From positions 19,501 to 83,500 of the forward strand of contig CAINEY010000021.1 of the NCBI GenBank assembly GCA_903847945.1: a stretch of 64,000 nt of DNA, written 5' to 3'. How positions within the stretch are numbered: the first letter of the stretch is position 1; each line of letters opens with the position of its first letter. The notes beneath the pieces were generated by a model. It saw nothing but the letters and a program-made list of their open reading frames with translations. It made no database searches and was not told where the DNA came from. The position numbers were made by a program, and so were the translations under genes. Positions 1-64,000 of this stretch are shown one piece after another. The DNA is from an uncultured bacterium. GTDB lineage: Bacteria > Bacillota_I > Bacilli_A > Erysipelotrichales > Erysipelotrichaceae.

Positions 1-1
1 C

Positions 2-226
2 ATCCTGGCTTCGCTCTTGACCGTGCCGCTGATGGCGATTCTGGTGTTTATCGGAATCGTTCTCTATGGGCAATCCGATGTGGTGATTGCGGCGATCGGC
101 GCACTGGTCATCCTCCCGCTCTTAGCCTATTGCCTGTGGAAGAAAGTGCCCTGGGTGTATACCTTGGCTGTCCTCTACGTGGGCATCTTAGGTGTAGTCA
201 TCATGGTGTTTGATGTTCAGATCTAA
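2..226 (+). CDS. C-terminal part of a small multi-pass membrane protein (5' end outside window)
   Basis: The frame is open from the window edge. The translation is hydrophobic (..VFIGIVLYGQSDVVIAAIGALVILPLLAYCLW..) and a hairpin terminator follows directly. Confidence 0.4.
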   Translation: MLASLLTVPLMAILVFIGIVLYGQSDVVIAAIGALVILPLLAYCLWKKVPWVYTLAVLYVGILGVVIMVFDVQI

Positions 227-227
227 G

Positions 228-254
228 AAAAACCATCCGTGAGGATGGTTTTGT
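228..254. terminator. Bidirectional intrinsic terminator between convergent genes
   Basis: AAAACCATCC-GTGA-GGATGGTTTT is a perfect 10-bp stem with A/T runs on both sides. Confidence 0.7.
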
Positions 255-1085
255 TTAGGGTTGATCGTCTTTAAGGATATACTGCACGGCCACACAGCCG
301 GGTCCGCCTTGGGTGATCATGACCGGAGTCAGCGGAAGAAGCTCGATTTCAATCGCCTGGATCCGATTTTGAATCCGTTGGATGAATTGTTGAGCGACGG
401 CTAAGTTTTGAGCGTGGGAGATGTAGATCTTGTGTTTGAAGGAAACTTGTTGAGAAACCATGTGGTCGATGATCGCATCCATGGCTTGTTGCCACGTGCG
501 ACTGACCGCAAACTTCTCCAGTTTCTCCATGCCGGGTTTATGGAACACAATGGGTTTCAGTTTGAGGAATCCGCTCATGAGGGCAGCCATCGGGGATAAG
601 CGTCCGTTGCGTTTCAAGAAATCAAAGTCCACCGGGATCAGGTAAGATTGGCATTCACTCAAGCAGTGTTCCAGACGGGTTTTGATCTCACTTATCGGAT
701 GAGAAGAGGTAAGACGAGCGGCTACTTCTACCAGGTATTGTTGGGTTCCGGCCAAGGTCTTCGAGTTGAAGACGCTCACGTGGTCGTACTCCGGGTTTTG
801 TTGGAGAGCGGCAGCCGAGACATAAGTTGAACTTAGTCCGGAAGTCATCGCAATGTACAGAGCTTCATCCGTGTGCCCAAAGGCTTCCATCACATCGCCA
901 ATGGCGGGTTGTGAGGAATTGGGGACAGCGGTTTGGATCTTAGCGATAAAGTCTTCACTGCTGAGGTCAAAGTAATCGCGGTAGTTCTGACCGCTGACTT
1001 CCACTTGCAGTGGAATCAGGGTCACGTTAAGTTGTTTGGCTTTGTCGATCGGCATCATACTGCCGGAATCGGTAATAATGCGCAT
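255..1085 (-). CDS. DegV family (fatty-acid binding) protein
   Basis: The N-terminus MRIITDSGSMMP..LNVTLIPLQV is typical of DegV. I prefer the ATG at 1085 because AAGGGAG lies 5 nt upstream; the ORF track starts at 1100. Confidence 0.85.
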   Translation of the reverse strand: MRIITDSGSMMPIDKAKQLNVTLIPLQVEVSGQNYRDYFDLSSEDFIAKIQTAVPNSSQPAIGDVMEAFGHTDEALYIAMTSGLSSTYVSAAALQQNPEYDHVSVFNSKTLAGTQQYLVEVAARLTSSHPISEIKTRLEHCLSECQSYLIPVDFDFLKRNGRLSPMAALMSGFLKLKPIVFHKPGMEKLEKFAVSRTWQQAMDAIIDHMVSQQVSFKHKIYISHAQNLAVAQQFIQRIQNRIQAIEIELLPLTPVMITQGGPGCVAVQYILKDDQP

Positions 1086-1169
1086 GGAAGCTCCCTTCAT
1101 GGTGTGCCCCTAGTATAGCACCCAGTGCCCCATTTCGTGTAAGGGGACACCGATTTCACACACTTTGCG

Positions 1170-1763
1170 TCATTCGATGAACGAATCGGCTTTGAGGGAC
1201 TGGATCAGTCCGATGGTCATCCCGATGACCATCTTCGCCATGACCTTGGAGGATTTCCGCATGTCGTCATCCAACCAGCGCTGAACGATCCCGACACACC
1301 CGGTGATCGTAAAGGCATAGACATACTCCGCATCCGCAGCCGAGAGGGACTTGGTCACCCGAAGCTGAGTCGTAATGAGATCATACACTAATCGCATGAC
1401 CCGTTTCTGAAAGCTGAAATCCCCGCGATCACTGAGCAATAAGCGGGTAATGCGCGCATTGTCTCTTAAATAATCGAAGATGTTCTCGGCTTGTTTAAGG
1501 GTGTTGGGATTGGCTGGATCCTGGCTGAGTTGGCTTAAGGAGACGGAGATGTTGGTGTAGAGGTCTTCCTCGATCTGTCGCAACAAGTCATACTGATCGG
1601 CGTAATGGGCGTAGAACGTCGCTCGGTTGATGTCGGCATCGTCGCAGATCTCTTTGATGGTGATGCGCTCGATCGGCTTGCGTTCCAGAAGGGCAATCAA
1701 GCTCTCGCGTAAGACCATCTTGGTGTATTTGATGCGGCGGTCAGTGGATGGTTTAGTCGTCAT
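1170..1763 (-). CDS. TetR/AcrR family transcriptional regulator (DhaS-like subgroup)
   Basis: HTH region ITIKEICDDADINRATFYAHYADQYDLL; AAAGGAG RBS. Confidence 0.85.
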   Translation of the reverse strand: MTTKPSTDRRIKYTKMVLRESLIALLERKPIERITIKEICDDADINRATFYAHYADQYDLLRQIEEDLYTNISVSLSQLSQDPANPNTLKQAENIFDYLRDNARITRLLLSDRGDFSFQKRVMRLVYDLITTQLRVTKSLSAADAEYVYAFTITGCVGIVQRWLDDDMRKSSKVMAKMVIGMTIGLIQSLKADSFIE

Positions 1764-1886
1764 GTGCGCTCCTTTTGTTGCTTGGTCAACACGAGGTCTG
1801 TCTCGTGAAGCCTAAACAACACTTTTATGGAATCTGTCGGTTGTCATTCGACACACTGTTAATATACGATAAGGATGACAATAACA

Positions 1887-1899
1887 CAACACAGTGTTG
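1887..1899. promoter_or_regulatory. Candidate TetR operator, a perfect 6-1-6 palindrome
   Basis: CAACAC-A-GTGTTG lies 3 nt upstream of the AAGGAG RBS of the MMPL gene, in the divergent TetR/MMPL intergenic region. Confidence 0.45.
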
Positions 1900-1912
1900 A
1901 TTAAGGAGTTGT

Positions 1913-3988
1913 ATGCTGGATCGATTAACACGTCTGACTATCCGAGCCCGTCGGCTCATTTTGATTCTCTTCATGATCGGGGCCATCGTCGGTGTCTTTT
2001 TCTCTGGACTGGTGGACATCAACTACAAGCTGGTGGATTACTTGCCTCAAGAAGCTCCATCGACCCAAGGCTTGGAACTCATGAAACAAGAGTTTGGATC
2101 GAGTCTCCCCAATGCCCGGGTCATGCTGGAAGAGGTCTCGATCCAGGACGCCTTAGCCATCAAAGCCCAGCTGGAAGCCATCGATGGAGTCAGTCATGTC
2201 GTATGGCTGGATGACGTTATCGGACTCAGTACCTTAACCAGTGTTCCCTTGGAGTTTCTGGATCCTGCGGTGATTGAACCCTACTATCGGGATTCCACCG
2301 CGTTGATCTCCCTCACGATCAAAGCCGGACAAGAGAAGGAAACCGCAGCGGCGATCTATGCGATCATCGGTTCAACCAATGCCGCGGATGGGGAAGCCTT
2401 CAGTGCCGCAGAAACCCAATCGATGTCTGTTTCGGAAGTCGTCAATGCGATGATGATTCTAGTACCTATCATCATTGTCATTTTACTGTTGAGTACAATG
2501 TCGTGGATCGAACCGCTCTTCTTCATGATCACCATCGGTTTAGCGATCCTGTTGAATATGGGCACCAACGTCATCTTTGAGAACGTGTCGTTCATTACGC
2601 GAACCGTCAGCCCGGTGCTTCAGTTGGCGGTCTCCTTGGATTACGCCATCTTCCTCTTGCACAGTTTCAACGATCATCGCTTGGAACACGATCCCAAGAC
2701 CGCCATGCGTTTAGCCATGAAACAATCCTTTCCAACCGTAGCCGCCAGTGCGGTAACCACGCTGATCGGGTTTGCGGCGCTGGTCTTCATGAGGTTTGGG
2801 ATCGGAGCTGATCTGGGTTTAAATCTCCTCAAAGGGGTCGCTCTCAGTTTTATCTCTGTGATGTTCTTCTTGCCGGCCCTAACGCTCATGGCTTATCCGC
2901 TGATCGATAAAACCAAACACAAGTCTTTCTTGCCTTCCTTGAAAGGCACCAGTCGTGTTCTCATGGCGATCCGGATTCCGTTTTTGATCCTGGCGTTACT
3001 GATCGTGGTTCCGGCGTATCTGGCTCAAGCCCAAACTCAGTTTGATTACGGAATGGGTTCAGTCACTGAAGCTTCTCGAGTGGGTTCGGATGCGAAAGCC
3101 ATTGAAGCTGCCTTTGGGAAAGATAATCCGTTGATCTTGTTGGTTCCTCGCGGTAATCCCGGTGAAGAAACAGCGTTGGTGGAAGAACTGAGTACGCTCA
3201 GTGTAGTCGATCGGGTGGTCGCCTATGTCAATGTGGTGGGCAGTGCTGTACCGGTTGAACTGATAGATCCGGCGGTCTTGGAACAGTTCTACTCCGACTC
3301 GACCGCCCGCATCATTGTTTACCTTAACACTCCGGATGAAGGCGATAAGGCCTTTGATGCCGTTGAAACCATCGGATCCTTAACGGAAGCCCGTTATCCA
3401 ACCTATGCCATGACGGGAACCAGCGCGACCCTCAAAGACATGCGCGATGTGGTCTCCAGCGATACGGCGTTAGTGAACCTGATTGCGATTGTGGGGATCT
3501 TCCTGACGCTGCTAGTGACCTTCAGATCGTTACTCTTGCCGGTGGTGTTGATCTTTACGATCGAAACGGCCATCTGGATCAATCTGTCCTTTCCGTACTT
3601 TACCGATACGTCGATCAGCTTTATCGGTTACCTCATCTTAAGTACCGTCCAATTGGGAGCTACTGTGGACTACGCGATCCTCATTACCAACATGTATCTG
3701 GATAACCGCAAACAAGCCCCCAAGAAACTGGCTATGCGTCAAACCTTGGAAAACAACCTGATCTCCGTGTTGGTGTCCGGAGCGATCTTGTCGACGGCTG
3801 GATTCATCCTGGCGTGGACATCAACTAACCCGATCATTCAAGAATTAGGGACCTTGTTGGGACGAGGGACCTTACTGTCCATGGGGATGGTGTCCTTGGT
3901 CTTGCCGGCTCTTCTCGTCCTCTTGGATAAACCCATTCAAAAAACAACCCATCGTCACGGCTTTCACCCCGAAGACATCAAGGAGTAA
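1913..3988 (+). CDS. MMPL/RND-superfamily membrane transporter
   Basis: 691 aa with two blocks of about 6 TM helices separated by large extracytoplasmic loops. The layout and motifs are MMPL-like (e.g. LQLAVSLDYAIFLL, VQLGATVDYAILI). Confidence 0.85.
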   Translation: MLDRLTRLTIRARRLILILFMIGAIVGVFFSGLVDINYKLVDYLPQEAPSTQGLELMKQEFGSSLPNARVMLEEVSIQDALAIKAQLEAIDGVSHVVWLDDVIGLSTLTSVPLEFLDPAVIEPYYRDSTALISLTIKAGQEKETAAAIYAIIGSTNAADGEAFSAAETQSMSVSEVVNAMMILVPIIIVILLLSTMSWIEPLFFMITIGLAILLNMGTNVIFENVSFITRTVSPVLQLAVSLDYAIFLLHSFNDHRLEHDPKTAMRLAMKQSFPTVAASAVTTLIGFAALVFMRFGIGADLGLNLLKGVALSFISVMFFLPALTLMAYPLIDKTKHKSFLPSLKGTSRVLMAIRIPFLILALLIVVPAYLAQAQTQFDYGMGSVTEASRVGSDAKAIEAAFGKDNPLILLVPRGNPGEETALVEELSTLSVVDRVVAYVNVVGSAVPVELIDPAVLEQFYSDSTARIIVYLNTPDEGDKAFDAVETIGSLTEARYPTYAMTGTSATLKDMRDVVSSDTALVNLIAIVGIFLTLLVTFRSLLLPVVLIFTIETAIWINLSFPYFTDTSISFIGYLILSTVQLGATVDYAILITNMYLDNRKQAPKKLAMRQTLENNLISVLVSGAILSTAGFILAWTSTNPIIQELGTLLGRGTLLSMGMVSLVLPALLVLLDKPIQKTTHRHGFHPEDIKE

Positions 3989-3989
3989 T

Positions 3990-5525
3990 ATGAAAAAGCT
4001 CACCTTATTGATTCTGATGGTTATGGCTCTTCTCGCTCAACCCTTATCGATTCATGCGGAAGAAACCACAACCCCTAAAACGGAAGTGATTTATGGCTTA
4101 CTGGATCCCAACGGCAACGTCAAAGCCGTGCATGTGGTCAACGTGTACACCGAATCGACGATCTTGGATTACGGGGATTACCGTCAGCTGATCAACCTCA
4201 GCAGTAACGATCCGATCACGTTAAACGGTGATCAGATCCAGGGTCAAACCACCACGCTGCCGCTCTACGTCCAAGGAACCCTGAATTCCACGGTCTTACC
4301 GTGGACGATCACGATCCGCTACTTCTTGGATGGCACAGAAGTGACTCCCGTCAACTTGGCCGGCAAGAGCGGACGACTGATGATCACCATCAGTGTTGTG
4401 CCTAATGCTGAAGCTAACCCGACCTTTGCGGCCAATATGGCCCTCCAAGTCGGAGTGACTTTGGATCAGCATCATGCCACGGACATCGTCAGTGTCAATG
4501 CGACCCTCGCTCAGGCCGCGGCTTCCACCCAACTCACTTACACGGTATTACCCGGGAAAAGTCTTGAAACGGCGATTGAAGCGACAATAAACGATTTCCG
4601 CATGGATGCGATCTCCCTCAACGGCATACGCATGGCCATGAGTTTTGACATCGATCCTTCCGCGCTGACCGAACAACTAAGTGCGTTGTCGGTGGCAATC
4701 GCTGACTTGGATGATGGCGCTCAAGAATTGTTGAGTGGCATCCAAGCCATTGAATCCGGTTTTACGTCGTACGTGAATGGTTTGGCTCAGTTTGAAGCCG
4801 GGATGGCTCAACTGGCTCTCAGTATGGGCCAACTCGACTCTGGAGCTTTAGCGCTGAGTGACGGACTAAATACCCTCATCGAACAGAATGCGACCTTACT
4901 GGGTGGAGCACTTGCCATCCAACAAGCCACCTTTGATGCGGTCAATGCGAGTTTGGCCGGCAGTGGAATACCAATCTTAACCCCGGAGAACTATGTTGCG
5001 ATCCTCACTGGGAATGAGCCCTTGGCTGCAGTCAAAGCCCAGCTCGATGGAGCTGTTGGGTTTACTCAAGGTCTGGAAGCCTATTTGGACGGCGTAACGC
5101 AGTTGGCACTTGGAGCTCAAGGGGTTTCCGATGGTTTAGCTCAAGTCAATGCGGCCAATCAGGTGTTGGCTCAAACGGCAACCACCCTCTACCAATCCGC
5201 CCAACAATTGAGCGGTGCTATTACGCAGCTGCGTCAAGGCTTAGCGGCGTATAAGAAGGGAACCGGTCAGTTTGAAGGCGAAACCGCGAACTTGGATGAA
5301 CGTTTAAATGACGAGATCACCGCCATGATCGATGAGATCTCCGGAAACGGCGATCCGGTCCAATCCTTCGTCTCCCAGAAGAACACGGGGATTACCGCGG
5401 TTCAATTCGTGTTGCGTACCTCCGCTATTGAACTCCCCAAAGCCGAGATTCCCGATGACCCTGAACCGGTCAAACGCAGTTTCTGGGAGAAGCTCTGGGA
5501 CTTGTTGACGGGCTGGTTCAACTAA
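3990..5525 (+). CDS. Exported heptad-repeat (X-X-X-Leu-X-X-Gly, YhgE/Pip-like) protein
   Basis: Signal peptide MKKLTLLILMVMALLAQPLSIHA. Central repeats DDGAQELLSGIQAIESGFTSYVNGLAQFEAGMAQLALSMGQLDSGALALSDGLNTL. The start is 1 nt after the MMPL stop. Confidence 0.6.
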   Translation: MKKLTLLILMVMALLAQPLSIHAEETTTPKTEVIYGLLDPNGNVKAVHVVNVYTESTILDYGDYRQLINLSSNDPITLNGDQIQGQTTTLPLYVQGTLNSTVLPWTITIRYFLDGTEVTPVNLAGKSGRLMITISVVPNAEANPTFAANMALQVGVTLDQHHATDIVSVNATLAQAAASTQLTYTVLPGKSLETAIEATINDFRMDAISLNGIRMAMSFDIDPSALTEQLSALSVAIADLDDGAQELLSGIQAIESGFTSYVNGLAQFEAGMAQLALSMGQLDSGALALSDGLNTLIEQNATLLGGALAIQQATFDAVNASLAGSGIPILTPENYVAILTGNEPLAAVKAQLDGAVGFTQGLEAYLDGVTQLALGAQGVSDGLAQVNAANQVLAQTATTLYQSAQQLSGAITQLRQGLAAYKKGTGQFEGETANLDERLNDEITAMIDEISGNGDPVQSFVSQKNTGITAVQFVLRTSAIELPKAEIPDDPEPVKRSFWEKLWDLLTGWFN

Positions 5526-5532
5526 GCCTTTA

Positions 5533-5557
5533 CCACACCGAGTCGGTGTGGTTTTTT
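5533..5557 (+). terminator. Intrinsic terminator
   Basis: CCACACCG-AGT-CGGTGTGG followed by TTTTTT. Confidence 0.75.
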
Positions 5558-5596
5558 CTTTCATGGGGAATGTGCTACACTGGGGGCAAGAGCACT

Positions 5597-5878
5597 ATGA
5601 CCGATCTCATCCGCCAACATCTGATCTTTGAAGGAGCCGTTCAAAACGTAGGTTTTCGTTACGAGATGACCCGTTTGGCCAATCTTTACGGCGTGACCGG
5701 ATGGGTGAAGAACCTTGACGACGGAAGGGTGGAAGCGCAAGTTCAAGGCACATCCACAGCGATCCAAGCCGTGATCGATGCCCTCTACGCGATCCAACAC
5801 ATCCACATTACGACCTTGTTTCGCTCTTCGTTGACTCCAATTCCCGGTGAAACCTTGTTTATAACGCATTATTATTAA
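5597..5878 (+). CDS. acyP: Acylphosphatase
   Basis: Signature GAVQNVGFRYEMTRLANLYGVTGWVKNLDDGRVEAQVQG. I use the start at the internal ATG 5597. Confidence 0.8.
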   Translation: MTDLIRQHLIFEGAVQNVGFRYEMTRLANLYGVTGWVKNLDDGRVEAQVQGTSTAIQAVIDALYAIQHIHITTLFRSSLTPIPGETLFITHYY

Positions 5879-5961
5879 AAAGTGATGTGCATCACATTCA
5901 TCGAAGAAGCGCTGCGTTAAGGTAGAGGTACCAGGAATCTGAGTATTCCCAGGAGGTGTGT

Positions 5962-6663
5962 ATGAAACGATTTACAACGACTGACCGCATTGGGGATATT
6001 GTGGTGGCCTTACCGAAATCTGCCGAACTCTTCCAACACTATCGCATTGATTATTGTTGCGGGGGTGATCGTTCGCTTCAAGCAGCCCTCGATGAGCTCC
6101 ACTTGCCTTCAACGGTGACGGATGAGCTCAATGCCTTGGCTCGATCCATCTCCGATCGTGGAGACGATTGGCAAGCCCTGACACCGCCGCAACTAGTGGA
6201 TCACATTGTCATGACTCACCATGCCTTCCTGTGGGCCAATTTACCCAAGCTCAGTGAACTGACGACGACGATCTTGCGCGTTCATGGGGCCAATCATCCG
6301 GAACTCAAGACACTGCACAGTTTAGTCGGAGCACTCAAGACGGAACTCGAAGGGCACTTGGTCAAGGAAGAAACGGTCCAGTATCCGGCCATCGAAGCCT
6401 ACTTCAAGGATCCTTCTCCGGAAACGTTAAAACCGGCTTTGGACGTCATTCGGGAATTGGAAGCAGAACACGTCGCAGCCGGCAATATCCTCAAACAGAT
6501 CCGTGAACTGACTCATGACTTTACGGTACCTGAGGATGGCTGTGGAACGTATCGTAAGACTTATGCCTTACTCGAAGCCACCGAGAAAGACATCTTCCAG
6601 CACATCCACTTGGAGAACAACCTGTTGTTCCCGCAACTGGCTAATCTGCATTCCGCACTCTAA
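5962..6663 (+). CDS. scdA: Iron-sulfur cluster repair di-iron protein (RIC; ScdA/YtfE family)
   Basis: IDYCCGGDRSL at the N-terminus and hemerythrin-like His/Glu motifs (HGANHPEL, LEGHLVKEE, EAEHVAAG, HIHLENNLLF). AGGAGG lies 6 nt upstream of ATG 5962. Confidence 0.85.
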   Translation: MKRFTTTDRIGDIVVALPKSAELFQHYRIDYCCGGDRSLQAALDELHLPSTVTDELNALARSISDRGDDWQALTPPQLVDHIVMTHHAFLWANLPKLSELTTTILRVHGANHPELKTLHSLVGALKTELEGHLVKEETVQYPAIEAYFKDPSPETLKPALDVIRELEAEHVAAGNILKQIRELTHDFTVPEDGCGTYRKTYALLEATEKDIFQHIHLENNLLFPQLANLHSAL

Positions 6664-6685
6664 CCGCCTTCGGGCGGTTTTTTCT
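6662..6685 (+). terminator. Intrinsic terminator
   Basis: AACCGCC-TTCG-GGCGGTT followed by a T-run. Confidence 0.75.
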
Positions 6686-6713
6686 TGTACAATGAAATCA
6701 CTGAGGTGAAGCT

Positions 6714-7901
6714 ATGAAGTGGAATCAAGCAATCGATCGAACCGGAACCGGTTCATACAAATGGGACAGTATGGCTAAACGCTTGGGTGAACAGACTCAA
6801 GGTGTCTATCCTTTCTCCGTGGCGGACAATGATTTACCCGTAGCGAAAGAACTGCGCAAGGGACTTGTGCAGCATCTTCAAACGGCAGTACTGGGATATA
6901 CCGGAATGACCGCTTCCTACAAGCACGCGGTGGTCGATTGGATGAAAAGCCGTCATGACTGGACGATCGATCCGTCATGGATTGTCACTTCGCCTGGAGT
7001 TGTTACGGCTCTCTATCGGTGTGTCAAAGCCTTCACGCAACCCGGTGAGGGCATCGTGATCCAGACTCCGGTGTATCCTCCGTTCTTTCACGCCATCGAG
7101 GATTCAGGGCGACGTGTGGTTTCCAATCCGTTGATTGCCAACAACGCATCCTACACGATGGACTTTGATGATCTGGAGTCGAAACTCGCGGATCCCCACA
7201 CGTCGATGATGATTCTTTGTTCCCCACACAATCCGGTCGGACGTGTGTGGAAGACGGATGAACTCAATCGGGTGTTGCAGTTGTGTCGACAATATGACGT
7301 CGTCCTGGTCTCGGATGAGATCCACTTCGATCTGGTCCGTCCCGGATTTAGTCACACTGTCGCGGCCAGTCTTTCGGAATCCAAAGGCGGTTCACTAATC
7401 ACCCTGACCGCTCCCAGCAAGACCTTCAACATCGCCGGACTTCAGTGTGCCAACATCCTCATCGAAGATCCGGTGTTGCGTCAACGCTTCATCGATGAAG
7501 GATCTAAGGACGGCTCTCACGGAATCAATGCCTTGGGATTGGCGGCTTGTGAGATCGCGTATACCCGGTGTGAGCCGTGGTTGAATGAGTTCTTATCGCT
7601 GATTGACGCCAATCATCGCACCGTGGTGGAGTTCATGGCTTTGCATTGTCCGCAAATCATCGTAACACCTCTGGAAGGAACCTATCTCCAGTGGTTGAAT
7701 TTCCGTGCCCTAGGTTTATCGGATCCGGAACTGGAACAGTTCCTGGTCGAAAAGGCTCAGTTGGTGTTGACTCCCGGGATCGATTTTGGTCCGGAAGGCA
7801 GCGGGTTTATGCGCATGAATCTGGGGTGTATGCCTCAGGTCCTGCAGGAAGGACTTGTGCGATTGGCTAAAGCAGTCAACGCACGACTGACCTGTTTGTG
7901 A
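6714..7901 (+). CDS. PLP-dependent C-S lyase / aminotransferase class I-II (PatB/MalY type cystathionine beta-lyase)
   Basis: N-terminus NQAIDRTGTGSYKWD; SDEIHFDLV; the PSKTFNIAG lysine motif. Confidence 0.85.
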   Translation: MKWNQAIDRTGTGSYKWDSMAKRLGEQTQGVYPFSVADNDLPVAKELRKGLVQHLQTAVLGYTGMTASYKHAVVDWMKSRHDWTIDPSWIVTSPGVVTALYRCVKAFTQPGEGIVIQTPVYPPFFHAIEDSGRRVVSNPLIANNASYTMDFDDLESKLADPHTSMMILCSPHNPVGRVWKTDELNRVLQLCRQYDVVLVSDEIHFDLVRPGFSHTVAASLSESKGGSLITLTAPSKTFNIAGLQCANILIEDPVLRQRFIDEGSKDGSHGINALGLAACEIAYTRCEPWLNEFLSLIDANHRTVVEFMALHCPQIIVTPLEGTYLQWLNFRALGLSDPELEQFLVEKAQLVLTPGIDFGPEGSGFMRMNLGCMPQVLQEGLVRLAKAVNARLTCL

Positions 7902-7903
7902 AC

Positions 7904-7929
7904 ACAACGGACAATAGTCCGTTGTTTTG
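7904..7929 (+). terminator. Intrinsic terminator
   Basis: ACAACGGAC-AATA-GTCCGTTGT followed by TTTT. Confidence 0.7.
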
Positions 7930-8026
7930 TTGAATATGTATCGGTTATCCCTTAAAAGAAACAAATCGTGCCGAAATTGATGAATATTATCCTCAAATTG
8001 CCTACGATTTGGGGTAAAATGGCGCT

Positions 8027-9403
8027 ATGTCCGACACGTCGTCAAAACCGCACTTCTTATCTCAACCGCATCAGGACTTGGCTGCGATAACTCCCAAGAC
8101 TTTGCGCTTGCTCGATCAACTGCTTCCCGACATCAAACTGGTGATTTTTAACGGACGATCGATCATCGTGGATGAGGCTTTTGACGTGGCGTTCAATGCG
8201 TCCGAACGCGATGCGGTATTGCGGTATTTGACCCAAACCATCCTTGAACGGACCACCGATGAGTTTGATGCGTTGATTGCGGAAGCCAAAACGACCCGGG
8301 TCATCCACGTCACTTGCGTTCGGGTTACCTTCCGAAAAAAACCAGCCATCTTAGCCCTTCTCAACGATAAGACGGAGCACTATCACGGGATCTCTGACGA
8401 GGATCGTTTACACAAACTCCAAGAAGCCATCATTCGCATCAACACCTCAGCTTTAGTGGGGGATGATCTGCGCAAGACCTTGGATCTGATCCTCAGTGGA
8501 GCCGTTTTGGCGTTCCCCAAAGCCGGATTGGGAACGATTTTTACCCTCAACGGAGATCATTTTGAAGTGGTCAGTTCGATTGGCTATGACGAAGAGATCA
8601 AACGGTTCAAACTGCCGGTCGACAAGTCGTTTCTGTATTGGGAAACGGATGGAGCCATGGATCGCATCGCAATCGTCAACGACATCCAACAGCGTTATAA
8701 CTTTATTCCGGTCAAGACCATGATTGGGGATGAGACGTACCTGCACAGCTGCATGGTGGCTCCGCTCTTTTACCACAATAAACTCTACGGGATGATGAGT
8801 ATTGATTCGCTTCAACCTGATGCCTTTAGTCGTAGTGATATCGCAACGATGGAGTTTATCCGCAACAATGTCCAAATTGCCATCACGAATCAACTCACCT
8901 TTATCGAAAAATCCCGTCAGGCTTTAACGGATGCCTTAACGGGTTTGCATAACCGGCATTATCTCACCGAACAGCTCAACTTCGTCTTTGAGAAAGCCAA
9001 ACGCTTTGACGAGACATTCTGTCTGGCCGTGATCGATATCGACGATTTGAAGAAGACCAACGATCAGCACGGTCACTTGATGGGGGATCAGGTCATTCGG
9101 GTTTTAGGCTTGGCCTTGCGACAGACCTTGCGTCACAGCGACCTTTTGGTGCGTTATGGCGGAGATGAGTTCGTCGCCGTGTGTTTCACGGCCCATGCCG
9201 ATCAGCTTCAACTTCGCTTCAATGCGTTGGCTAAACAACTTCAGGACAGTCCCTTGCACAGTGATGAAGGAGATGTGATGATTCGATTCACGGTCGGAAT
9301 CGCTGTCTATCCGATCGATGCGACGACCCCGGAAGCCTTGATTGCTTTGGCGGATCAGCGCATGTATGCCCATAAACATCAACCGGGAGGGTCACATGAA
9401 TAG
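8027..9403 (+). CDS. Diguanylate cyclase with a GAF-like sensor and an intact GGDEF domain
   Basis: LTGLHNRHYL..VIDIDDLKKTNDQHGHLMGDQV..RYGGDEFVAV. All catalytic motifs are intact. Confidence 0.85.
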   Translation: MSDTSSKPHFLSQPHQDLAAITPKTLRLLDQLLPDIKLVIFNGRSIIVDEAFDVAFNASERDAVLRYLTQTILERTTDEFDALIAEAKTTRVIHVTCVRVTFRKKPAILALLNDKTEHYHGISDEDRLHKLQEAIIRINTSALVGDDLRKTLDLILSGAVLAFPKAGLGTIFTLNGDHFEVVSSIGYDEEIKRFKLPVDKSFLYWETDGAMDRIAIVNDIQQRYNFIPVKTMIGDETYLHSCMVAPLFYHNKLYGMMSIDSLQPDAFSRSDIATMEFIRNNVQIAITNQLTFIEKSRQALTDALTGLHNRHYLTEQLNFVFEKAKRFDETFCLAVIDIDDLKKTNDQHGHLMGDQVIRVLGLALRQTLRHSDLLVRYGGDEFVAVCFTAHADQLQLRFNALAKQLQDSPLHSDEGDVMIRFTVGIAVYPIDATTPEALIALADQRMYAHKHQPGGSHE

Positions 9404-11405
9404 TACCTTCCTTTTGGCCTTGGTGGAGAATGTGGAAATGCTGATTGCGTTGAGTGCGCTTTCGCAAGTCATCACCTTGCTGGATCGTAAACGCCCATGG
9501 TGGGAATCCGTGGTGCGTGGAATCGTGTTTGGACTTGTGGGTATTTTGATCATGATGTTCCCGTACACGTTGGAAGAAGGTATCACGTTTGATTCCCGTT
9601 CGGTGCTGCTTAGTTTGACCGGGCTATTCTATGGTCCGGTGACCACGATGATCGCCACAGGCCTGGTTTTGGTGGTGCGGATCTGGCGGGGTGGGGCTGG
9701 GGTTTGGATGGGGGCTTCAGTCATCCTGAGCTCGGCCTTGATCGGCTACTTTTGGCGCAAGATCCCCTGGTTTAGGAAACACCCCGGAACCTGGTTCGAA
9801 TTCTATGCATTGGGACTCAGTGTCCATGCGCTGATGGTGCTTTTAATGTTCTTGTTGCCTTCAAGTGTCATCCATCAAACGCAAGTCATGGTGGGTATTC
9901 CGGTGTTGATCACCTTTCCGATCGTGACCATCATTATCGGGAAACTCCTGAGCTTTCAAATCGATCGTCACATTGCTGCCCGACGCTTGGCTCATGCGGA
10001 AAAACAGTTGCGGACCATCTACAACAATGCCCCCATCGGAATCTTCCAAGCCGATCTGGATGGAAAATTGCTCAATGTCAACGCAGATTTTGCAACCATG
10101 TTGGGACAGTCGGAGTCATCCTTGGTTGGAAGCTCGTTGTTGAACGGGTTTACATTGCCCCTTCAACAAGCCCTTTCCGGAACGTTCAACCGTTTCAAAC
10201 AAGACACCTCCGAAGCCTTTCAGGTCGATGCTCAACTGATTACAGCCCACGGAAAAGCCATCTGGGTCTCCCTGCGCCTAAATCCGTTAACGCAAGACGA
10301 TGATCAAACTGTGGTGATCGGTTCCCTTCAAGACATTACCCAACGCAAATCCTCGGAACAGCTCTTTGAATTCCTGGCGACCCATGACGCTTTGACCGGC
10401 GCTTATAATCATCGGCACTTGGAAGAACGCATCGCTCAGTTGGAAGCAGAACACCGCTATCCCGAACCGGTCATCTGTGTCGATGTGGACAACCTGAAAC
10501 TGGTCAATGATGCCTTCGGCTACCATGCCGGAGATGAGCTCTTGCGTCAAACCTACAATGCTATCGCGTCGACACTCAACACGTCGGAGGAAATCTTCCG
10601 CGTCTCTTCAAGTCTCTTTGTGATCTTGGTTCCGTTCTTATCGGGGCAGGATCCGGAATGGCTGATCCGAAAACTGCATCGAGCCATTGAAGCCATTCGC
10701 ATCGATCGCATCGAACCCTCGGCTTCCATCGGGTATGCCCAACGGGACATCCACGATCGCATCCATGATCAGATCGAAGCCGCCGAAAAACACATGCGCC
10801 GGGAGAAACTGTTGACCAAAGACAAGACGGTCAACAACATGATCGATGTCATCATGAAATCCTTGTATGCGAAGAATCCGCGTGAAAGCGATCATTCGCA
10901 ACGGGTCAGCCGTATTGCGGTCAACCTAGGTAAACGTATGGCCTTGGATAAACACAGCCTGGAGAAGATCCGGATTGCCGGTTTGATGCATGATATCGGA
11001 AAGATCGGAATCCCTGAAACGATTCTCGATAAGACCGGCCCCCTCACCGAAACTGAACGGGCTGAAATGCAGGAACACGCGGTTATCGGGTATCGGATCC
11101 TCAACGCCACCAGTGAGTTTGCGGAGATCTCCGACATCATCCTCTCCCACCACGAACGCTGGGATGGAACCGGCTATCCCCGGGGATTGACTGCCGTGGA
11201 GATTCCTTTGGTGGCTCGTCTGATTGCCGTCGCGGATGCGTTTGATGCGATGACCTCCGATCGGCCTTACCGTAAAGCCTTAACGACAACTCACGCTTTG
11301 GAAGAACTGCGCAACCGTGCCGGAACACAGTTCGATCCGGATGCGGTCAATGTGCTTCTCGCACATTCAAAATCCATTCTCGCTGATGAAAAAACAACCG
11401 CTTAA
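9396..11405 (+). CDS. Membrane signalling protein: 5TMR-LYT sensor, PAS, degenerate GGDEF, HD-GYP phosphodiesterase
   Basis: N-terminal LytS-type 5-TM block and a PAS domain (NAPIGIFQADLDGKLLNVN). The GGDEF position reads SSSLF. HD-GYP is intact (HDIGKIGIP, HHERWDGTGYPRGL). ATG 9396 has a GGGAGGG RBS and overlaps the upstream stop by 8 nt. Confidence 0.85.
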   Translation: MNSTFLLALVENVEMLIALSALSQVITLLDRKRPWWESVVRGIVFGLVGILIMMFPYTLEEGITFDSRSVLLSLTGLFYGPVTTMIATGLVLVVRIWRGGAGVWMGASVILSSALIGYFWRKIPWFRKHPGTWFEFYALGLSVHALMVLLMFLLPSSVIHQTQVMVGIPVLITFPIVTIIIGKLLSFQIDRHIAARRLAHAEKQLRTIYNNAPIGIFQADLDGKLLNVNADFATMLGQSESSLVGSSLLNGFTLPLQQALSGTFNRFKQDTSEAFQVDAQLITAHGKAIWVSLRLNPLTQDDDQTVVIGSLQDITQRKSSEQLFEFLATHDALTGAYNHRHLEERIAQLEAEHRYPEPVICVDVDNLKLVNDAFGYHAGDELLRQTYNAIASTLNTSEEIFRVSSSLFVILVPFLSGQDPEWLIRKLHRAIEAIRIDRIEPSASIGYAQRDIHDRIHDQIEAAEKHMRREKLLTKDKTVNNMIDVIMKSLYAKNPRESDHSQRVSRIAVNLGKRMALDKHSLEKIRIAGLMHDIGKIGIPETILDKTGPLTETERAEMQEHAVIGYRILNATSEFAEISDIILSHHERWDGTGYPRGLTAVEIPLVARLIAVADAFDAMTSDRPYRKALTTTHALEELRNRAGTQFDPDAVNVLLAHSKSILADEKTTA

Positions 11406-11416
11406 GCGGTTGTTTC
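11391..11416. terminator. Bidirectional hairpin spanning the two convergent stop codons
   Basis: AAACAACCGC-TTAA-GCGGTTGTTT is a perfect palindrome. Confidence 0.6.
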
Positions 11417-11680
11417 TGAATGATCCAGTTGAAGATTTCGGAAGTAGAGCCCGATATCGGTAGCCACCATCACAAAGTTCAAACAGTAGAAGAACAACAC
11501 ATACGTGATCTTTCCGCTTAAGAACTTCGAGGTGATCCCAAAGGCATACCCGGCTAAGATCATCAACAGGAAGAACAGGCTCTTTCCTTTGGTGGTCTTG
11601 GCCCGATAGGATTTAAGGATCGATAGGGGCCACGAGATCCCAAAACTCACCACCATCAACACTTCAAACAGTTCAGCCAT
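11402..11680 (-). CDS. Small 3-TM PQ-loop/SemiSWEET-like membrane protein
   Basis: 92 aa with three predicted TM helices. WPLSILKSYRAKTTKG resembles a PQ-loop motif. GGGAGGA RBS. Confidence 0.5.
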   Translation of the reverse strand: MAELFEVLMVVSFGISWPLSILKSYRAKTTKGKSLFFLLMILAGYAFGITSKFLSGKITYVLFFYCLNFVMVATDIGLYFRNLQLDHSETTA

Positions 11681-11771
11681 GATTCCTCCCGCTTAAGCCG
11701 TGCACTTACGCTTCTACTTTACCAAACTTCCGTGCGATACGGAAATCTTTTTAAAGTATGAGCATTTCCTC

Positions 11772-11800
11772 TTGTAATTCAAGTTCTGTCCCTATATAAT
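11772..11800 (+). promoter_or_regulatory. Sigma-A type promoter for the rhodanese gene
   Basis: TTGTAA-17 nt-TATAAT, 27 nt upstream of ATG 11828. Confidence 0.5.
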
Positions 11801-11827
11801 GGGAGCGTTCACGAAAGGAATCCGCGC

Positions 11828-12154
11828 ATGTTTAACTTTGCCTCCAACACCCAATTGTCTCAAGATCAAGCCTACCAACAACTCAAGAATGATTCATCGA
11901 TTACACTGCTCGATGTCCGTACGGAAGAAGAATACACCGAAGATGGTCACATCGCCGGCAGTGTCAATGTCCCGCTGCATCTTCTGCCGATGAATGTCGC
12001 TAAAGCACTTCCCGATAAGAATGCTCAGGTCTTTGTGATCTGTTACAGTGGAGCCCGGGCTTCCGATGCGGTCAACTACCTGAAACGCTTAGGTTACACA
12101 AAAGTCTTCAACATCGGTGGTGTTGCCACCTGGCGTTACGGACTGACCCGATAA
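11828..12154 (+). CDS. Rhodanese-like sulfurtransferase domain protein
   Basis: LLDVRTEEEY..GHIAGSVNVP and the active-site loop CYSGARAS. Confidence 0.85.
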   Translation: MFNFASNTQLSQDQAYQQLKNDSSITLLDVRTEEEYTEDGHIAGSVNVPLHLLPMNVAKALPDKNAQVFVICYSGARASDAVNYLKRLGYTKVFNIGGVATWRYGLTR

Positions 12155-12165
12155 CCCAAACAATC

Positions 12166-12187
12166 GCCGTCGCAAGACGGCTTTTTC
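12166..12187 (+). terminator. Intrinsic terminator
   Basis: GCCGTC-GCAA-GACGGC followed by TTTTT. Confidence 0.75.
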
Positions 12188-12230
12188 TTGGGAAAATGCG
12201 CTACAATGAATCCGATAAAGGAGTTTATCG

Positions 12231-12743
12231 ATGATCCGATCTGCGACCTTGGATGATTGTGAAGCCATTTCCGCCATTTTCAATGCGGCACTCAAAACCA
12301 CCACATCGGTTTACGCTTATGTGGAAGAGACCGTGGACGATCGTCGTGAGTGGTTAATCGAGAAACAAGAGGCCAACCTTCCCGTGATCGTTGAAGAACG
12401 AAACGGAGAAGTCGTCGGATTTGCGACCTACGGGTCGTTTCGAGCCCGTCCGGCTTATCACTACACCGCCGAACATTCCGTCTACGTGGCGGTTCCGTGG
12501 CGTCGTCAAGGTATCGGTGAAGCTTTATTGGTGGCCATCATCGAGGAAGCGCATCGTCATGAGCTAAAAACGTTAGTGGGGGGAATCGACAGTGCGAACA
12601 CGGAGAGTGTTGCCTTGCACCTCAAACACAGCTTTGTTTATCGTGGAACCCTTCCGAAAGTCGGGTATAAGTTTGGGCGATGGTTGGACTTGTCCTTTTA
12701 TACCTTGGAATTGCCGGGTCCAAAGCACCCGGAGGAAAAATAA
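12231..12743 (+). CDS. GNAT N-acetyltransferase (phosphinothricin/L-amino-acid acetyltransferase-like)
   Basis: MIRSATLDDCEAISAIFN.. and the acetyl-CoA motif RRQGIGEALL. Confidence 0.85.
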   Translation: MIRSATLDDCEAISAIFNAALKTTTSVYAYVEETVDDRREWLIEKQEANLPVIVEERNGEVVGFATYGSFRARPAYHYTAEHSVYVAVPWRRQGIGEALLVAIIEEAHRHELKTLVGGIDSANTESVALHLKHSFVYRGTLPKVGYKFGRWLDLSFYTLELPGPKHPEEK

Positions 12744-12745
12744 AC

Positions 12746-13615
12746 ATGAAGGATGCTTTAAAAGGACGCAAGGTCAACGTGATCTGTGTTGGAGCCCAGA
12801 AATCCGGAACGACTACGCTTTATACGATCTTGACCAAACATCCTGAATTTACCTTTGCGCACATCAAAGAAGTGCAGTATTTCGCCACCGATCCCTATAC
12901 CGCGAATCATTTGGCGTACCATGCCCATTACCGCGGTCGTGAACTGAATCGGTGGATCGCGGATTTTACCCCACGCTACTTGGCTCATCCGGATGCCGCT
13001 TCCCGCATCGCGGCCTATAACCCGGACACGCACATTATTATTTTGTTGCGGGATCCGGTTCAACGTGCCATCTCGCACTACCAGATGAAGATCCGAAACG
13101 GTAATGAGAAACGGCCGTTTGCGGAAGTTGTCCAAACCGATATCGAAGCACTCAAAAAAGGGATTACCGTTGAGACTGGGCAATCGGTGGTAGGTCGTGG
13201 ACTCTACGCGGCTCAAATCGCCCGTTACGATGCGCTCTTTCCGAACAAACAGATCCATGTGATGCGCTTTGACGACCTGGTGAAATACCAGGAAGCTACA
13301 GTCAATGCGTTATTGGAGAGACTGGGAAGTGCTCCGATCATGTTGTCCGAGACGGTTCACGCCAATCCAGCTTTTGAACCGCAATTGAAGCGGGTCTGGA
13401 AAGTCGTCTCTCGCTTACCAATGGTTTATACGGCCCGTTTACGGATGCTTCTGCGTAATCAATCCCGACGCTCAATCACCCAAACCACGCCTCAAATCGA
13501 CGAAGCCACATTGACATTGCTTCGCGCGTTTTATCGCGAGGATCTGTTGACGCTTCAAACTCGAACCGATTGGGACTTGTCCGACTGGATGAAGATCCCC
13601 GGGGAGGTTCTGTAA
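12746..13615 (+). CDS. PAPS-dependent sulfotransferase family protein
   Basis: 5'-PSB loop GAQKSGTTTL and 3'-PB motif LLRDPVQRAISHY. ATG 12746 lies 2 nt after the GNAT stop and has a GGAGGA RBS. Confidence 0.75.
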   Translation: MKDALKGRKVNVICVGAQKSGTTTLYTILTKHPEFTFAHIKEVQYFATDPYTANHLAYHAHYRGRELNRWIADFTPRYLAHPDAASRIAAYNPDTHIIILLRDPVQRAISHYQMKIRNGNEKRPFAEVVQTDIEALKKGITVETGQSVVGRGLYAAQIARYDALFPNKQIHVMRFDDLVKYQEATVNALLERLGSAPIMLSETVHANPAFEPQLKRVWKVVSRLPMVYTARLRMLLRNQSRRSITQTTPQIDEATLTLLRAFYREDLLTLQTRTDWDLSDWMKIPGEVL

Positions 13616-14803
13616 GTGTTACTCAGTATCGCTCTGATCGTCATGGTTGGTTTTGTGTTTGGTGGATTACTTCAACGCGTAGGCGTACCCAGTCTTATCG
13701 GAATGATGGCCGCTGGAGTGGTGTTGGGTCCGACGATGCTCAACCTGATTGATCCCAAAGTCATGTTGATTGCGCCGGATCTGCGTCAAATGGCGTTGAT
13801 TGTGATCTTGTTGCGTGCCGGATTAGCACTAGATCTGAAGGATCTTCAGGCGATCGGTCGTCCGGCGGTCTTGTTGAGTTTTGTGCCGGCGACATTTGAA
13901 CTGTTAGCCGTCATGGGACTCTCGCACTTCTTACTTGGACTGAGTTGGTTGGATGGGGCTATTTTAGGGGCGATTTTAGCGGCTGTTTCACCGGCGGTTG
14001 TCGTTCCCCGCATGTTGAATCTGATAGAACGACAATGGAGACAGACGCATAAAGTACCGCAGTTGGTGATGGCGGGAGCCAGTGCCGATGATCTGTACGT
14101 CATCATGGTGTTTTCGATCCTGTTGGGCATTGCGACGGGAAACGGATGGTCCTGGACCATGCTTCCCGAACTTCCTATTTCAATCATTCTCGGCATGGTG
14201 CTAGGGTATTTGTCGGGATGGGGATTAGTGCTTGTGTTCAAACGCGTTCACATGCGTGATACCGTTAAAGTGTTGGTGATGCTCAGTGCGTCCTTCCTGA
14301 TGGTTGCCTTAGAGCCGTTGATTCCGGCGATTCCGTATTCCGGACTGTTGGGGGTCATGAGCTTAGGAGTGGCCATCCTTCACCGTTATCCGCTCTTAGC
14401 GAAACGCATTACCGGAAAGTTTGCGAAAATCTGGGTGGCCTCTGAATTGATGCTGTTTGCCTTGGTTGGGGCTGCCGTAGATTTCTCCGTGTTGGGACAA
14501 GCCGGTTTCTTGGCGTTTATGGTAGTGGTGGGAGCGTTGATGGTCCGTATGGTGGGGGTAGGGGCCAGTCTCCTCAAAACACCATTGACGATGAAAGAGC
14601 GTTTGTTTGTTGCCTTGGCGTACTTGCCCAAAGCTACCGTTCAAGCCGCCATCGGATCCATTCCTTTGGCGATGGGACTGCCGTCTGGAGGACTGATCCT
14701 CAGCATTGCGGTTCTGGCTATCGTCATATCTGCGCCGTTGGGTGCCTTGGCGATCGATTACAGTGCCTCACAACTCTTGGGTCATTCGCACGCAACGCGT
14801 TGA
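13616..14803 (+). CDS. Cation:proton antiporter (Na+/H+ exchanger family)
   Basis: Polytopic 395-aa protein with N-terminus LLQRVGVPSLIGMMAAGVVLGP. The GTG start immediately follows the sulfotransferase stop. Confidence 0.8.
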   Translation: MLLSIALIVMVGFVFGGLLQRVGVPSLIGMMAAGVVLGPTMLNLIDPKVMLIAPDLRQMALIVILLRAGLALDLKDLQAIGRPAVLLSFVPATFELLAVMGLSHFLLGLSWLDGAILGAILAAVSPAVVVPRMLNLIERQWRQTHKVPQLVMAGASADDLYVIMVFSILLGIATGNGWSWTMLPELPISIILGMVLGYLSGWGLVLVFKRVHMRDTVKVLVMLSASFLMVALEPLIPAIPYSGLLGVMSLGVAILHRYPLLAKRITGKFAKIWVASELMLFALVGAAVDFSVLGQAGFLAFMVVVGALMVRMVGVGASLLKTPLTMKERLFVALAYLPKATVQAAIGSIPLAMGLPSGGLILSIAVLAIVISAPLGALAIDYSASQLLGHSHATR

Positions 14804-14837
14804 CCCGTGATACAATGACCTTAATCAGGAGGTGTCT

Positions 14838-15128
14838 ATGACCAAACGCATCATGACCTTCGTTTTTCTTGGTTTTGTTTTAGTAGCCTTAACCGGTTGC
14901 ATTCCCGGTGATGGCAGCGCAAGTGCTTCGGATCCGGCCGGTTTCTTGTGGGGCATTTGGCATGGGTGGTTGGCTCCCTTGACGCTGATCATCGGGATCT
15001 TCGATCACAACATTCGCGTCTATGAAGTCTATAATTCCGGCTGGTGGTATGACTTTGGGTTCTACATGGCCATCATTGCCGGTTTTGGAGGATTGGCATT
15101 AAGCCGTAAACGCAAGAAACGGAGCTGA
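14838..15128 (+). CDS. Small lipoprotein/membrane protein, function unknown
   Basis: Lipobox LVALTGC, a Trp-rich hydrophobic core and a basic tail RKRKKRS. AGGAGG lies 5 nt upstream of ATG 14838. Confidence 0.5.
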   Translation: MTKRIMTFVFLGFVLVALTGCIPGDGSASASDPAGFLWGIWHGWLAPLTLIIGIFDHNIRVYEVYNSGWWYDFGFYMAIIAGFGGLALSRKRKKRS

Positions 15129-15130
15129 AT

Positions 15131-16162
15131 ATGCAACGTGAGATCACGCAGCGCATTCCTTTACTGACCAGTAAAGGGCTTGTGAATCAGCCGGGCTATG
15201 CGCGAAAACCCTACTGGACCTATGATCGTTTAGACATCCGGGCCAGCAGTTACCGCATCAAAGAATGGGACTATTACTGCGTCATGAGCCCTGATTTCGG
15301 ATTGGCCCTGACCGTGGCAGATAATGGTTATATGGGTTTAGATTCAATCACCCTGTTTGATTTTGTCAATAAGACCGAGATCACCAAGAGCTTCATGCAA
15401 GCCTTTCCGATGGGTAAGAAGAAACTGCCGTTTTCCTCGCTCAAAGGGGATGTGATTGTTAAAGCCAAGGCCTACAACCTCGCCTTTACCCATGTCGGAA
15501 ATGCCCGAGTCCTGGACGTGTGTGTCAAGAATTTCAGCGGCAATCAAACCCTGAAAGCGAATTTGAAGCTCAGTGAAGAACCGCGTGACAGTTTAGTCAT
15601 TGCGACACCCTTTCACAAGAAGTATCATTTCTACTACAACCACAAGATCACCGGCTATCGGGCCAGCGGAGACATCACGCTGGGTTCAACGGTGATGAAG
15701 GTCGAACCGAACGAATCCTTTGCGGTACTCGATTGGGGACGTGGGGTGTGGACCTATTCCAACACATGGTATTGGGCCAATGCGGCCGGTATGCAGGGAA
15801 ATCATTTGGTGGGATTAAACCTCGGCTATGGCTTCGGGGATACCTCGGCGGCAACCGAAAACATGATCTTCGTGGATGGGATCGGTCATAAACTGACCGA
15901 TGTTCGCTTTGAGATCCCCTTGGATGAATCAGGAAAAGAGAAATACCTCGAACCTTGGCGTTTCACCAGTTCGGACAACCGCTTGACCTTGGATTTCCAA
16001 CCGATCCTGGACCGCAACTCCAACACGAAAGTCCTCTTCCTACAATCGGATCAGCACCAAGTCTTTGGGGAGTTCAGTGGAACGCTCGTGCTGGATGACG
16101 GATCCGTGTTGACCATTCATAACCTGCGGGGATTCGCCGAGAAAGTCATGAATCGCTGGTAA
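15131..16162 (+). CDS. DUF2804-like protein
   Basis: 343 aa, soluble. The IKEWDYYCV motif and the length match my recollection of DUF2804; this was not searched. Confidence 0.55.
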   Translation: MQREITQRIPLLTSKGLVNQPGYARKPYWTYDRLDIRASSYRIKEWDYYCVMSPDFGLALTVADNGYMGLDSITLFDFVNKTEITKSFMQAFPMGKKKLPFSSLKGDVIVKAKAYNLAFTHVGNARVLDVCVKNFSGNQTLKANLKLSEEPRDSLVIATPFHKKYHFYYNHKITGYRASGDITLGSTVMKVEPNESFAVLDWGRGVWTYSNTWYWANAAGMQGNHLVGLNLGYGFGDTSAATENMIFVDGIGHKLTDVRFEIPLDESGKEKYLEPWRFTSSDNRLTLDFQPILDRNSNTKVLFLQSDQHQVFGEFSGTLVLDDGSVLTIHNLRGFAEKVMNRW

Positions 16163-16182
16163 GCCGCGCAAGCGGCTTTTTT
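16161..16182 (+). terminator. Intrinsic terminator
   Basis: AAGCCGC-GCAA-GCGGCTT followed by TTTT. Confidence 0.8.
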
Positions 16183-16243
16183 CTTGACGCAACGCCTGCT
16201 TGTGTTATACTACACTTGAACAACTGTTCAAGTGTAGGAGGTT

Positions 16244-16600
16244 ATGATGAGCGAATCCCTGACGTGTGCGTATCAGTTTGTCCATGAGGAGACCGTCAAT
16301 GCCCTTCAAGCCAAGATCCTTCCGTCATCGACCTTAAATGATCTGGGAGAGTTCTTTAAAGTGTTTGGGGATCCTTCACGGCTCAAGATCCTGACACTTC
16401 TTCAACACGCTGAATTGTGCGTGTGTGATTTGGCGGCACTGGTGGACATGTCCATTTCGGCCGTCTCCCATCAGCTCAAGATCCTGCGTCAGTTCCGCCT
16501 GATCCGTTCCCGGCGTGAGGGAAAGAACGTGTTCTATGCCTTGGCTGATGACCATGTCTTGACCCTCATCACGCAAGCCTTAACCCACCTTTCGGAATAA
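16244..16600 (+). CDS. ArsR/SmtB family metalloregulator (CadC-like)
   Basis: LFKVFGDPSRLKILTLL..ELCVCDLAALVDMSISAVSHQLKILR. Confidence 0.85.
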   Translation: MMSESLTCAYQFVHEETVNALQAKILPSSTLNDLGEFFKVFGDPSRLKILTLLQHAELCVCDLAALVDMSISAVSHQLKILRQFRLIRSRREGKNVFYALADDHVLTLITQALTHLSE

Positions 16601-16610
16601 AGGAGACTTT

Positions 16611-16829
16611 ATGAAAAAAACCTATCGTTTAGAGAACTTGGATTGCGCCTCCTGCGCAGCCAAAATGGAAGACGGCATTCGCCAATTACCGGGCATTGAC
16701 GCGGCTTCCGTCAACTTTCTGACCAGTAAGCTCACGATTGAAATCAGTACCGAGGATTCCGGTGCCCTAGAGAAACAAATCAAAGCCATCGTTCGGAAGA
16801 TCGAACCGGATTGCGACGTGATCGGATGA
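16611..16829 (+). CDS. Stand-alone heavy-metal-associated (HMA) domain protein
   Basis: MKKTYRLENLDCASCAAKMEDGI.. carries the CxxC metal site. The stop TGA overlaps the ATG of the ATPase as ATGA. Confidence 0.8.
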   Translation: MKKTYRLENLDCASCAAKMEDGIRQLPGIDAASVNFLTSKLTIEISTEDSGALEKQIKAIVRKIEPDCDVIG

Positions 16830-18664
16830 CCCGCAGTCAACGCCGTGATCTCTATCGCATCCTGTTCAGTTTGGCTGGGCTTATCGGGCTCAGTCTTTTC
16901 AACGTAAACGGTTGGCTGATTGGGCTTTATCTCATTCCTTACCTGGTGATCGGTCACGATGTATTGCGTAAAGCCGTCAGAAATCTTCGGGCTCAGGCGT
17001 GGCTTGATGAGCATTTCTTGATGAGTATCGCAACGTTAGGTGCTTTTGCGATCGGTGAGTACCCGGAAGCGGTTGCGGTCATGATCTTTTACCAAGTCGG
17101 TGAACTCTTTCAGCGCATCGCCGTGGGGAAGAGCCGAAAATCGATTGCGTCACTAATGGATCTGCGTCCGGATCGGGCCACGGTGTGGCGGGATAACGCA
17201 TGGATCGAGGTCGATCCGGAATCGGTCGTGGTGGATGAACGCATCTTGGTGGTTCCCGGAGAACGGGTTCCGTTGGATGGTGTGCTCATCGAAGGCAGTG
17301 GTGTTGTGGATGCGTCGGCGTTGACCGGGGAATCTGTTCCTGTGGATGTCGCGGCAGGAGAAACGGTGCTCAGCGGCAGCGTCAACCTGCAGACCCCCTT
17401 GGAGATCCGGGTCAGTGCCCCGTACGGGGAGTCTACGGTCGCCAAGATCTTGGATCTGGTGGAAAATGCATCCTCGCATAAGGCAAAATCTGAATTGTTC
17501 ATTACGCGTTTTGCGCGTTGGTATACGCCTGCGGTGGTGATTGGAGCCCTCGTGGTGGCTTTGAGTTCACCGTTATGGAGCGTCGATTGGATCGAAGGAA
17601 TCCATCGGGCGTTGATCTTTTTGGTCGTCTCGTGTCCGTGTGCGCTCGTATTATCGGTTCCGTTGAGTTATGTCGGGGGAATCGGTGGTGCTGCCCGGCG
17701 TGGGATCTTGGTTAAAGGTGCGGATGTGCTGGATCGCTTGACGCAGGCGCATACGGTGATCTTTGATAAGACGGGTACGTTGACTCAAGGGAACTTCGTC
17801 GTCACGGACATCCATCCTGAACTGAAGTCAGCCGACGAGGTCTTGGCTTTAGCGTTCCTGGCTGAACGTTACTCTTCCCATCCCATCTCTATGGCCCTCA
17901 AAGCCGCGCATGTCACCCTTCCACTTGAGGTTAGCGTGGAAGATGTGGTGGAGGTGGCGGGAGAAGGGGTACAAGCCCGCATCAATCGACAAACCGTGTT
18001 GGTGGGCAACACCAAACTGATGGATCGTCATCGCATTGCGTGGTTACCCTGCGATCATCCCGGAAGCCTGGTTCACGTTGCCGTGGATGGGCTGTATCTG
18101 GGGCACATCGTGGTTTCCGATGAACTCAAACCGCAAGCCTTGGACACGATGATCGCCTTGCGACAACACGGAATCCAACGCTTAGCGCTGTTGACGGGAG
18201 ATCGTCAAGCGGTGGCGGATGCCGTAGGAAAACACTTGGATTTGGATGCGGTGCATGCGGAGCTCTTACCCGCGGATAAAGTCGACCAGATCGAACGGGT
18301 GATGAATGAAACCCCACCAGGAAAAGCCGTTCTCTTTGTCGGAGATGGCTTGAATGATGCCCCAGTATTAGCAAGAGCGGATATCGGGATCGCCATGGGA
18401 GCCCGCGGAACGGACGCGGCAATCGAAGCGGCGGATGTTGTGCTAATGGATGACAATCCCCTGAAAGTCGCTCACGTGGTCCAACTGGCGAAGAAGACGC
18501 GGACGATCGTCCTTCAAAACATCGGCTTTGCGTTAGGGATCAAAGCGTTGGTGTTGGCGCTAGGGACCGTGGGTGTTGCGACGATGTGGGAAGCCGTCTT
18601 TGCGGATGTGGGGGTGTCCGTATTGGCGATCCTCAATGCCATGCGGATGTTGAAACAGACTTAA
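16826..18664 (+). CDS. Heavy-metal translocating P1B-type ATPase (Cd/Zn/Co-type) without an N-terminal metal-binding domain
   Basis: CPC in TM6 (VSCPCALVLSVP), DKTGTLT, GDGLNDAP. I chose ATG 16826 because of the ATGA coupling. Confidence 0.9.
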   Translation: MTRSQRRDLYRILFSLAGLIGLSLFNVNGWLIGLYLIPYLVIGHDVLRKAVRNLRAQAWLDEHFLMSIATLGAFAIGEYPEAVAVMIFYQVGELFQRIAVGKSRKSIASLMDLRPDRATVWRDNAWIEVDPESVVVDERILVVPGERVPLDGVLIEGSGVVDASALTGESVPVDVAAGETVLSGSVNLQTPLEIRVSAPYGESTVAKILDLVENASSHKAKSELFITRFARWYTPAVVIGALVVALSSPLWSVDWIEGIHRALIFLVVSCPCALVLSVPLSYVGGIGGAARRGILVKGADVLDRLTQAHTVIFDKTGTLTQGNFVVTDIHPELKSADEVLALAFLAERYSSHPISMALKAAHVTLPLEVSVEDVVEVAGEGVQARINRQTVLVGNTKLMDRHRIAWLPCDHPGSLVHVAVDGLYLGHIVVSDELKPQALDTMIALRQHGIQRLALLTGDRQAVADAVGKHLDLDAVHAELLPADKVDQIERVMNETPPGKAVLFVGDGLNDAPVLARADIGIAMGARGTDAAIEAADVVLMDDNPLKVAHVVQLAKKTRTIVLQNIGFALGIKALVLALGTVGVATMWEAVFADVGVSVLAILNAMRMLKQT

Positions 18665-18686
18665 GCGCCTTTCGGCGCTTTTTTTA
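18663..18686. terminator. Bidirectional intrinsic terminator
   Basis: AAGCGCC-TTTC-GGCGCTT followed by TTTTT. Confidence 0.8.
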
Positions 18687-18959
18687 TGGATTCAGAAGAA
18701 CGTCGCGGTATTCGGCTTTTTTAGCGAATTGACCCGCAGCGTACTCACACAACGGGACAACCTTTAAGTTGAAATGACGGGCATATGCAACTGCGAAGGA
18801 AACCAGTTGTCCGGCGACGCCTTGTCCTTGAAGAACGGACGTCACTTCGGTGTGAACCAGCGTCAATACGTTCTCGTGGAGCGTGTACTCCAGCCAGGCT
18901 TGAGGTGTTTTTGGATCGCCGATGGTGAAGTGATGATCACTGACTAGAATGGTGTACAT
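18684..18959 (-). CDS. Small GNAT-like acetyltransferase (single-domain, about 90 aa)
   Basis: HTEVTSVLQGQGVAGQLVSFAVAYARHFNLKVVPLCEYA resembles the short GNAT (Acetyltransf_CG-like) family. Confidence 0.7.
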   Translation of the reverse strand: MYTILVSDHHFTIGDPKTPQAWLEYTLHENVLTLVHTEVTSVLQGQGVAGQLVSFAVAYARHFNLKVVPLCEYAAGQFAKKAEYRDVLLNP

Positions 18960-19102
18960 AGAACCCTCGCTTTCTTTCAGTGTACACGAGGAAACCGTGA
19001 TGAATCAAGATAAGCACCTCATGCGCTGTTTAAAATTAACTTCACTAAAAGATAAATCATAACGAATCATCAAAATCATGAGCATTTGATTTGAGTTCCA
19101 AA

Positions 19103-19120
19103 TATCTTGATATTAAGATA
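19103..19120. promoter_or_regulatory. Palindromic box TATCTT-N6-AAGATA in the FMN-reductase promoter (candidate MarR operator)
   Basis: TATCTTGATATTAAGATA has perfect 6-bp arms and overlaps the plausible -10 region. The same arms and spacing occur at 26251..26268. Confidence 0.5.
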
Positions 19121-19150
19121 AAAAGGCACAATGCACGAGGAGGACAACAC

Positions 19151-19699
19151 ATGTCAACGAAGTTAAAGCTGGGAATTATCTTGGGAAGTACCCGTGAGGG
19201 TCGTGTCAGCCCGCAAGTCGGTCAATGGGTGAAATCGATCGCGGATACGCGCGGCGATGCGGACGTCGAAATCGTCGATATCAAAGACTACAAACTACCG
19301 TTATTGGGAGAATCCGATGATTTGAGCGGCGTTATGGCGTGGAACGCGAAGCTGGCTGAACTCGATGGATTCGTGTTCATCGTTTCGGAGTACAATCGTT
19401 CGATGTCGGCTGCTTTGAAGAATGCTTTTGATTCGGCTCGCGATCCGTGGAACAACAAAGCCGCCGGGATCGTCAGTTACGGATCAGCTGGTGGAGCCCG
19501 GGCAGCGGAACACGTTCGTACGGTCTTGGGTGAGCTTCAAATTGCGGATGTCCGATCCCACACGCTCCTATCGCTGTTTACCGATTTCGACAACGGCGTC
19601 TTCAAACCAGCCGATCTGCATAAGTCCAATGTCAATACGATGTTGGATCAATTAAATGCGTGGGGCACGTCCCTTAAAGCGGTCCGCGCAGCTCAGTAG
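19151..19699 (+). CDS. NADPH-dependent FMN reductase family protein
   Basis: LKLGIILGSTREGRVS..FVFIVSEYNRSMSAALKNAFD. GAGGAGG RBS upstream of ATG 19151. Confidence 0.85.
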   Translation: MSTKLKLGIILGSTREGRVSPQVGQWVKSIADTRGDADVEIVDIKDYKLPLLGESDDLSGVMAWNAKLAELDGFVFIVSEYNRSMSAALKNAFDSARDPWNNKAAGIVSYGSAGGARAAEHVRTVLGELQIADVRSHTLLSLFTDFDNGVFKPADLHKSNVNTMLDQLNAWGTSLKAVRAAQ

Positions 19700-19704
19700 T
19701 GCTT

Positions 19705-19730
19705 TGGAGTGAGTCATCACTCCTTTTTTT
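19705..19730 (+). terminator. Intrinsic terminator
   Basis: GGAGTGA-GTCA-TCACTCC followed by T8. Confidence 0.8.
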
Positions 19731-19801
19731 TGGATAGGCATTGGCTGTGTCGCAGAATGGTCACTATGCTATGATTAATTTAAAGAAGAAGGAGATCTCC
19801 C

Positions 19802-20737
19802 ATGAAAAAATGGATCAAAGTGCTAGGCAGTTTGTTGATCGTTTTAAGTTTACTCAGTGCCTGTACCCCCAAAGTTGAAAAGACACCGGTCACGGTGGCG
19901 ACGATGCTCGATGCGGAAGGCAACATCCTGGGTCAGATAATTATTCTGATGCTTGAGGATGCCGATATACCAACGGTCGATAAGACGAGTTTCGGAACCC
20001 CCGATATTCTGCGGGCTGCTCTAGAGAACGATGAAGTCGACCTGGTGGTGGATTACACTGGTTCCGGTCAATACTATCACCCTGAAGATGCCACGGATCC
20101 GACGATTTGGAATGATCCGGTCAAAGGCTATGAACTGACGGAAAAGCTGGATCGTGAAAAGAAAGACCTCTTGTGGTTAACCCCGGCTCCCGCCAACAAC
20201 ACGGAATCAATTGCCGTTCGCCGTGATTTCGCCGAAGCCAACAATCTGGTCACCATGGCCGATCTGGCTGCCTACATCAATGCCGGAAGTTCGTTCAAAC
20301 TGATTGCAGCTGCCGGCTTTGTCGAGAATCCGATGGGGTTGCTCGGCTATGAAGACGCTTATGGCTTCAAACTCACCAACGATCAACTCGTGGTGCTCTC
20401 CAGTGGTAACACCGCAGAGATGCTGGTGGCTTTATCCGAAGGCACGGATGGAATCAATGCGTCCCTGGTTTATGGAACCGATGGAGCTTTGGATGAACTG
20501 AACCTGGTGGTCTTGGAAGACCCTGAACATGTTCCTCCGGTCTACTTACCGGCTCCGGTTGTGCGTAAGGCCATCTTGGATGAATACCCTGAGATCCGGG
20601 AACTCTTAAAACCTGTCTTTGAATCCTTGACCTTAGAAACCCTTCAAACGCTGAATGCGAAAGTTGCCTATGACGGCTTAAGCGCTTTAGCGGTAGCGAA
20701 AGCTTACCTCATCGATAACGGATACATCGACGAATGA
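19802..20737 (+). CDS. Osmoprotectant (glycine betaine/choline-type) ABC transporter substrate-binding lipoprotein
   Basis: Lipobox LLSAC and OpuAC-like features (VDYTGSGQYY, ENPMGLLGYEDAYGF). Confidence 0.8.
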   Translation: MKKWIKVLGSLLIVLSLLSACTPKVEKTPVTVATMLDAEGNILGQIIILMLEDADIPTVDKTSFGTPDILRAALENDEVDLVVDYTGSGQYYHPEDATDPTIWNDPVKGYELTEKLDREKKDLLWLTPAPANNTESIAVRRDFAEANNLVTMADLAAYINAGSSFKLIAAAGFVENPMGLLGYEDAYGFKLTNDQLVVLSSGNTAEMLVALSEGTDGINASLVYGTDGALDELNLVVLEDPEHVPPVYLPAPVVRKAILDEYPEIRELLKPVFESLTLETLQTLNAKVAYDGLSALAVAKAYLIDNGYIDE

Positions 20738-21879
20738 CTTCAGGACGGCTCCGCTTAAGACTGGCGGGCCTGGTTCTGTTGGGTTCCAGTTTCGGTTTAC
20801 CGGTCGGCGACTTTAAAATCAACCGCATCATGCGACCCATCCCGGTTCCGCTCAGTGATCTGATCGGAACTTTTGGGGTGATTTTAGTCGTGTTTATCGG
20901 TGGAGTTGCGTTGTGGACTTTAGCGAAATCGATGTCTTCGTTCATCAAACGGTGGATCGTGTGGGGTTTAGCGCTGGTCCCCGGAGTCCTGATTTTCGGA
21001 TTATCGACGTTTATTCCGGCAGGTGTGGAGTTCAACCCGGAAGCCGCTCGGATGGCGCTGGGAGCCGGCACTGCCGGAATCTATCTTGCGGTGCTGTTGG
21101 CCATCACCAGTCAGCCGTCATCGCGATGGCTGATCGTCGTATCGATTGGTTTGCCGATTGGACTTGCGGTCCTGGGGCAGATCCCGATGATTGGGATCGT
21201 CAAAGAGTATCAAAACTACAAATCCACGTTCAATGCGGAGTTCATCCGGCATTTGACCTTGGCGCTCAGTTCCGGGGTGATTGCGATCTTACCTGGAATC
21301 TTGATGGGTTACTGGGCTTACAAGTACCCCAAATCCTCCGAAGGTATCCTGAGTGTCGTCAATCTGTTTCAAGTGGCTCCGACACTATCGTTATTAGGTC
21401 TCATCATGATTCCATTGTCTCTTTTAAGTAAGCAATTCCCGTTTTTAAAGAGCTTAGGGATCAGTGGGATCGGGTTTGCGCCGGCTTTTATTGTGTTGAC
21501 CCTCTATGCGTTGATGCCGATCGTGGCCAATGCCTACGCTGCCTTCAAACAGTTGGATCCGGCGGTACTTGAATCCGCGAAAGGCATGGGCTTGACCTCG
21601 CGTCAAATCTTGCGTCAAGTGTCCTTACCGTTGGCGAGTCCCATCATACTCTCCGGGATCCGTACCGCCTTCACCCAAAACATCGGCAATGCGATCCTGG
21701 CGGGACTGGTGGGCGGAGGAGGCTTTGGGGCCATCATCTTCCTGGGTCTGTCTCAATCCGCTTCGGATTTGGTGTTGCTGGGGACTTTGCCGGTGGTGAT
21801 CATGGCGCTGATCACCGAATCCTTATTTGAACGGATTCAAGCTCGTTTGGAGCGTCAATTGCGAGGTGCCCATGATTAA
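20734..21879 (+). CDS. ABC transporter permease with an N-terminal extension of about 170 aa and extra TM helices
   Basis: The C-terminal half has the BPD-type EAA region (ESAKGMGLTSRQILRQVSLPLA). ATGA overlap with the SBP gene. Confidence 0.8.
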   Translation: MTSGRLRLRLAGLVLLGSSFGLPVGDFKINRIMRPIPVPLSDLIGTFGVILVVFIGGVALWTLAKSMSSFIKRWIVWGLALVPGVLIFGLSTFIPAGVEFNPEAARMALGAGTAGIYLAVLLAITSQPSSRWLIVVSIGLPIGLAVLGQIPMIGIVKEYQNYKSTFNAEFIRHLTLALSSGVIAILPGILMGYWAYKYPKSSEGILSVVNLFQVAPTLSLLGLIMIPLSLLSKQFPFLKSLGISGIGFAPAFIVLTLYALMPIVANAYAAFKQLDPAVLESAKGMGLTSRQILRQVSLPLASPIILSGIRTAFTQNIGNAILAGLVGGGGFGAIIFLGLSQSASDLVLLGTLPVVIMALITESLFERIQARLERQLRGAHD

Positions 21880-22813
21880 GCTATCCCACATGACCAAAAC
21901 TTATGGAGCGATTACGGCCCTCGATGATTTATCCTTGGAAGTTCGTAACGGGGAATGTTTGGTGTTGATCGGGCCTTCCGGATGCGGAAAGTCTACGCTC
22001 CTCAAAACCATCAATCGACTCGTCGAACCCGATGCTGGAGAGATCACCATCCATCAAAAACCCATCCATGACTACGCTCCGGAAGTCTTGCGTCGACAAA
22101 TCGGCTACTGCATCCAAGGTGTGGGACTCTTTCCACATCTGAGTGTCAGCGACAACATCGCCGTCGTTCCACGATTACTGAAATGGGATGAACCCAAGAT
22201 TCAAGCCCGTATCGACGAATTGCTTACCCTGACCGGCTTGCCTTTATCGTATAAAACCAAGCGTCCGCATCAGCTCTCCGGCGGGGAAGCCCAACGGGTC
22301 GGGGTTTGTCGCGCGTTAGCGGCTGATCCGGAAGTGCTCTTGATGGATGAACCGTTTGGTGCGGTAGATCCCATGACCCGCGAACAGATCCAGTTGGCCT
22401 TCCGTGAACTTCAACGCCGACTCAAGAAAACGGTGTTGTTTGTGACCCACGACTTGGAAGAAGCCATCCTGTTGGGGGATCGCATAGCGCTGATGCATCG
22501 CGGGAAGATCCTGGAACTCTCGACCCCGGAAAGTCTGGGTCAAAGCACTCCCAATGAAACGGTCAACCAGTTCATCGGTGCCGATTATGCCTTGCGGATC
22601 CTGCGTCGCTCAACACTCGAAGATTTGAAACTGACGGCGGTTCAACCTCAAACAGAAGATCGACGTCTCGAATCGACCAGTTCGCTCAAAGAAGCCTTAG
22701 CAGTCCTCTTGGAAAGCGGAAATCAACGGGTAATCACCGTGATAGATCACCAAGCCTATCGTGTCGATGTGGGCGATATCATGGCGCATCTTCAAGCGGT
22801 AAGGTATGGCTAA
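21872..22813 (+). CDS. ABC transporter ATP-binding protein (Opu type, C-terminal CBS-like tail)
   Basis: Walker A GPSGCGKST, signature LSGGEAQRV, Walker B LLMDEPF. Confidence 0.9.
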   Translation: MIKLSHMTKTYGAITALDDLSLEVRNGECLVLIGPSGCGKSTLLKTINRLVEPDAGEITIHQKPIHDYAPEVLRRQIGYCIQGVGLFPHLSVSDNIAVVPRLLKWDEPKIQARIDELLTLTGLPLSYKTKRPHQLSGGEAQRVGVCRALAADPEVLLMDEPFGAVDPMTREQIQLAFRELQRRLKKTVLFVTHDLEEAILLGDRIALMHRGKILELSTPESLGQSTPNETVNQFIGADYALRILRRSTLEDLKLTAVQPQTEDRRLESTSSLKEALAVLLESGNQRVITVIDHQAYRVDVGDIMAHLQAVRYG

Positions 22814-23537
22814 ATATATTAAAACGTGGGGATTGACCCTGATCTATGGATTGAGCTTAGTGTGGTGGTTAGCGGATACATCACGCATCAAAGCTCAACT
22901 GGTGGAATGGTTTGGGATCGGAAGTCCACTGATCGAACGTACCCCTTTATCGACCTTGGTGTGGCAACACATCACCCTCGTCAGCATCGCAACGCTAGCG
23001 GCTATTCTGGTAGGCATCGGCTTAGGGTTAGCAGTTCGTTTGAGCCGCTCTGAAGAACTCGAATCCTTGGTCATTCGGTTTGGGGCATTAGGCGAAACCA
23101 TTCCCAGTGCGGCGGTGATTGCGCTATCAGTCCCCTTACTCGGGTATGGGAATGAACCGATCTTATTGGCGCTTTTCCTCTATGCGATCTTACCGATCGT
23201 ACGAAATACGTTAAGCGGGCTCAACAGTGTCGCACCGGACATCACCGAAGCCGCCAAAGGCATGGGTTTCACGGAAATCCAGCAAGTCTTCAAGGTCGAG
23301 TTTCCTTTGGCCTTTCCAACGCTGATTGCCGGGATCCGCACGGCTTTGGTCATCAACATCTCCGCAGCCACACTAGGGGCAACGGTTGGTGCCGGAGGTT
23401 TAGGTGTTCCCATCATTGCGGGAATCCGAACCAGTGATCCGGTGTTGGTCCTGATTGGATCGGTTCCGGTTATTTTGATGGCTTTAGTGGCCGATCGAGT
23501 CTTACGTTCAATAACCCCTCAAAGGAGCATCCCATGA
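22806..23537 (+). CDS. ABC transporter permease
   Basis: EAAKGMGFTEIQQVFKVEFPLA. The gene overlaps its neighbours on both sides. Confidence 0.85.
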   Translation: MAKYIKTWGLTLIYGLSLVWWLADTSRIKAQLVEWFGIGSPLIERTPLSTLVWQHITLVSIATLAAILVGIGLGLAVRLSRSEELESLVIRFGALGETIPSAAVIALSVPLLGYGNEPILLALFLYAILPIVRNTLSGLNSVAPDITEAAKGMGFTEIQQVFKVEFPLAFPTLIAGIRTALVINISAATLGATVGAGGLGVPIIAGIRTSDPVLVLIGSVPVILMALVADRVLRSITPQRSIP

Positions 23538-24217
23538 AGAAATGGTTAAAACGAATCAGTATAGGATTACTGGTGGTGATTCTATTGGGTGGTGTCGGGA
23601 TCGTCTGGTACCTCAGTGATACCGAGAAACCCACAATGCAAGCCCAAGCAGCCTATGATACCGCGACCATGCAGAGCGACTCGATCGCTGCCTTCTTGAC
23701 GGAAGGAACCGTCGGCGTGATCTTTTATCCGGGCGGGAAGGTGGAAGCTCCGGCTTATGCGCGATTGATGAAGGACCTTCAAGCCAACGGAATCAATGCC
23801 TTTTTAGTCAGTATGCCGGTGAACTTGGCGGTGTTTGATGCGGATAAAGCACAGGATGTCATCAAACTCAATCCGCAGATCGATACGTGGATCTTGGTGG
23901 GACACTCGTTGGGTGGAGCCATGGCCTTTGACGAGTTCTCAAAACACCCAACGACGTATGCCGGATTGGTGCTCTTGGCGGCATATCCCTTATCGGAAAC
24001 TGATCGCGATGTCTTAATTATCGGAGCGACCAACGACCAGGTCTTGGATCGTGAGAAGCTCGATGGTTTTGACGTCACCTGGATTGAAGGTGGAAATCAC
24101 GCCCAGTTTGGGGATTACGGTGATCAAGCCGGAGATGGTGTGGCGACCATCACCGAAGCCCAACAGCGTCAGCAAGTAATCGCCCTGATTCTGAATTACC
24201 TCGATCAACTCAACTAA
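23534..24217 (+). CDS. Membrane-anchored alpha/beta hydrolase
   Basis: N-terminal TM helix and nucleophile elbow GHSLGG. ATGA overlap with the last permease gene. Confidence 0.7.
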   Translation: MKKWLKRISIGLLVVILLGGVGIVWYLSDTEKPTMQAQAAYDTATMQSDSIAAFLTEGTVGVIFYPGGKVEAPAYARLMKDLQANGINAFLVSMPVNLAVFDADKAQDVIKLNPQIDTWILVGHSLGGAMAFDEFSKHPTTYAGLVLLAAYPLSETDRDVLIIGATNDQVLDREKLDGFDVTWIEGGNHAQFGDYGDQAGDGVATITEAQQRQQVIALILNYLDQLN

Positions 24218-24221
24218 AAGA

Positions 24222-24250
24222 AAATGTTCCTTGCGGAACGTTTATTTTTT
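24222..24250. terminator. Bidirectional terminator
   Basis: AAATGTTCC-TTGC-GGAACGTTT with flanking A/T runs, between convergent genes. Confidence 0.6.
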
Positions 24251-24811
24251 ACCGAAGAAACCACCTAAGAGCTTGGAGACATCATCCATGACATCCCCAT
24301 CCTTGTCGCTGTCCAAGAGGGAGGTGACCATCCCCATCATGTCGCTGTTACCTAAGAGTCCGCCCAGCAACATCCCCAACCCATCCACGGAGACGCCTTG
24401 TTGGGCTTTTTGTTGCCCCAACATCCCCAGGAGTACCGGAGCCAGTTGCGACAACACCCCACTCACCTGATTGGGTTGTAAACCGGTTTGAGCGCTGAGT
24501 TTTCGTTCAACCCCGCTGCTTTTGGATCCCAACACATGACCCAAGATTTTCGCCCCGTCCTGAGTATCCACGTTCTTAAGGTAGGCGGAGATGTTGGAGA
24601 CGGGATCATCCTTGTGATCGTCCAACGCTTTGGCTAAAGACTTGGCTCCCTGAGGTGTTGAGGCATTCTGATTCATGGCTTGAATCAAAGTGGGTAAACC
24701 CAATTGGATCAGTTGTTTGACTTGATTGGGATCCGCAGCCACCTGCTTACCCATGGTTTTCACCACACTGCTTTTGGTGAGTTGAGACAGTAAATCATTC
24801 AGTTGTGTCAT
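24242..24811 (-). CDS. DUF937-like protein
   Basis: MTQLNDLLSQL.. and a Gly/Leu-rich tail with DSDKDGDVMDDVSKLLGGFFG. CAGGAGG RBS before ATG 24811. Confidence 0.65.
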   Translation of the reverse strand: MTQLNDLLSQLTKSSVVKTMGKQVAADPNQVKQLIQLGLPTLIQAMNQNASTPQGAKSLAKALDDHKDDPVSNISAYLKNVDTQDGAKILGHVLGSKSSGVERKLSAQTGLQPNQVSGVLSQLAPVLLGMLGQQKAQQGVSVDGLGMLLGGLLGNSDMMGMVTSLLDSDKDGDVMDDVSKLLGGFFGKK

Positions 24812-24823
24812 AGGTCCTCCTGA

Positions 24824-24850
24824 CAAACAAAAACCGGCCATAGGCCGGTT
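24824..24850 (-). terminator. Intrinsic terminator of the MarR-dioxygenase operon
   Basis: AACCGGCC-TAT-GGCCGGTT followed by TTTTTG on the minus strand. Confidence 0.7.
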
Positions 24851-24931
24851 ACGCTACGAGCTCTCCGCGGGACAAGCGTCCAAATGCATCCTGACGGGTC
24901 ATCACTTCCGTTTTCATTATGCCCCAAATCA

Positions 24932-25792
24932 TCAAGCGACGACGCGAATGCGATTCCCGGAAGGATCCGTACTCCAGATTTCCGAGGTAGACTCCTCGAC
25001 CGGAGCGTTCAAGGAACGTAAACGTTGGGCGATCGTAGCCAACGTCAATTCGCTGGGCAAGGTGATTTCCGCATAAGACAAGCCGGCACTGGTAGCCGGT
25101 TCCGGACGGGCTCCCACCCCATTCCACACGTTAGCGGCGAGGTGATGGTGGTACTGACCGTAACTCATGAAGATCGCCGAACCCGGAAGGTTGATCACCA
25201 CGTCCATGCCTAAGCCCTCGGTGTAAAAGCGACTCATCGGTTCAAGCTGGGACGCGTGGAGGTGAAGATGGCCCAAGACCGTTCCGGAAGGTAAGCCCGT
25301 AAAGGGCTGCGGTTTGGCTTCAGTGACTACCGCATCGACATCCATCGGTCCATTCCCGGAAAGGATATCGAGTTGTCCCTTGACCCAGGGCCAGTCGGAC
25401 GGATTCGTATCGGCAGCCAGCTCGATGCCGTTCCCATCGGGATCGGCCAAGTAGATGGCTTCAGAAATCATGTGGTCGGAAGCGCCTTGAAGGGGAACCT
25501 TGCGTTGAACCAGATGAATCAAGAGCTGACCCAGATCAGCTCGGGAAGGAACCAGAATGGCCACGTGGTAGAGTCCGGCTGTTCGGGGGGGTTTACGGGT
25601 TCCGTTGTGAAGTTGACGAAGAGTGAGAATCGGAAAACCATCGGCGGTACCTAAACGAACCGAATCGTCGGAACGCTCAAGTACAGTGAACCCGAGCTTA
25701 TCGGTGTAGAAGGGAATCGAAACGGTCAGATCCAGCACTTTGAGTTCAACGTGACGGACATGACCGATGGGAGATTGGTGATAGTGAGACAT
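24932..25792 (-). CDS. Two-domain VOC/glyoxalase-family extradiol ring-cleaving dioxygenase-like protein (CatE/MhqA-like)
   Basis: GHVRHVELKVLDL..FYTDKLGF; SDHMISEAIYLADPDGNGIE; a second VOC repeat LGHLHLH. Confidence 0.8.
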   Translation of the reverse strand: MSHYHQSPIGHVRHVELKVLDLTVSIPFYTDKLGFTVLERSDDSVRLGTADGFPILTLRQLHNGTRKPPRTAGLYHVAILVPSRADLGQLLIHLVQRKVPLQGASDHMISEAIYLADPDGNGIELAADTNPSDWPWVKGQLDILSGNGPMDVDAVVTEAKPQPFTGLPSGTVLGHLHLHASQLEPMSRFYTEGLGMDVVINLPGSAIFMSYGQYHHHLAANVWNGVGARPEPATSAGLSYAEITLPSELTLATIAQRLRSLNAPVEESTSEIWSTDPSGNRIRVVA

Positions 25793-25794
25793 GA

Positions 25795-26238
25795 CTACTC
25801 CTGTTCTAGGCCGATCTTTTGGGTGATCGACAACCCGAAATGCTTGATCTGATCGATGAAGGCTTGTTTCTCATCCTCTGAGAAATTTTCAAACAACCAG
25901 TTCAGGTACGTGAGGTGTTGGGTTTGAACGGTCTTGAAGGCGGCTTTGCCGGCTTGGGTCAGTTCGACCCAGGTCACCCGCTTATCTTCCGCACAGGGGA
26001 CTTTATGGACATAGCCTTTCTCCACCAGTTGATTGACAGCGTGGGTGACGGAACCGCTCGTTAGGAGCGCAACGCGGCACAAGGCTTGGGTTTTGGCCAT
26101 CCCGACGTGATCCAAATGATCGAGGATGCTGTAGTGACTGACGGAAAGACCCAACTCTTCCAGATTCTTTCCCAGGGTGATCATGAAGGTGTGAGCTAAG
26201 CGGGTATGCGCAACCATCAGTTTGGTGTTGAGATCCAT
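25795..26238 (-). CDS. MarR family transcriptional regulator
   Basis: Winged-HTH LSVSHYSILDHL..GMAKTQALCRVALLTSGSVTHAVNQLVEKGYV. I prefer ATG 26238 because of its GGAGGA RBS. Confidence 0.85.
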   Translation of the reverse strand: MDLNTKLMVAHTRLAHTFMITLGKNLEELGLSVSHYSILDHLDHVGMAKTQALCRVALLTSGSVTHAVNQLVEKGYVHKVPCAEDKRVTWVELTQAGKAAFKTVQTQHLTYLNWLFENFSEDEKQAFIDQIKHFGLSITQKIGLEQE

Positions 26239-26250
26239 ACGATCCTCCAA

Positions 26251-26268
26251 TATCTTTATATCAAGATA
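26251..26268. promoter_or_regulatory. Palindromic box TATCTT-N6-AAGATA directly upstream of the marR RBS (candidate autoregulatory operator)
   Basis: TATCTTTATATCAAGATA has perfect 6-bp arms, overlaps a TATTAT -10 candidate on the minus strand, and shares arms and spacing with 19103..19120. Confidence 0.5.
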
Positions 26269-26319
26269 ATATACCCTGAGTTCTTAGAATACAAGCCAAA
26301 CAATCATAAAAAAACCTTC

Positions 26320-26595
26320 CTAATGGAAGGTGTTGGCGTTGCGTTCGACGTATTCCGCATCGATGACGTTCTTGTCGTAGGTTTGACGCGGGGTTTTCTG
26401 ATACGCATTGGGATCAAATCCGCGAAACTGCCGGTTCAAATTTGATCGACGGAATGTGACGGTTCGAAAGAGCGGCCGGATAATGAAGGCCACGATCAGG
26501 ATCACATACAACAGCATCCCGACCCCCGGATTCCACCGGTAGATGAGATTCAACACGACATTCGCAGCCAGAAGGGAGAGGAAATAGAGAATCAT
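26320..26595 (-). CDS. Small 2-TM membrane protein with a charged tail, function unknown
   Basis: AAGGAG RBS. The N-terminal half is hydrophobic and the tail ..DKNVIDAEYVERN is basic/acidic. Confidence 0.5.
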   Translation of the reverse strand: MILYFLSLLAANVVLNLIYRWNPGVGMLLYVILIVAFIIRPLFRTVTFRRSNLNRQFRGFDPNAYQKTPRQTYDKNVIDAEYVERNANTFH

Positions 26596-26602
26596 AGACT
26601 CC

Positions 26603-27016
26603 TTAGGATCGCTTTGAGAAGCGCTTGGCGCAGTGCGGGCAAGTAATTTCTACTTGACCTCTACCACGCGGAATACGCACGATCTGTCCGCAATGCGGAC
26701 AGGTGTAATGCGCATGGGTCTTCGAGGTGAGATTCAACCGAAGGACTTTAAAGGCTTTACGCAGGGGACGAAAGAGCCCCAGAAACGTCCGATTCTCGAT
26801 TTGACGTTTGACAATGCGCCGGGAGAAGAACCGGTAGAGTCCCCATCCCATCAACAGAGTAGCAACCAGGTTGACGATCGTTTGACCATCTCGCCCAAAG
26901 AGCGGTGAGAAAAGGTTGAGGATCAGGGCACTGATCATCAGTGTCCAGTTGAGTTGATCGTTCCCGTAACGGCCAACCATGAAACGATAGAGGGAAGCTT
27001 GAAAGCGATTGAACAT
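26603..27016 (-). CDS. Membrane protein with a C-terminal zinc ribbon, function unknown
   Basis: Two TM helices followed by CPHCGQ..(15 aa)..CPHCAKRF. Confidence 0.55.
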   Translation of the reverse strand: MFNRFQASLYRFMVGRYGNDQLNWTLMISALILNLFSPLFGRDGQTIVNLVATLLMGWGLYRFFSRRIVKRQIENRTFLGLFRPLRKAFKVLRLNLTSKTHAHYTCPHCGQIVRIPRGRGQVEITCPHCAKRFSKRS

Positions 27017-27161
27017 GGGTTAACCTGACCTTTGCGGTACAGGACTCATTGTAGCGCAGAATTGTGTCAGAACCAACAGAAAAACATCGAGAATTGTGGG
27101 TGAACTCAATCCGTGTGAACACCGAATGTCGAAGCGTGGTCATTTGCGCTACAATGGGTTT

Positions 27162-28355
27162 ATGAACAAATCTCGTAGTGCGTTGGCTTTTATTATTCTG
27201 ATGGGCATCATCAGTCTCTTCTCCGATTTGACGCATGAAGGAGCCCGCAGTATCATCGGCCCGTATTTGGGTTTACTTGGTGCTTCAGCGGCCACGATCG
27301 GCTTTGTCTCCGGATTCGGTGAGCTGATCGGCTATGCCTTTCGATTGGCGACCGGATGGATCACGGATAAGACGAAGTCGTACTGGTTGATGGCCTTTAT
27401 CGGTTACACCTTTAACTTATTAGCGATTCCGATGTTGGCACTGGTACCGGACGGGGGATGGATCTGGGCATGCAGTTTACTCATCTTGGAACGTTTCGGA
27501 AAAGCGATCCGACATCCCGCCAAGAATACGATGGTGTCCTTTGCGGCTTCCGAAGTGGGTCCGGGGAAGGGCTTTGCGATCCAGGAAGCCTTGGATCAGT
27601 TGGGCGCTTTCTTGGGACCGGTGTTGGTGTTTGGGGTGATGGCACTCAAAGGCGAAGGCGCTACCCGAGTTAGTTATGGCTTAGCTTTTGCCTTATTGGG
27701 CATCATGGCCATCGTGACCTTGGGGATCTTGGCTGTCGCACAACGGCGTTTTCCCCATCCGGAACAGTTTGAGAAAACACCGGATGTCTTAGGTCGGATG
27801 AATTTCGATGGTCCGTTTTGGCTCTACATGGCCGCCATCGGGGTCATGGCTGCCGGGTTTGTGGACTTTCCGCTGATTGCGTTCCATCTTTCGAAACAAC
27901 AACTCCTCGATCCCACCTGGATTCCGCTCTTGTATGCGGTAGCCATGGGGGTGGATGCGATGTCGGCGCTTTTCTTTGGATCCTTGTATGATCGAAAAGG
28001 CATCGTTGCCTTGATGATCGCCGTGATGATCTCAGCGTGGTTCTCCCCGTTGGTCTTCTTATCCGATAGCTTTGGGTTGATCCTGATGGGGATGGTGGTG
28101 TGGGGGATTGGGATGGGTGCTGTAGAGTCTGTATTGAAGTCCGTGGTGACAACTCTGGTACCCAAACAACGCCGGGCAACCGGCTTTGGGATCTTCAACA
28201 CCGTGTTTGGGGTGTGCTGGTTCTTGGGGAGTTGGGTCATGGGACTCTTGTATGAACCGGCCCTGTTGGTCGTTGTCGGGTTGTCGATTGGTTTACAGCT
28301 GAGTGCTGTGCCGTTACTGATCTTGGTTCGTCAGCATACGTCAATTGTACGATAG
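27162..28355 (+). CDS. MFS transporter
   Basis: About 12 TM helices with N-terminus ..LFSDLTHEGARSIIGPYL. The start is uncertain: there is no SD and TACAAT sits 6 nt upstream of ATG 27162. Confidence 0.8.
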   Translation: MNKSRSALAFIILMGIISLFSDLTHEGARSIIGPYLGLLGASAATIGFVSGFGELIGYAFRLATGWITDKTKSYWLMAFIGYTFNLLAIPMLALVPDGGWIWACSLLILERFGKAIRHPAKNTMVSFAASEVGPGKGFAIQEALDQLGAFLGPVLVFGVMALKGEGATRVSYGLAFALLGIMAIVTLGILAVAQRRFPHPEQFEKTPDVLGRMNFDGPFWLYMAAIGVMAAGFVDFPLIAFHLSKQQLLDPTWIPLLYAVAMGVDAMSALFFGSLYDRKGIVALMIAVMISAWFSPLVFLSDSFGLILMGMVVWGIGMGAVESVLKSVVTTLVPKQRRATGFGIFNTVFGVCWFLGSWVMGLLYEPALLVVVGLSIGLQLSAVPLLILVRQHTSIVR

Positions 28356-28393
28356 TCGATGTTCAGTCGTTGCCACAACGTCGTGGTAAAATC

Positions 28394-28412
28394 ACGCCTA
28401 ACGGCGTTTTTT
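28394..28412 (+). terminator. Weak intrinsic terminator
   Basis: ACGCC-TAAC-GGCGT followed by TTTTTT. Confidence 0.45.
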
Positions 28413-28510
28413 AAAGGAACCTGCGTTCGATATGATAAGAGTGGAAATGGCTAAGCGATGTCCCATTCTATCGTGTTCCCACGTTTGACCCTTCGGGGTG
28501 AAAGGAGCTC

Positions 28511-30472
28511 ATGAAGCGAAAAGCGGAGATCATCAGGCTGATGTGGAATGAAACCAAACCCATCAGCGTTGAAACCATGGCCCATTCCATCCATGTTTCA
28601 CCCAAAACCATCCGCAATGAACTGGATGATTTGGAGCATTTACTTGAAGACTATCAGATCCGTTTAGTCAAGAAACCTGGACAAGGCATCACCTTGGAAG
28701 GCTCGACTGACGCCAAGCAGAAACTGATGACATATTTCCAATCGTGGGATGAACAGAAGCAGTTGACTCCCATCGATCGTCAGCGCAACCTCTTGGCCAA
28801 GTTCTTTGCGGAGAACCGGCCCCTATTGATCAAAAGCTTGTCCTTGGATTATTACGTCAGCCGTTCCACCATCACCAAAGACATTGCTGAACTCAATCAG
28901 CGCCTCAAATCGTTCAACTTGCGAATCGATTACCTCAAAGGCGAAGGCATTGCCATCGTTGGGGATGAAGCGGATCAGCGCAAGGCTCTGGCGAAACTGG
29001 TTCCCCTCAACGACCAAGGCAGTCAGATCCTCTACACCGATGAAGAGTCGGTCGGAAGTCCGCTCTTCCTTCAACGCTTCAAGGATGCCTTACAGGTCGA
29101 CTACAGCCGCGTGGAGCGCATCGTCAACGAAGCCGAAGCTCAACTGGGATTCCGCTTCTCCACTGAAGCCAAAGTCAACCTGATCATCCACTTGGCCATC
29201 GCCGTTAAACGGACCCTTCAAGGCAATCCCGTTACCCTCACCGACGAACTCATCCAGACCTTGGATGATCAACGCGAGTTCACCATCGCCCAGCACACGG
29301 CTCACCGCTTAGAAATCGAATTCGGTGTTCGCTTACCGCAAGCCGAGACCTACTACATCCTCCTCCACTTCATGGGGGCCAAACGCCTTCAGGAAGGCTT
29401 GGATCTTCTCGATTTCAAACTCAGTTCCGATACTCCCGACTTGGAACGCATCATCACTGAACTCATTCGACGCGTTCAAAGCGATCTCAATCTGTTTCTG
29501 GAGTCGGATGCCCAGCTCTTCAACAGCCTCTTGCTTCATCTGAAGCCGACCCTCAATCGCTTGAAGTATGGTCTGTCCTTGGAGAATCCGCTCTACCATC
29601 AGATCCAAAACAGCTATCCCGGACTCTGCGAGACCTTGACGGTCCACAGTGATCTCTTCAAACAGCACTTCGATCTCGACATGCCCAGTCATGAGATTGC
29701 GTACCTGGCCTTGCACTTCGCAGCCGCTCAGGAACGCAACACGAAACCGATAAGAGCCTTGGTGATGTGTGCCAGTGGCTTAGGCACTGCTCAGCTCATT
29801 GTGGCGAAACTGCGACGCGCCTTCACCAACCTCAACATCGTCGATGTGGTCTCCAGTCTGGATGCTTCCCGCTACAGTGAAGCCGATATCGATCTGATCA
29901 TCTCCACGATTCCCGTCAGTTCACCGATCAAGACTGTGGTCATCAATGCCTTGATGACCGCCAACGATCTCCAACACGTCAAAGCCGTATTGGAAGAAGA
30001 CCTCAGTCCCCGCTTTACGATCGATCTTCACCCCTCTCAAGTACATTTACGCCTTGACCTCGACTCCAAAGCCGATGTGCTGCGCTACTTAGCGAAGCAG
30101 TTGACGGCGGAAGGATCCGTCTCCGAGGCTTACCTGGAAGGGTTGGAAGAACGCGAAGCCTTGGGGCCAACGGTGATTGCTCCCTACATCGCGATCCCGC
30201 ATGCCCGCTTCGATACGGTGTTGTGCAGTACGATCCACCTGGTGACCCTGAAGAAACCGATCCTCTGGGATGGGGTCAATCCCATCCAGTTGATCCTCAA
30301 CGTGGCCGCCACCAAAGCCGAAGCCTCCCGTTATATTCCGCTCTTTACCCGCTTGGCCGATCTCACCGATGAACGCAAGCGTTGGGATGAGTTGTTGGCG
30401 TTGACCGATCCGGAAGACGTCTGTACCCACTTTAACCGCCTCATGCGCGGCCCACAGGAACTTCCCCGATGA
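28511..30472 (+). CDS. PRD-domain PTS-controlled transcriptional regulator (MtlR/LicR type: HTH, 2x PRD, EIIB-like, EIIA-like)
   Basis: 653 aa. PRD His regions (LIIHLAIAVKR, YLALHFAAAQER), an EIIB-like Cys (VMCASGLGTAQL) and an EIIA-like His (IAIPHARF). Confidence 0.85.
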   Translation: MKRKAEIIRLMWNETKPISVETMAHSIHVSPKTIRNELDDLEHLLEDYQIRLVKKPGQGITLEGSTDAKQKLMTYFQSWDEQKQLTPIDRQRNLLAKFFAENRPLLIKSLSLDYYVSRSTITKDIAELNQRLKSFNLRIDYLKGEGIAIVGDEADQRKALAKLVPLNDQGSQILYTDEESVGSPLFLQRFKDALQVDYSRVERIVNEAEAQLGFRFSTEAKVNLIIHLAIAVKRTLQGNPVTLTDELIQTLDDQREFTIAQHTAHRLEIEFGVRLPQAETYYILLHFMGAKRLQEGLDLLDFKLSSDTPDLERIITELIRRVQSDLNLFLESDAQLFNSLLLHLKPTLNRLKYGLSLENPLYHQIQNSYPGLCETLTVHSDLFKQHFDLDMPSHEIAYLALHFAAAQERNTKPIRALVMCASGLGTAQLIVAKLRRAFTNLNIVDVVSSLDASRYSEADIDLIISTIPVSSPIKTVVINALMTANDLQHVKAVLEEDLSPRFTIDLHPSQVHLRLDLDSKADVLRYLAKQLTAEGSVSEAYLEGLEEREALGPTVIAPYIAIPHARFDTVLCSTIHLVTLKKPILWDGVNPIQLILNVAATKAEASRYIPLFTRLADLTDERKRWDELLALTDPEDVCTHFNRLMRGPQELPR

Positions 30473-30930
30473 ACACGCTCGAACTCTTACACCCTGAATT
30501 GATGTTACTGAACTTGGAGGCTGAGGATTCCGATCAGCTCCTGGACACTATGGCTTCCCACTTATTGGCTCAAGGCATCGTCAAAGACACCTTTGCCGAA
30601 GCTATCAAGACCCGCGAACGCGAGTTCGCCACCGGACTTCCCGGAGCCAATATGGGTGTTGCGCTTCCGCACGCCGATGCCCAGCACGTCAACCGCTCCG
30701 CGATTGCCGTCGCTACGCTGAAACATCCGGTCACCTTTCGGATGATGGGTCTCCATGAAGAACCCATCCAAGCTGAAATCGTGTTCATGCTAGCCTTAGC
30801 TGAAGGTCACCTGCACATGGAATTACTCTCAAATCTGATGGGTATCCTTCAAAACGAGGACGCCCTGACCCGAATCAAACAGGCTGAAACCCCGCAAAAG
30901 CTGGTTTCCATCCTGTCGGAACTGTTGTAG
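30469..30930 (+). CDS. PTS EIIA component (mannitol/fructose-type fold, galactitol family operon)
   Basis: GVALPHADAQH active-site His. ATGA overlap with the regulator gene. Confidence 0.85.
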   Translation: MNTLELLHPELMLLNLEAEDSDQLLDTMASHLLAQGIVKDTFAEAIKTREREFATGLPGANMGVALPHADAQHVNRSAIAVATLKHPVTFRMMGLHEEPIQAEIVFMLALAEGHLHMELLSNLMGILQNEDALTRIKQAETPQKLVSILSELL

Positions 30931-30943
30931 AAAGGAGCACATC

Positions 30944-31237
30944 ATGCCGAAAAAAAGACTCTTAGTCGCTTGTGGAACCGGGGTAGCTACTTCTGTAGCG
31001 GTGGCCCGTAAAATCGAGAATATCTTAAAAGAGCGCGGATACGGCGATCAGGTGGAAATCACCACGTGCACCGTGGCTGAACTGGAATCCAAAGCCCATC
31101 TGGTGGACCTGGTGGTCACCACGGCCCAGTACAGTAAGCCCATTTCCGTCAAAGTCATCATGGGTGTTGCGTTCTTGATCGGACGAGGGACAGAGCCGAT
31201 CATCAACGACATCATAGAATCGTTGGGTTTAAAGTAA
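30944..31237 (+). CDS. gatB: PTS galactitol-family EIIB component
   Basis: LLVACGTGVATS phospho-Cys loop; 97 aa. Confidence 0.85.
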   Translation: MPKKRLLVACGTGVATSVAVARKIENILKERGYGDQVEITTCTVAELESKAHLVDLVVTTAQYSKPISVKVIMGVAFLIGRGTEPIINDIIESLGLK

Positions 31238-31265
31238 GAAGTCACACAAAAAGGAGGAAACATTT

Positions 31266-32597
31266 GTGGAATTTCTGAATTATTTAGTCGGTCTTGGCGC
31301 ATCCGTCATGATGCCCTTGATCATCACGCTCCTCGGATTGGTCATGGGGGCCAAATTCGGGAAAGCGCTCCGTGCCGGGTTGACCGTTGGGGTCGGTTTC
31401 ATCGGCTTGAACCTCGTGATCGGCTTATTGGGCGGTAACCTGGGTCCTGCGGTTCAGCAAATGGTCACTAATTATGGCCTGAGCTTGACCGTCATCGATG
31501 TCGGCTGGCCGGCTGCGGCAGCCATTGCCTTCGCGTCTCAAGTGGGCGCCCTCATCATTCCGATCGCCTTGGCGGTCAACGTCGTCATGATTCTGACGAA
31601 AACCACGCAAACCGTCAATATCGACGTGTGGAACTTCTGGCACTATGCCTTTACCGGTGCCTTGGTGACCTTTGCGACCAACGACCTGGTTTACGGGTTG
31701 ATCGTTGCGGCTATCCAAGCCGCCATTACCCTGATCTTGGCCGACTGGACCGCGAAGGGTGTTGAAGAATACAACGGCTTACAAGGCGTCTCGATTCCGC
31801 ACGGCTTGTCCGTGGCGTTCGTCCCGGTCGCTTTAGTCGTTAATAAAGTCTTGGATTATATCCCGGGCATCAACAAGATCAACATCGATGCGGAAGGCGT
31901 TCAAAAACGCTTCGGCGTCTTTGGAGAACCGATCTTGGTCGGTACCGTCTTGGGTGCCGTCATCGGTGCTTTGGCCGGTTACGATGTGAAGGGCATTCTC
32001 AACTTGGGCATCACCATGGGCGCATCCCTGGTCCTCATTCCCAAGATGGCCGGTTTACTCATGGAAGGCTTGATCCCCATTTCGGATGCGGCTTCGACCT
32101 TCGTTGAAAAACGCTTCAAATCCAACTCCAAGATCTACATCGGGTTGGATGCTGCCGTAGGTATCGGTCATCCGACGACCTTGGCCGTTTCCTTGATTTT
32201 GGTTCCGTTGTCAGTGGCCATCGCCGCGGTCTTGCCGGGCAATCAGTTCTTGCCGTTTGCTGACCTCGCCGTGTTGCCGTTCCTGTTTGTCTTGGTCGTT
32301 CCCATTACCAAGGGCGACCTGTTCAGAACCCTCGTGGTCGGTTTAGTCATCGTCGTGACCGGTTTGTGGATCTCCACAGACATCGCGCCGCTCTTGACGC
32401 AAGCTGCTGCGGATGCCGGCTTTACGATGCCGGTAGGTGCTGACCTCATTTCCAGTATCGCCGATGGCTCTTCACCGCTCAGCTGGGCGTTTGTGAAAGT
32501 CATGGATCTGAAACTGATCGGTGTGGCTGTCTTGGCGGCGATCACCGGCGCCATGGCGTTTGTCAATTTCAAACGCATCAAAGCGCAATCGAAGTAA
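31266..32597 (+). CDS. gatC: PTS galactitol-family EIIC permease
   Basis: The protein resembles E. coli GatC over its whole length as I recall it (..VIDVGWPAAAA.., NIDVWNFWHYAFTGALV, GNQFLPFADLA). GTG start with an AAGGAGGA RBS. Confidence 0.9.
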   Translation: MEFLNYLVGLGASVMMPLIITLLGLVMGAKFGKALRAGLTVGVGFIGLNLVIGLLGGNLGPAVQQMVTNYGLSLTVIDVGWPAAAAIAFASQVGALIIPIALAVNVVMILTKTTQTVNIDVWNFWHYAFTGALVTFATNDLVYGLIVAAIQAAITLILADWTAKGVEEYNGLQGVSIPHGLSVAFVPVALVVNKVLDYIPGINKINIDAEGVQKRFGVFGEPILVGTVLGAVIGALAGYDVKGILNLGITMGASLVLIPKMAGLLMEGLIPISDAASTFVEKRFKSNSKIYIGLDAAVGIGHPTTLAVSLILVPLSVAIAAVLPGNQFLPFADLAVLPFLFVLVVPITKGDLFRTLVVGLVIVVTGLWISTDIAPLLTQAAADAGFTMPVGADLISSIADGSSPLSWAFVKVMDLKLIGVAVLAAITGAMAFVNFKRIKAQSK

Positions 32598-32617
32598 GTT
32601 AACCGGAGGATCGTCCT

Positions 32618-33031
32618 GTGAAGTATACGCTCACCCCTCAAACCCGTTTCTTTTCCGTCACGATTCCGGCAATGGTTGCCGGTGGCGTCAGCGCCGTGAT
32701 GGGATACCAAGTGGTCAGTGGTCAAGCGGATCAGTTCACCTGGACGATCCTCTTTCTTTCCTTATGGGTCGTCCTGGATCACGTCTTGGCCTTGGCTCAT
32801 CCCGAATCCATTGTGATCGATGAAACACAGATTGCCTTGACCTCCTTTGGGAGAACGCACGCGTATGCGTGGACAGACATCCAGAAGCTGCGCATCAAAC
32901 GCTTAGCTTCAGGAACCCTCTATGTCCGCATCAATGACGGCGGACTGTTGAAGGGCCGTTATTGGATCCCTGTCCATAAGTTTCCCGATCGACTGGCCTT
33001 AACGCAAGCCCTCGTGGATCATCAACGTTAA
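32618..33031 (+). CDS. Hypothetical 2-TM protein with a PH-like soluble tail, last gene of the PTS operon
   Basis: GTG start 20 nt after gatC with a CGGAGGA RBS. I recognise no family. Confidence 0.45.
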   Translation: MKYTLTPQTRFFSVTIPAMVAGGVSAVMGYQVVSGQADQFTWTILFLSLWVVLDHVLALAHPESIVIDETQIALTSFGRTHAYAWTDIQKLRIKRLASGTLYVRINDGGLLKGRYWIPVHKFPDRLALTQALVDHQR

Positions 33032-33049
33032 AAGACTTCAGTCTTTTTT
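33031..33049 (+). terminator. Weak AT-rich intrinsic terminator
   Basis: AAAGAC-TTCA-GTCTTT followed by TTTT. Confidence 0.45.
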
Positions 33050-33130
33050 ATTTTGAAACGTTAAGTGTGTAAAACAAATGAGTGAGGATTTGCTACAATG
33101 AAGCCAAGAGTATCTCACTCAGGAGCGAAC

Positions 33131-33817
33131 ATGAAGAAAAAACGTAAGATTTGGCCGTTTATTCTGTTATCCCCGCTGCTTGTGATTGCCGTCGTTGTGG
33201 GTTTGTTCTTCTTGCCCAAAACGGTGAATGTATCCTATACGGAAGACGATTTGCAGTCGTATTTGGATAAGGGTGGTATTCTGCTCAACGAAGACAGTGC
33301 CAGCATCGAAGACATCTTCTTCGGAAACTACACGGCTATCGGTTCTCGGGCAGTGGAAGGAACCATCACCAGTGCCGAAGCCACCGCGATCCTCAATGAA
33401 GTGGCACGGGCAGACGGCATCCTCACCAACATCCGCGTAAAATTCACCGGTGAGAACACCTACGAAGCTTCTGCCAATATTTCCGACCAGCTCGATGAGA
33501 TCTACACAACCTTCCCAGCCGTTGAAGACTACAGAGGGTGGATCGATACCACGCTTAAAGGCCGGACCATCTATGGGACCGGGGTCTTGGTCAAAGGCGA
33601 AGGCGATACCTTCGAATCCGAGTTTAAATCGATCTATGTCGGGTCTTTACCGTTACCGACGGATCAAGCGAATGATTATGGGGAATACCTGGGCACCAAG
33701 ATGAATCAGATTTTTACCTCACTGCCCGGCTTCAACATGGAGAGTTTTAAGATCGATGCGGAAGGTCTCCACTTCAAGGGAACCATTCCCACCGAAATCC
33801 GTTCGACTGCGCCGTAA
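33131..33817 (+). CDS. Membrane-anchored extracytoplasmic protein, function unknown
   Basis: MKKKRKIWPFILLSPLLVIAVVVGLFF anchor; CAGGAG RBS; TACAAT promoter-like box at 33091. Confidence 0.5.
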   Translation: MKKKRKIWPFILLSPLLVIAVVVGLFFLPKTVNVSYTEDDLQSYLDKGGILLNEDSASIEDIFFGNYTAIGSRAVEGTITSAEATAILNEVARADGILTNIRVKFTGENTYEASANISDQLDEIYTTFPAVEDYRGWIDTTLKGRTIYGTGVLVKGEGDTFESEFKSIYVGSLPLPTDQANDYGEYLGTKMNQIFTSLPGFNMESFKIDAEGLHFKGTIPTEIRSTAP

Positions 33818-35327
33818 GGGCGATTAACGTCTGACGCCGATCGAGTTTACGCATTTCATTCTTTGGGATTGAACTCATCACGACACACCGATAAGGTTTC
33901 ATCCATCCGTCCAAGTCTTGTAAGACTTGGGCGGTTTTTTGTTTAAGTAAGGCGTGCTTTAGAAAGGATTGAACACTGAGAACGACCACCAGTCGTCCTT
34001 CATCATCCGCCAAGGCTTTGGCTTCATCGATCCCAAGGATTTGATAGAAGGCATCTTCGACGTCATGCGGGTTGATTAGATACCCTTTGACTTTCAACAA
34101 GTCATCGGCCCGATGGTGAAAGTGCAGGATCCCGCGTTCATCAATCATCCCTACATCGTGCGTATTGACCCAGCGTTGATTATTCACCGTGATCAAGGTC
34201 GTTTCGTTAAGTTCCGGATGATTAAGGTAACCGTTCATCAGCGTCGGACCACTAACCAGGATTTCACCAGGTTGAAGCGAAGGGGCTAGTTCTCCTTTAG
34301 CTCCCAAGATCCCTAACGTATTCCCGGGTAAGGGAAGACCTACTCCGGGCTTACCGCTGTCTGATTTTGGCATCAGCGTGACGGCAGTCAAGGTTTCAGT
34401 GGTTCCATACCCCACTTGAACTACAGCGGAAGACCCACCCTGTTTCAGGGCCTCATTGAACGCGTTGATCAAGGGTAAGGGGACGGATTCACCGCCGACA
34501 AAGACTTGTTTGATAAAGGAGAGGTCAGCGTTTCGAAAGGCTTTTGACGCCAACAAGATCCTTAAGAAGTAGGGAACTGCAGCCAGATACGTCGGCTTCT
34601 CTTTGAGAAGCGTTGTGATGACGGTACGCTTATGCAGACGCGGAACCAAGATGCACTTTCCGCCTAAGGACAGCACCGTATGCATACCGATGCCTAAGCC
34701 AAAACCGTGAAAGAACGGAAGTACGGCTAAGATCCCATCCACACCACGTTCCGGCGCAATGCAGGTTTCCATCTGATCCACCAAGGCATTCATGGCGGTA
34801 TTGGAAAGGGAAATGGCTTTCTGAGTGCCGGTTGTTCCACTGGAGAAGAGAATCACTGCGTCGGACTCATCCACCAGTTCATTCAACGGATCGGCAACAC
34901 CAGCTTCTTTCCATATCGGCAAGCGGGTTTTCTTCAATCCCAGAAGTAGTTTTTGAAGTCCGGTGGCACTGTGACGGGCTTCCACAGCGATGACCTCCAA
35001 TCCATCCAGATGCGTCCCATAGCGCGACACTAAAACATCCACCACAAACACCGTCGAACACTCAACTTCATCCAGTCGTTGACGCAAAAGCTTTCCGGAA
35101 CTGAGCGGATGAACCATCACCACCCCAATGCCCATGGCATTGAGGGCGTAGAAAAGCACGATGGCTTCATTAAGATTCGCCAACGCCAAAGCGACCCGTT
35201 GTCCGGATTGAAGATTCATGGCTTTTAGGGCAGTCACTGCCTTGGCGATGTGCTGATGAAGTTGGCCGTATGTGCAGGTTTTTCCGTTGAGAACCGTAGC
35301 GATCTCCAGCGGATACGCCTGAGCCAT
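33774..35327 (-). CDS. AMP-dependent synthetase/ligase (acyl-adenylate forming enzyme)
   Basis: Core motifs FSSGTTGTQKA, GYGTTET, RADDLLKVKGYLI and IPKNEMRKLDR. I chose ATG 35327, 13 nt after the upstream stop. Confidence 0.85.
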   Translation of the reverse strand: MAQAYPLEIATVLNGKTCTYGQLHQHIAKAVTALKAMNLQSGQRVALALANLNEAIVLFYALNAMGIGVVMVHPLSSGKLLRQRLDEVECSTVFVVDVLVSRYGTHLDGLEVIAVEARHSATGLQKLLLGLKKTRLPIWKEAGVADPLNELVDESDAVILFSSGTTGTQKAISLSNTAMNALVDQMETCIAPERGVDGILAVLPFFHGFGLGIGMHTVLSLGGKCILVPRLHKRTVITTLLKEKPTYLAAVPYFLRILLASKAFRNADLSFIKQVFVGGESVPLPLINAFNEALKQGGSSAVVQVGYGTTETLTAVTLMPKSDSGKPGVGLPLPGNTLGILGAKGELAPSLQPGEILVSGPTLMNGYLNHPELNETTLITVNNQRWVNTHDVGMIDERGILHFHHRADDLLKVKGYLINPHDVEDAFYQILGIDEAKALADDEGRLVVVLSVQSFLKHALLKQKTAQVLQDLDGWMKPYRCVVMSSIPKNEMRKLDRRQTLIALTAQSNGFRWEWFP

Positions 35328-35340
35328 TGTCAGAACTTTA

Positions 35341-36105
35341 CTAGCGCAGGTGTTCATCCGGGTGTTCAAGGATGGCTTTAAAGGTTTCCATCGCCTTAAA
35401 GAATCCGATGCCTTCGGCGATCCGTTCGTCCACAGCCAGGCCGATCTCCACGTGACCGTCCTCACTCAAGGTTCCCAGGGTCATCACGATCGAACAGGTT
35501 CCCCAGTTGAAGAGGTGATGGTGAACGGCTTCTCCGCCGATCGATCCCAGATTAGCGATGATCATTCCGGTATGTAAGGGATCTTCACGCAGTAAAGAAT
35601 TAGGTAATAAATCCAGGTTATCCAAGCGTTGAGCGATCCACAAGGCAAATCTAAACACGCTTGAAGGGATGATCGACAAGGCATTCATCAACCCATTCGC
35701 TCCACGGGTTGAACCTTGACGAGTCGAAGAGATAGCCTGGTCGAGAATGGCTTTGACTTCCTTTGGGCTTTGAGCCTGATCGAAGTTCAGCTTGACGAAC
35801 GCATTGGAATCTTCATCCGATTTATCGGCTTTGATGACGGTGGAAATCCACAGGTGACGATGCGTGTAGAAGCGTGAACCCATCACAAAGCGTTTCAGGA
35901 TCGGGTGCAGTTGTGCGGTTTTTACGCATGCATACAGGACATATGGGAAAAATCGCAGGTCATTCGTTTTTAAGAACTCCGGTAGTGACGGCGACTGGAT
36001 ATGCAGCGTCGAGTAAATGACGGCATCCTGTCGTTTCGGCAACATCAACACTTCCGTACGCTGATAGAATTTCGTTTTATGGGGGATCCGATCAAAGTGA
36101 AACAT
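35341..36105 (-). CDS. Stand-alone 2-oxoacid-dehydrogenase-E2/CAT-fold acyltransferase-like protein with an atypical active-site motif
   Basis: The C-terminal region IANLGSIGGEAVHHHLFNWGTCSIVMTLGTL..IGLAVDERIAEGIGFFKAMETFKAILEHP aligns by eye with the E2 catalytic domain. DHRxxDG reads DERIAEG. I prefer ATG 36105 (AAGAGG RBS) over GTG 36171. Confidence 0.6.
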   Translation of the reverse strand: MFHFDRIPHKTKFYQRTEVLMLPKRQDAVIYSTLHIQSPSLPEFLKTNDLRFFPYVLYACVKTAQLHPILKRFVMGSRFYTHRHLWISTVIKADKSDEDSNAFVKLNFDQAQSPKEVKAILDQAISSTRQGSTRGANGLMNALSIIPSSVFRFALWIAQRLDNLDLLPNSLLREDPLHTGMIIANLGSIGGEAVHHHLFNWGTCSIVMTLGTLSEDGHVEIGLAVDERIAEGIGFFKAMETFKAILEHPDEHLR

Positions 36106-36182
36106 AAGGCCTCTTGGTTTGATTTTAACACAGTCCCACTGTTTTTCGGATTGGGACTTGACGGGAACCACGGTAAGCTCTA

Positions 36183-36201
36183 ATATATCTATTAGATATA
36201 T
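36183..36201. promoter_or_regulatory. Perfect 9-1-9 palindrome, candidate PadR operator in the divergent intergenic region
   Basis: ATATATCTA-T-TAGATATAT ends 10 nt before the padR ATG (36212). Confidence 0.55.
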
Positions 36202-36211
36202 AGAGGTAACT

Positions 36212-36757
36212 ATGACCAGTACAGGCTATGTGATGATGGGATTACTCAGTGAAGGACCGTTGACCGGTTACATGATCAAGAAATTGATCGATGTTCGGTT
36301 TCGTTTCTTTTGGAGTGAATCGTATGGGCAGATTTACCCGGTGCTCCAACAATTAGTGAAACAGGGATGGGTCAATAGTGGTCCTGGAGAGCGGAAGTCT
36401 TCAAAGGTGTATACCTTAACTGAGGAAGGTCAAAAGGCTTTGAGTGAGTGGTTGATGTTGGCTCCAGTCAAGGCAACTTATCGGTTGGAGATCTTGATCA
36501 AGGTGTACTTTGCGCACTTGGCTCCAACATCAAGCCTAAAAGACCATCTTCACACTCATCTCCAGGAACACACCCAAGAGCTTGGTCTATTGAACGCTTT
36601 TAAACATGAACTGGAATCGATTCCCGATCCCCAAGGGGATCACCGTAACATCCTAAGTGTTATCGATTACGGGATTCGATATAATCAAGCCATTTTGGAT
36701 TGGAGTAACGCGACATTGAGTCGCTTGGAGGATTCGAATGAATCAAACGTGGCGTAA
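36212..36757 (+). CDS. PadR family transcriptional regulator (with C-terminal dimerisation domain)
   Basis: GYVMMGLLSEGPLTGYMIKKLI..SESYGQIYPVLQQLVKQGWV. Confidence 0.85.
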   Translation: MTSTGYVMMGLLSEGPLTGYMIKKLIDVRFRFFWSESYGQIYPVLQQLVKQGWVNSGPGERKSSKVYTLTEEGQKALSEWLMLAPVKATYRLEILIKVYFAHLAPTSSLKDHLHTHLQEHTQELGLLNAFKHELESIPDPQGDHRNILSVIDYGIRYNQAILDWSNATLSRLEDSNESNVA

Positions 36758-37460
36758 AGCGGTAGCCTTGATCAGTTTGTTGATTTTTCCGGTAACTATA
36801 AATTTCTTCTCGCCTTATGTCAGTATCGATGGAGCTTTCCAAGGCATCGTTTCCGGCAGTGTGCTTCTGTTTGGGGTGATGTTGGTGACGGCGATCTTCT
36901 TTCGACGCACCTGGTGCTCGACGATTTGTCCCAATGCGACACTTAGTGACGTGCTAGAAGGTATCAATGGTAAACGGGTCAATCGGATTCCGTTGCGATG
37001 GATCCGACTGGGAATCTTCACGGTGTGGTTTGGAGTTTTGGTGATGGGCTTCGTCATGGCAGGAGGTATCGTCAAGATCGATCCGTGGCATTTGACTGAA
37101 TCCGGCATCTCGGTGGATGAACCGATGAAGTACATTACCTACTTCATGGTGCTGGGAACCTTAGGGTTGGTAACGGCGTTGGTGGGTAAACGCGGATCGT
37201 GTCATGCGATCTGTTGGATGTCACCGTTTCTGGTGGCTGGAACGTGGATCGGTGAGAAGCTGAATCTGCCGCAATACCAGATCCACTCCAAACCGGAGGT
37301 GTGCATTGCGTGCAAGCGATGTACAACCGTGTGTCCCATGTCCTTGGATGTGCATCGCGAGCTCTTGATCGGCAAGATTCGATCAACCGACTGCATTACG
37401 TGTGGACGCTGTGTCGATGTATGTCCGAAAGCAGTCTTGAAAGCAGGGTTTAAACGATGA
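36738..37460 (+). CDS. Membrane-bound 4Fe-4S ferredoxin-type protein (NapH/MauN-like)
   Basis: TM helices, RRTWCSTICP, and two clusters CIACKRCTTVCP and CITCGRCVDVCP. Confidence 0.75.
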   Translation: MNQTWRKAVALISLLIFPVTINFFSPYVSIDGAFQGIVSGSVLLFGVMLVTAIFFRRTWCSTICPNATLSDVLEGINGKRVNRIPLRWIRLGIFTVWFGVLVMGFVMAGGIVKIDPWHLTESGISVDEPMKYITYFMVLGTLGLVTALVGKRGSCHAICWMSPFLVAGTWIGEKLNLPQYQIHSKPEVCIACKRCTTVCPMSLDVHRELLIGKIRSTDCITCGRCVDVCPKAVLKAGFKR

Positions 37461-38509
37461 GCACACTAACGGATGATCTTCTCAAACTCAGTAATCAAGC
37501 CATCCGAAAAGGCAAGGGTCAACAACGTCAGATTCGAATCCTCTCGTCCGATAAACGGGTGGATATTGCGGTACCCCATGGAAGTGACGATCAACTCTTC
37601 CACATCGCCAGCATCGGGAAACTCTTTACCGCCGTCTCGGCTCTGCGGCTCGTTGAAAAGTGAGTCTGTCGATTGGAGGATCCAATCACGAAATGGATCG
37701 ATCCACAACGTCTAAACGGATTATTCCGGGATGATGCGAACTCCGTGACCTTGCGGCAATTATTGACGCACCGCAGCGGCGCATCGGATTACTTTGAAGG
37801 GCGTGATCGAAACGGAGTTCCGTTTGTCAAACAGGTGATTACCGATTTGGACCGGTATTGGACACCGGATGACTTATTGGATTATGTCCGAATGAATCAA
37901 TCCCCGGTCGGACAGGTGAATGAACGCTTTCAGTATGGGGATACCGGGTACTTACTGATCACGTTGGCGATCGAATCTATGACGGGCATGCCGTTTCGTG
38001 ATTGGCTCAATCAGGATTTGTTTGTTCCATTGGGACTTCATCACACGCAGTCCATGATCTATGATTGGCCGGAAGAGGATCGACTAGAGGTGGAATCTGT
38101 CATGTTTGATGGTGTCAATCTAGCGAAGGCGCGATCCTTGAGTTGTGATCGGGGAGATGGTGGTATCGTATCTACGCCGGATGATTTGATTCAGTTCATG
38201 CAAGCTCTTGAAGCCGGAAAACTGATTTCAATGGAACACTTGGCATTAATGAAAACCGAACAGGGTAAGTTTCGAGCGGGGATCCATTACGGGTTAGGCT
38301 TAATGTCGATCCATTTTAACGAGTTCTTCTTCCTGATGCGACACTTTCCGCGATGTACGGGACATATTGGGATCACAGCCACGCATTTGTTTTATGATCC
38401 GGATCATGATCTCACGATTGTTCTTAATTTCGGATCGAATACTGCCATGTCAGAGAGCTTTGTCTTTCTGAGTCAAGTCATGGGTATGGTTAAGAAACAC
38501 TTGGGATAA
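37457..38509 (+). pseudogene. Serine hydrolase / beta-lactamase-family (class C-like esterase) gene interrupted by one in-frame TGA at 37661..37663
   Basis: The N-terminal 68-aa piece carries SxxK (IASIGKLF). The same frame continues after the TGA with ..LEDPITKWI..LLTHRSGASDYF... The stop sits where homologues have the Gly of LVEeGKL. Confidence 0.7.
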
Positions 38510-38552
38510 GCTTTGGTGGTATAATAATGACGCAAAAGCCTTAGGAGGACGT

Positions 38553-39323
38553 ATGGGAACTGTCTATTCTGAAAAAGAATACCACATCAATCTGGAAGCC
38601 GGCGATGTCGGCGAGTATGTCATTTTACCCGGAGATCCGGGACGTTGTGCGAAAATCGCTGCGTATTTTGATGATCCGAAATTGGTTGCCTCGAATCGCG
38701 AGTATACCACCTACACCGGAACCCTCAAAGGGAAGAAAGTCAGTGTGACCTCAACCGGGATCGGTGGAGCTTCCGCAGCGATTGCGTTGGAAGAGTTAGT
38801 GCACATCGGCGCCAAGACCTTTATCCGCGTGGGAACCTCCGGCGGAATGCAACCGGAAGTGTTGGGGGGTGATCTGGTCATCGCAACCGGCGCGATCCGT
38901 TTGGATGGCACCTCAAAAGAGTATGCCCCGATCGAATACCCGGCGGTTCCGGACTACTCGGTCGTTCGTGCCCTTGAAGAAGCCGCGAAGGACATCAAGG
39001 CCCGTCATCACTTAGGCGTTGTCCAATGCAAAGACAGCTTCTATGGCCAACACAGTCCCGATTCGATGCCGATCGCGGCTCAACTCAACGCCAACTGGGA
39101 AGCTTACATCCGTACCGGAGCCTTGACGTCGGAGATGGAATCGGCCACCTTGTTTATCGTGGGTTCGACCCGTCGCGTGCGAGTCGGCAGTGTGCTGTTG
39201 GTGGTTGCCAATCAAACCCGGCGTAAACTGGGATTGGAAGATGTTCAAGTCCATGATACGGAACTGGCCATCAAAGTGGCCGTTAAAGCCATTGAAAAGC
39301 TGATCGAAGCGGATCACAAGTAA
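38553..39323 (+). CDS. udp: Uridine phosphorylase (nucleoside phosphorylase family 1)
   Basis: [45 protein letters not shown]. Confidence 0.8.
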
Positions 39324-39325
39324 AC

Positions 39326-39354
39326 AAAGAGCGTCTCATCAGAGACGCTCTTTT

Positions 39355-39356
<2 letters not shown>
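39326..39356. terminator. Bidirectional intrinsic terminator (udp / groEL)
   Basis: AAAGAGCGTCTC-ATCA-GAGACGCTCTTT plus a T-run. Confidence 0.85.
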
Positions 39357-41267
<1,911 letters not shown>

Positions 41268-41280
41268 GTTATCCCTCCTT

Positions 41281-41307
41281 TTAGCACTCTAACAGGTTAA
41301 GTGCTAA
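41281..41307 (-). promoter_or_regulatory. CIRCE element (HrcA operator)
   Basis: TTAGCACTC-N9-AAGTGCTAA differs at one position from the consensus TTAGCACTC-N9-GAGTGCTAA and lies between the promoter and the groES RBS. Confidence 0.85.
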
Positions 41308-41317
41308 TCCATTTTCT

Positions 41318-41345
41318 ATTATAGGGATTCACTCGGGCTTGTCAA
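41318..41345 (-). promoter_or_regulatory. Sigma-A promoter of groES-groEL
   Basis: Minus strand TTGACA-16 nt-TATAAT, immediately upstream of CIRCE. Confidence 0.65.
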
Positions 41346-41420
41346 GTCGCATTCATCAGAAAGCATGGTGTTTCCGTCTTTGATTGCCTTGTGTATACTA
41401 AGGATCAGAGGGATACTTTT

Positions 41421-42230
41421 ATGGACAACACTACTGTACTCTTTGCGTTTGCCTTAACGCTGTTTGCTGGACTATCGACCGGTATAGGCAGCGCACTTTC
41501 CTTGTTAACGAAACGAACCAACACGAAGTTCTTAGCGACAGCCCTGGGCTTCTCTGCCGGGGTGATGATCTACGTCTCCATGATCGAAATCATGGTGAAA
41601 GCACGAGATGCCTTGATCAGTTTCTTTGATGTCCGATTGGGATCATGGCTGACCGTGGGCGGTTTCTTTTTAGGTATCATCGTCATGGCCATCATCGATA
41701 AACTCGTGCCTGAAGCCGAGAATCCCCATGAAGCGCATACCGTTGAGGAGATGGACGGGAAAAGCGAAGCGCATAAAAGCAAGCTCATGCGCATGGGGGT
41801 CTTTACGGCTTTGGCGGTGGGAATCCACAACTTTCCGGAAGGACTGGCCACGTTCTTATCAGCCCTCAGTGATCCAACATTAGGGATCACCGTCGCCATC
41901 GCCATCGCCATCCACAACATTCCCGAAGGGATTGCGGTGGCCGTTCCGGTCTTCTACGCCACCGGATCGAAGATGAAGGCGTTCAAGCTCTCATTTCTCT
42001 CCGGGGTTTCTGAACCGATCGGAGCCTTGGTGGGTTATCTTTTGTTGGCTCCGTTCTTCAACGATGCGGTCTTTGGGTTTACCTTTGCGGCAGTCGCTGG
42101 GATCATGATCTACATCAGTTTGGATGAGCTCTTGCCGAGTGCCCGTGAATACGGGGAACACCATTGGTCGATGATGGGACTGATTGCTGGAATGGCGGTC
42201 ATGGCGACCAGCTTATTACTGCTTCTATAG
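41421..42230 (+). CDS. zupT: ZIP-family zinc transporter ZupT
   Basis: FALTLFAGLSTGIGS.., two copies of HNFPEG/HNIPEG, and a His-rich loop. Confidence 0.85.
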   Translation: MDNTTVLFAFALTLFAGLSTGIGSALSLLTKRTNTKFLATALGFSAGVMIYVSMIEIMVKARDALISFFDVRLGSWLTVGGFFLGIIVMAIIDKLVPEAENPHEAHTVEEMDGKSEAHKSKLMRMGVFTALAVGIHNFPEGLATFLSALSDPTLGITVAIAIAIHNIPEGIAVAVPVFYATGSKMKAFKLSFLSGVSEPIGALVGYLLLAPFFNDAVFGFTFAAVAGIMIYISLDELLPSAREYGEHHWSMMGLIAGMAVMATSLLLLL

Positions 42231-42255
42231 AAAATGACGGGTAACCGTCATTTTT
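42231..42255. terminator. Bidirectional intrinsic terminator
   Basis: AAAATGACGG-GTAA-CCGTCATTTT. Confidence 0.8.
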
Positions 42256-43021
42256 CTTGAAGTAAAAGGGTAATGCATTCGCTGACCGAAGCGACAACAT
42301 TCTCGGCGTGATCCTGAAGTTCAGGATGACCGGAAGCGATGGCAAAGCTGCGGACGGCTTTGATCATGGGCAGATCATTGAGGTGATCACCGATGGCGAT
42401 GATCTCAGAGTCCGGAAAGAGGGAGGCCAGTTTGAGGATGCCGGTCCCTTTATCGTGCCCCTTGGGACCGATATCGACCGTATCGCTGTTGATGTGGGCT
42501 TCCACATCCGGATAGGTTTTTAAGATATGATCCGCAAGTTCAAGCGTTCGTTCACGATGATGCGAGCGCAAGTAGAAGGCTGTGACATGATTAGCTGCCA
42601 ATACAACTTCCCGTTCAGCGGCGTGCTTGCGGATGTTTTGGGTGGCGAGGCTGGAAACGACGGTTCCGCGCTGTTCACTGAAGTAGCCGTGGGAACCGCT
42701 GGCTCCATAAAGCACATCCGGCTCACGATCGAGAAGATCCAGAATTCCTTGGACGGTTTTTGGATCCAAGACTGTTTCATCCAGCAAGTGTTCATCCGCG
42801 TCATAAATCAATGCGCCGTTATTGCACACCAGGAAATCCACGGGTATGCGTTCAGCCAAGAGCTCACTGGCAATCATCGTGTGGGAACGTCCGGTGATGA
42901 CCCCGAAGCGATGACCTGCTGCGCGAAAGTCATGAATCGCTCGGCGATCGGTTTCGGTGATCGTGGCGTTTTGTTTGAGGGTGCCGTCAAAGTCTGAGGC
43001 CAGAACATAAGGTTTTAACAT
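42248..43021 (-). CDS. Cof-type HAD-IIB phosphatase
   Basis: ASDFDGTL motif I and GDHLNDLPM motif IV. Confidence 0.85.
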   Translation of the reverse strand: MLKPYVLASDFDGTLKQNATITETDRRAIHDFRAAGHRFGVITGRSHTMIASELLAERIPVDFLVCNNGALIYDADEHLLDETVLDPKTVQGILDLLDREPDVLYGASGSHGYFSEQRGTVVSSLATQNIRKHAAEREVVLAANHVTAFYLRSHHRERTLELADHILKTYPDVEAHINSDTVDIGPKGHDKGTGILKLASLFPDSEIIAIGDHLNDLPMIKAVRSFAIASGHPELQDHAENVVASVSECITLLLQEK

Positions 43022-43078
43022 ACCCTCTCATGATAAACTATTTAAAGAGTCCGGTCACGGAAAACAGGAGATCTACTC

Positions 43079-43960
43079 ATGGAATCATTGAACACGGTAC
43101 TTAGCCGGCTCGAAGCCTTGGGGGTGAAGAGCGAAGAACTGCAAAAGGCGTTGGAGCGTCCGACGCTCGATGCCGCTTCCACTAAGCCCTTTTGGGATGA
43201 TCCGTATATTGCGACACAGATGATGAGGTTTCACTTGGATCCAAACGTAGAGGCTGCTAGTAAACGTCATGCGGTGATCGATGCAGAATGTACCTTCTTG
43301 GCTAAAGCTTTGAATCTCAAACCGGGAAAGACCTTGATTGATCTAGGCTGTGGACCTGGCTTGTATCTGGAACGTTGGCTCGCTACCAGGGCTCAACTGG
43401 TTGGGGTAGATCTCTCCTCTGTCGCCGTTGTAACCGCAAAAAAGCGGTTGAACGCTCCAATCACCTGGATCGTGGCGGATTACAGACAGCTGCCCAAGAC
43501 GCTAAAAGCCGATGCGATGACTTTGATCTACTATGACTTCACGGCCCTTCCGGTGAAAGATCAGGTTCCGCTTCTCAAAGAAATCACTGATCACCTCAAT
43601 CCCGGAGGTCTAATCGCTTTGGATGTGATGACCCCGCAGAACACCTATAAAGAGTCCATTCGGATCGCTCAACGCGAAAGCGGATTTTGGAGTCCGAAGC
43701 CACATACCGAGATCCATCAAGTGTTCATCCACACGTCTCCGAAAGTCATCATCGACCAATACACCCTGATCGATCCATCCGGTCATTGGGACACCATCCG
43801 CATACAAAACCGTTTATTGACTCAAGCAGAGCTGGAAGGGATGTTGAAAGAAGCCGGATTGATGCCGGTCACTTGGCTCAGTGACCTCTCTGGAAATCCT
43901 TATCATCCTTCCTCCAAGACCTTGGCCGTTATTGCTCAAAAAAACCATTCACAACCGTGA
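43079..43960 (+). CDS. Class I SAM-dependent methyltransferase
   Basis: LIDLGCGPGLY motif I; CAGGAG RBS. Confidence 0.75.
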   Translation: MESLNTVLSRLEALGVKSEELQKALERPTLDAASTKPFWDDPYIATQMMRFHLDPNVEAASKRHAVIDAECTFLAKALNLKPGKTLIDLGCGPGLYLERWLATRAQLVGVDLSSVAVVTAKKRLNAPITWIVADYRQLPKTLKADAMTLIYYDFTALPVKDQVPLLKEITDHLNPGGLIALDVMTPQNTYKESIRIAQRESGFWSPKPHTEIHQVFIHTSPKVIIDQYTLIDPSGHWDTIRIQNRLLTQAELEGMLKEAGLMPVTWLSDLSGNPYHPSSKTLAVIAQKNHSQP

Positions 43961-43968
43961 ATGGTTTT
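43938..43968. terminator. Bidirectional intrinsic terminator overlapping the end of the methyltransferase gene
   Basis: AAAAACCATTCAC-AACC-GTGAATGGTTTTT. Confidence 0.75.
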
Positions 43969-44792
43969 TAGTTGGATTGACAGTGCGGGCAGAAGTAGAT
44001 GCTGCCGCCCATGTAGGGCTCTTTGCGAAGTTCACTGCCGCATTCCGGACAGCCTTCCAGAAGGGTATTCGCACTCAGGAGGGTGCGATAACCTCCGGGT
44101 TGCCCAAACAGGTTCTTCTCGGTATCGCGTCCGCCTTCATCGCGCATACGGGTCAAGGTATTGACTAGGGTCGTATACAGGGTTGCCCATTGGGTCTCAC
44201 TCACCTCAGAGACTTTTGTCTTGGGATGAAGTTTTGATAAGAGGAGGATGTCTTGTAGGACTCCGTTGCCTAAGCCGGGAATGCGTTGTTCTGTTGCCAA
44301 CAACGCTTTCAGACTGAGTTTGGGAGGAGCCAGTTCGACGATGCCTTTGAAGTAGTCCAACGAAAACTCCGGGCTGTAGACGCTGGGATTGGTTTTAGCG
44401 ATCAGGTAATAGGGATTGTTGAAGGTGCCCTCCTCAAAACCAAAGATCATCCCATACATGGCGATCGAGATCGTTAAGGCACTGCCATCCTCAAACTTCA
44501 TGAAGAGTTGGTGTTTGGCGGGAACTGTGGAAAGATCGGAATGATAACGCAGATTCGCCCCATCCGAGATCACCAGGCGTTGATGATCGAAAGCCAGTTC
44601 GACTTGTCCGCCTTGGGCGTTCGCTCCGGTGAAGGTGGTGTCGATGAAACGGTTGGGGTACGAAGAGGGATCGCCGTGGTAGAAGGCAAACTTATGAGGC
44701 GATTGATTGACGACCATCGCCACGATGCTTTTACCTTTCAGGGTCGCATTGAGTTGAGTGGCCAGGGTATGGCTTTCCGGCAGTTCAATCAT
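43968..44792 (-). CDS. Fpg/Nei-family DNA glycosylase-like protein lacking the N-terminal proline
   Basis: MIELPES (canonical MPELPEV), H2TH EQRIPGLGNGVLQDILLLSKLHP and the zinc finger CPECGS..FCPHCQ. ATG 44792 overlaps the nitroreductase stop by 8 nt. Confidence 0.75.
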   Translation of the reverse strand: MIELPESHTLATQLNATLKGKSIVAMVVNQSPHKFAFYHGDPSSYPNRFIDTTFTGANAQGGQVELAFDHQRLVISDGANLRYHSDLSTVPAKHQLFMKFEDGSALTISIAMYGMIFGFEEGTFNNPYYLIAKTNPSVYSPEFSLDYFKGIVELAPPKLSLKALLATEQRIPGLGNGVLQDILLLSKLHPKTKVSEVSETQWATLYTTLVNTLTRMRDEGGRDTEKNLFGQPGGYRTLLSANTLLEGCPECGSELRKEPYMGGSIYFCPHCQSN

Positions 44793-45552
44793 CGGCGCGC
44801 TCCGGAAGGCTGAAGCCTTGAGCTCTGAGGAAATCGAGAATGAGTTCACGGCGCGGATTGGCAGCACTTAAGCGTTTGACGAGTTGACCACTGAAGGTCG
44901 GGGTTTCGATCTTGGGATCGCGTTGACGGTAGTACGCTTCACAGATCACATCGTAGTCGGCAATAGCTTGGGCGTAATCATCGAAAACGGTGTAGGTGTT
45001 GTCGAAGATGCGCAAGGATTTGTCCATCCGCGGCCGTTGTCCGGGATCCTGATCGGGAAGTCCCACCATGAGTCCAACCACCGGGAAAGTCAATTGGGGA
45101 AGCTTCAAGGCTTGGACAAGCTGCGGGATATCGTTGAGGATACTGCCCAGATAACACGTTCCCAGACCCATCGATTCAGCAGCATTGACCACATTCTGGG
45201 CGGTGATACAGGCATCGGTAAAGGCTTGAAAGAAACGGGAAGGCAGTCCGGCCGTTTCGATCGGATGGCCGATGTCGTTGGTGATTGCGTTATTGCGGTA
45301 TTGATCGACGATAAAGATCAGCAAGAGCGGTGCTTTGGCGACGTAGGATTGATTGCAGATCTGGGCAATCTGAGCTTTTAGGTTGGGATCGGTGATGTTG
45401 AGGATGGACGAGGCCTGCATGGCACTGGACGTAGCCGTCCAACGCGCGACTTCAAAAAGGGTGTTGATCGTGGCTTCGGGTAAAGGCTCGGGTCTAAAGG
45501 CACGGTAGGTGCGATGAGCCAGTTGGTGCGCTAAGGTGAAATTATCGGGCAT
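44785..45552 (-). CDS. NfsA/NfrA-like NADPH nitroreductase
   Basis: AHRTYRAFRPEPL.. is nitroreductase-fold. ATG 45552 has CAGGAG 6 nt upstream. The upstream ATG 45573 lies inside the TATAAT box. Confidence 0.85.
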   Translation of the reverse strand: MPDNFTLAHQLAHRTYRAFRPEPLPEATINTLFEVARWTATSSAMQASSILNITDPNLKAQIAQICNQSYVAKAPLLLIFIVDQYRNNAITNDIGHPIETAGLPSRFFQAFTDACITAQNVVNAAESMGLGTCYLGSILNDIPQLVQALKLPQLTFPVVGLMVGLPDQDPGQRPRMDKSLRIFDNTYTVFDDYAQAIADYDVICEAYYRQRDPKIETPTFSGQLVKRLSAANPRRELILDFLRAQGFSLPERADD

Positions 45553-45592
45553 ACGGTTCTCCTGTGGCTTCATTATAACGCAATTGCGGACA

Positions 45593-45617
45593 TAAAAAGG
45601 AATCCGAGGATTCCTTA
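45593..45617 (-). terminator. Intrinsic terminator of the glp operon
   Basis: Minus strand AAGGAATCC-TCG-GGATTCCTT followed by TTTT. Confidence 0.75.
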
Positions 45618-46169
45618 AGGTTGAAAGGTCGTGGCAAGGTTAAGGTCACTGACCGTGACGCGGGTAATTCCGGCTTGAGTCAATGTGCGGATCGTGTCGA
45701 CATCGCGAATCAATCCCCCGGCCCAGACTTCACAGGGTGCCGATTCGATCATGGGAACGATGAGCGGATAGACCAGCGACGGCATGAATTCAACCGCATC
45801 CGGTACTAACGTTTGCGTGAGTTCGATCCCGCGTTTCAGTGACTTGGAATCCATCACAAACAGCCTCAGAATGGCGGGAGTCTTATTCTTTTTGGCCATT
45901 TCGATGACTTTGGGTTTGGAACTGATGATGGCATCAGCGTGCAAGTGTTGGATGATGTGCTGGGTGCCGTATTCATCGCTGGCTAAGCCTTGGATGAGTT
46001 CAATGTGGACGATGACGCTGCGCTGGTGGGCGTGGGCCGTTTCGATAACTTCACCCAAAAGGTTGAGATGGAAGTCTTGGGCGATAAAGCACGGCAAGGG
46101 CGTCTCCAAAAAGCGCAGTAACGCTTTCATCGAGGTAATGACCGGAATAACGGGTTGATCAGGCAGCAT
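45615..46169 (-). CDS. glpP: Glycerol-3-phosphate responsive antiterminator GlpP
   Basis: ..PVIPVITSMKALLRFLETP..IVHIELIQGLASDEYG.. matches the GlpP (G3P_antiterm) family; 184 aa. Confidence 0.8.
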   Translation of the reverse strand: MLPDQPVIPVITSMKALLRFLETPLPCFIAQDFHLNLLGEVIETAHAHQRSVIVHIELIQGLASDEYGTQHIIQHLHADAIISSKPKVIEMAKKNKTPAILRLFVMDSKSLKRGIELTQTLVPDAVEFMPSLVYPLIVPMIESAPCEVWAGGLIRDVDTIRTLTQAGITRVTVSDLNLATTFQP

Positions 46170-46527
46170 GCGTGTTCTCCAGGGTTCGTGTCGCCACTAA
46201 ATGGATGCCTTCACCGGCGAAGTTCTCCACCAGGACATCTCCAGCGTTTACCGGAGCGTGGATCGTCAGGTGATTGAGTTTGTCCATGGTGCTCAAGAGT
46301 TCTCCTTTGGGAATGGGAGCGCTTGTGACGACCGGACAGCGGGGAATGGCGGCCCCAAGGATGGCCACGGTGGCCGTCAAGGTCCGACGGGGATCGGCTG
46401 TTTCCTGGATTGCGTACGCCGCTCCGCGGGCACAGGCATTGCCTTCGGTGATCCAGGGACTGGTTTCGGCGTTGACGGTGATTTGACAACCTTTAGGGCA
46501 AATGATGCAGGTGATGGGTTTATTCAT
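46159..46527 (-). CDS. DUF1667 domain protein (third subunit of the anaerobic-type glycerol-3-phosphate oxidoreductase cluster)
   Basis: ITCIICPKGCQITV..GNACARG signature. Confidence 0.8.
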   Translation of the reverse strand: MNKPITCIICPKGCQITVNAETSPWITEGNACARGAAYAIQETADPRRTLTATVAILGAAIPRCPVVTSAPIPKGELLSTMDKLNHLTIHAPVNAGDVLVENFAGEGIHLVATRTLENTHAA

Positions 46528-47761
46528 CGCTCAGCTCCACACTCCAATTGTAGTGGATTTTGGACAAGAGTGCATGCGGAATCTCGATCCGTTGCATCTC
46601 TGAAGGGTGTAAACGGGTCTTGGGAAGGGTCAATACGACTTCCCCATCCCCAACCAGTCGGATCACGGCTTTCTCCATGGGTTGAGTGACGCGATAATTG
46701 AGGGTCAAATGTGAAGCACCGTCATGAACGCTTTGAGGCAGGATGTAGGCGAGTTTCCCTTTGGCAGTGATGGGAATGCGTGTTGCTTTAGCTTCTGATT
46801 GAAGTGACTCGGCGATGGCTTGCGCGACCTTCTCGCCTTCCAACGAAACCCAATCCACCAGATCGTGAATGTGCAAGGCATTCCCGCAGGCATAGATACC
46901 GTCCACGGAGGTCATGAGGTGATCATCGACCACGGGTCCTCGAGTCCTTGGATCCATGAGGAGTCCGGCCTGTTCACCCAAGACTTGATCCGGAAGCAGT
47001 CCAATCGACAAGAGCACCGTATCCACCTCGACCCGTTGGGCCGTCTCCGGGATGGGTCGACGATTCGCATCCACGGTACAGAGTGTGATCGCATTGACCC
47101 GCGGTTTTCCGTGAATCGCGGTAATGGTAGTGGAGAGGTGTAAGGGAATATTGAAGTCATCCAAGCACTGAACCAGGTTACGGGTCAATCCGTTACTGTA
47201 GGGCAACAACTCAGCCACACCGACCACGGTTGCACCGGAGAGAGTCATGCGTCGGGCCATGATGAGTCCGATGTCCCCGCTGCCCAGGATAAAGACTTTA
47301 CGCCCGACCAAGTAGCCGTCGATGTTGAGGTAACGTTGGGCTGAACCTGCTGTCCAGACCCCGATACTGCGATCGCCCGGGATGCCGATGTTGCCACGGG
47401 TGCGTTCACGGGCACCTAAAGCCAAAACAACGATCTGGGGATGCAAGGTATGACACCCGGTGCGATCGCTGTAGATGAGGGTCTTATCGGGATGAAGTTC
47501 CAACACCGTAGCTCCTAAACGGATGTCCGGATGATACGGCATTATGTCATCGATGAAGCGTTGGGCGTAATGGGGTCCGGTGTATTCCTGTTTGAAGCGG
47601 GTCAATCCAAAACCGGTATGAATGCACTGATTGAGGATACCGCCGAGCTCATCTTCCTTTTCGAGGATGACCACATCTGAGATTCCCTTTTGATAGAGCG
47701 CTAAGGCACAAGCCAATCCGGCACTGCCGCCGCCGATGATGACGATCTTGGGGTCAGTCAT
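46520..47761 (-). CDS. FAD/NAD(P)-binding pyridine nucleotide-disulfide-family oxidoreductase
   Basis: KIVIIGGGSAGLACAL and a second Rossmann motif VFILGSGDIGLIMA. ATG 47761 overlaps the upstream stop by 8 nt. Confidence 0.85.
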   Translation of the reverse strand: MTDPKIVIIGGGSAGLACALALYQKGISDVVILEKEDELGGILNQCIHTGFGLTRFKQEYTGPHYAQRFIDDIMPYHPDIRLGATVLELHPDKTLIYSDRTGCHTLHPQIVVLALGARERTRGNIGIPGDRSIGVWTAGSAQRYLNIDGYLVGRKVFILGSGDIGLIMARRMTLSGATVVGVAELLPYSNGLTRNLVQCLDDFNIPLHLSTTITAIHGKPRVNAITLCTVDANRRPIPETAQRVEVDTVLLSIGLLPDQVLGEQAGLLMDPRTRGPVVDDHLMTSVDGIYACGNALHIHDLVDWVSLEGEKVAQAIAESLQSEAKATRIPITAKGKLAYILPQSVHDGASHLTLNYRVTQPMEKAVIRLVGDGEVVLTLPKTRLHPSEMQRIEIPHALLSKIHYNWSVELSDE

Positions 47762-49178
47762 GAGAATCTCCAATTTTCGTCAAGAACTGAGTTCCGGTGG
47801 TATCGTAAAGGACTTCGCTGGGATCGATGTGCAGTTCTTGAGCCAAGATCTCGACGATCCGGCTCTCACAGAATCCGCCTTGACAGCGTCCGCTGCCGGG
47901 GCGCAAGCGTCGTTTGATGCCTTTGAGGGTATAGGCCGGTACTAAACCATGGGTCGCATCTACCACATCTTGTTTGGCGACGCTCTCGCAAACGCACACG
48001 ATGCGTCCGTAATCCGGGTGGAGATTGATCTTCTGATTCCGTTCTTCGGGAGTCAGTGTGTGAAGTGCTTTGGGGGACTTGAGCACCGATCGTTCAATCG
48101 GAACGGGATTCAATCGGGGAACGATAAACGTGTTCATCAGATACTCCGAAATGGCCGGTGCACTGGCTAGACCGGGGGAGTCGATCCCGATCGCATTGAC
48201 CCAACCGTTCTTGTCTTCCAGGATGAAATCCTTCGTGACGGAGATCGGGCGTACGCCGGCGAATTGACGGATCATGCGCGTCAAGGGCATCGGAACGATG
48301 ATTTGGGGGAGCTTGCGTTGGACTTCAGCCAAGCCTTCAGACGTACAGGCATTGTCATAGGGATCCTCGATGCGTTGACTGTTGGGTCCAAACATCACGT
48401 TGCCTTCCACGGTTTTGATGGCTAAAACGCCTTTTCCGAAGATTGGGGAAGGCACCGGGTAGATCACATGGTTCAAATAATCCCCATCGAATTTATCGGT
48501 GATCTGGTACTCGCCCTTGCGGAAATAGAGCCGTTGAGGTAAGGAGGGGTCGTGAAGACGGGCGACACCATCGCCACCCAATCCGGCACAATTGATGACC
48601 ATCTTGGCGTCATAGGATCCTTTGGGGGTCTTGACCGTAAAGTATTCGCCCGAAGTGACACCGATCACCGGTTCATCGGTTTTTAAGGTGACCCCATTAT
48701 GGACGGCGTTGGTGATGAGGGCATAGCCCATGGCCCACGGCATGATCACGGCGACTGATGGGAAATAAAGGGCTTGGATCACTTCGGGGGTCAAGTGAGG
48801 TTCTTTGGCTAAGGCGGCTTCCCGATTGAGGACTTCAAAGGGGATTCCGCGCCGTTCCGCCTTAACTTTGAGGGCTTCCAAAGCTTCCATCTCGTCGAAG
48901 GCTTTGGCAATCACCAGTCCACCGCATTGAAGTCGTTCCACACCTAATCGGGGACACCACTCCTGATAAAGTTGGGCTCCCCGAACATTCAATCGGGCTT
49001 TAAGGGATCCTTCGTCGGGATCGTACCCGGCATGGATGATTCCGCTGTTGGAGCTGGAGACTTCATCCAAGACTTCAATATTCTTTTCAAGCACCAAAAC
49101 ACTCAGGTTGGTTAAACTGAGCGTATAGGCCATGGCACAACCGACAATTCCGGCACCAATAACAATGACATCCACCAT
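47754..49178 (-). CDS. FAD-dependent glycerol-3-phosphate dehydrogenase/oxidase-like protein with a BFD-like [2Fe-2S] domain
   Basis: DVIVIGAGIVGCAMAY and C-terminal CVCESV..RPGSGRCQGGFC. Confidence 0.85.
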   Translation of the reverse strand: MVDVIVIGAGIVGCAMAYTLSLTNLSVLVLEKNIEVLDEVSSSNSGIIHAGYDPDEGSLKARLNVRGAQLYQEWCPRLGVERLQCGGLVIAKAFDEMEALEALKVKAERRGIPFEVLNREAALAKEPHLTPEVIQALYFPSVAVIMPWAMGYALITNAVHNGVTLKTDEPVIGVTSGEYFTVKTPKGSYDAKMVINCAGLGGDGVARLHDPSLPQRLYFRKGEYQITDKFDGDYLNHVIYPVPSPIFGKGVLAIKTVEGNVMFGPNSQRIEDPYDNACTSEGLAEVQRKLPQIIVPMPLTRMIRQFAGVRPISVTKDFILEDKNGWVNAIGIDSPGLASAPAISEYLMNTFIVPRLNPVPIERSVLKSPKALHTLTPEERNQKINLHPDYGRIVCVCESVAKQDVVDATHGLVPAYTLKGIKRRLRPGSGRCQGGFCESRIVEILAQELHIDPSEVLYDTTGTQFLTKIGDSHD

Positions 49179-49191
49179 AAAGGCCTCCTAA

Positions 49192-49231
49192 TAAAAATCG
49201 CGAAAAATGCGTTGTTGGGGCATCTCGCGAT
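49192..49231 (-). promoter_or_regulatory. Leader hairpin plus U-run immediately upstream of the glp operon RBS (candidate GlpP-controlled terminator)
   Basis: Minus strand ATCGCGAGATGC-CCCAACAAC-GCATT(TT)TCGCGAT followed by TTTTAT, then TAGGAGG and ATG. Confidence 0.45.
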
Positions 49232-49259
49232 CTCGGCCGAAGGATTAACTTGTACTTAC

Positions 49260-49288
49260 AGTATACGGCTTTTTTCATGTTTCGACAA
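49260..49288 (-). promoter_or_regulatory. Sigma-A promoter of the glp operon
   Basis: Minus strand TTGTCG-17 nt-TATACT. Confidence 0.6.
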
Positions 49289-49308
49289 GGTTCCGATATA
49301 ATGTAGTC

Positions 49309-50100
49309 ATGAATGATTGGGATGATCGTCTTTCGTTTTTGATGACCTTGATGCGGGAAGTGCGTCAAGATCTGATCCATCAGGTATTTACGACCTTGGA
49401 TCTCAAAGGCAACGTTTTCGACAACATCGTCACAGATGTGGATGTGGCGGTTCAGGAGCGCCTGGTCAGTGCCCTTTCGGCGCGCTTTCCCGATACGGCG
49501 TTTCTCAACGAAGAAGAAACGACGCATACGATGCATGAACGCATGTGGATCATCGATCCCATCGATGGGACAAAGAACTTCGTTCGACGTCAGGAAGACT
49601 ATGCGATCTCAGTGGCGTATTATGACCGCGGACAACCCGTCTTCGGAGTTGTGGTCGATGTGGCGAAGGACCTTTGGTATGTGGGAATCGAAGGACAAGG
49701 GGCGTGGCTCAATGACAAACCGCTTCCACCCGTGATCGCTCGTCCGCTGAAGCAGTCCGTGATGGATGTGAATCTGAAGACGCTGGATAAACTGCGGATC
49801 CACTACGGTGCTGAGGTTGATGCGCTCAGTCATACGCTGTTTGCGCACCGCTCGATCGGGTCAGGGGCCTTAAGTTTGTGTCGGATTGCTGCCGGTAAGC
49901 ACGATCTCTACCTCGGTGATCACTTGTCGATCTGGGATTATGCAGCCGGAGCGATCATTTTGCGGGCGGTTGGCGGCGAAGTCGCTTTCCCGTTTGCGGA
50001 TCCTTCAACGCCTGAACCTTCCCCGCAATTGCTGGTGGCTTCGGCCTCGACAGCTCAACTTCAGGAGTTGTCTACGGTGTTAAACGTAAATCTTGGGTAA
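49309..50100 (+). CDS. Inositol monophosphatase family protein
   Basis: FLNEEE, WIIDPIDGTKNF, IWDYAAG motifs. Confidence 0.85.
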   Translation: MNDWDDRLSFLMTLMREVRQDLIHQVFTTLDLKGNVFDNIVTDVDVAVQERLVSALSARFPDTAFLNEEETTHTMHERMWIIDPIDGTKNFVRRQEDYAISVAYYDRGQPVFGVVVDVAKDLWYVGIEGQGAWLNDKPLPPVIARPLKQSVMDVNLKTLDKLRIHYGAEVDALSHTLFAHRSIGSGALSLCRIAAGKHDLYLGDHLSIWDYAAGAIILRAVGGEVAFPFADPSTPEPSPQLLVASASTAQLQELSTVLNVNLG

Positions 50101-50173
50101 ATCACACGCTTTCACATAACTTAGTTATCATAACCAGATTGAATAATTATCATCTCTATAATAAAATAGAGTC

Positions 50174-50677
50174 ATGACGACGGAAACTTCATCGATTCGC
50201 GCTTTACCGCGCTGGGAAGATCTCCCGAATTTAGACTTGTATATGGATCAGGTCCTGACCTTAAGCGATCAGGTGTTGAGCCCGCTCAACGTCAAACCGA
50301 TCACGGCAGCCATGATCAATAATTACGTCAAGCTGAAGCTGATTCCGGCACCGGTCCACAAACGTTATACACGTCAACACGTGGCGTTTATCCTGGCGAT
50401 CGCGATCCTAAAGGATGTCTTTGAGATTGCGCAGATCCGGGATGGGATCCTTTTGGAGACCTCGGCCATGGAGCTCAAAATCGCGTACAACCGCTTTGTG
50501 AGTGAAGTGGAACAAGCCATGGGCTGGGTCGAAGCCCAAAGTCAAACCCCGACCCCGCAAGCCCTCTTCGATCCTTCCGTTCATCCGCATCCCATCATGA
50601 CCTTGGCGGCGCTTAGTTTTGCAGCCCAGCGTCAAGCTAAAGCGCTGATCAGCGCTCAAGGAGCCTCTCATGACTGA
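50174..50677 (+). CDS. DUF1836 domain protein
   Basis: LYMDQVLTL..ITAAMINNYVKLKLIPAPVHKRYTRQHVA is the typical partner found upstream of degV. Confidence 0.7.
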   Translation: MTTETSSIRALPRWEDLPNLDLYMDQVLTLSDQVLSPLNVKPITAAMINNYVKLKLIPAPVHKRYTRQHVAFILAIAILKDVFEIAQIRDGILLETSAMELKIAYNRFVSEVEQAMGWVEAQSQTPTPQALFDPSVHPHPIMTLAALSFAAQRQAKALISAQGASHD

Positions 50678-51521
50678 AAAAATCACCGTGATCACCGATT
50701 CCGGCAGTGATGTCCCCGCGGACATTGCGCATGAACTCGGCATCAAAATCATTCCTTTACAGATCAACTATAAAGATCGCTCCTACCGGGATGGCGTCGA
50801 TATCGATAGCGATACTGTCTATGAACGCTTAAGCACGGAAGTCCCCACGACCTCCTTGCCTAAGGGTGAAGATATCTTGGAGCTTTTAAAACAACTGGAA
50901 GCGGAAGGAACTACGCATATCCTGGCGGTGGTCTTATCGTCCGGTTTATCGGGAACGTACAACCTGATGCGTTTGATGGTGACTGAAACCGATTTGAAGA
51001 TGGCCGTGATCGACACGAAAAACATCGGAATCGGTAGCGGAATGAGTGCCATTGCGGCGGCACGGATGGTCAAAGCTGGGAAGCCATTTGACGATATCGT
51101 AACGGCCATGACGGAAGTCATCCAAAAAACCAAAGTCTTCTTCGTCTTGCAAACCTTGGAGTACCTCCAAAAAGGCGGACGGATCGGTAAAGTCACAGCC
51201 ATCGTTGGAACGGCGTTCGATCTTAAGCCCATTATCACCTGTAATGCGGAAGGTATCTACACCACGGTCACCAAGGCCCGTGGACGCAAACTCTCGCTCA
51301 ATCGGCTCAAAGAGCTCATTCTTGAGCAAGCCCAAGAGGCAAAGTCCTACAGCTTGGCCTTTGCGCATGGCTTGGCGTTTGAGGAGCTCACCAAGCTCAA
51401 AGACGATCTCAGCACCAAACTCCCTGGGATCAAAGAGATCTATGTGGGACCCTGTTCTCCGGCGTTGGGGGTCCATACGGGTCCCGGACTTCTGGGGATC
51501 GCGATTCAAATCCACGACTAA
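50670..51521 (+). CDS. DegV family (fatty-acid binding) protein
   Basis: KITVITDSGSDVP..IKIIPLQINY..SSGLSGTYN. Confidence 0.9.
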   Translation: MTEKITVITDSGSDVPADIAHELGIKIIPLQINYKDRSYRDGVDIDSDTVYERLSTEVPTTSLPKGEDILELLKQLEAEGTTHILAVVLSSGLSGTYNLMRLMVTETDLKMAVIDTKNIGIGSGMSAIAAARMVKAGKPFDDIVTAMTEVIQKTKVFFVLQTLEYLQKGGRIGKVTAIVGTAFDLKPIITCNAEGIYTTVTKARGRKLSLNRLKELILEQAQEAKSYSLAFAHGLAFEELTKLKDDLSTKLPGIKEIYVGPCSPALGVHTGPGLLGIAIQIHD

Positions 51522-51541
51522 ACCGCCTCGGCGGTTTTTCT
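51519..51541 (+). terminator. Intrinsic terminator
   Basis: AAACCGCC-TC-GGCGGTTT followed by TTC TTT. Confidence 0.8.
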
Positions 51542-51576
51542 TTAAGGTGTATAATGAAACCAAAAGGTGACCTCGG

Positions 51577-52233
51577 ATGTTAGAAACATGGATTCAGGAA
51601 GGACTCTGGGTTCTTCGACTTTTAGTCGCTACAGGATGCGGCATCATCATCGGCTTTGAACGGACAACACGCTATAAAGAAGCGGGGATCCGCACCCACG
51701 CCATTGTGGCATTAGGAGCAGCCTTGTTGATGCTGATCTCAAAGTTTGGGTTTCCCGAGAGCGGGGCTACGGATTCGGCTCGGGTCGCAGCGCAGATCGT
51801 TTCCGGGATCGGATTTTTAGGAGCCGGGATGATTTTAGTCCGCCGCAACACCGTGAGCGGTTTGACGACGGCTGCCGGGATCTGGACCACTTCCGCCGTG
51901 GGGATGGCGATCGGTGCCGGAATGTACGTCCTGGGTTTAGCCACGACAGTCATCATCGTCACGATCCAGGTCCTGTTTCATTCAACCTGGTTTCAGCGCT
52001 ATGACCGACCCAGTGATCCTTTGACCGTGATCCTGGATGTGGCCGACCCGCAACCGATCTTGCGCTTTGTGAAGATGCAGGATGTGGAGATCACCTCGTA
52101 CCGGGTTCGCGATGACGAGAATGGACATTATGAACTCGAAATGTACCTGCGCTTTCCGCCGGGACTCACCAAGTCACAACTGCGGGATCTGTTGATTGCC
52201 AAGCAACTCTTGGGTGAAGGGGATCCGGTTTAG
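51577..52233 (+). CDS. MgtC/SapB family membrane protein
   Basis: LRLLVATGCGIIIGFERTTRYKEAGIRTHAIVALGAAL. Confidence 0.85.
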   Translation: MLETWIQEGLWVLRLLVATGCGIIIGFERTTRYKEAGIRTHAIVALGAALLMLISKFGFPESGATDSARVAAQIVSGIGFLGAGMILVRRNTVSGLTTAAGIWTTSAVGMAIGAGMYVLGLATTVIIVTIQVLFHSTWFQRYDRPSDPLTVILDVADPQPILRFVKMQDVEITSYRVRDDENGHYELEMYLRFPPGLTKSQLRDLLIAKQLLGEGDPV

Positions 52234-52850
52234 TGGAACGATTTGTTGGTGTGTATGCTGTCGTTGGGATAGCGATGATTCTCAGTGTCACGATCCCGCG
52301 TTGGAAATGGACCTATTGGCCACTGAAAGCGCTGATGGGAGTATTGTATTTGGGGTTGGTTCAAGTCATCGGCTTAACGTACCTCAAAGGCATGGTCTTC
52401 TTGTTTTACTATCTGGGGGATCTGGTGTTGGGGATCCCAACGATGGAACTGCGCACCAAACTTCAATGGGGAATTGCGCTCTTTGGATCGGGACATCTGT
52501 TGGTTATCTTGGCGCTTGCTCAAGAAGTCGATGTGGTCATGATCGGCTTACTGATCGGGATCCTGTTCTTCTCGTTTCTGGGGACTGTTCGCTATTGGAT
52601 CCGGACCTATAACCTGGAAGGGTTGATGGGACCGGTCAATGCGTATGTGCTTGTGGTGATGACGATGGGCGTCTTGGGGATGATGGTGATGTCAACAGAA
52701 GGAATCCTGACGCTGGGAATCGTTCTCTTCATTCTCTCGGATGGCTTTCTGGCGTTATGGCACTTCAAACGAAAACCCTGGGTGGGGTTTAAGGTCGTGA
52801 ATATCTTATTTTATTACACGGCTGTAGTGTTGATGATCCTATCCATTTAA
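52233..52850 (+). CDS. YhhN-family (lysoplasmalogenase-like) membrane protein
   Basis: Polytopic, with FGSGHLLVILA and FILSDGFLAL motifs. The GTG start overlaps the mgtC stop (TAGTG). Confidence 0.7.
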   Translation: MERFVGVYAVVGIAMILSVTIPRWKWTYWPLKALMGVLYLGLVQVIGLTYLKGMVFLFYYLGDLVLGIPTMELRTKLQWGIALFGSGHLLVILALAQEVDVVMIGLLIGILFFSFLGTVRYWIRTYNLEGLMGPVNAYVLVVMTMGVLGMMVMSTEGILTLGIVLFILSDGFLALWHFKRKPWVGFKVVNILFYYTAVVLMILSI

Positions 52851-52872
52851 AACAAAACGTCATCTGCCGTTT

Positions 52873-53283
52873 TTAAATGTAATACATGGGTGCTTCGGTG
52901 TAGTGTTCTGCGATAGCAGTGATGCGTAAGGGAACCAAAACGGATTGCATGGCGTTATGTAAGGGCTGGTAGAGGGTTTCCAGTAAGACCTTATTCATGC
53001 GTTCATCGGTGAAATCAGCTTCTGGAAGGATTGCCAGTTCCGGTTCGAGTGCCGATAAGATTGTCCAGAGATCCGGTTGTCCCTCCAAACGATAGCCTCC
53101 GGTAGGACCTTTTTGAGCACTGACCAATTGGTGGGAGCGTAAAACGGAAAGCACCTGTTCAAGGTAAATCTTGGACAAGCCTAAGCGTTCGGCGATTTGC
53201 GTTAGGGGAAGCGTCTGTCCGTTGGCTTTCGCCAACAGAACCATGACGGCGATGCCGTAGCGGGTTTTTGAGGTCAGTTTCAT
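52873..53283 (-). CDS. Rrf2 family transcriptional regulator
   Basis: MKLTSKTRYGIAVMVLLA..LTQIAERLGLSKIYLEQVLSVLR. No Cys cluster is seen. Confidence 0.85.
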   Translation of the reverse strand: MKLTSKTRYGIAVMVLLAKANGQTLPLTQIAERLGLSKIYLEQVLSVLRSHQLVSAQKGPTGGYRLEGQPDLWTILSALEPELAILPEADFTDERMNKVLLETLYQPLHNAMQSVLVPLRITAIAEHYTEAPMYYI

Positions 53284-53373
53284 GAGTGTTCTCCTTGACG
53301 GGCTGGGATGATTTCACTATAATCGCATTATAACCTATATATCATAGTAATTAAATAGGTAATAGGAGCAAAC

Positions 53374-53796
53374 ATGAGAAATACCATTCCACGCCCCTTG
53401 GTGCGTGCTAATCAGTTCAGTATTGTGATCAGTGTCATCTTGTATGGGCTAAGTGGCGTTTGGGCATGGTTGCTGATTCCGCTGATCAGTGGACTGCTGT
53501 CGCTAACGATTGGGAAACATCCGATCATGATGATGGTCAAGCCGTTCTTACGTAAGCCGATGTCATCGTATGTCCAAGAAGATCGCAGCGAACAACGTTT
53601 TAATCAGATCTTGGCGGTGGTCTTGTTAAGTGCTTCGGTCATCAGTGCCATTTTGGGGTGGACCTTAATGTCCCTTATCCTGGCGGGCATGGTGTTCATG
53701 GCGGCTTTTGTTGCCATTCTGGGTTTCTGCATCGGGTGCTTTATCCAGTACCAATGGAAACAGTACCGTTACCGTAAACAACTTCTCACGCAGTAA
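53374..53796 (+). CDS. DUF4395-like membrane protein
   Basis: 140 aa with 4 TM helices; RANQFSIV.. and a C-terminal GFCIGCF motif. Confidence 0.6.
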   Translation: MRNTIPRPLVRANQFSIVISVILYGLSGVWAWLLIPLISGLLSLTIGKHPIMMMVKPFLRKPMSSYVQEDRSEQRFNQILAVVLLSASVISAILGWTLMSLILAGMVFMAAFVAILGFCIGCFIQYQWKQYRYRKQLLTQ

Positions 53797-53821
53797 AAAC
53801 GCCTTGATAAGGCGTTTTTTT
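53795..53821. terminator. Bidirectional intrinsic terminator
   Basis: AAAAACGCCTT-GAT-AAGGCGTTTTT. Confidence 0.85.
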
Positions 53822-53822
53822 C

Positions 53823-54899
53823 TTAGAAGACGTTGTTGCGGAACTTGGAGATGAACTCGGCTCTGGAATTCACCAAGAGCTTATTGTAGATGGACGAGAT
53901 GTGCTTCTTGACGGTGATTTCGGTCACGAAGAGTTTTTTGGCGATTTCTAAGTTCGGTAAACCTTCCAAGAGGAGGTTGGCCACTTCTTTCTCACGGGTC
54001 GAGAGAATCGGGGAAACGAATTTGACCGGTTCGGCATCCAGGATCGGGGTTTCTCCGATGTGCTGGTTGTTGATGACGACGTTGAGCTGCGCCTTGCGGA
54101 TCATCTCATCCGCCGACATAGCTGTTTCCATTTGCGTACACGTACCAACGTTCATCGAGAAATGGATGCGCTTGTTGTCGACGGTCACGCGGGTGTCGTT
54201 GACCTTTTGATTGAGGCGTTTACTGAGCTGGAAGGCCGTCTTGTCTGAGGCTTGGTTGAGCACGATGATGAAGCGTAAGCCGTGATAGCGCACCACGAAG
54301 TCATCCGGGTGATCGCAGGCACTCATCAAGACTTTGGCCAATTGTTGAAGGACGTAGTTGCCAACTTGATTGCCGTAGGTGTTATTGATGAAGGCGATGT
54401 TGTTGAGACTGATGTACATCAGGGTCAACGGTTGGACGGTTTCGAGTGCTTTCTGAGAAAGGAGCGGGAAACGTTTGAAGAGGAAGTGAGCGGTATACGC
54501 TTGAGTCAGGCTGTCTTTAATAACATGGTGAGAACCGGTCAAGAGTTCCGGCAGGAGGGCTTCAGTGCTGGTCTCGGTTTGTTCGACCAGGGTATTACTG
54601 AGGTCTTTCATCCCTTCGAGCACCATTGCTTTACCGTCGACAGTTACCGGAAGGGCCATGACCAGCATGACTTTCTCTCCGGAACTTTTCAGGCGATGTG
54701 CCGGTTTACCGGTCTGAATCACTTCATCGATCAGGCAACTGGCACACTTCTTCCCCAGATTCCAGGCTTCATCGCAACTGAGTTCGATGGGGGAATCGGG
54801 AATGCGGGTTTGCGGGTCGATCAGGCGGAAATGATCAAAGAAGGCAGCAGTGACCTGTGCCGATAAGGCATCAAAAAGGGACAATGGAATCTGGGACAT
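53823..54899 (-). CDS. LuxR-family HTH regulator fused to a Cys-rich sensor and a catalytically degenerate GGDEF domain
   Basis: C-terminal LSTREKEVANLLLEGLPNLEIAKKLFVTEITVKKHISSIYNKL. The GGDEF-fold region has SLNN for DxD and YHGLRF for GGDEF. Confidence 0.75.
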   Translation of the reverse strand: MSQIPLSLFDALSAQVTAAFFDHFRLIDPQTRIPDSPIELSCDEAWNLGKKCASCLIDEVIQTGKPAHRLKSSGEKVMLVMALPVTVDGKAMVLEGMKDLSNTLVEQTETSTEALLPELLTGSHHVIKDSLTQAYTAHFLFKRFPLLSQKALETVQPLTLMYISLNNIAFINNTYGNQVGNYVLQQLAKVLMSACDHPDDFVVRYHGLRFIIVLNQASDKTAFQLSKRLNQKVNDTRVTVDNKRIHFSMNVGTCTQMETAMSADEMIRKAQLNVVINNQHIGETPILDAEPVKFVSPILSTREKEVANLLLEGLPNLEIAKKLFVTEITVKKHISSIYNKLLVNSRAEFISKFRNNVF

Positions 54900-55058
54900 G
54901 GGAACCTCGTGACCAGTGCAGGGGGGTGCACATCAAAGGTCGATTTTTATGCTACTATCATATCATATTCAAGTTAATTTGGTTGAATTGTTGAGTGTGC
55001 AAGTTCTTGCTTGTGATTATACTTTAATATATCACAAATTTAGAAGAAATAGAGAGTA

Positions 55059-55115
55059 TTTCACCACCTTTTTAATGTCTATGCTACACTATGGACAGAT
55101 AGGAAAGTGGTGAAA
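55059..55115 (+). promoter_or_regulatory. Predicted 5'-UTR structure that would occlude the SD region of the first rnf/nqr-like gene
   Basis: The outer stem pairs TTTCACCAC(C)TTT (55059..55071) with GAAAGTGGTGAAA (55103..55115), 12 bp with one bulge. The inner hairpin is GTCTATG..CTATGGAC (55077..55096). The ATG is at 55118. Confidence 0.35.
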
Positions 55116-55117
55116 CA

Positions 55118-56038
55118 ATGACACAAACAACATCGGTAGTTCCCGAGGTCGGCTTAAGTCAGCGAAAATTGGTGCTGGTTGAAGCGGCTTTGGGTATTTT
55201 GGTTCTTGCTTCGGCACTGATCTTTGGGGTGAATATCCTGCTGGTCGCTGCTGTCTCCATCGTTTCCGCACTGGTGGTTGAGTTGATCTTCGCCAAAGGA
55301 CGTAAACGTCCCTTGGATCGCGGATGGCTCTACACGCCGTTGCTGATTACCTTACTCTTACCTCCGACTTCGCCCTTGTGGATGGCAGCCATTGGCGCAG
55401 CCTTTGGTACGTTCTTCGGGAAAGCGGTCTTTGGAGGCTATGGACGCTACGTGTTCAATCCGGCCGTTGTAGGGGTTCTCTTCTTGACCTTCGCGTTTCC
55501 GACGTACATGCTGACGCGTTGGTTGGATCCGATCACCTCCGACATCGTTGCGACTGCTACACCGCTCATCACCCTCAAACGGGCTTTACCGTTTGATTAC
55601 ACGCCTCTACAGCTGCTCATCGGCAATGTCCCGGGTTCCACGGGTGAAACCGTTCGCTTGGCGATCCTGGTCTTGGGTGGTCTACTCATGGCCATCAAGG
55701 CGTTGGATTGGAAAGCACCGCTGACCTACATCGCCACCGTCTACGGACTCAACTTTGTGGGGATGCTGGTGGCTCCTGAGAAATTCAGAGATCCGCTGTT
55801 GTCCGTCTTGGTGGGTGGGGTCTTCCTGGCTGCCTTCCTGATCGTGGGGGATCCGGTGACCTCACCGAAACAAACCCCGGCGAAACTTCTGTATGGGTTT
55901 GGTTTGGGACTGATCACCGTGGTCATCCGTAACTTCGCTACCTTCCCGGAAGGCGTCACCTTCGCGCTGATCATCATGAGCCCGGTGGCTGCGCTGCTGG
56001 ATAGCGTCAAGTATTCTAAAGCAGGGAAAACGTCATGA
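55118..56038 (+). CDS. RnfD/NqrB-family membrane subunit (Rnf-sized, 306 aa)
   Basis: GAAFGTFFGKAVFGGYGRYVFNPAVVG, GNVPGSTGET, and ATATPL at the position of the FMN-threonine motif. Confidence 0.9.
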   Translation: MTQTTSVVPEVGLSQRKLVLVEAALGILVLASALIFGVNILLVAAVSIVSALVVELIFAKGRKRPLDRGWLYTPLLITLLLPPTSPLWMAAIGAAFGTFFGKAVFGGYGRYVFNPAVVGVLFLTFAFPTYMLTRWLDPITSDIVATATPLITLKRALPFDYTPLQLLIGNVPGSTGETVRLAILVLGGLLMAIKALDWKAPLTYIATVYGLNFVGMLVAPEKFRDPLLSVLVGGVFLAAFLIVGDPVTSPKQTPAKLLYGFGLGLITVVIRNFATFPEGVTFALIIMSPVAALLDSVKYSKAGKTS

Positions 56039-56622
56039 AACAATACACCAAGATGTTAACCTTCGTCCTGGTGATGGGGCTCTTCACTTCCGCCGTCTTT
56101 GTGGGGATGGAACTGTGGACGGGTCCGCTCATTGCCGCCAACGAAGCCAATGAAATCAAAACCACCATTCTGGATGCCTATGATGTGCCGTACACCTTAG
56201 GCAACATCACTGAAGTCTTCGACGAAAAAGTCGAAGTCAAGACGATCGACGAGATCACCTTCTACATCGACAAATCCACCGGACGCATCAGTTATCAGTT
56301 TGCCGGAGGCGGAGTCTGGGGCGAAATCATCGGGGTCATTACCTTAGAACCCGATTTCGAAACGATCGTACGCATTCGGGTCCTGGAACAACAGGAAACC
56401 CCGGGCTTGGGCGGCATCGTCGCAACCCCGAAATACCTCAGTACGTTTGTCGGGATCAAGATGCTTCCCCAATTGGAAATCAATCAACCCGACAGTGCCA
56501 CCAACAAGCCCAACGAAGTCGATACGATCACCGGGGCGACCCGCACATCCAAAGCCTTCGAAAGCATGTTGAATGTGAGTTACACTGCCGCTGCAGCGGC
56601 TTGGGCTAAAGGAGGGAACTAA
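56035..56622 (+). CDS. RnfG/NqrC-family FMN-binding subunit
   Basis: N-terminal TM anchor, QETPGLGG, and the flavinylation motif DTITGATRTS. ATGA overlap. Confidence 0.85.
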   Translation: MKQYTKMLTFVLVMGLFTSAVFVGMELWTGPLIAANEANEIKTTILDAYDVPYTLGNITEVFDEKVEVKTIDEITFYIDKSTGRISYQFAGGGVWGEIIGVITLEPDFETIVRIRVLEQQETPGLGGIVATPKYLSTFVGIKMLPQLEINQPDSATNKPNEVDTITGATRTSKAFESMLNVSYTAAAAAWAKGGN

Positions 56623-56623
56623 G

Positions 56624-57262
56624 ATGAAACTGATTCGCTTGCGCTATACACGCTGGTTCAATATCCTGCGCGATGGGATTTCCCGTAAGAATCCGATCGT
56701 CGTGACGGTCTTGGGGATCTGCAGTTCGCTGGCTATTACGAATAAAGTCGAAAATGCGATCACGATGGGCTTAGGGGTGACCTTTGTCACCATGATGTCC
56801 TCGGCGGTCATTGCGGCTATCCGTAACATCATCCCCTCCAAGGTACGCATGATTGCCTACATGGTTATCATTTCCACCTTGACCATTGCCTTCCAGTTGG
56901 TCTTGGCAGCGTATCTGCCGGCCATCAATAAGGCATTAGGCGCTTACGTCGGCCTCATCATCACCAACTGCATCGTCATGGGTCGTGCGGAAGCCTTCGC
57001 CGTAAAGAATCCGGTCCGCTACTCCTTGATCGATGGTTTCGCCTCCGGAATGGGCTACACCTTCGTTCTTCTGATGGCGTCCGTCATCCGTGAGATCCTG
57101 GCGTTTGGTACCCTCTTCAACATCCAGATCATGCCGGACACCTTCCCGACCTGGGCTGTTATGGCCTTGGCTCCGGGCGGATTCTTCGTGATCAGCCTGT
57201 TTGTTTGGGGCATCCGCGAATTTATCCGTTACTACGAATCCCCGGAAGGAGAAGTTGACTAA
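56624..57262 (+). CDS. RnfE/NqrD-family membrane subunit
   Basis: NPIVVTVLGICSSLA..GLIITNCIVMGRAEAFA. Confidence 0.9.
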   Translation: MKLIRLRYTRWFNILRDGISRKNPIVVTVLGICSSLAITNKVENAITMGLGVTFVTMMSSAVIAAIRNIIPSKVRMIAYMVIISTLTIAFQLVLAAYLPAINKALGAYVGLIITNCIVMGRAEAFAVKNPVRYSLIDGFASGMGYTFVLLMASVIREILAFGTLFNIQIMPDTFPTWAVMALAPGGFFVISLFVWGIREFIRYYESPEGEVD

Positions 57263-57837
57263 TGGACCTCACCCAACTCTTTATCTCTTCCTTGTTGACC
57301 AACAACATCGCCTTGGCCATGATCCTGGGGATGTGTCCCTTGATCGCCATTTCCACCAACGTCAAGAACGCCGTGGGAATGGGTGCTGCCGTCGTCTTCG
57401 TGGTCACCCTCACCGGCATCATCAACTGGCCGATCTATCAGCTGTTGGTGGCGACGAATACGCAAAACCTGGCCCTCTTGGTGTTCATCATCACGATCGC
57501 GGCCGTGGTTCAATTCCTTGAGATCTTCATGGAGAAAAACCTGCCGGCGCTCTATACGTCGTTTGGGATCTTCCTACCGTTGATCACCGTCAACTGCGTG
57601 GTCTTGGCGGTTTCCTTGTTCTTTGTCAATCGCGGGTATGACTTCGCTCAAACCGCGGTCTTCTCCTTCGGTTCGTCCTTGGGTTGGCTCTTGGCCATCT
57701 TCCTGGTCGCCGGCATTCGTCAGAAAGTCTTTGCGATCAGTGACGTTCCGCGCGGACTGGTTGGTAAAGGCATCGTCTTTGTCATTATGGGCATCCTGTC
57801 ATTGGCCTTTATCGGCTTCACAGGCCTGAAATTCTAG
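57262..57837 (+). CDS. RnfA/NqrE-family membrane subunit
   Basis: NNIALAMILGMCPLIA..GIFLPLITVNCVVL. TAATG overlap. Confidence 0.9.
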   Translation: MDLTQLFISSLLTNNIALAMILGMCPLIAISTNVKNAVGMGAAVVFVVTLTGIINWPIYQLLVATNTQNLALLVFIITIAAVVQFLEIFMEKNLPALYTSFGIFLPLITVNCVVLAVSLFFVNRGYDFAQTAVFSFGSSLGWLLAIFLVAGIRQKVFAISDVPRGLVGKGIVFVIMGILSLAFIGFTGLKF

Positions 57838-57847
57838 GAGGACCCCC

Positions 57848-58930
57848 ATGAACATCTACACTCCGATTATCTTAGTTGGCGTTCTGGTCATCATCACCCT
57901 CTTCATCATCCTCTTGGATAAGATGATGGGCGGTGGAAGCATGAAGAAGATCGTCATCAACGATGAACAAGTCATCGAAGTCGTCAATGAAGATACCGTC
58001 TTGGCGACCTTAGCTCAACACAAGATCTATGTGCCCTCTGCGTGTGGCGGTAAAGCCACCTGCGGGACCTGTAAGTTCCGCTTACTGGAAGGCGACACCA
58101 CGATCAAACCGACTGAAGAACCTTTTCTGAACGCTGCCGAGCGTGAAAACGGGACCCGTTTATCCTGTCAGCACAAAGTTCAGGGAGACATGAAGATTGC
58201 CCTTCCCGAAGAACTGTTGAGTGCTCAGGAATTCAAAACGGTGGTAGACAAAGTCGAAGACTTGACCTACGACATCAAACTGGTTCGCTTCAAACTCATT
58301 GAACCCAAAACCATCAGCTTCAAACCGGGCCAATACGCCCAGATCCGTGTTCCTGGTGTTGAAGTCATGCGGGCCTACTCCATGGCTTCCAATCCGGCCA
58401 TTACCGATTCCATCGAACTGATCATTCGTATGGTCCCCAACGGAACCGCCACGACTTTCGTGCACAAAGCACTCGAAGTCGGCGACAAAATCATCGTTCA
58501 GGGACCTTTCGGAAACTTCTTCCTGCGTGAAGACAGTAACCGTGAAATGATCTGCATCGCCGGTGGATCCGGGAAAGCCCCGATCCGCTCGATCTTGCAC
58601 TACCTGCGCGATCAAGGCATGCCTCGAAAAGTGAAATATTTCTTTGGAGCCAAGACCACCAAGGATCTCTTCTACACCGAAGAATTCCAAGCCCTTCAAA
58701 AAGAATTCCCCAACTTCACCTACATTCCGGCCCTCTCGGAACCCAAACCCGAAGAGAACTGGACCGGTGAGATAGGTCTCATCACGGATGTGGTGGACCG
58801 CTTGGTGGGTGATCTCTCCGAAGCGGAAGGCTACCTCTGCGGTTCTCCGGGCATGATCAACGCCTGCATCAAGGTGCTCAAAAAGCACGGGATGACCGAC
58901 GATAACACGCTCTACGATAAATTCTCTTAA
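57848..58930 (+). CDS. nqrF: NqrF-like NADH-oxidising subunit (TM anchor, plant-type 2Fe-2S, FAD/NAD(P)-binding FNR-like module)
   Basis: SACGGKATCGTC..RLSCQ, RAYSMAS, GGSGKAP, and ALSEPKPEENWTGEIGLITDV, which closely resembles Vibrio NqrF as I recall it. Confidence 0.9.
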   Translation: MNIYTPIILVGVLVIITLFIILLDKMMGGGSMKKIVINDEQVIEVVNEDTVLATLAQHKIYVPSACGGKATCGTCKFRLLEGDTTIKPTEEPFLNAAERENGTRLSCQHKVQGDMKIALPEELLSAQEFKTVVDKVEDLTYDIKLVRFKLIEPKTISFKPGQYAQIRVPGVEVMRAYSMASNPAITDSIELIIRMVPNGTATTFVHKALEVGDKIIVQGPFGNFFLREDSNREMICIAGGSGKAPIRSILHYLRDQGMPRKVKYFFGAKTTKDLFYTEEFQALQKEFPNFTYIPALSEPKPEENWTGEIGLITDVVDRLVGDLSEAEGYLCGSPGMINACIKVLKKHGMTDDNTLYDKFS

Positions 58931-58936
58931 GACAAA

Positions 58937-58962
58937 CGCACGGTTAAGCCGTGCGCTTTTTT
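58937..58962. terminator. Bidirectional intrinsic terminator
   Basis: CGCACGG-TTAAG-CCGTGCG followed by TTTTTT. Confidence 0.75.
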
Positions 58963-59828
58963 AACTGTGCCAGTAAGATTCCAGATGCCACCAAGGCGAT
59001 GCCGAGGAGTTGAAGCGGAGAGAGGGTCTCACCCAGAAAGAGATACGCCAGGATCGCCACTTGGATCAGCATCGTGTTGTTGATGAGGTTGGACTCGAGA
59101 GCGCTTAATGATCGCAAAGCCAGATTCCATAAGGTAAAGGCCAACGCCGAGTTGATCAAACCTAACCATAGAAGGGCTCCCCAATTGATTAGACTCAAGC
59201 TGGGAAATCCACTGATCGGTAGACTGATCAACAAAAGTGTCACACTTCCAAAACCCATACTGATCAAGGTTACACTGTAGGCATCCAAAGTATGACGCTG
59301 ATTGAGTTTGCGTCCCAAGAGGGCACTGAAGGCGTTGACGACGAGTCCGAATCCAGCCACCAACAACCCCGGTACTGATTGACTCAATCCGGTGTAAGGG
59401 TAGAAGTACAGAGCGATGCCACCTAAGAAGATTCCGATTCCGAGAAACTGTCGGTGGGTTGGTCGCTCGTTGAGCAGTCGCCAACCCAAAAGAGCGACCA
59501 GGAGGGGTGTAAAACTGAGCACCAGCGAGACACTGACCGCCGGGAGCATCGATAACGCCAGAAACTGAGCTCCTTGCGTCAAGGTAATAAAGACCAAGCC
59601 ATACAAAGCCAAAGGTATCCAATCCGATTGGTCGAGCTGTTGAAGACGCTTCAATCGACCCGTGAGAGCTCCAACAACCAACAGTCCAATAAACGCAATC
59701 GCATATCGTAACCCCGCAAACGCTAAGGGTGGAATGTCCGATAAACCGAATTTGATCAGGATCCAGGAGCTGGACCATAAAAACGTAACGATCAGGGCCA
59801 AGATGAGGGCAAATTTACGGGAGTTCAT
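58944..59828 (-). CDS. EamA/DMT-family transporter
   Basis: 10 TM helices in two EamA repeats (LWSSSWILIKFG..). I chose ATG 59828; there is no SD and TATAAT lies 6 nt upstream. Confidence 0.85.
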   Translation of the reverse strand: MNSRKFALILALIVTFLWSSSWILIKFGLSDIPPLAFAGLRYAIAFIGLLVVGALTGRLKRLQQLDQSDWIPLALYGLVFITLTQGAQFLALSMLPAVSVSLVLSFTPLLVALLGWRLLNERPTHRQFLGIGIFLGGIALYFYPYTGLSQSVPGLLVAGFGLVVNAFSALLGRKLNQRHTLDAYSVTLISMGFGSVTLLLISLPISGFPSLSLINWGALLWLGLINSALAFTLWNLALRSLSALESNLINNTMLIQVAILAYLFLGETLSPLQLLGIALVASGILLAQLKKRTA

Positions 59829-59877
59829 AGCGAAATTATATCGTAATTTCACGATAATTGTATGATACACTTAGAGT

Positions 59878-60546
59878 ATGAAATTTGTTGCGCTATCGTA
59901 TGACGACGCAACCCTGGCGGATGAACGCCTCATTGCCTTACTGAACCAGTATGGGATGAAAGCAACGCTGCATCTCAATGCAGGGCTTTATCGTGCTCTG
60001 CATCCCTTCAAAAACGGCTCCCAACTTCGTTTACCGCTCAATGTGATGCGCAACCTCTACAAACAGCACGAAGTCGCAGCCCATGGCTTTACGCATCCCG
60101 ATTTAACGGGACTGACCCGTGAACAGATCGATGCGGAACTCAATCAAGACATTACCCTCTTGAATCGGGATTTCAAACAGAGAACCATTGGATTTGCCTA
60201 TCCCTATGGAACCTACACGCCTCGGGTCGTGGACCGGGTCAAAGCCAGCGGATTGTTGTATGCGCGAACCATCAAGAACACGCATCGGTTTACCTTGCCG
60301 AAGAATCCCTTGCGCTTACATCCCACCTGTCACGACAACGATCCAATGTTTCCGGCGCTCATTGAGAAGTTTCTGGCCTTACAGGAGAGTGAAGATGCTT
60401 TGTTTATCATCTGGGGCCATTCCTATGAGTTCGATGTGGAACAACGGTGGGGCAGCTTCGAAGAGAACCTGAAGCGTTTATCCCGTAAAAAAGGGATCCA
60501 TTACGGAACCCTCAGTCAAGCCCTAAAAGCCTTCAAAATAATCTAA
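59878..60546 (+). CDS. Polysaccharide deacetylase (NodB-homology) family protein
   Basis: LSYDDA (TFDDG-like) and HGFTHPDL motifs. Confidence 0.8.
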   Translation: MKFVALSYDDATLADERLIALLNQYGMKATLHLNAGLYRALHPFKNGSQLRLPLNVMRNLYKQHEVAAHGFTHPDLTGLTREQIDAELNQDITLLNRDFKQRTIGFAYPYGTYTPRVVDRVKASGLLYARTIKNTHRFTLPKNPLRLHPTCHDNDPMFPALIEKFLALQESEDALFIIWGHSYEFDVEQRWGSFEENLKRLSRKKGIHYGTLSQALKAFKII

Positions 60547-60568
60547 AACGAGCTGTCGCTCGTTTTTT
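60545..60568. terminator. Bidirectional intrinsic terminator
   Basis: AAAACGAGC-TGTC-GCTCGTTTT. Confidence 0.8.
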
Positions 60569-61043
60569 ACTGCGTTTTGATCTTACAGGTTGAGTGTTCG
60601 ATTTCCCACAGTGTCCATCCGATGCCGATCGCAATCAGGGCCAAGGACATCAGTTTGTAGGGATAACCGGCCAACGGAAGGGTCATGACGGAGAAAGCAA
60701 TCCCGAAACTGGCGAAGAAAGCAATGACACACGGGGTACACCCATAGGTCAAGATTCCAAAGAAGACCGAGGCATAACTTAAGTTCGAACTGACACTCTC
60801 TTTGCCTTTGAGCGCTGCCATCGCTGTGGAGAGATTCAACATCATCGCCGATCCCAGAGCCATGACGACATTGGTGACTCCATTGAGGATCACCAGACCT
60901 AAGCCGTACTGTTGAGCCATTTGCGTGATCGGTAAATTCAGATTATCGATCATGGCGTAAAGAATCATGAAAACGATGAAGAGACCTGTGCCTTGGAGAA
61001 TCAGTTTTTTGGTTTTGAGTAAGGATAATGCTTGGTGGATCAT
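60567..61043 (-). CDS. Polytopic membrane protein with an intramembrane CxxC, function unknown
   Basis: 158 aa with 4-5 TM helices and the YGCTPCVIAFF motif. There is no SD, and TATACT lies 6 nt upstream of the ATG. Confidence 0.5.
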   Translation of the reverse strand: MIHQALSLLKTKKLILQGTGLFIVFMILYAMIDNLNLPITQMAQQYGLGLVILNGVTNVVMALGSAMMLNLSTAMAALKGKESVSSNLSYASVFFGILTYGCTPCVIAFFASFGIAFSVMTLPLAGYPYKLMSLALIAIGIGWTLWEIEHSTCKIKTQ

Positions 61044-61049
61044 GGGTTT

Positions 61050-62571
<1,522 letters not shown>

Positions 62572-62573
<2 letters not shown>

Positions 62574-62599
62574 CGACCGCAAAAGCGGTCGTTTTGTTT
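62572..62599 (+). terminator. Intrinsic terminator
   Basis: AACGACCGC-AAAA-GCGGTCGTT followed by TTGTTT. Confidence 0.75.
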
Positions 62600-62715
62600 C
62601 GAGGGATTAACAAAACGCTAACTAAGGCTCAACAGATCCTTTTCGGTCCTGGATTATACTTAGGGTATCCGGGATCCTCCTGCCTTCTTCATTCCCGGAT
62701 TCCCTTGGAGGTACC

Positions 62716-63387
62716 ATGACACGGATGATCCCGCTGTCGTTTGGATTATTGACGCTACCGCGTGATGTCGGGGGTTATCCAACCCGTGATGGACGTCGCG
62801 TAGCGTGGGGCAAATTGTTGCTACGAACCGGTGAAGCCGGTTTGACCCGTGTTGAAGCCCGACAATTGGATCAGCACGGGATCACCACGCACATTGAATT
62901 GCGATTCAGTGATGATGGAGTACCTTTTCCCCCCGTTGATTTTCATTTGAGTCATGCCCGTTCTGTCGTCGTGGCTACCGCTTATCCGGATCTTGAAACA
63001 GATAGTCTACGGAAGACTTCGTTGATCGAAACTGAAAAAGCTGTCATCAAACACCTCGTCATGGCGATTACCGATGCACCAGAGGGAACCATTCTGATTA
63101 GTGGCCATCAAGAAGAGTATTTGGAGTGGCTGAGTGTGATGCTATTAGGGTTATTGGGTGTGGTTGACCATGCCCTTATCGAACACACGGCGCTCAATGA
63201 TGTAGCCCTCCTGCGCATTCAAAGTGGCTGGGATGAGCACCGAATGATCAATCACGTATGGGATCACGCGGCCTCAGCACTGACCACCCTTCGTCACGAA
63301 TACCACTCGTTTGAAGCCTACGCCAAAGTGATTGGATTATCGCATTTGGACTTGGTTCGACTTAAAAATCGATTGTTGGAAGACTGA
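62716..63387 (+). CDS. Tyrosine-phosphatase-like (Y_phosphatase3-type) protein with a degenerate catalytic loop
   Basis: The N-terminus LPRDVGGYPTRDGRRVAWGKLL.RTG..GITTHIELR matches the NFRDLGGY..DGR..RSG..DLR pattern. The HCxxGKDRTG position reads SGHQEEYLEW. Confidence 0.6.
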   Translation: MTRMIPLSFGLLTLPRDVGGYPTRDGRRVAWGKLLLRTGEAGLTRVEARQLDQHGITTHIELRFSDDGVPFPPVDFHLSHARSVVVATAYPDLETDSLRKTSLIETEKAVIKHLVMAITDAPEGTILISGHQEEYLEWLSVMLLGLLGVVDHALIEHTALNDVALLRIQSGWDEHRMINHVWDHAASALTTLRHEYHSFEAYAKVIGLSHLDLVRLKNRLLED

Positions 63388-63439
63388 ACCAACATATAAA
63401 TTCTGTGTTAATCTAGTGTAGAAAGAATTGAGGTGGACG

Positions 63440-63877
63440 ATGAAGAAAGGGTTGTTGATCACCAGCATCCTCATTATTCTGCTGGTGGCCGTTTTGGGGT
63501 CTTATGTTTTGAATCAGTGCTACACGCTTGCCATCGAGCGCAACTGGTCGATCCAATTGCCGCGTTCCTATGATGAACTTTATGGGATTGACAGTGGTCA
63601 GAGTTTTCTGGGTGATGGAGAACGCTTCTATGTCTTTGAGTACCGCGATAATCATGATGTGATCGCCGCACTTTCGTGGAAAAATGGACCGAATGCCGAC
63701 ATTGAAGAATCCATCTCTAAAATTCTGAAATCGTTAGGGGCTTCCGCAACCTTCACGCCAGACTTCAAATCGGAATATCTGTACAGCACTGTTGTGCGCT
63801 CCGACGGATACTCTACGCTCTATTTAGTTTTTTTCGAAAGCACCCACCGATTATATCTGATTGAGTCGATATTCTAA
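63440..63877 (+). CDS. Membrane-anchored/secreted hypothetical protein
   Basis: MKKGLLITSILIILLVAVLGSY anchor and a GAGGTGG RBS. I recognise no family. Confidence 0.5.
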   Translation: MKKGLLITSILIILLVAVLGSYVLNQCYTLAIERNWSIQLPRSYDELYGIDSGQSFLGDGERFYVFEYRDNHDVIAALSWKNGPNADIEESISKILKSLGASATFTPDFKSEYLYSTVVRSDGYSTLYLVFFESTHRLYLIESIF

Positions 63878-63910
63878 AAATCGACATTAGCATTGACACG
63901 TGATTACTAT

Positions 63911-63943
63911 AAAAAGCATTGAACGTCAGGTTCAATGCTTTTT
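63911..63943. terminator. Bidirectional intrinsic terminator
   Basis: AAAAAGCATTGAAC-GTCAG-GTTCAATGCTTTTT has a 14-bp stem. Confidence 0.8.
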
Positions 63944-63952
63944 GTTTGAGAG

Positions 63953-64000
63953 TTAAGCTTTGTTCTTTTTGAAGAGCCAGTAGATAACACCGACTCCCAC
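63953..64000 (-). CDS. Last 15 codons of a minus-strand gene that continues beyond the window
   Basis: An open frame runs to the window edge, ending ..VGVGVIYWLFKKNKA-stop, directly after the bidirectional terminator. Confidence 0.3.
   Translation of the reverse strand: MGVGVIYWLFKKNKA

Follow-up and report, generated by a model that had tools for sequence, protein, structure and literature searches.

To what does an Rnf/Nqr-type membrane complex deliver its electrons when it is encoded with neither NqrA nor RnfC? This question is raised by a five-gene operon at positions 55118–58930 of a 64-kb stretch of DNA from an uncultured bacterium, the whole of which is called the window below. We compared the operon with 80 related loci and with structurally characterised Rnf and Nqr complexes, and we propose, tentatively, that NADH electrons would leave the complex on the outer membrane face.

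Results

Gene organization of the locus

Five open reading frames, all on the plus strand, were found where the initial annotation had placed them, and public metagenome contigs with an identical NqrF-like protein show the same gene calls. They encode an RnfD/NqrB-type subunit (D; 55118–56038, 306 aa; Pfam NQR2_RnfD_RnfE, PF03116, 6.5e-70), an RnfG/NqrC-type subunit (G; 56035–56622, 195 aa; FMN_bind, 7.5e-16), an RnfE/NqrD-type subunit (E; 56624–57262, 212 aa; Rnf-Nqr, 6.9e-56), an RnfA/NqrE-type subunit (A; 57262–57837, 191 aa; Rnf-Nqr, 3.4e-49) and an NqrF-type NADH-oxidising subunit (F; 57848–58930, 360 aa; Fer2, FAD_binding_6 and NAD_binding_1). The D/G junction is an ATGA overlap and the E/A junction is TAATG, the other two are spacers of 1 nt and 10 nt, and a Shine-Dalgarno-like sequence precedes each of the five genes. 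The description of the genes as tightly coupled was thus confirmed, in coordinates and motifs, by the ORFs, Pfam and a check of the sequence.

The upstream intergenic or promoter region (54900–55117), common to the operon and a divergent gene for a GGDEF and LuxR/GerE protein, is 218 bp long and has a GC content of 36 %, compared to 53 % in the operon. Its single weak sigma-70-like match, at 55092–55119, is at chance level. A 65-codon ORF at 54916–55113 in this spacer has a counterpart in no related locus and was rejected as spurious. Downstream, an intrinsic terminator on the plus strand (58937–58965) overlaps the stop codon of a convergent gene for an EamA transporter; it consists of a hairpin at 58937–58955, with an 8-bp stem of which 6 pairs are GC and a loop of 3 nt, and of the T-run CTTTTTTAAC behind it. 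The operon is intact and, as claimed previously, a sixth subunit is absent and would not fit between the AT-rich promoter region and the terminator. No homolog of rnfC, rnfB, nqrA or of apbE, whose product is required for flavinylation, was found by tblastn in the 64-kb window (queries: E. coli RsxB, RsxC and ApbE, and three RnfC sequences), and the sole match there was a generic 4Fe-4S domain at ~37.3 kb.

Subunit identity and cofactor sites

Subunit by subunit, the operon appears as a mosaic of Rnf and Nqr features, a character that had been recognised from the outset. None of the five proteins reaches the curated NCBIfam cut-off of either family. D is RnfD-like: among the NCBIfam models it scores highest with rnfD (187 bits, cut-off 207), ahead of the nqrB models at 140–156 bits, and its PDB matches give 118–124 bits for RnfD compared to 90 for NqrB. 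It is of RnfD size and lacks the N-terminal extension of ~100 residues of NqrB, so that its alignment to the NqrB chain begins at NqrB residue 123–132. The FMN site reads D142-I-V-A-T-A-T148-P (ATATP at residue 145), T148 aligning with T156 of A. woodii RnfD. N114 and D245 are equivalent to riboflavin ligands (residues mapped to PMC11889175), and acidic residues matching NqrB D346 and D397 are conserved. The initial annotation took the ATAT in D to mean that only one covalent FMN may be present. This reading does not hold, as xTATP is normal in the structurally characterised RnfD of A. woodii and C. tetanomorphum, which have TTATP at the FMN site, with the A. woodii FMN on T156 (PMC11889175). 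Because TTATP stands at the same site in these proteins, the motif of the window is near-normal for a Firmicute RnfD.

The G, E and A subunits tilt slightly towards Nqr, with PDB matches of 38–45 bits to NqrC and 26–28 to RnfG for G, 164.5 bits to NqrD and 160 to RnfE for E, and 147 bits to NqrE and 145 to RnfA for A. G has one hydrophobic segment (residues 5–29), an N-terminal membrane anchor, and the flavinylation motif D163-T-I-T-G-A-T169; its FMN-binding domain is predicted to be extracytoplasmic. Cys33 and Cys116 of E form one half of the intramembrane 2Fe-2S site and Cys25 and Cys112 of A the other. A also carries an LPxxTVNC motif, the counterpart of A. woodii RnfA residues near the A/E Na+ sites; a Na+ path via RnfA/E has been described for Rnf (PMC11889175). 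F is of NqrF type (NCBIfam nqrF 277 bits, cut-off 295; PDB NqrF match of 196 bits, split in two by a gap at about Vc residues 179–207). It has a single N-terminal hydrophobic transmembrane anchor, the 2Fe-2S ferredoxin-domain cysteines C66, C72, C75 and C107 (motif CGGKATCGTC), and the motifs RAYSMAS in the FAD domain and GGSGKAP in the NAD domain.

Compared to Na+-NQR (nqrABCDEF; Vibrio cholerae 7xk3/8a1t), the operon shares the anchored NqrF-type input with its 2Fe-2S, FAD and NAD domains, the NqrD/E-type pair with four cysteines, the NqrC-type FMN subunit, the B-C-D-E-F gene order and the two acidic positions of NqrB. It differs in having no NqrA, a D of 306 aa compared to 415 for NqrB, and an NqrF of 360 aa that is 48 residues shorter than the 408 aa of Vibrio NqrF and lacks two Vibrio-type insertions; none of the five proteins attains its nqr equivalog cut-off, and a quinone acceptor is doubtful. 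With Rnf (rnfCDGEAB; A. woodii 9eri, C. tetanomorphum 7zc6, A. vinelandii 8ahx) it has in common the D-G-E-A core order, a D nearest to RnfD with the Firmicute-type xTATP site and riboflavin ligands, and the A/E Na+-site motif. However, NqrF replaces RnfB, and the donor would therefore be NADH, not ferredoxin; since the operon has no RnfC, the NAD+-reducing output module is missing.

Recurrence and origin of the five-gene form

The D-G-E-A-F order is kept in every locus long enough to show it among the 80, which come from several phyla. The closest matches to the window are MAGs labelled Erysipelotrichaceae, with 58–80 % identity per subunit. Together with Acholeplasmatales, Izemoplasmatales and related Bacillota MAGs, the window belongs to what we call the Mollicutes-type clade. 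An RnfC/RsxC-like gene is absent in all 41 Mollicutes-type loci for which 1.5 kb or more of upstream sequence is available, no RsxB-like match was found at any locus, and no conserved neighbour gene hinting at an acceptor or partner lies near any Mollicutes-type locus. In the five-gene operons of Spirochaetes, a conserved 155-aa ORF of unknown function directly follows NqrF.

The arrangement is not new, contrary to what the initial annotation implied. Operons with the same gene set and order, described as "nqrBCDEF" without NqrA, appear in genome papers on Thermotoga thermarum/lettingae (2014), Clostridium ultunense and Alkaliphilus (2018), and "Ca. Izimaplasma" and Acholeplasma palmae (2018), the carriers including Alkaliphilus metalliredigens and 'Ca. 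Izimaplasma' ZiA1; these papers give the reaction partner as unknown (PMC4148951, PMC5924567, PMC6256511). The window shares its clade with the Izemoplasmatales and Acholeplasmataceae loci, whereas the Thermotogae and C. ultunense operons are likened to the window operon by description only. The window itself comes from another, uncultured lineage (~51 % GC). The five-gene form is a known recurrent variant, noted since 2014 without characterisation; of the earlier proviso that it might be a common, characterised Nqr variant, the recurrence stands and the characterisation does not.

In eight loci a true RnfC (TIGR01945, 274 bits, cut-off 246) adjoins D on the upstream side, giving a six-gene RnfC-D-G-E-A-NqrF operon. 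In a tree built by neighbour joining from D+E+A (689 columns, 100 bootstraps, with one partial Nqr and two Rnf references), the five-gene Mollicutes-type clade, including the window, is monophyletic (bootstrap 100), is sister to Clostridial RnfC-bearing forms (100) and is nested within further RnfC-bearing forms (82). V. cholerae Nqr lies inside the NqrF-bearing radiation; only 7 of the 100 bootstrap trees put it outside every locus. Because the five-gene clade nests among RnfC-bearing six-gene operons, the absence of RnfC appears secondary, and the clade most likely arose via loss of rnfC from a six-gene ancestor.

Constraint on the two halves of the electron path

Across loci that share ancestry and are not phylogenetically independent, none of the eight Fe-S cysteines in E, A and F varies, each being present in 73–78 of 73–78 sequences. 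This holds for Cys33 and Cys116 of E (73/73), where the ITNC motif is also invariant (72–73 of 73), for the four cysteines of F (78/78) and, apart from one ambiguous residue at C25, for those of A. In A, L105, P106, T109, V110, N111 and the cysteines are invariant in 77–78 of 78 relatives and the LPxxTVNC motif in 78/78. The flavinylation threonine is present in all tabulated G motif variants. These patterns indicate that the outward half of the path, through F, E/A and G, is under strong constraint.

For D the picture differs. Of the 53 Mollicutes-type operons, which are otherwise intact, 8 have the FMN-attachment threonine deleted and 7 have another residue in its place, and these 15 clear losses are scattered over several separate lineages of the tree. 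The canonical motif is kept in 23 of the 53, compared to 16 of 16 in the RnfC-bearing and Spirochaete groups; the riboflavin-ligand asparagine is altered in 14/53 compared to 0/16, every D site being retained in the Spirochaete five-gene operons. At matched NqrF divergence (0.6–0.7), D identity is 0.45, whereas the two other groups reach 0.61 and 0.58, so that D evolves faster in the Mollicutes-type clade. The return path through D thus appears relaxed, only where RnfC is missing in the Mollicutes-type clade. Loss of the D site is real in many relatives, the window excepted: its D keeps T148, N114 and D245, and its closest relatives (L019, L049 and L016) also have canonical motifs. The A. oculi group combines D sites that are degenerate or deleted with an enlarged G of 515–821 aa, in which as many as five flavinylation motifs and no fewer than four scoring FMN_bind domains occur. 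Meheust et al. read RnfG proteins with several flavinylation sites as conduits to acceptors outside the cytosol (PMC8238504), and such a G also occurs in the window's clade. The NQR/RNF-like system of the same study is a fusion of NqrB to an NAD-binding domain without an E/A pair or NqrF, whereas the window operon has the full E/A pump core and a separate NqrF.

Discussion

Of the three functional readings offered in the initial annotation, the one that best fits the comparative data has NADH electrons moving to the extracytoplasmic FMN of the G/C subunit and on to an outside or alternative acceptor. We assign a probability of roughly 45 % to a path in which electrons of NADH would leave at the outer membrane face, not to quinone. 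The FAD of NqrF would take a hydride from NADH, and single electrons would pass from its 2Fe-2S cluster to the E/A 2Fe-2S cluster, a step that would drive Na+ outward as proposed for A. woodii Rnf. The electron would then reach the FMN of G at the outer face and from there an extracytoplasmic acceptor, for which O2, sulfur compounds, free flavins and another surface redox protein are candidates. Because D still has intact FMN and riboflavin sites in the window and its nearest relatives, a second leg may run in the window operon from G via FMN and riboflavin of D to a membrane or cytoplasmic acceptor. The intact D sites of the window speak against the outward model, as do the lack of a conserved neighbour gene hinting at an acceptor and the fact that D is always retained, a structural role for a redox-dead D being an assumption. 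Na+ passage through A/E is itself disputed in the case of Nqr, for which another proposal makes NqrB the channel (PMC10643135, as summarised in PMC12174285).

A cultured carrier, Peloplasma aerotolerans (L031), has an intact operon. It has no detectable respiratory quinones, and terminal oxidases, including quinol oxidase, are absent; growth is stimulated only by 2 % O2 and S0/thiosulfate, not by AQDS or ferrihydrite, and cell yield doubled under microaerobic conditions although O2 consumption is small (PMC11122141). The failure of AQDS and ferrihydrite to stimulate it and its modest use of O2 count against the outward model. Peloplasma suggests that the operon does not need a quinone. This weakens the proposal that the five subunits are a minimal Na+-NQR, a complete NADH:(mena)quinone oxidoreductase in which the riboflavin of D reduces quinone and NqrA is dispensable. 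NqrA has no cofactor or assigned function and structures put the quinone in NqrB (PMC12174285, PMC11889175), the flavin sites of the window D are present, E and A are marginally nearer to Nqr than to Rnf, and in several six-gene relatives a polyprenyl synthase gene lies directly 3' of NqrF. However, D has the size and the higher score of an RnfD without the N-terminal region of NqrB, its redox sites are gone in 15 of 53 clade members with otherwise intact operons, and the 64-kb window contains no quinone-biosynthesis or cytochrome genes, which is weak evidence; we consider quinone reduction unlikely. We also doubt that the U-shaped path is kept, with electrons reaching the riboflavin of D and then a cytoplasmic acceptor encoded elsewhere, be it RnfC from a separate rnfCDGEAB operon, a soluble redox protein or O2 at an exposed flavin (a membrane NADH oxidase). 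NqrF and RnfC in one complex would oxidise NADH merely to re-reduce NAD+, no co-conserved partner gene lies near any Mollicutes-type locus, the constraint on D is relaxed clade-wide, and many carriers are strict anaerobes (PMC5924567, PMC4148951). Canonical D motifs in the window and its closest relatives nevertheless agree with such a path, as does the microaerobic yield of Peloplasma, and the Spirochaete ORF after NqrF, with intact D sites, makes replacement partners conceivable. Relatives also carry complete separate rnf operons (PMC11122141, PMC6256511), but rnfC elsewhere in their genomes would not show that RnfC serves the five-gene complex.

The two remaining explanations concern origin. 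That the operon is a living intermediate between Rnf and Nqr is in keeping with its mosaic affinities, with scores below threshold for both families and with the position of V. cholerae Nqr in the tree. It is nonetheless very improbable, as the clade is nested among six-gene operons, which makes its lack of RnfC a derived trait. The literature expects a transitional state with NqrF in place of RnfB and the RnfC cofactors still there (PMC4014512, PMC12174285); this fits the six-gene forms and not the five-gene one, so that the six-gene forms are the better candidates. A decaying rnf/nqr remnant beside an unrelated FNR-like reductase has as its sole support the scores below the NCBIfam cut-offs. 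It is effectively refuted by five intact, translationally coupled ORFs, by an order that recurs across several phyla, by invariant cofactor ligands in E, A, F and G, and by a last gene that has NqrF as its best match and the NqrF-specific membrane anchor.

Delivery of NADH electrons to the outer face would resemble the flavin-based extracellular electron transfer of Listeria (Ndh2, EetA/B, PplA, FmnB), in which they reach surface FMN domains flavinylated by ApbE/FmnB, likewise in a fermentative organism of a Gram-positive lineage. The Listeria proteins are unrelated to those of the window save for the FMN-binding domain, and that route depends on a demethylmenaquinone pool and has no ion pump. 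If the outward path proposed here is true, a fermentative cell would regain NAD+ and build a sodium gradient without a quinone pool.

Results

The operon comprises five co-directional, translationally coupled ORFs on the forward strand: a D-like ORF at 55118–56038, encoding an RnfD-sized protein of 306 aa (Pfam NQR2_RnfD_RnfE, 6.5e-70), a G-like ORF at 56035–56622 (FMN_bind, 7.5e-16), an E-like ORF at 56624–57262 (Rnf-Nqr, 6.9e-56), an A-like ORF at 57262–57837 (Rnf-Nqr, 3.4e-49) and an F-like ORF at 57848–58930 (Fer2, FAD_binding_6 and NAD_binding_1). The junctions are, in order, an ATGA overlap, a 1-nt gap, a TAATG overlap and a 10-nt gap, and ribosome-binding sites are present. Past the last stop codon, positions 58937–58955 contain a hairpin with a T-run. 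Upstream, a 218-bp spacer with 36% GC, against 53% in the operon, separates it from a divergent GGDEF and LuxR-type regulator; downstream lies a convergent EamA transporter. Gene calls agree on public metagenome contigs that encode an identical NqrF-like protein. The five-gene description in the initial annotation is borne out, as is every motif quoted in it, and the genes stand in B-C-D-E-F order with no adjoining nqrA, rnfC or rnfB, the arrangement of an NqrA-less nqrBCDEF operon. A 65-codon ORF at 54916–55113 was considered as a hidden sixth subunit and rejected: none of the related loci contains a homolog, and the public contigs carry no call for it. A promoter scan of the upstream region gave matches no better than shuffled sequence.

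No NqrA/RnfC-like, rnfB or apbE gene was found within the 64-kb window, and outside the operon the window also holds no quinone, cytochrome or rnf genes. The search for rnfC, rnfB, nqrA and apbE gave a single weak match, which falls at 37.3 kb on the generic Fer4 domain of a NapH-like protein. This region (36119–37460) encodes a PadR-family regulator followed by a 240-aa membrane protein with Fer4_5 and a C-terminal 4Fe-4S dicluster (NapH-like polyferredoxin), with no FMN-binding partner adjoining. The rest of the window looks fermentative, with PTS regulators, DegV and an anaerobic-type glycerol-3-phosphate dehydrogenase cluster. Proteins of c-di-GMP signaling are encoded at 8027–11405 and 53823–54899 (GAF-GGDEF, 5TM-PAS-GGDEF-HD and the operon-divergent GGDEF-LuxR), and the last of these is not conserved beside the operon in related loci.

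All five proteins score below the curated NCBIfam cut-offs, for rnf and nqr models alike. Compared with solved structures, D is closer to RnfD (118–124 bits) than to NqrB (90 bits), and G is closer to NqrC (38–45 bits) than to RnfG (26–28 bits); E and A score 164.5 and 147 bits with NqrD and NqrE versus 160 and 145 bits with RnfE and RnfA. The F subunit matches NqrF with 196 bits in two stretches around a skipped Vibrio-specific insertion, the next-best structures being BenC/MmoC-type reductases at about 139 bits. Its best NCBIfam model is nqrF (277 bits, below the cut-off of 295), and it has the architecture of NqrF: a TM anchor, a 2Fe-2S ferredoxin domain and an FAD/NADH domain. For D, rnfD scores 187 bits versus 140–156 bits for nqrB models. 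Identities to V. cholerae Nqr and C. tetanomorphum Rnf are 34% and 35% for D, 49% and 44% for E, and 44% and 43% for A. As these values are similar toward both families, the proteins are, by sequence, a third lineage with mosaic Rnf/Nqr affinities.

The cofactor residues are all present, with four Cys for the E/A intramembrane cluster and four in the ferredoxin domain of NqrF, and the flavinylation sites read D-T-I-T-G-A-T169 in G and D-I-V-A-T-A-T148-P in D. Na+-NQR has six subunits, with NqrA encoded first, whereas the window operon lacks NqrA; its D subunit has only 306 aa, whereas NqrB has about 400–415 aa with an N-terminal region before the RnfD-homologous core, and the match of D to V. 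cholerae NqrB begins at NqrB residue 123–132. None of the equivalog cut-offs for NqrB to NqrF is reached. From Rnf the operon differs in lacking both the polyferredoxin input subunit RnfB and the NAD(H)-binding FMN/4Fe-4S output subunit RnfC. It shares with Rnf the D-G-E-A membrane core, two flavinylation sites and the four Cys for the A/E 2Fe-2S cluster, a likeness that reaches no subfamily cut-off (TIGR01946/47/48/43). It is also unlike the NQR/RNF-like single-path system (Meheust et al. 2021), in which PF03116 and PF00175 are fused in one protein: here D carries PF03116 only and PF00175 sits in the separate NqrF-like protein.

The D motif had been read as aberrant in the initial annotation. 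This does not hold, as RnfD of A. woodii and C. tetanomorphum has T-T-A-T-P at the aligned position. In A. woodii RnfD the FMN is attached to the aligned Thr, T156 (PMC11889175), and the ApbE consensus D-x-x-[S/T]-G-A-[S/T] tolerates changes at its inner positions (PMC12052999). The D site of the window is therefore probably functional. Residue 241 of this protein, equivalent to F245 of A. woodii RnfD, is Leu; among 69 sequences including the window, 67 have Phe and one has Tyr. This position is among the Phe sites once proposed to gate Na+ in NqrB, and the alanine variant in A. woodii has no growth phenotype (PMC11889175).

NqrF-like homologs number in the thousands, the closest coming from Acholeplasma, Izemoplasmatales and 'Tenericutes' MAGs. 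We scanned one genome per species and examined 80 of about 577 detected loci (NqrF identity 48–75%; numbered here with the prefix L). The nearest loci are MAGs labeled Erysipelotrichaceae (L019, L001, L049), followed by Acholeplasmataceae and Izemoplasmatales. Cultured carriers in the survey are Paracholeplasma vituli, Liberiplasma polymorphum, Peloplasma aerotolerans, Acholeplasma granularum and A. oculi, and other loci come from Petrocella, Vallitaleaceae, Omnitrophota, Spirochaetota and Planctomycetota. Wherever a locus is long enough to reveal the gene order, that order is D-G-E-A-F. An RnfC/RsxC-like gene is absent from the fetched region of all 41 Mollicutes-type loci (the group that includes the window) with at least 1.5 kb of upstream DNA, no RsxB-like gene occurs across the 80 loci, and an ApbE gene lies within 10 kb in just one.

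Clustering of 486 flanking ORFs from the 80 loci revealed no conserved accessory or acceptor-revealing neighbor in Mollicutes-type loci. The recurrent flanking genes (ABC transporters, RidA, aldehyde dehydrogenase, EamA, Hsp90, ribonucleotide reductase, beta-eliminating lyase, malic enzyme and a CoADR-rhodanese-TusA-DsrE fusion) are neither universal nor obvious partners. The fusion, an 817-aa protein with a CoA-disulfide-reductase-type Pyr_redox_2 domain that resembles NAD(P)H persulfide/polysulfide reductases, is encoded convergently about 45–55 nt past NqrF at L002:3199–5652 and in L003, L009 and L049. It is of interest because sulfur and thiosulfate stimulate growth of Peloplasma, which reaches 2.5–3 times the yield with S0 or thiosulfate (PMC11122141); the adjacency may be coincidental synteny. 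Aldehyde dehydrogenase adjoins the operon in eight Mollicutes-type loci, upstream in L013, L018, L020 and L079 and downstream in L021, L023, L038 and L039, and may be a local source of NADH.

Eight loci (L037, L040, L064, L067, L068, L070, L077 and L078) have a gene with RnfC_N, Complex1_51K and 4Fe-4S domains directly upstream of D, located at L037:103–1248, L040:5880–7133, L067:5439–6938, L068:279–1790, L070:5362–6879, L077:4708–6240 and L078:4045–5529. The L067 protein scores 274 bits, above the curated rnfC cut-off of 246. In these six-gene RnfC-RnfD-RnfG-RnfE-RnfA-NqrF operons, found in Petrocella, Vallitaleaceae, Omnitrophota and Planctomycetota, a genuine RnfC stands beside NqrF, so that a single complex unites two NAD(H)-type modules. 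These operons match the long-postulated transitional state from Rnf to Nqr and are candidates for that form; no description of them was found in the literature searched. In L040, L061, L064, L067 and L070 the gene directly after NqrF encodes a polyprenyl synthase. The Spirochaete five-gene operons keep all D redox sites and have a conserved soluble ORF of 154–157 aa located 16–25 nt after NqrF (L062:11093–11557, L069:9181–9648, L071:11102–11572, L075:4471–4944; also L072–L074 and L076). Searches of Pfam, NCBIfam and PDB gave no match for this protein, a candidate for a new partner subunit in place of RnfC/NqrA.

Constraint is distributed unevenly over the subunits. The eight Fe-S Cys of E, A and F, the flavinylation Thr of G, and the motifs L-P-x-x-T-V-N-C in A and I-T-N-C in E are invariant or nearly so across the loci; the two motifs correspond to the Na+-binding region near the A/E cluster of A. 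woodii Rnf (PMC11889175). The FMN-attachment Thr of D is deleted together with its loop in 8 and substituted in 7 of the 53 Mollicutes-type operons. The residue before the Thr is non-canonical in another 15, and the motif is canonical in 23, compared with 8/8 RnfC+ and 8/8 Spirochaete D subunits. The clear losses sit on several separate lineages of the tree. The riboflavin-ligand Asn (equivalent to N123 of A. woodii RnfD) is changed in 14/53 Mollicutes-type sequences versus 0/16 in the other groups, and the Met beside it is variable in the Mollicutes type and invariant in the RnfC+ and Spirochaete groups. In the 0.5–0.6, 0.6–0.7 and 0.7–0.8 bins used to match NqrF divergence, D identity is 0.37, 0.45 and 0.49 for Mollicutes-type pairs and 0.53, 0.61 and 0.67 for RnfC+ pairs; Spirochaete pairs have 0.58 and 0.68 in the upper two bins. 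For E and A the same comparison gives, if anything, higher conservation in the Mollicutes type. Decay of the D site is seen only where RnfC was lost in the Mollicutes-type clade. In the A. oculi group the G subunits are giant, with 515–821 aa, as many as five motifs of the flavinylation type and four or more scoring FMN_bind domains (L065:6276–8741, L057, L056, L046:5169–7283, L044), and in these operons the FMN loop of D is degenerate or deleted. In L046 the D subunit is 270 aa long, and its match to the RnfD profile is split in two where the loop is missing.

A neighbor-joining tree of concatenated D, E and A (689 columns, 100 bootstraps) included E. coli Rsx as a reference, together with those portions of the chains of C. 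tetanomorphum Rnf and V. cholerae Nqr that aligned. The Mollicutes-type five-gene clade, including the window, is monophyletic (bootstrap 100) and sister to the Clostridial RnfC+ operons (bootstrap 100), and together they are nested with the Omnitrophota and Planctomycetota RnfC+ operons (bootstrap 82). Izemoplasmatales and Acholeplasmataceae loci cluster with the window at bootstrap 100; Thermotogae and C. ultunense sequences lie outside the sample. V. cholerae Nqr groups with the Spirochaete five-gene clade at bootstrap 72, and its placement outside all surveyed loci has a bootstrap of 7. The simplest reading of this tree, built by a simple method with few outgroups, is two independent losses of RnfC from an RnfC-D-G-E-A-NqrF ancestor, one in the Mollicutes-type and one in the Spirochaete lineage. 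On that reading the window operon is a reduced derivative and not an intermediate between Rnf and Nqr, an idea of the initial annotation that the nesting of the five-gene clade among RnfC+ operons does not support.

Discussion

Two members of a unique class of redox-driven sodium pumps, Rnf and Nqr, have been characterised, and to our knowledge every purified or solved complex of either kind has six subunits. For over a decade genome papers have recorded a version without NqrA/RnfC, calling its second substrate unknown. NqrA-less nqrBCDEF operons are described in PMC4148951, PMC5924567 and PMC6256511. Manzoor et al. 2018 reported one in C. ultunense, P. lettingae and Alkaliphilus metalliredigens and suggested an acceptor with a potential below that of quinone (PMC5924567), and NqrBCDEF also appears in the 'Ca. 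Izimaplasma' ZiA1 announcement, where A. palmae is cited as the sole earlier example in Tenericutes (PMC6256511). The arrangement is therefore already known at annotation level, and the window adds a further case from an uncultured lineage with about 51% GC. Searches of full-text literature yielded annotation-level mentions only and no biochemical or structural study of an NqrA-less complex. A 2025 RNF/NQR review is silent on hybrids and on the carrier taxa, Meheust et al. describe 'NQR/RNF-like' systems of a different architecture, NqrB-NAD-domain fusions, and an 'NQR-like' mention in a 2026 riboflavin preprint proved irrelevant.

We propose that electrons from NADH would pass through the FAD and 2Fe-2S center of NqrF to the 2Fe-2S cluster of E/A, and from there to the outer face and the FMN of G, whose flavin would release them to an extracytoplasmic acceptor. 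We give this outward path a probability of roughly 0.45 as the main mode for the clade; D, which is retained universally, may act as a scaffold for G and E/A. Of the functions suggested in the initial annotation, transfer from NADH to the G-subunit FMN and an outside or alternative acceptor is the one best supported by the comparative data. The invariance of F, E/A and G, the decay of D, the multiplied FMN domains of G and one quinone-free cultured host together suggest that the outward half of the electron path is by itself enough to run the pump. In the model for A. woodii Rnf, Na+ and the electron move through A/E together, and the role of RnfD is electron transfer only (PMC11889175). If this model is valid, the outward half-path would be sufficient for Na+ pumping, which would explain the decay of the D redox site once RnfC was gone. 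Other authors assign the Na+ path of Nqr to NqrB (summarised in PMC12174285), in which case the half-path argument would change.

The host in question is P. aerotolerans M4Ah, whose operon (L031) is intact with the D motif G-D-I-V-G-G-A-T-P. Respiratory quinones were undetected in this organism and it has no cytochrome oxidases (PMC11122141). A quinone acceptor for the window operon, that is NADH:quinone activity with Na+ export, seems unlikely to us, although this counter-evidence is indirect in that it comes from a relative. The same study, in which the nqr-like operon is unmentioned, describes a separate complete rnfCDGEAB cluster, about 2x density at 2% O2, and no stimulation by AQDS, ferrihydrite, nitrate or sulfate (PMC11122141). 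Electron delivery to another or borrowed partner, or to O2, seems about as unlikely. Because D is intact in the window operon itself, electrons may there return to an acceptor in the membrane or the cytoplasm.

Building on the outward path, we put forward more tentatively that the five-gene complex could be a self-sufficient, quinone-independent respiratory device: one Na+-pumping enzyme that would connect NADH, through the iron-sulfur gate of E/A and a surface flavin, to an external acceptor, with D turning into a non-redox scaffold in many lineages. The comparative pattern turns a loose end into a specific, testable hypothesis, and the six-gene sister operons are of separate interest as candidates for the transitional form. 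If the hypothesis is true, it would support a mechanism for the Rnf/Nqr class in which ion translocation is tied to the A/E step, and would give structural work a minimal pump to study. Fermentative bacteria, wall-less ones among them, would then conserve energy from the regeneration of NAD+ without a quinone pool, cytochromes or a terminal reductase, an unrecognised route of energy conservation for Acholeplasma-like organisms and other fermenters.
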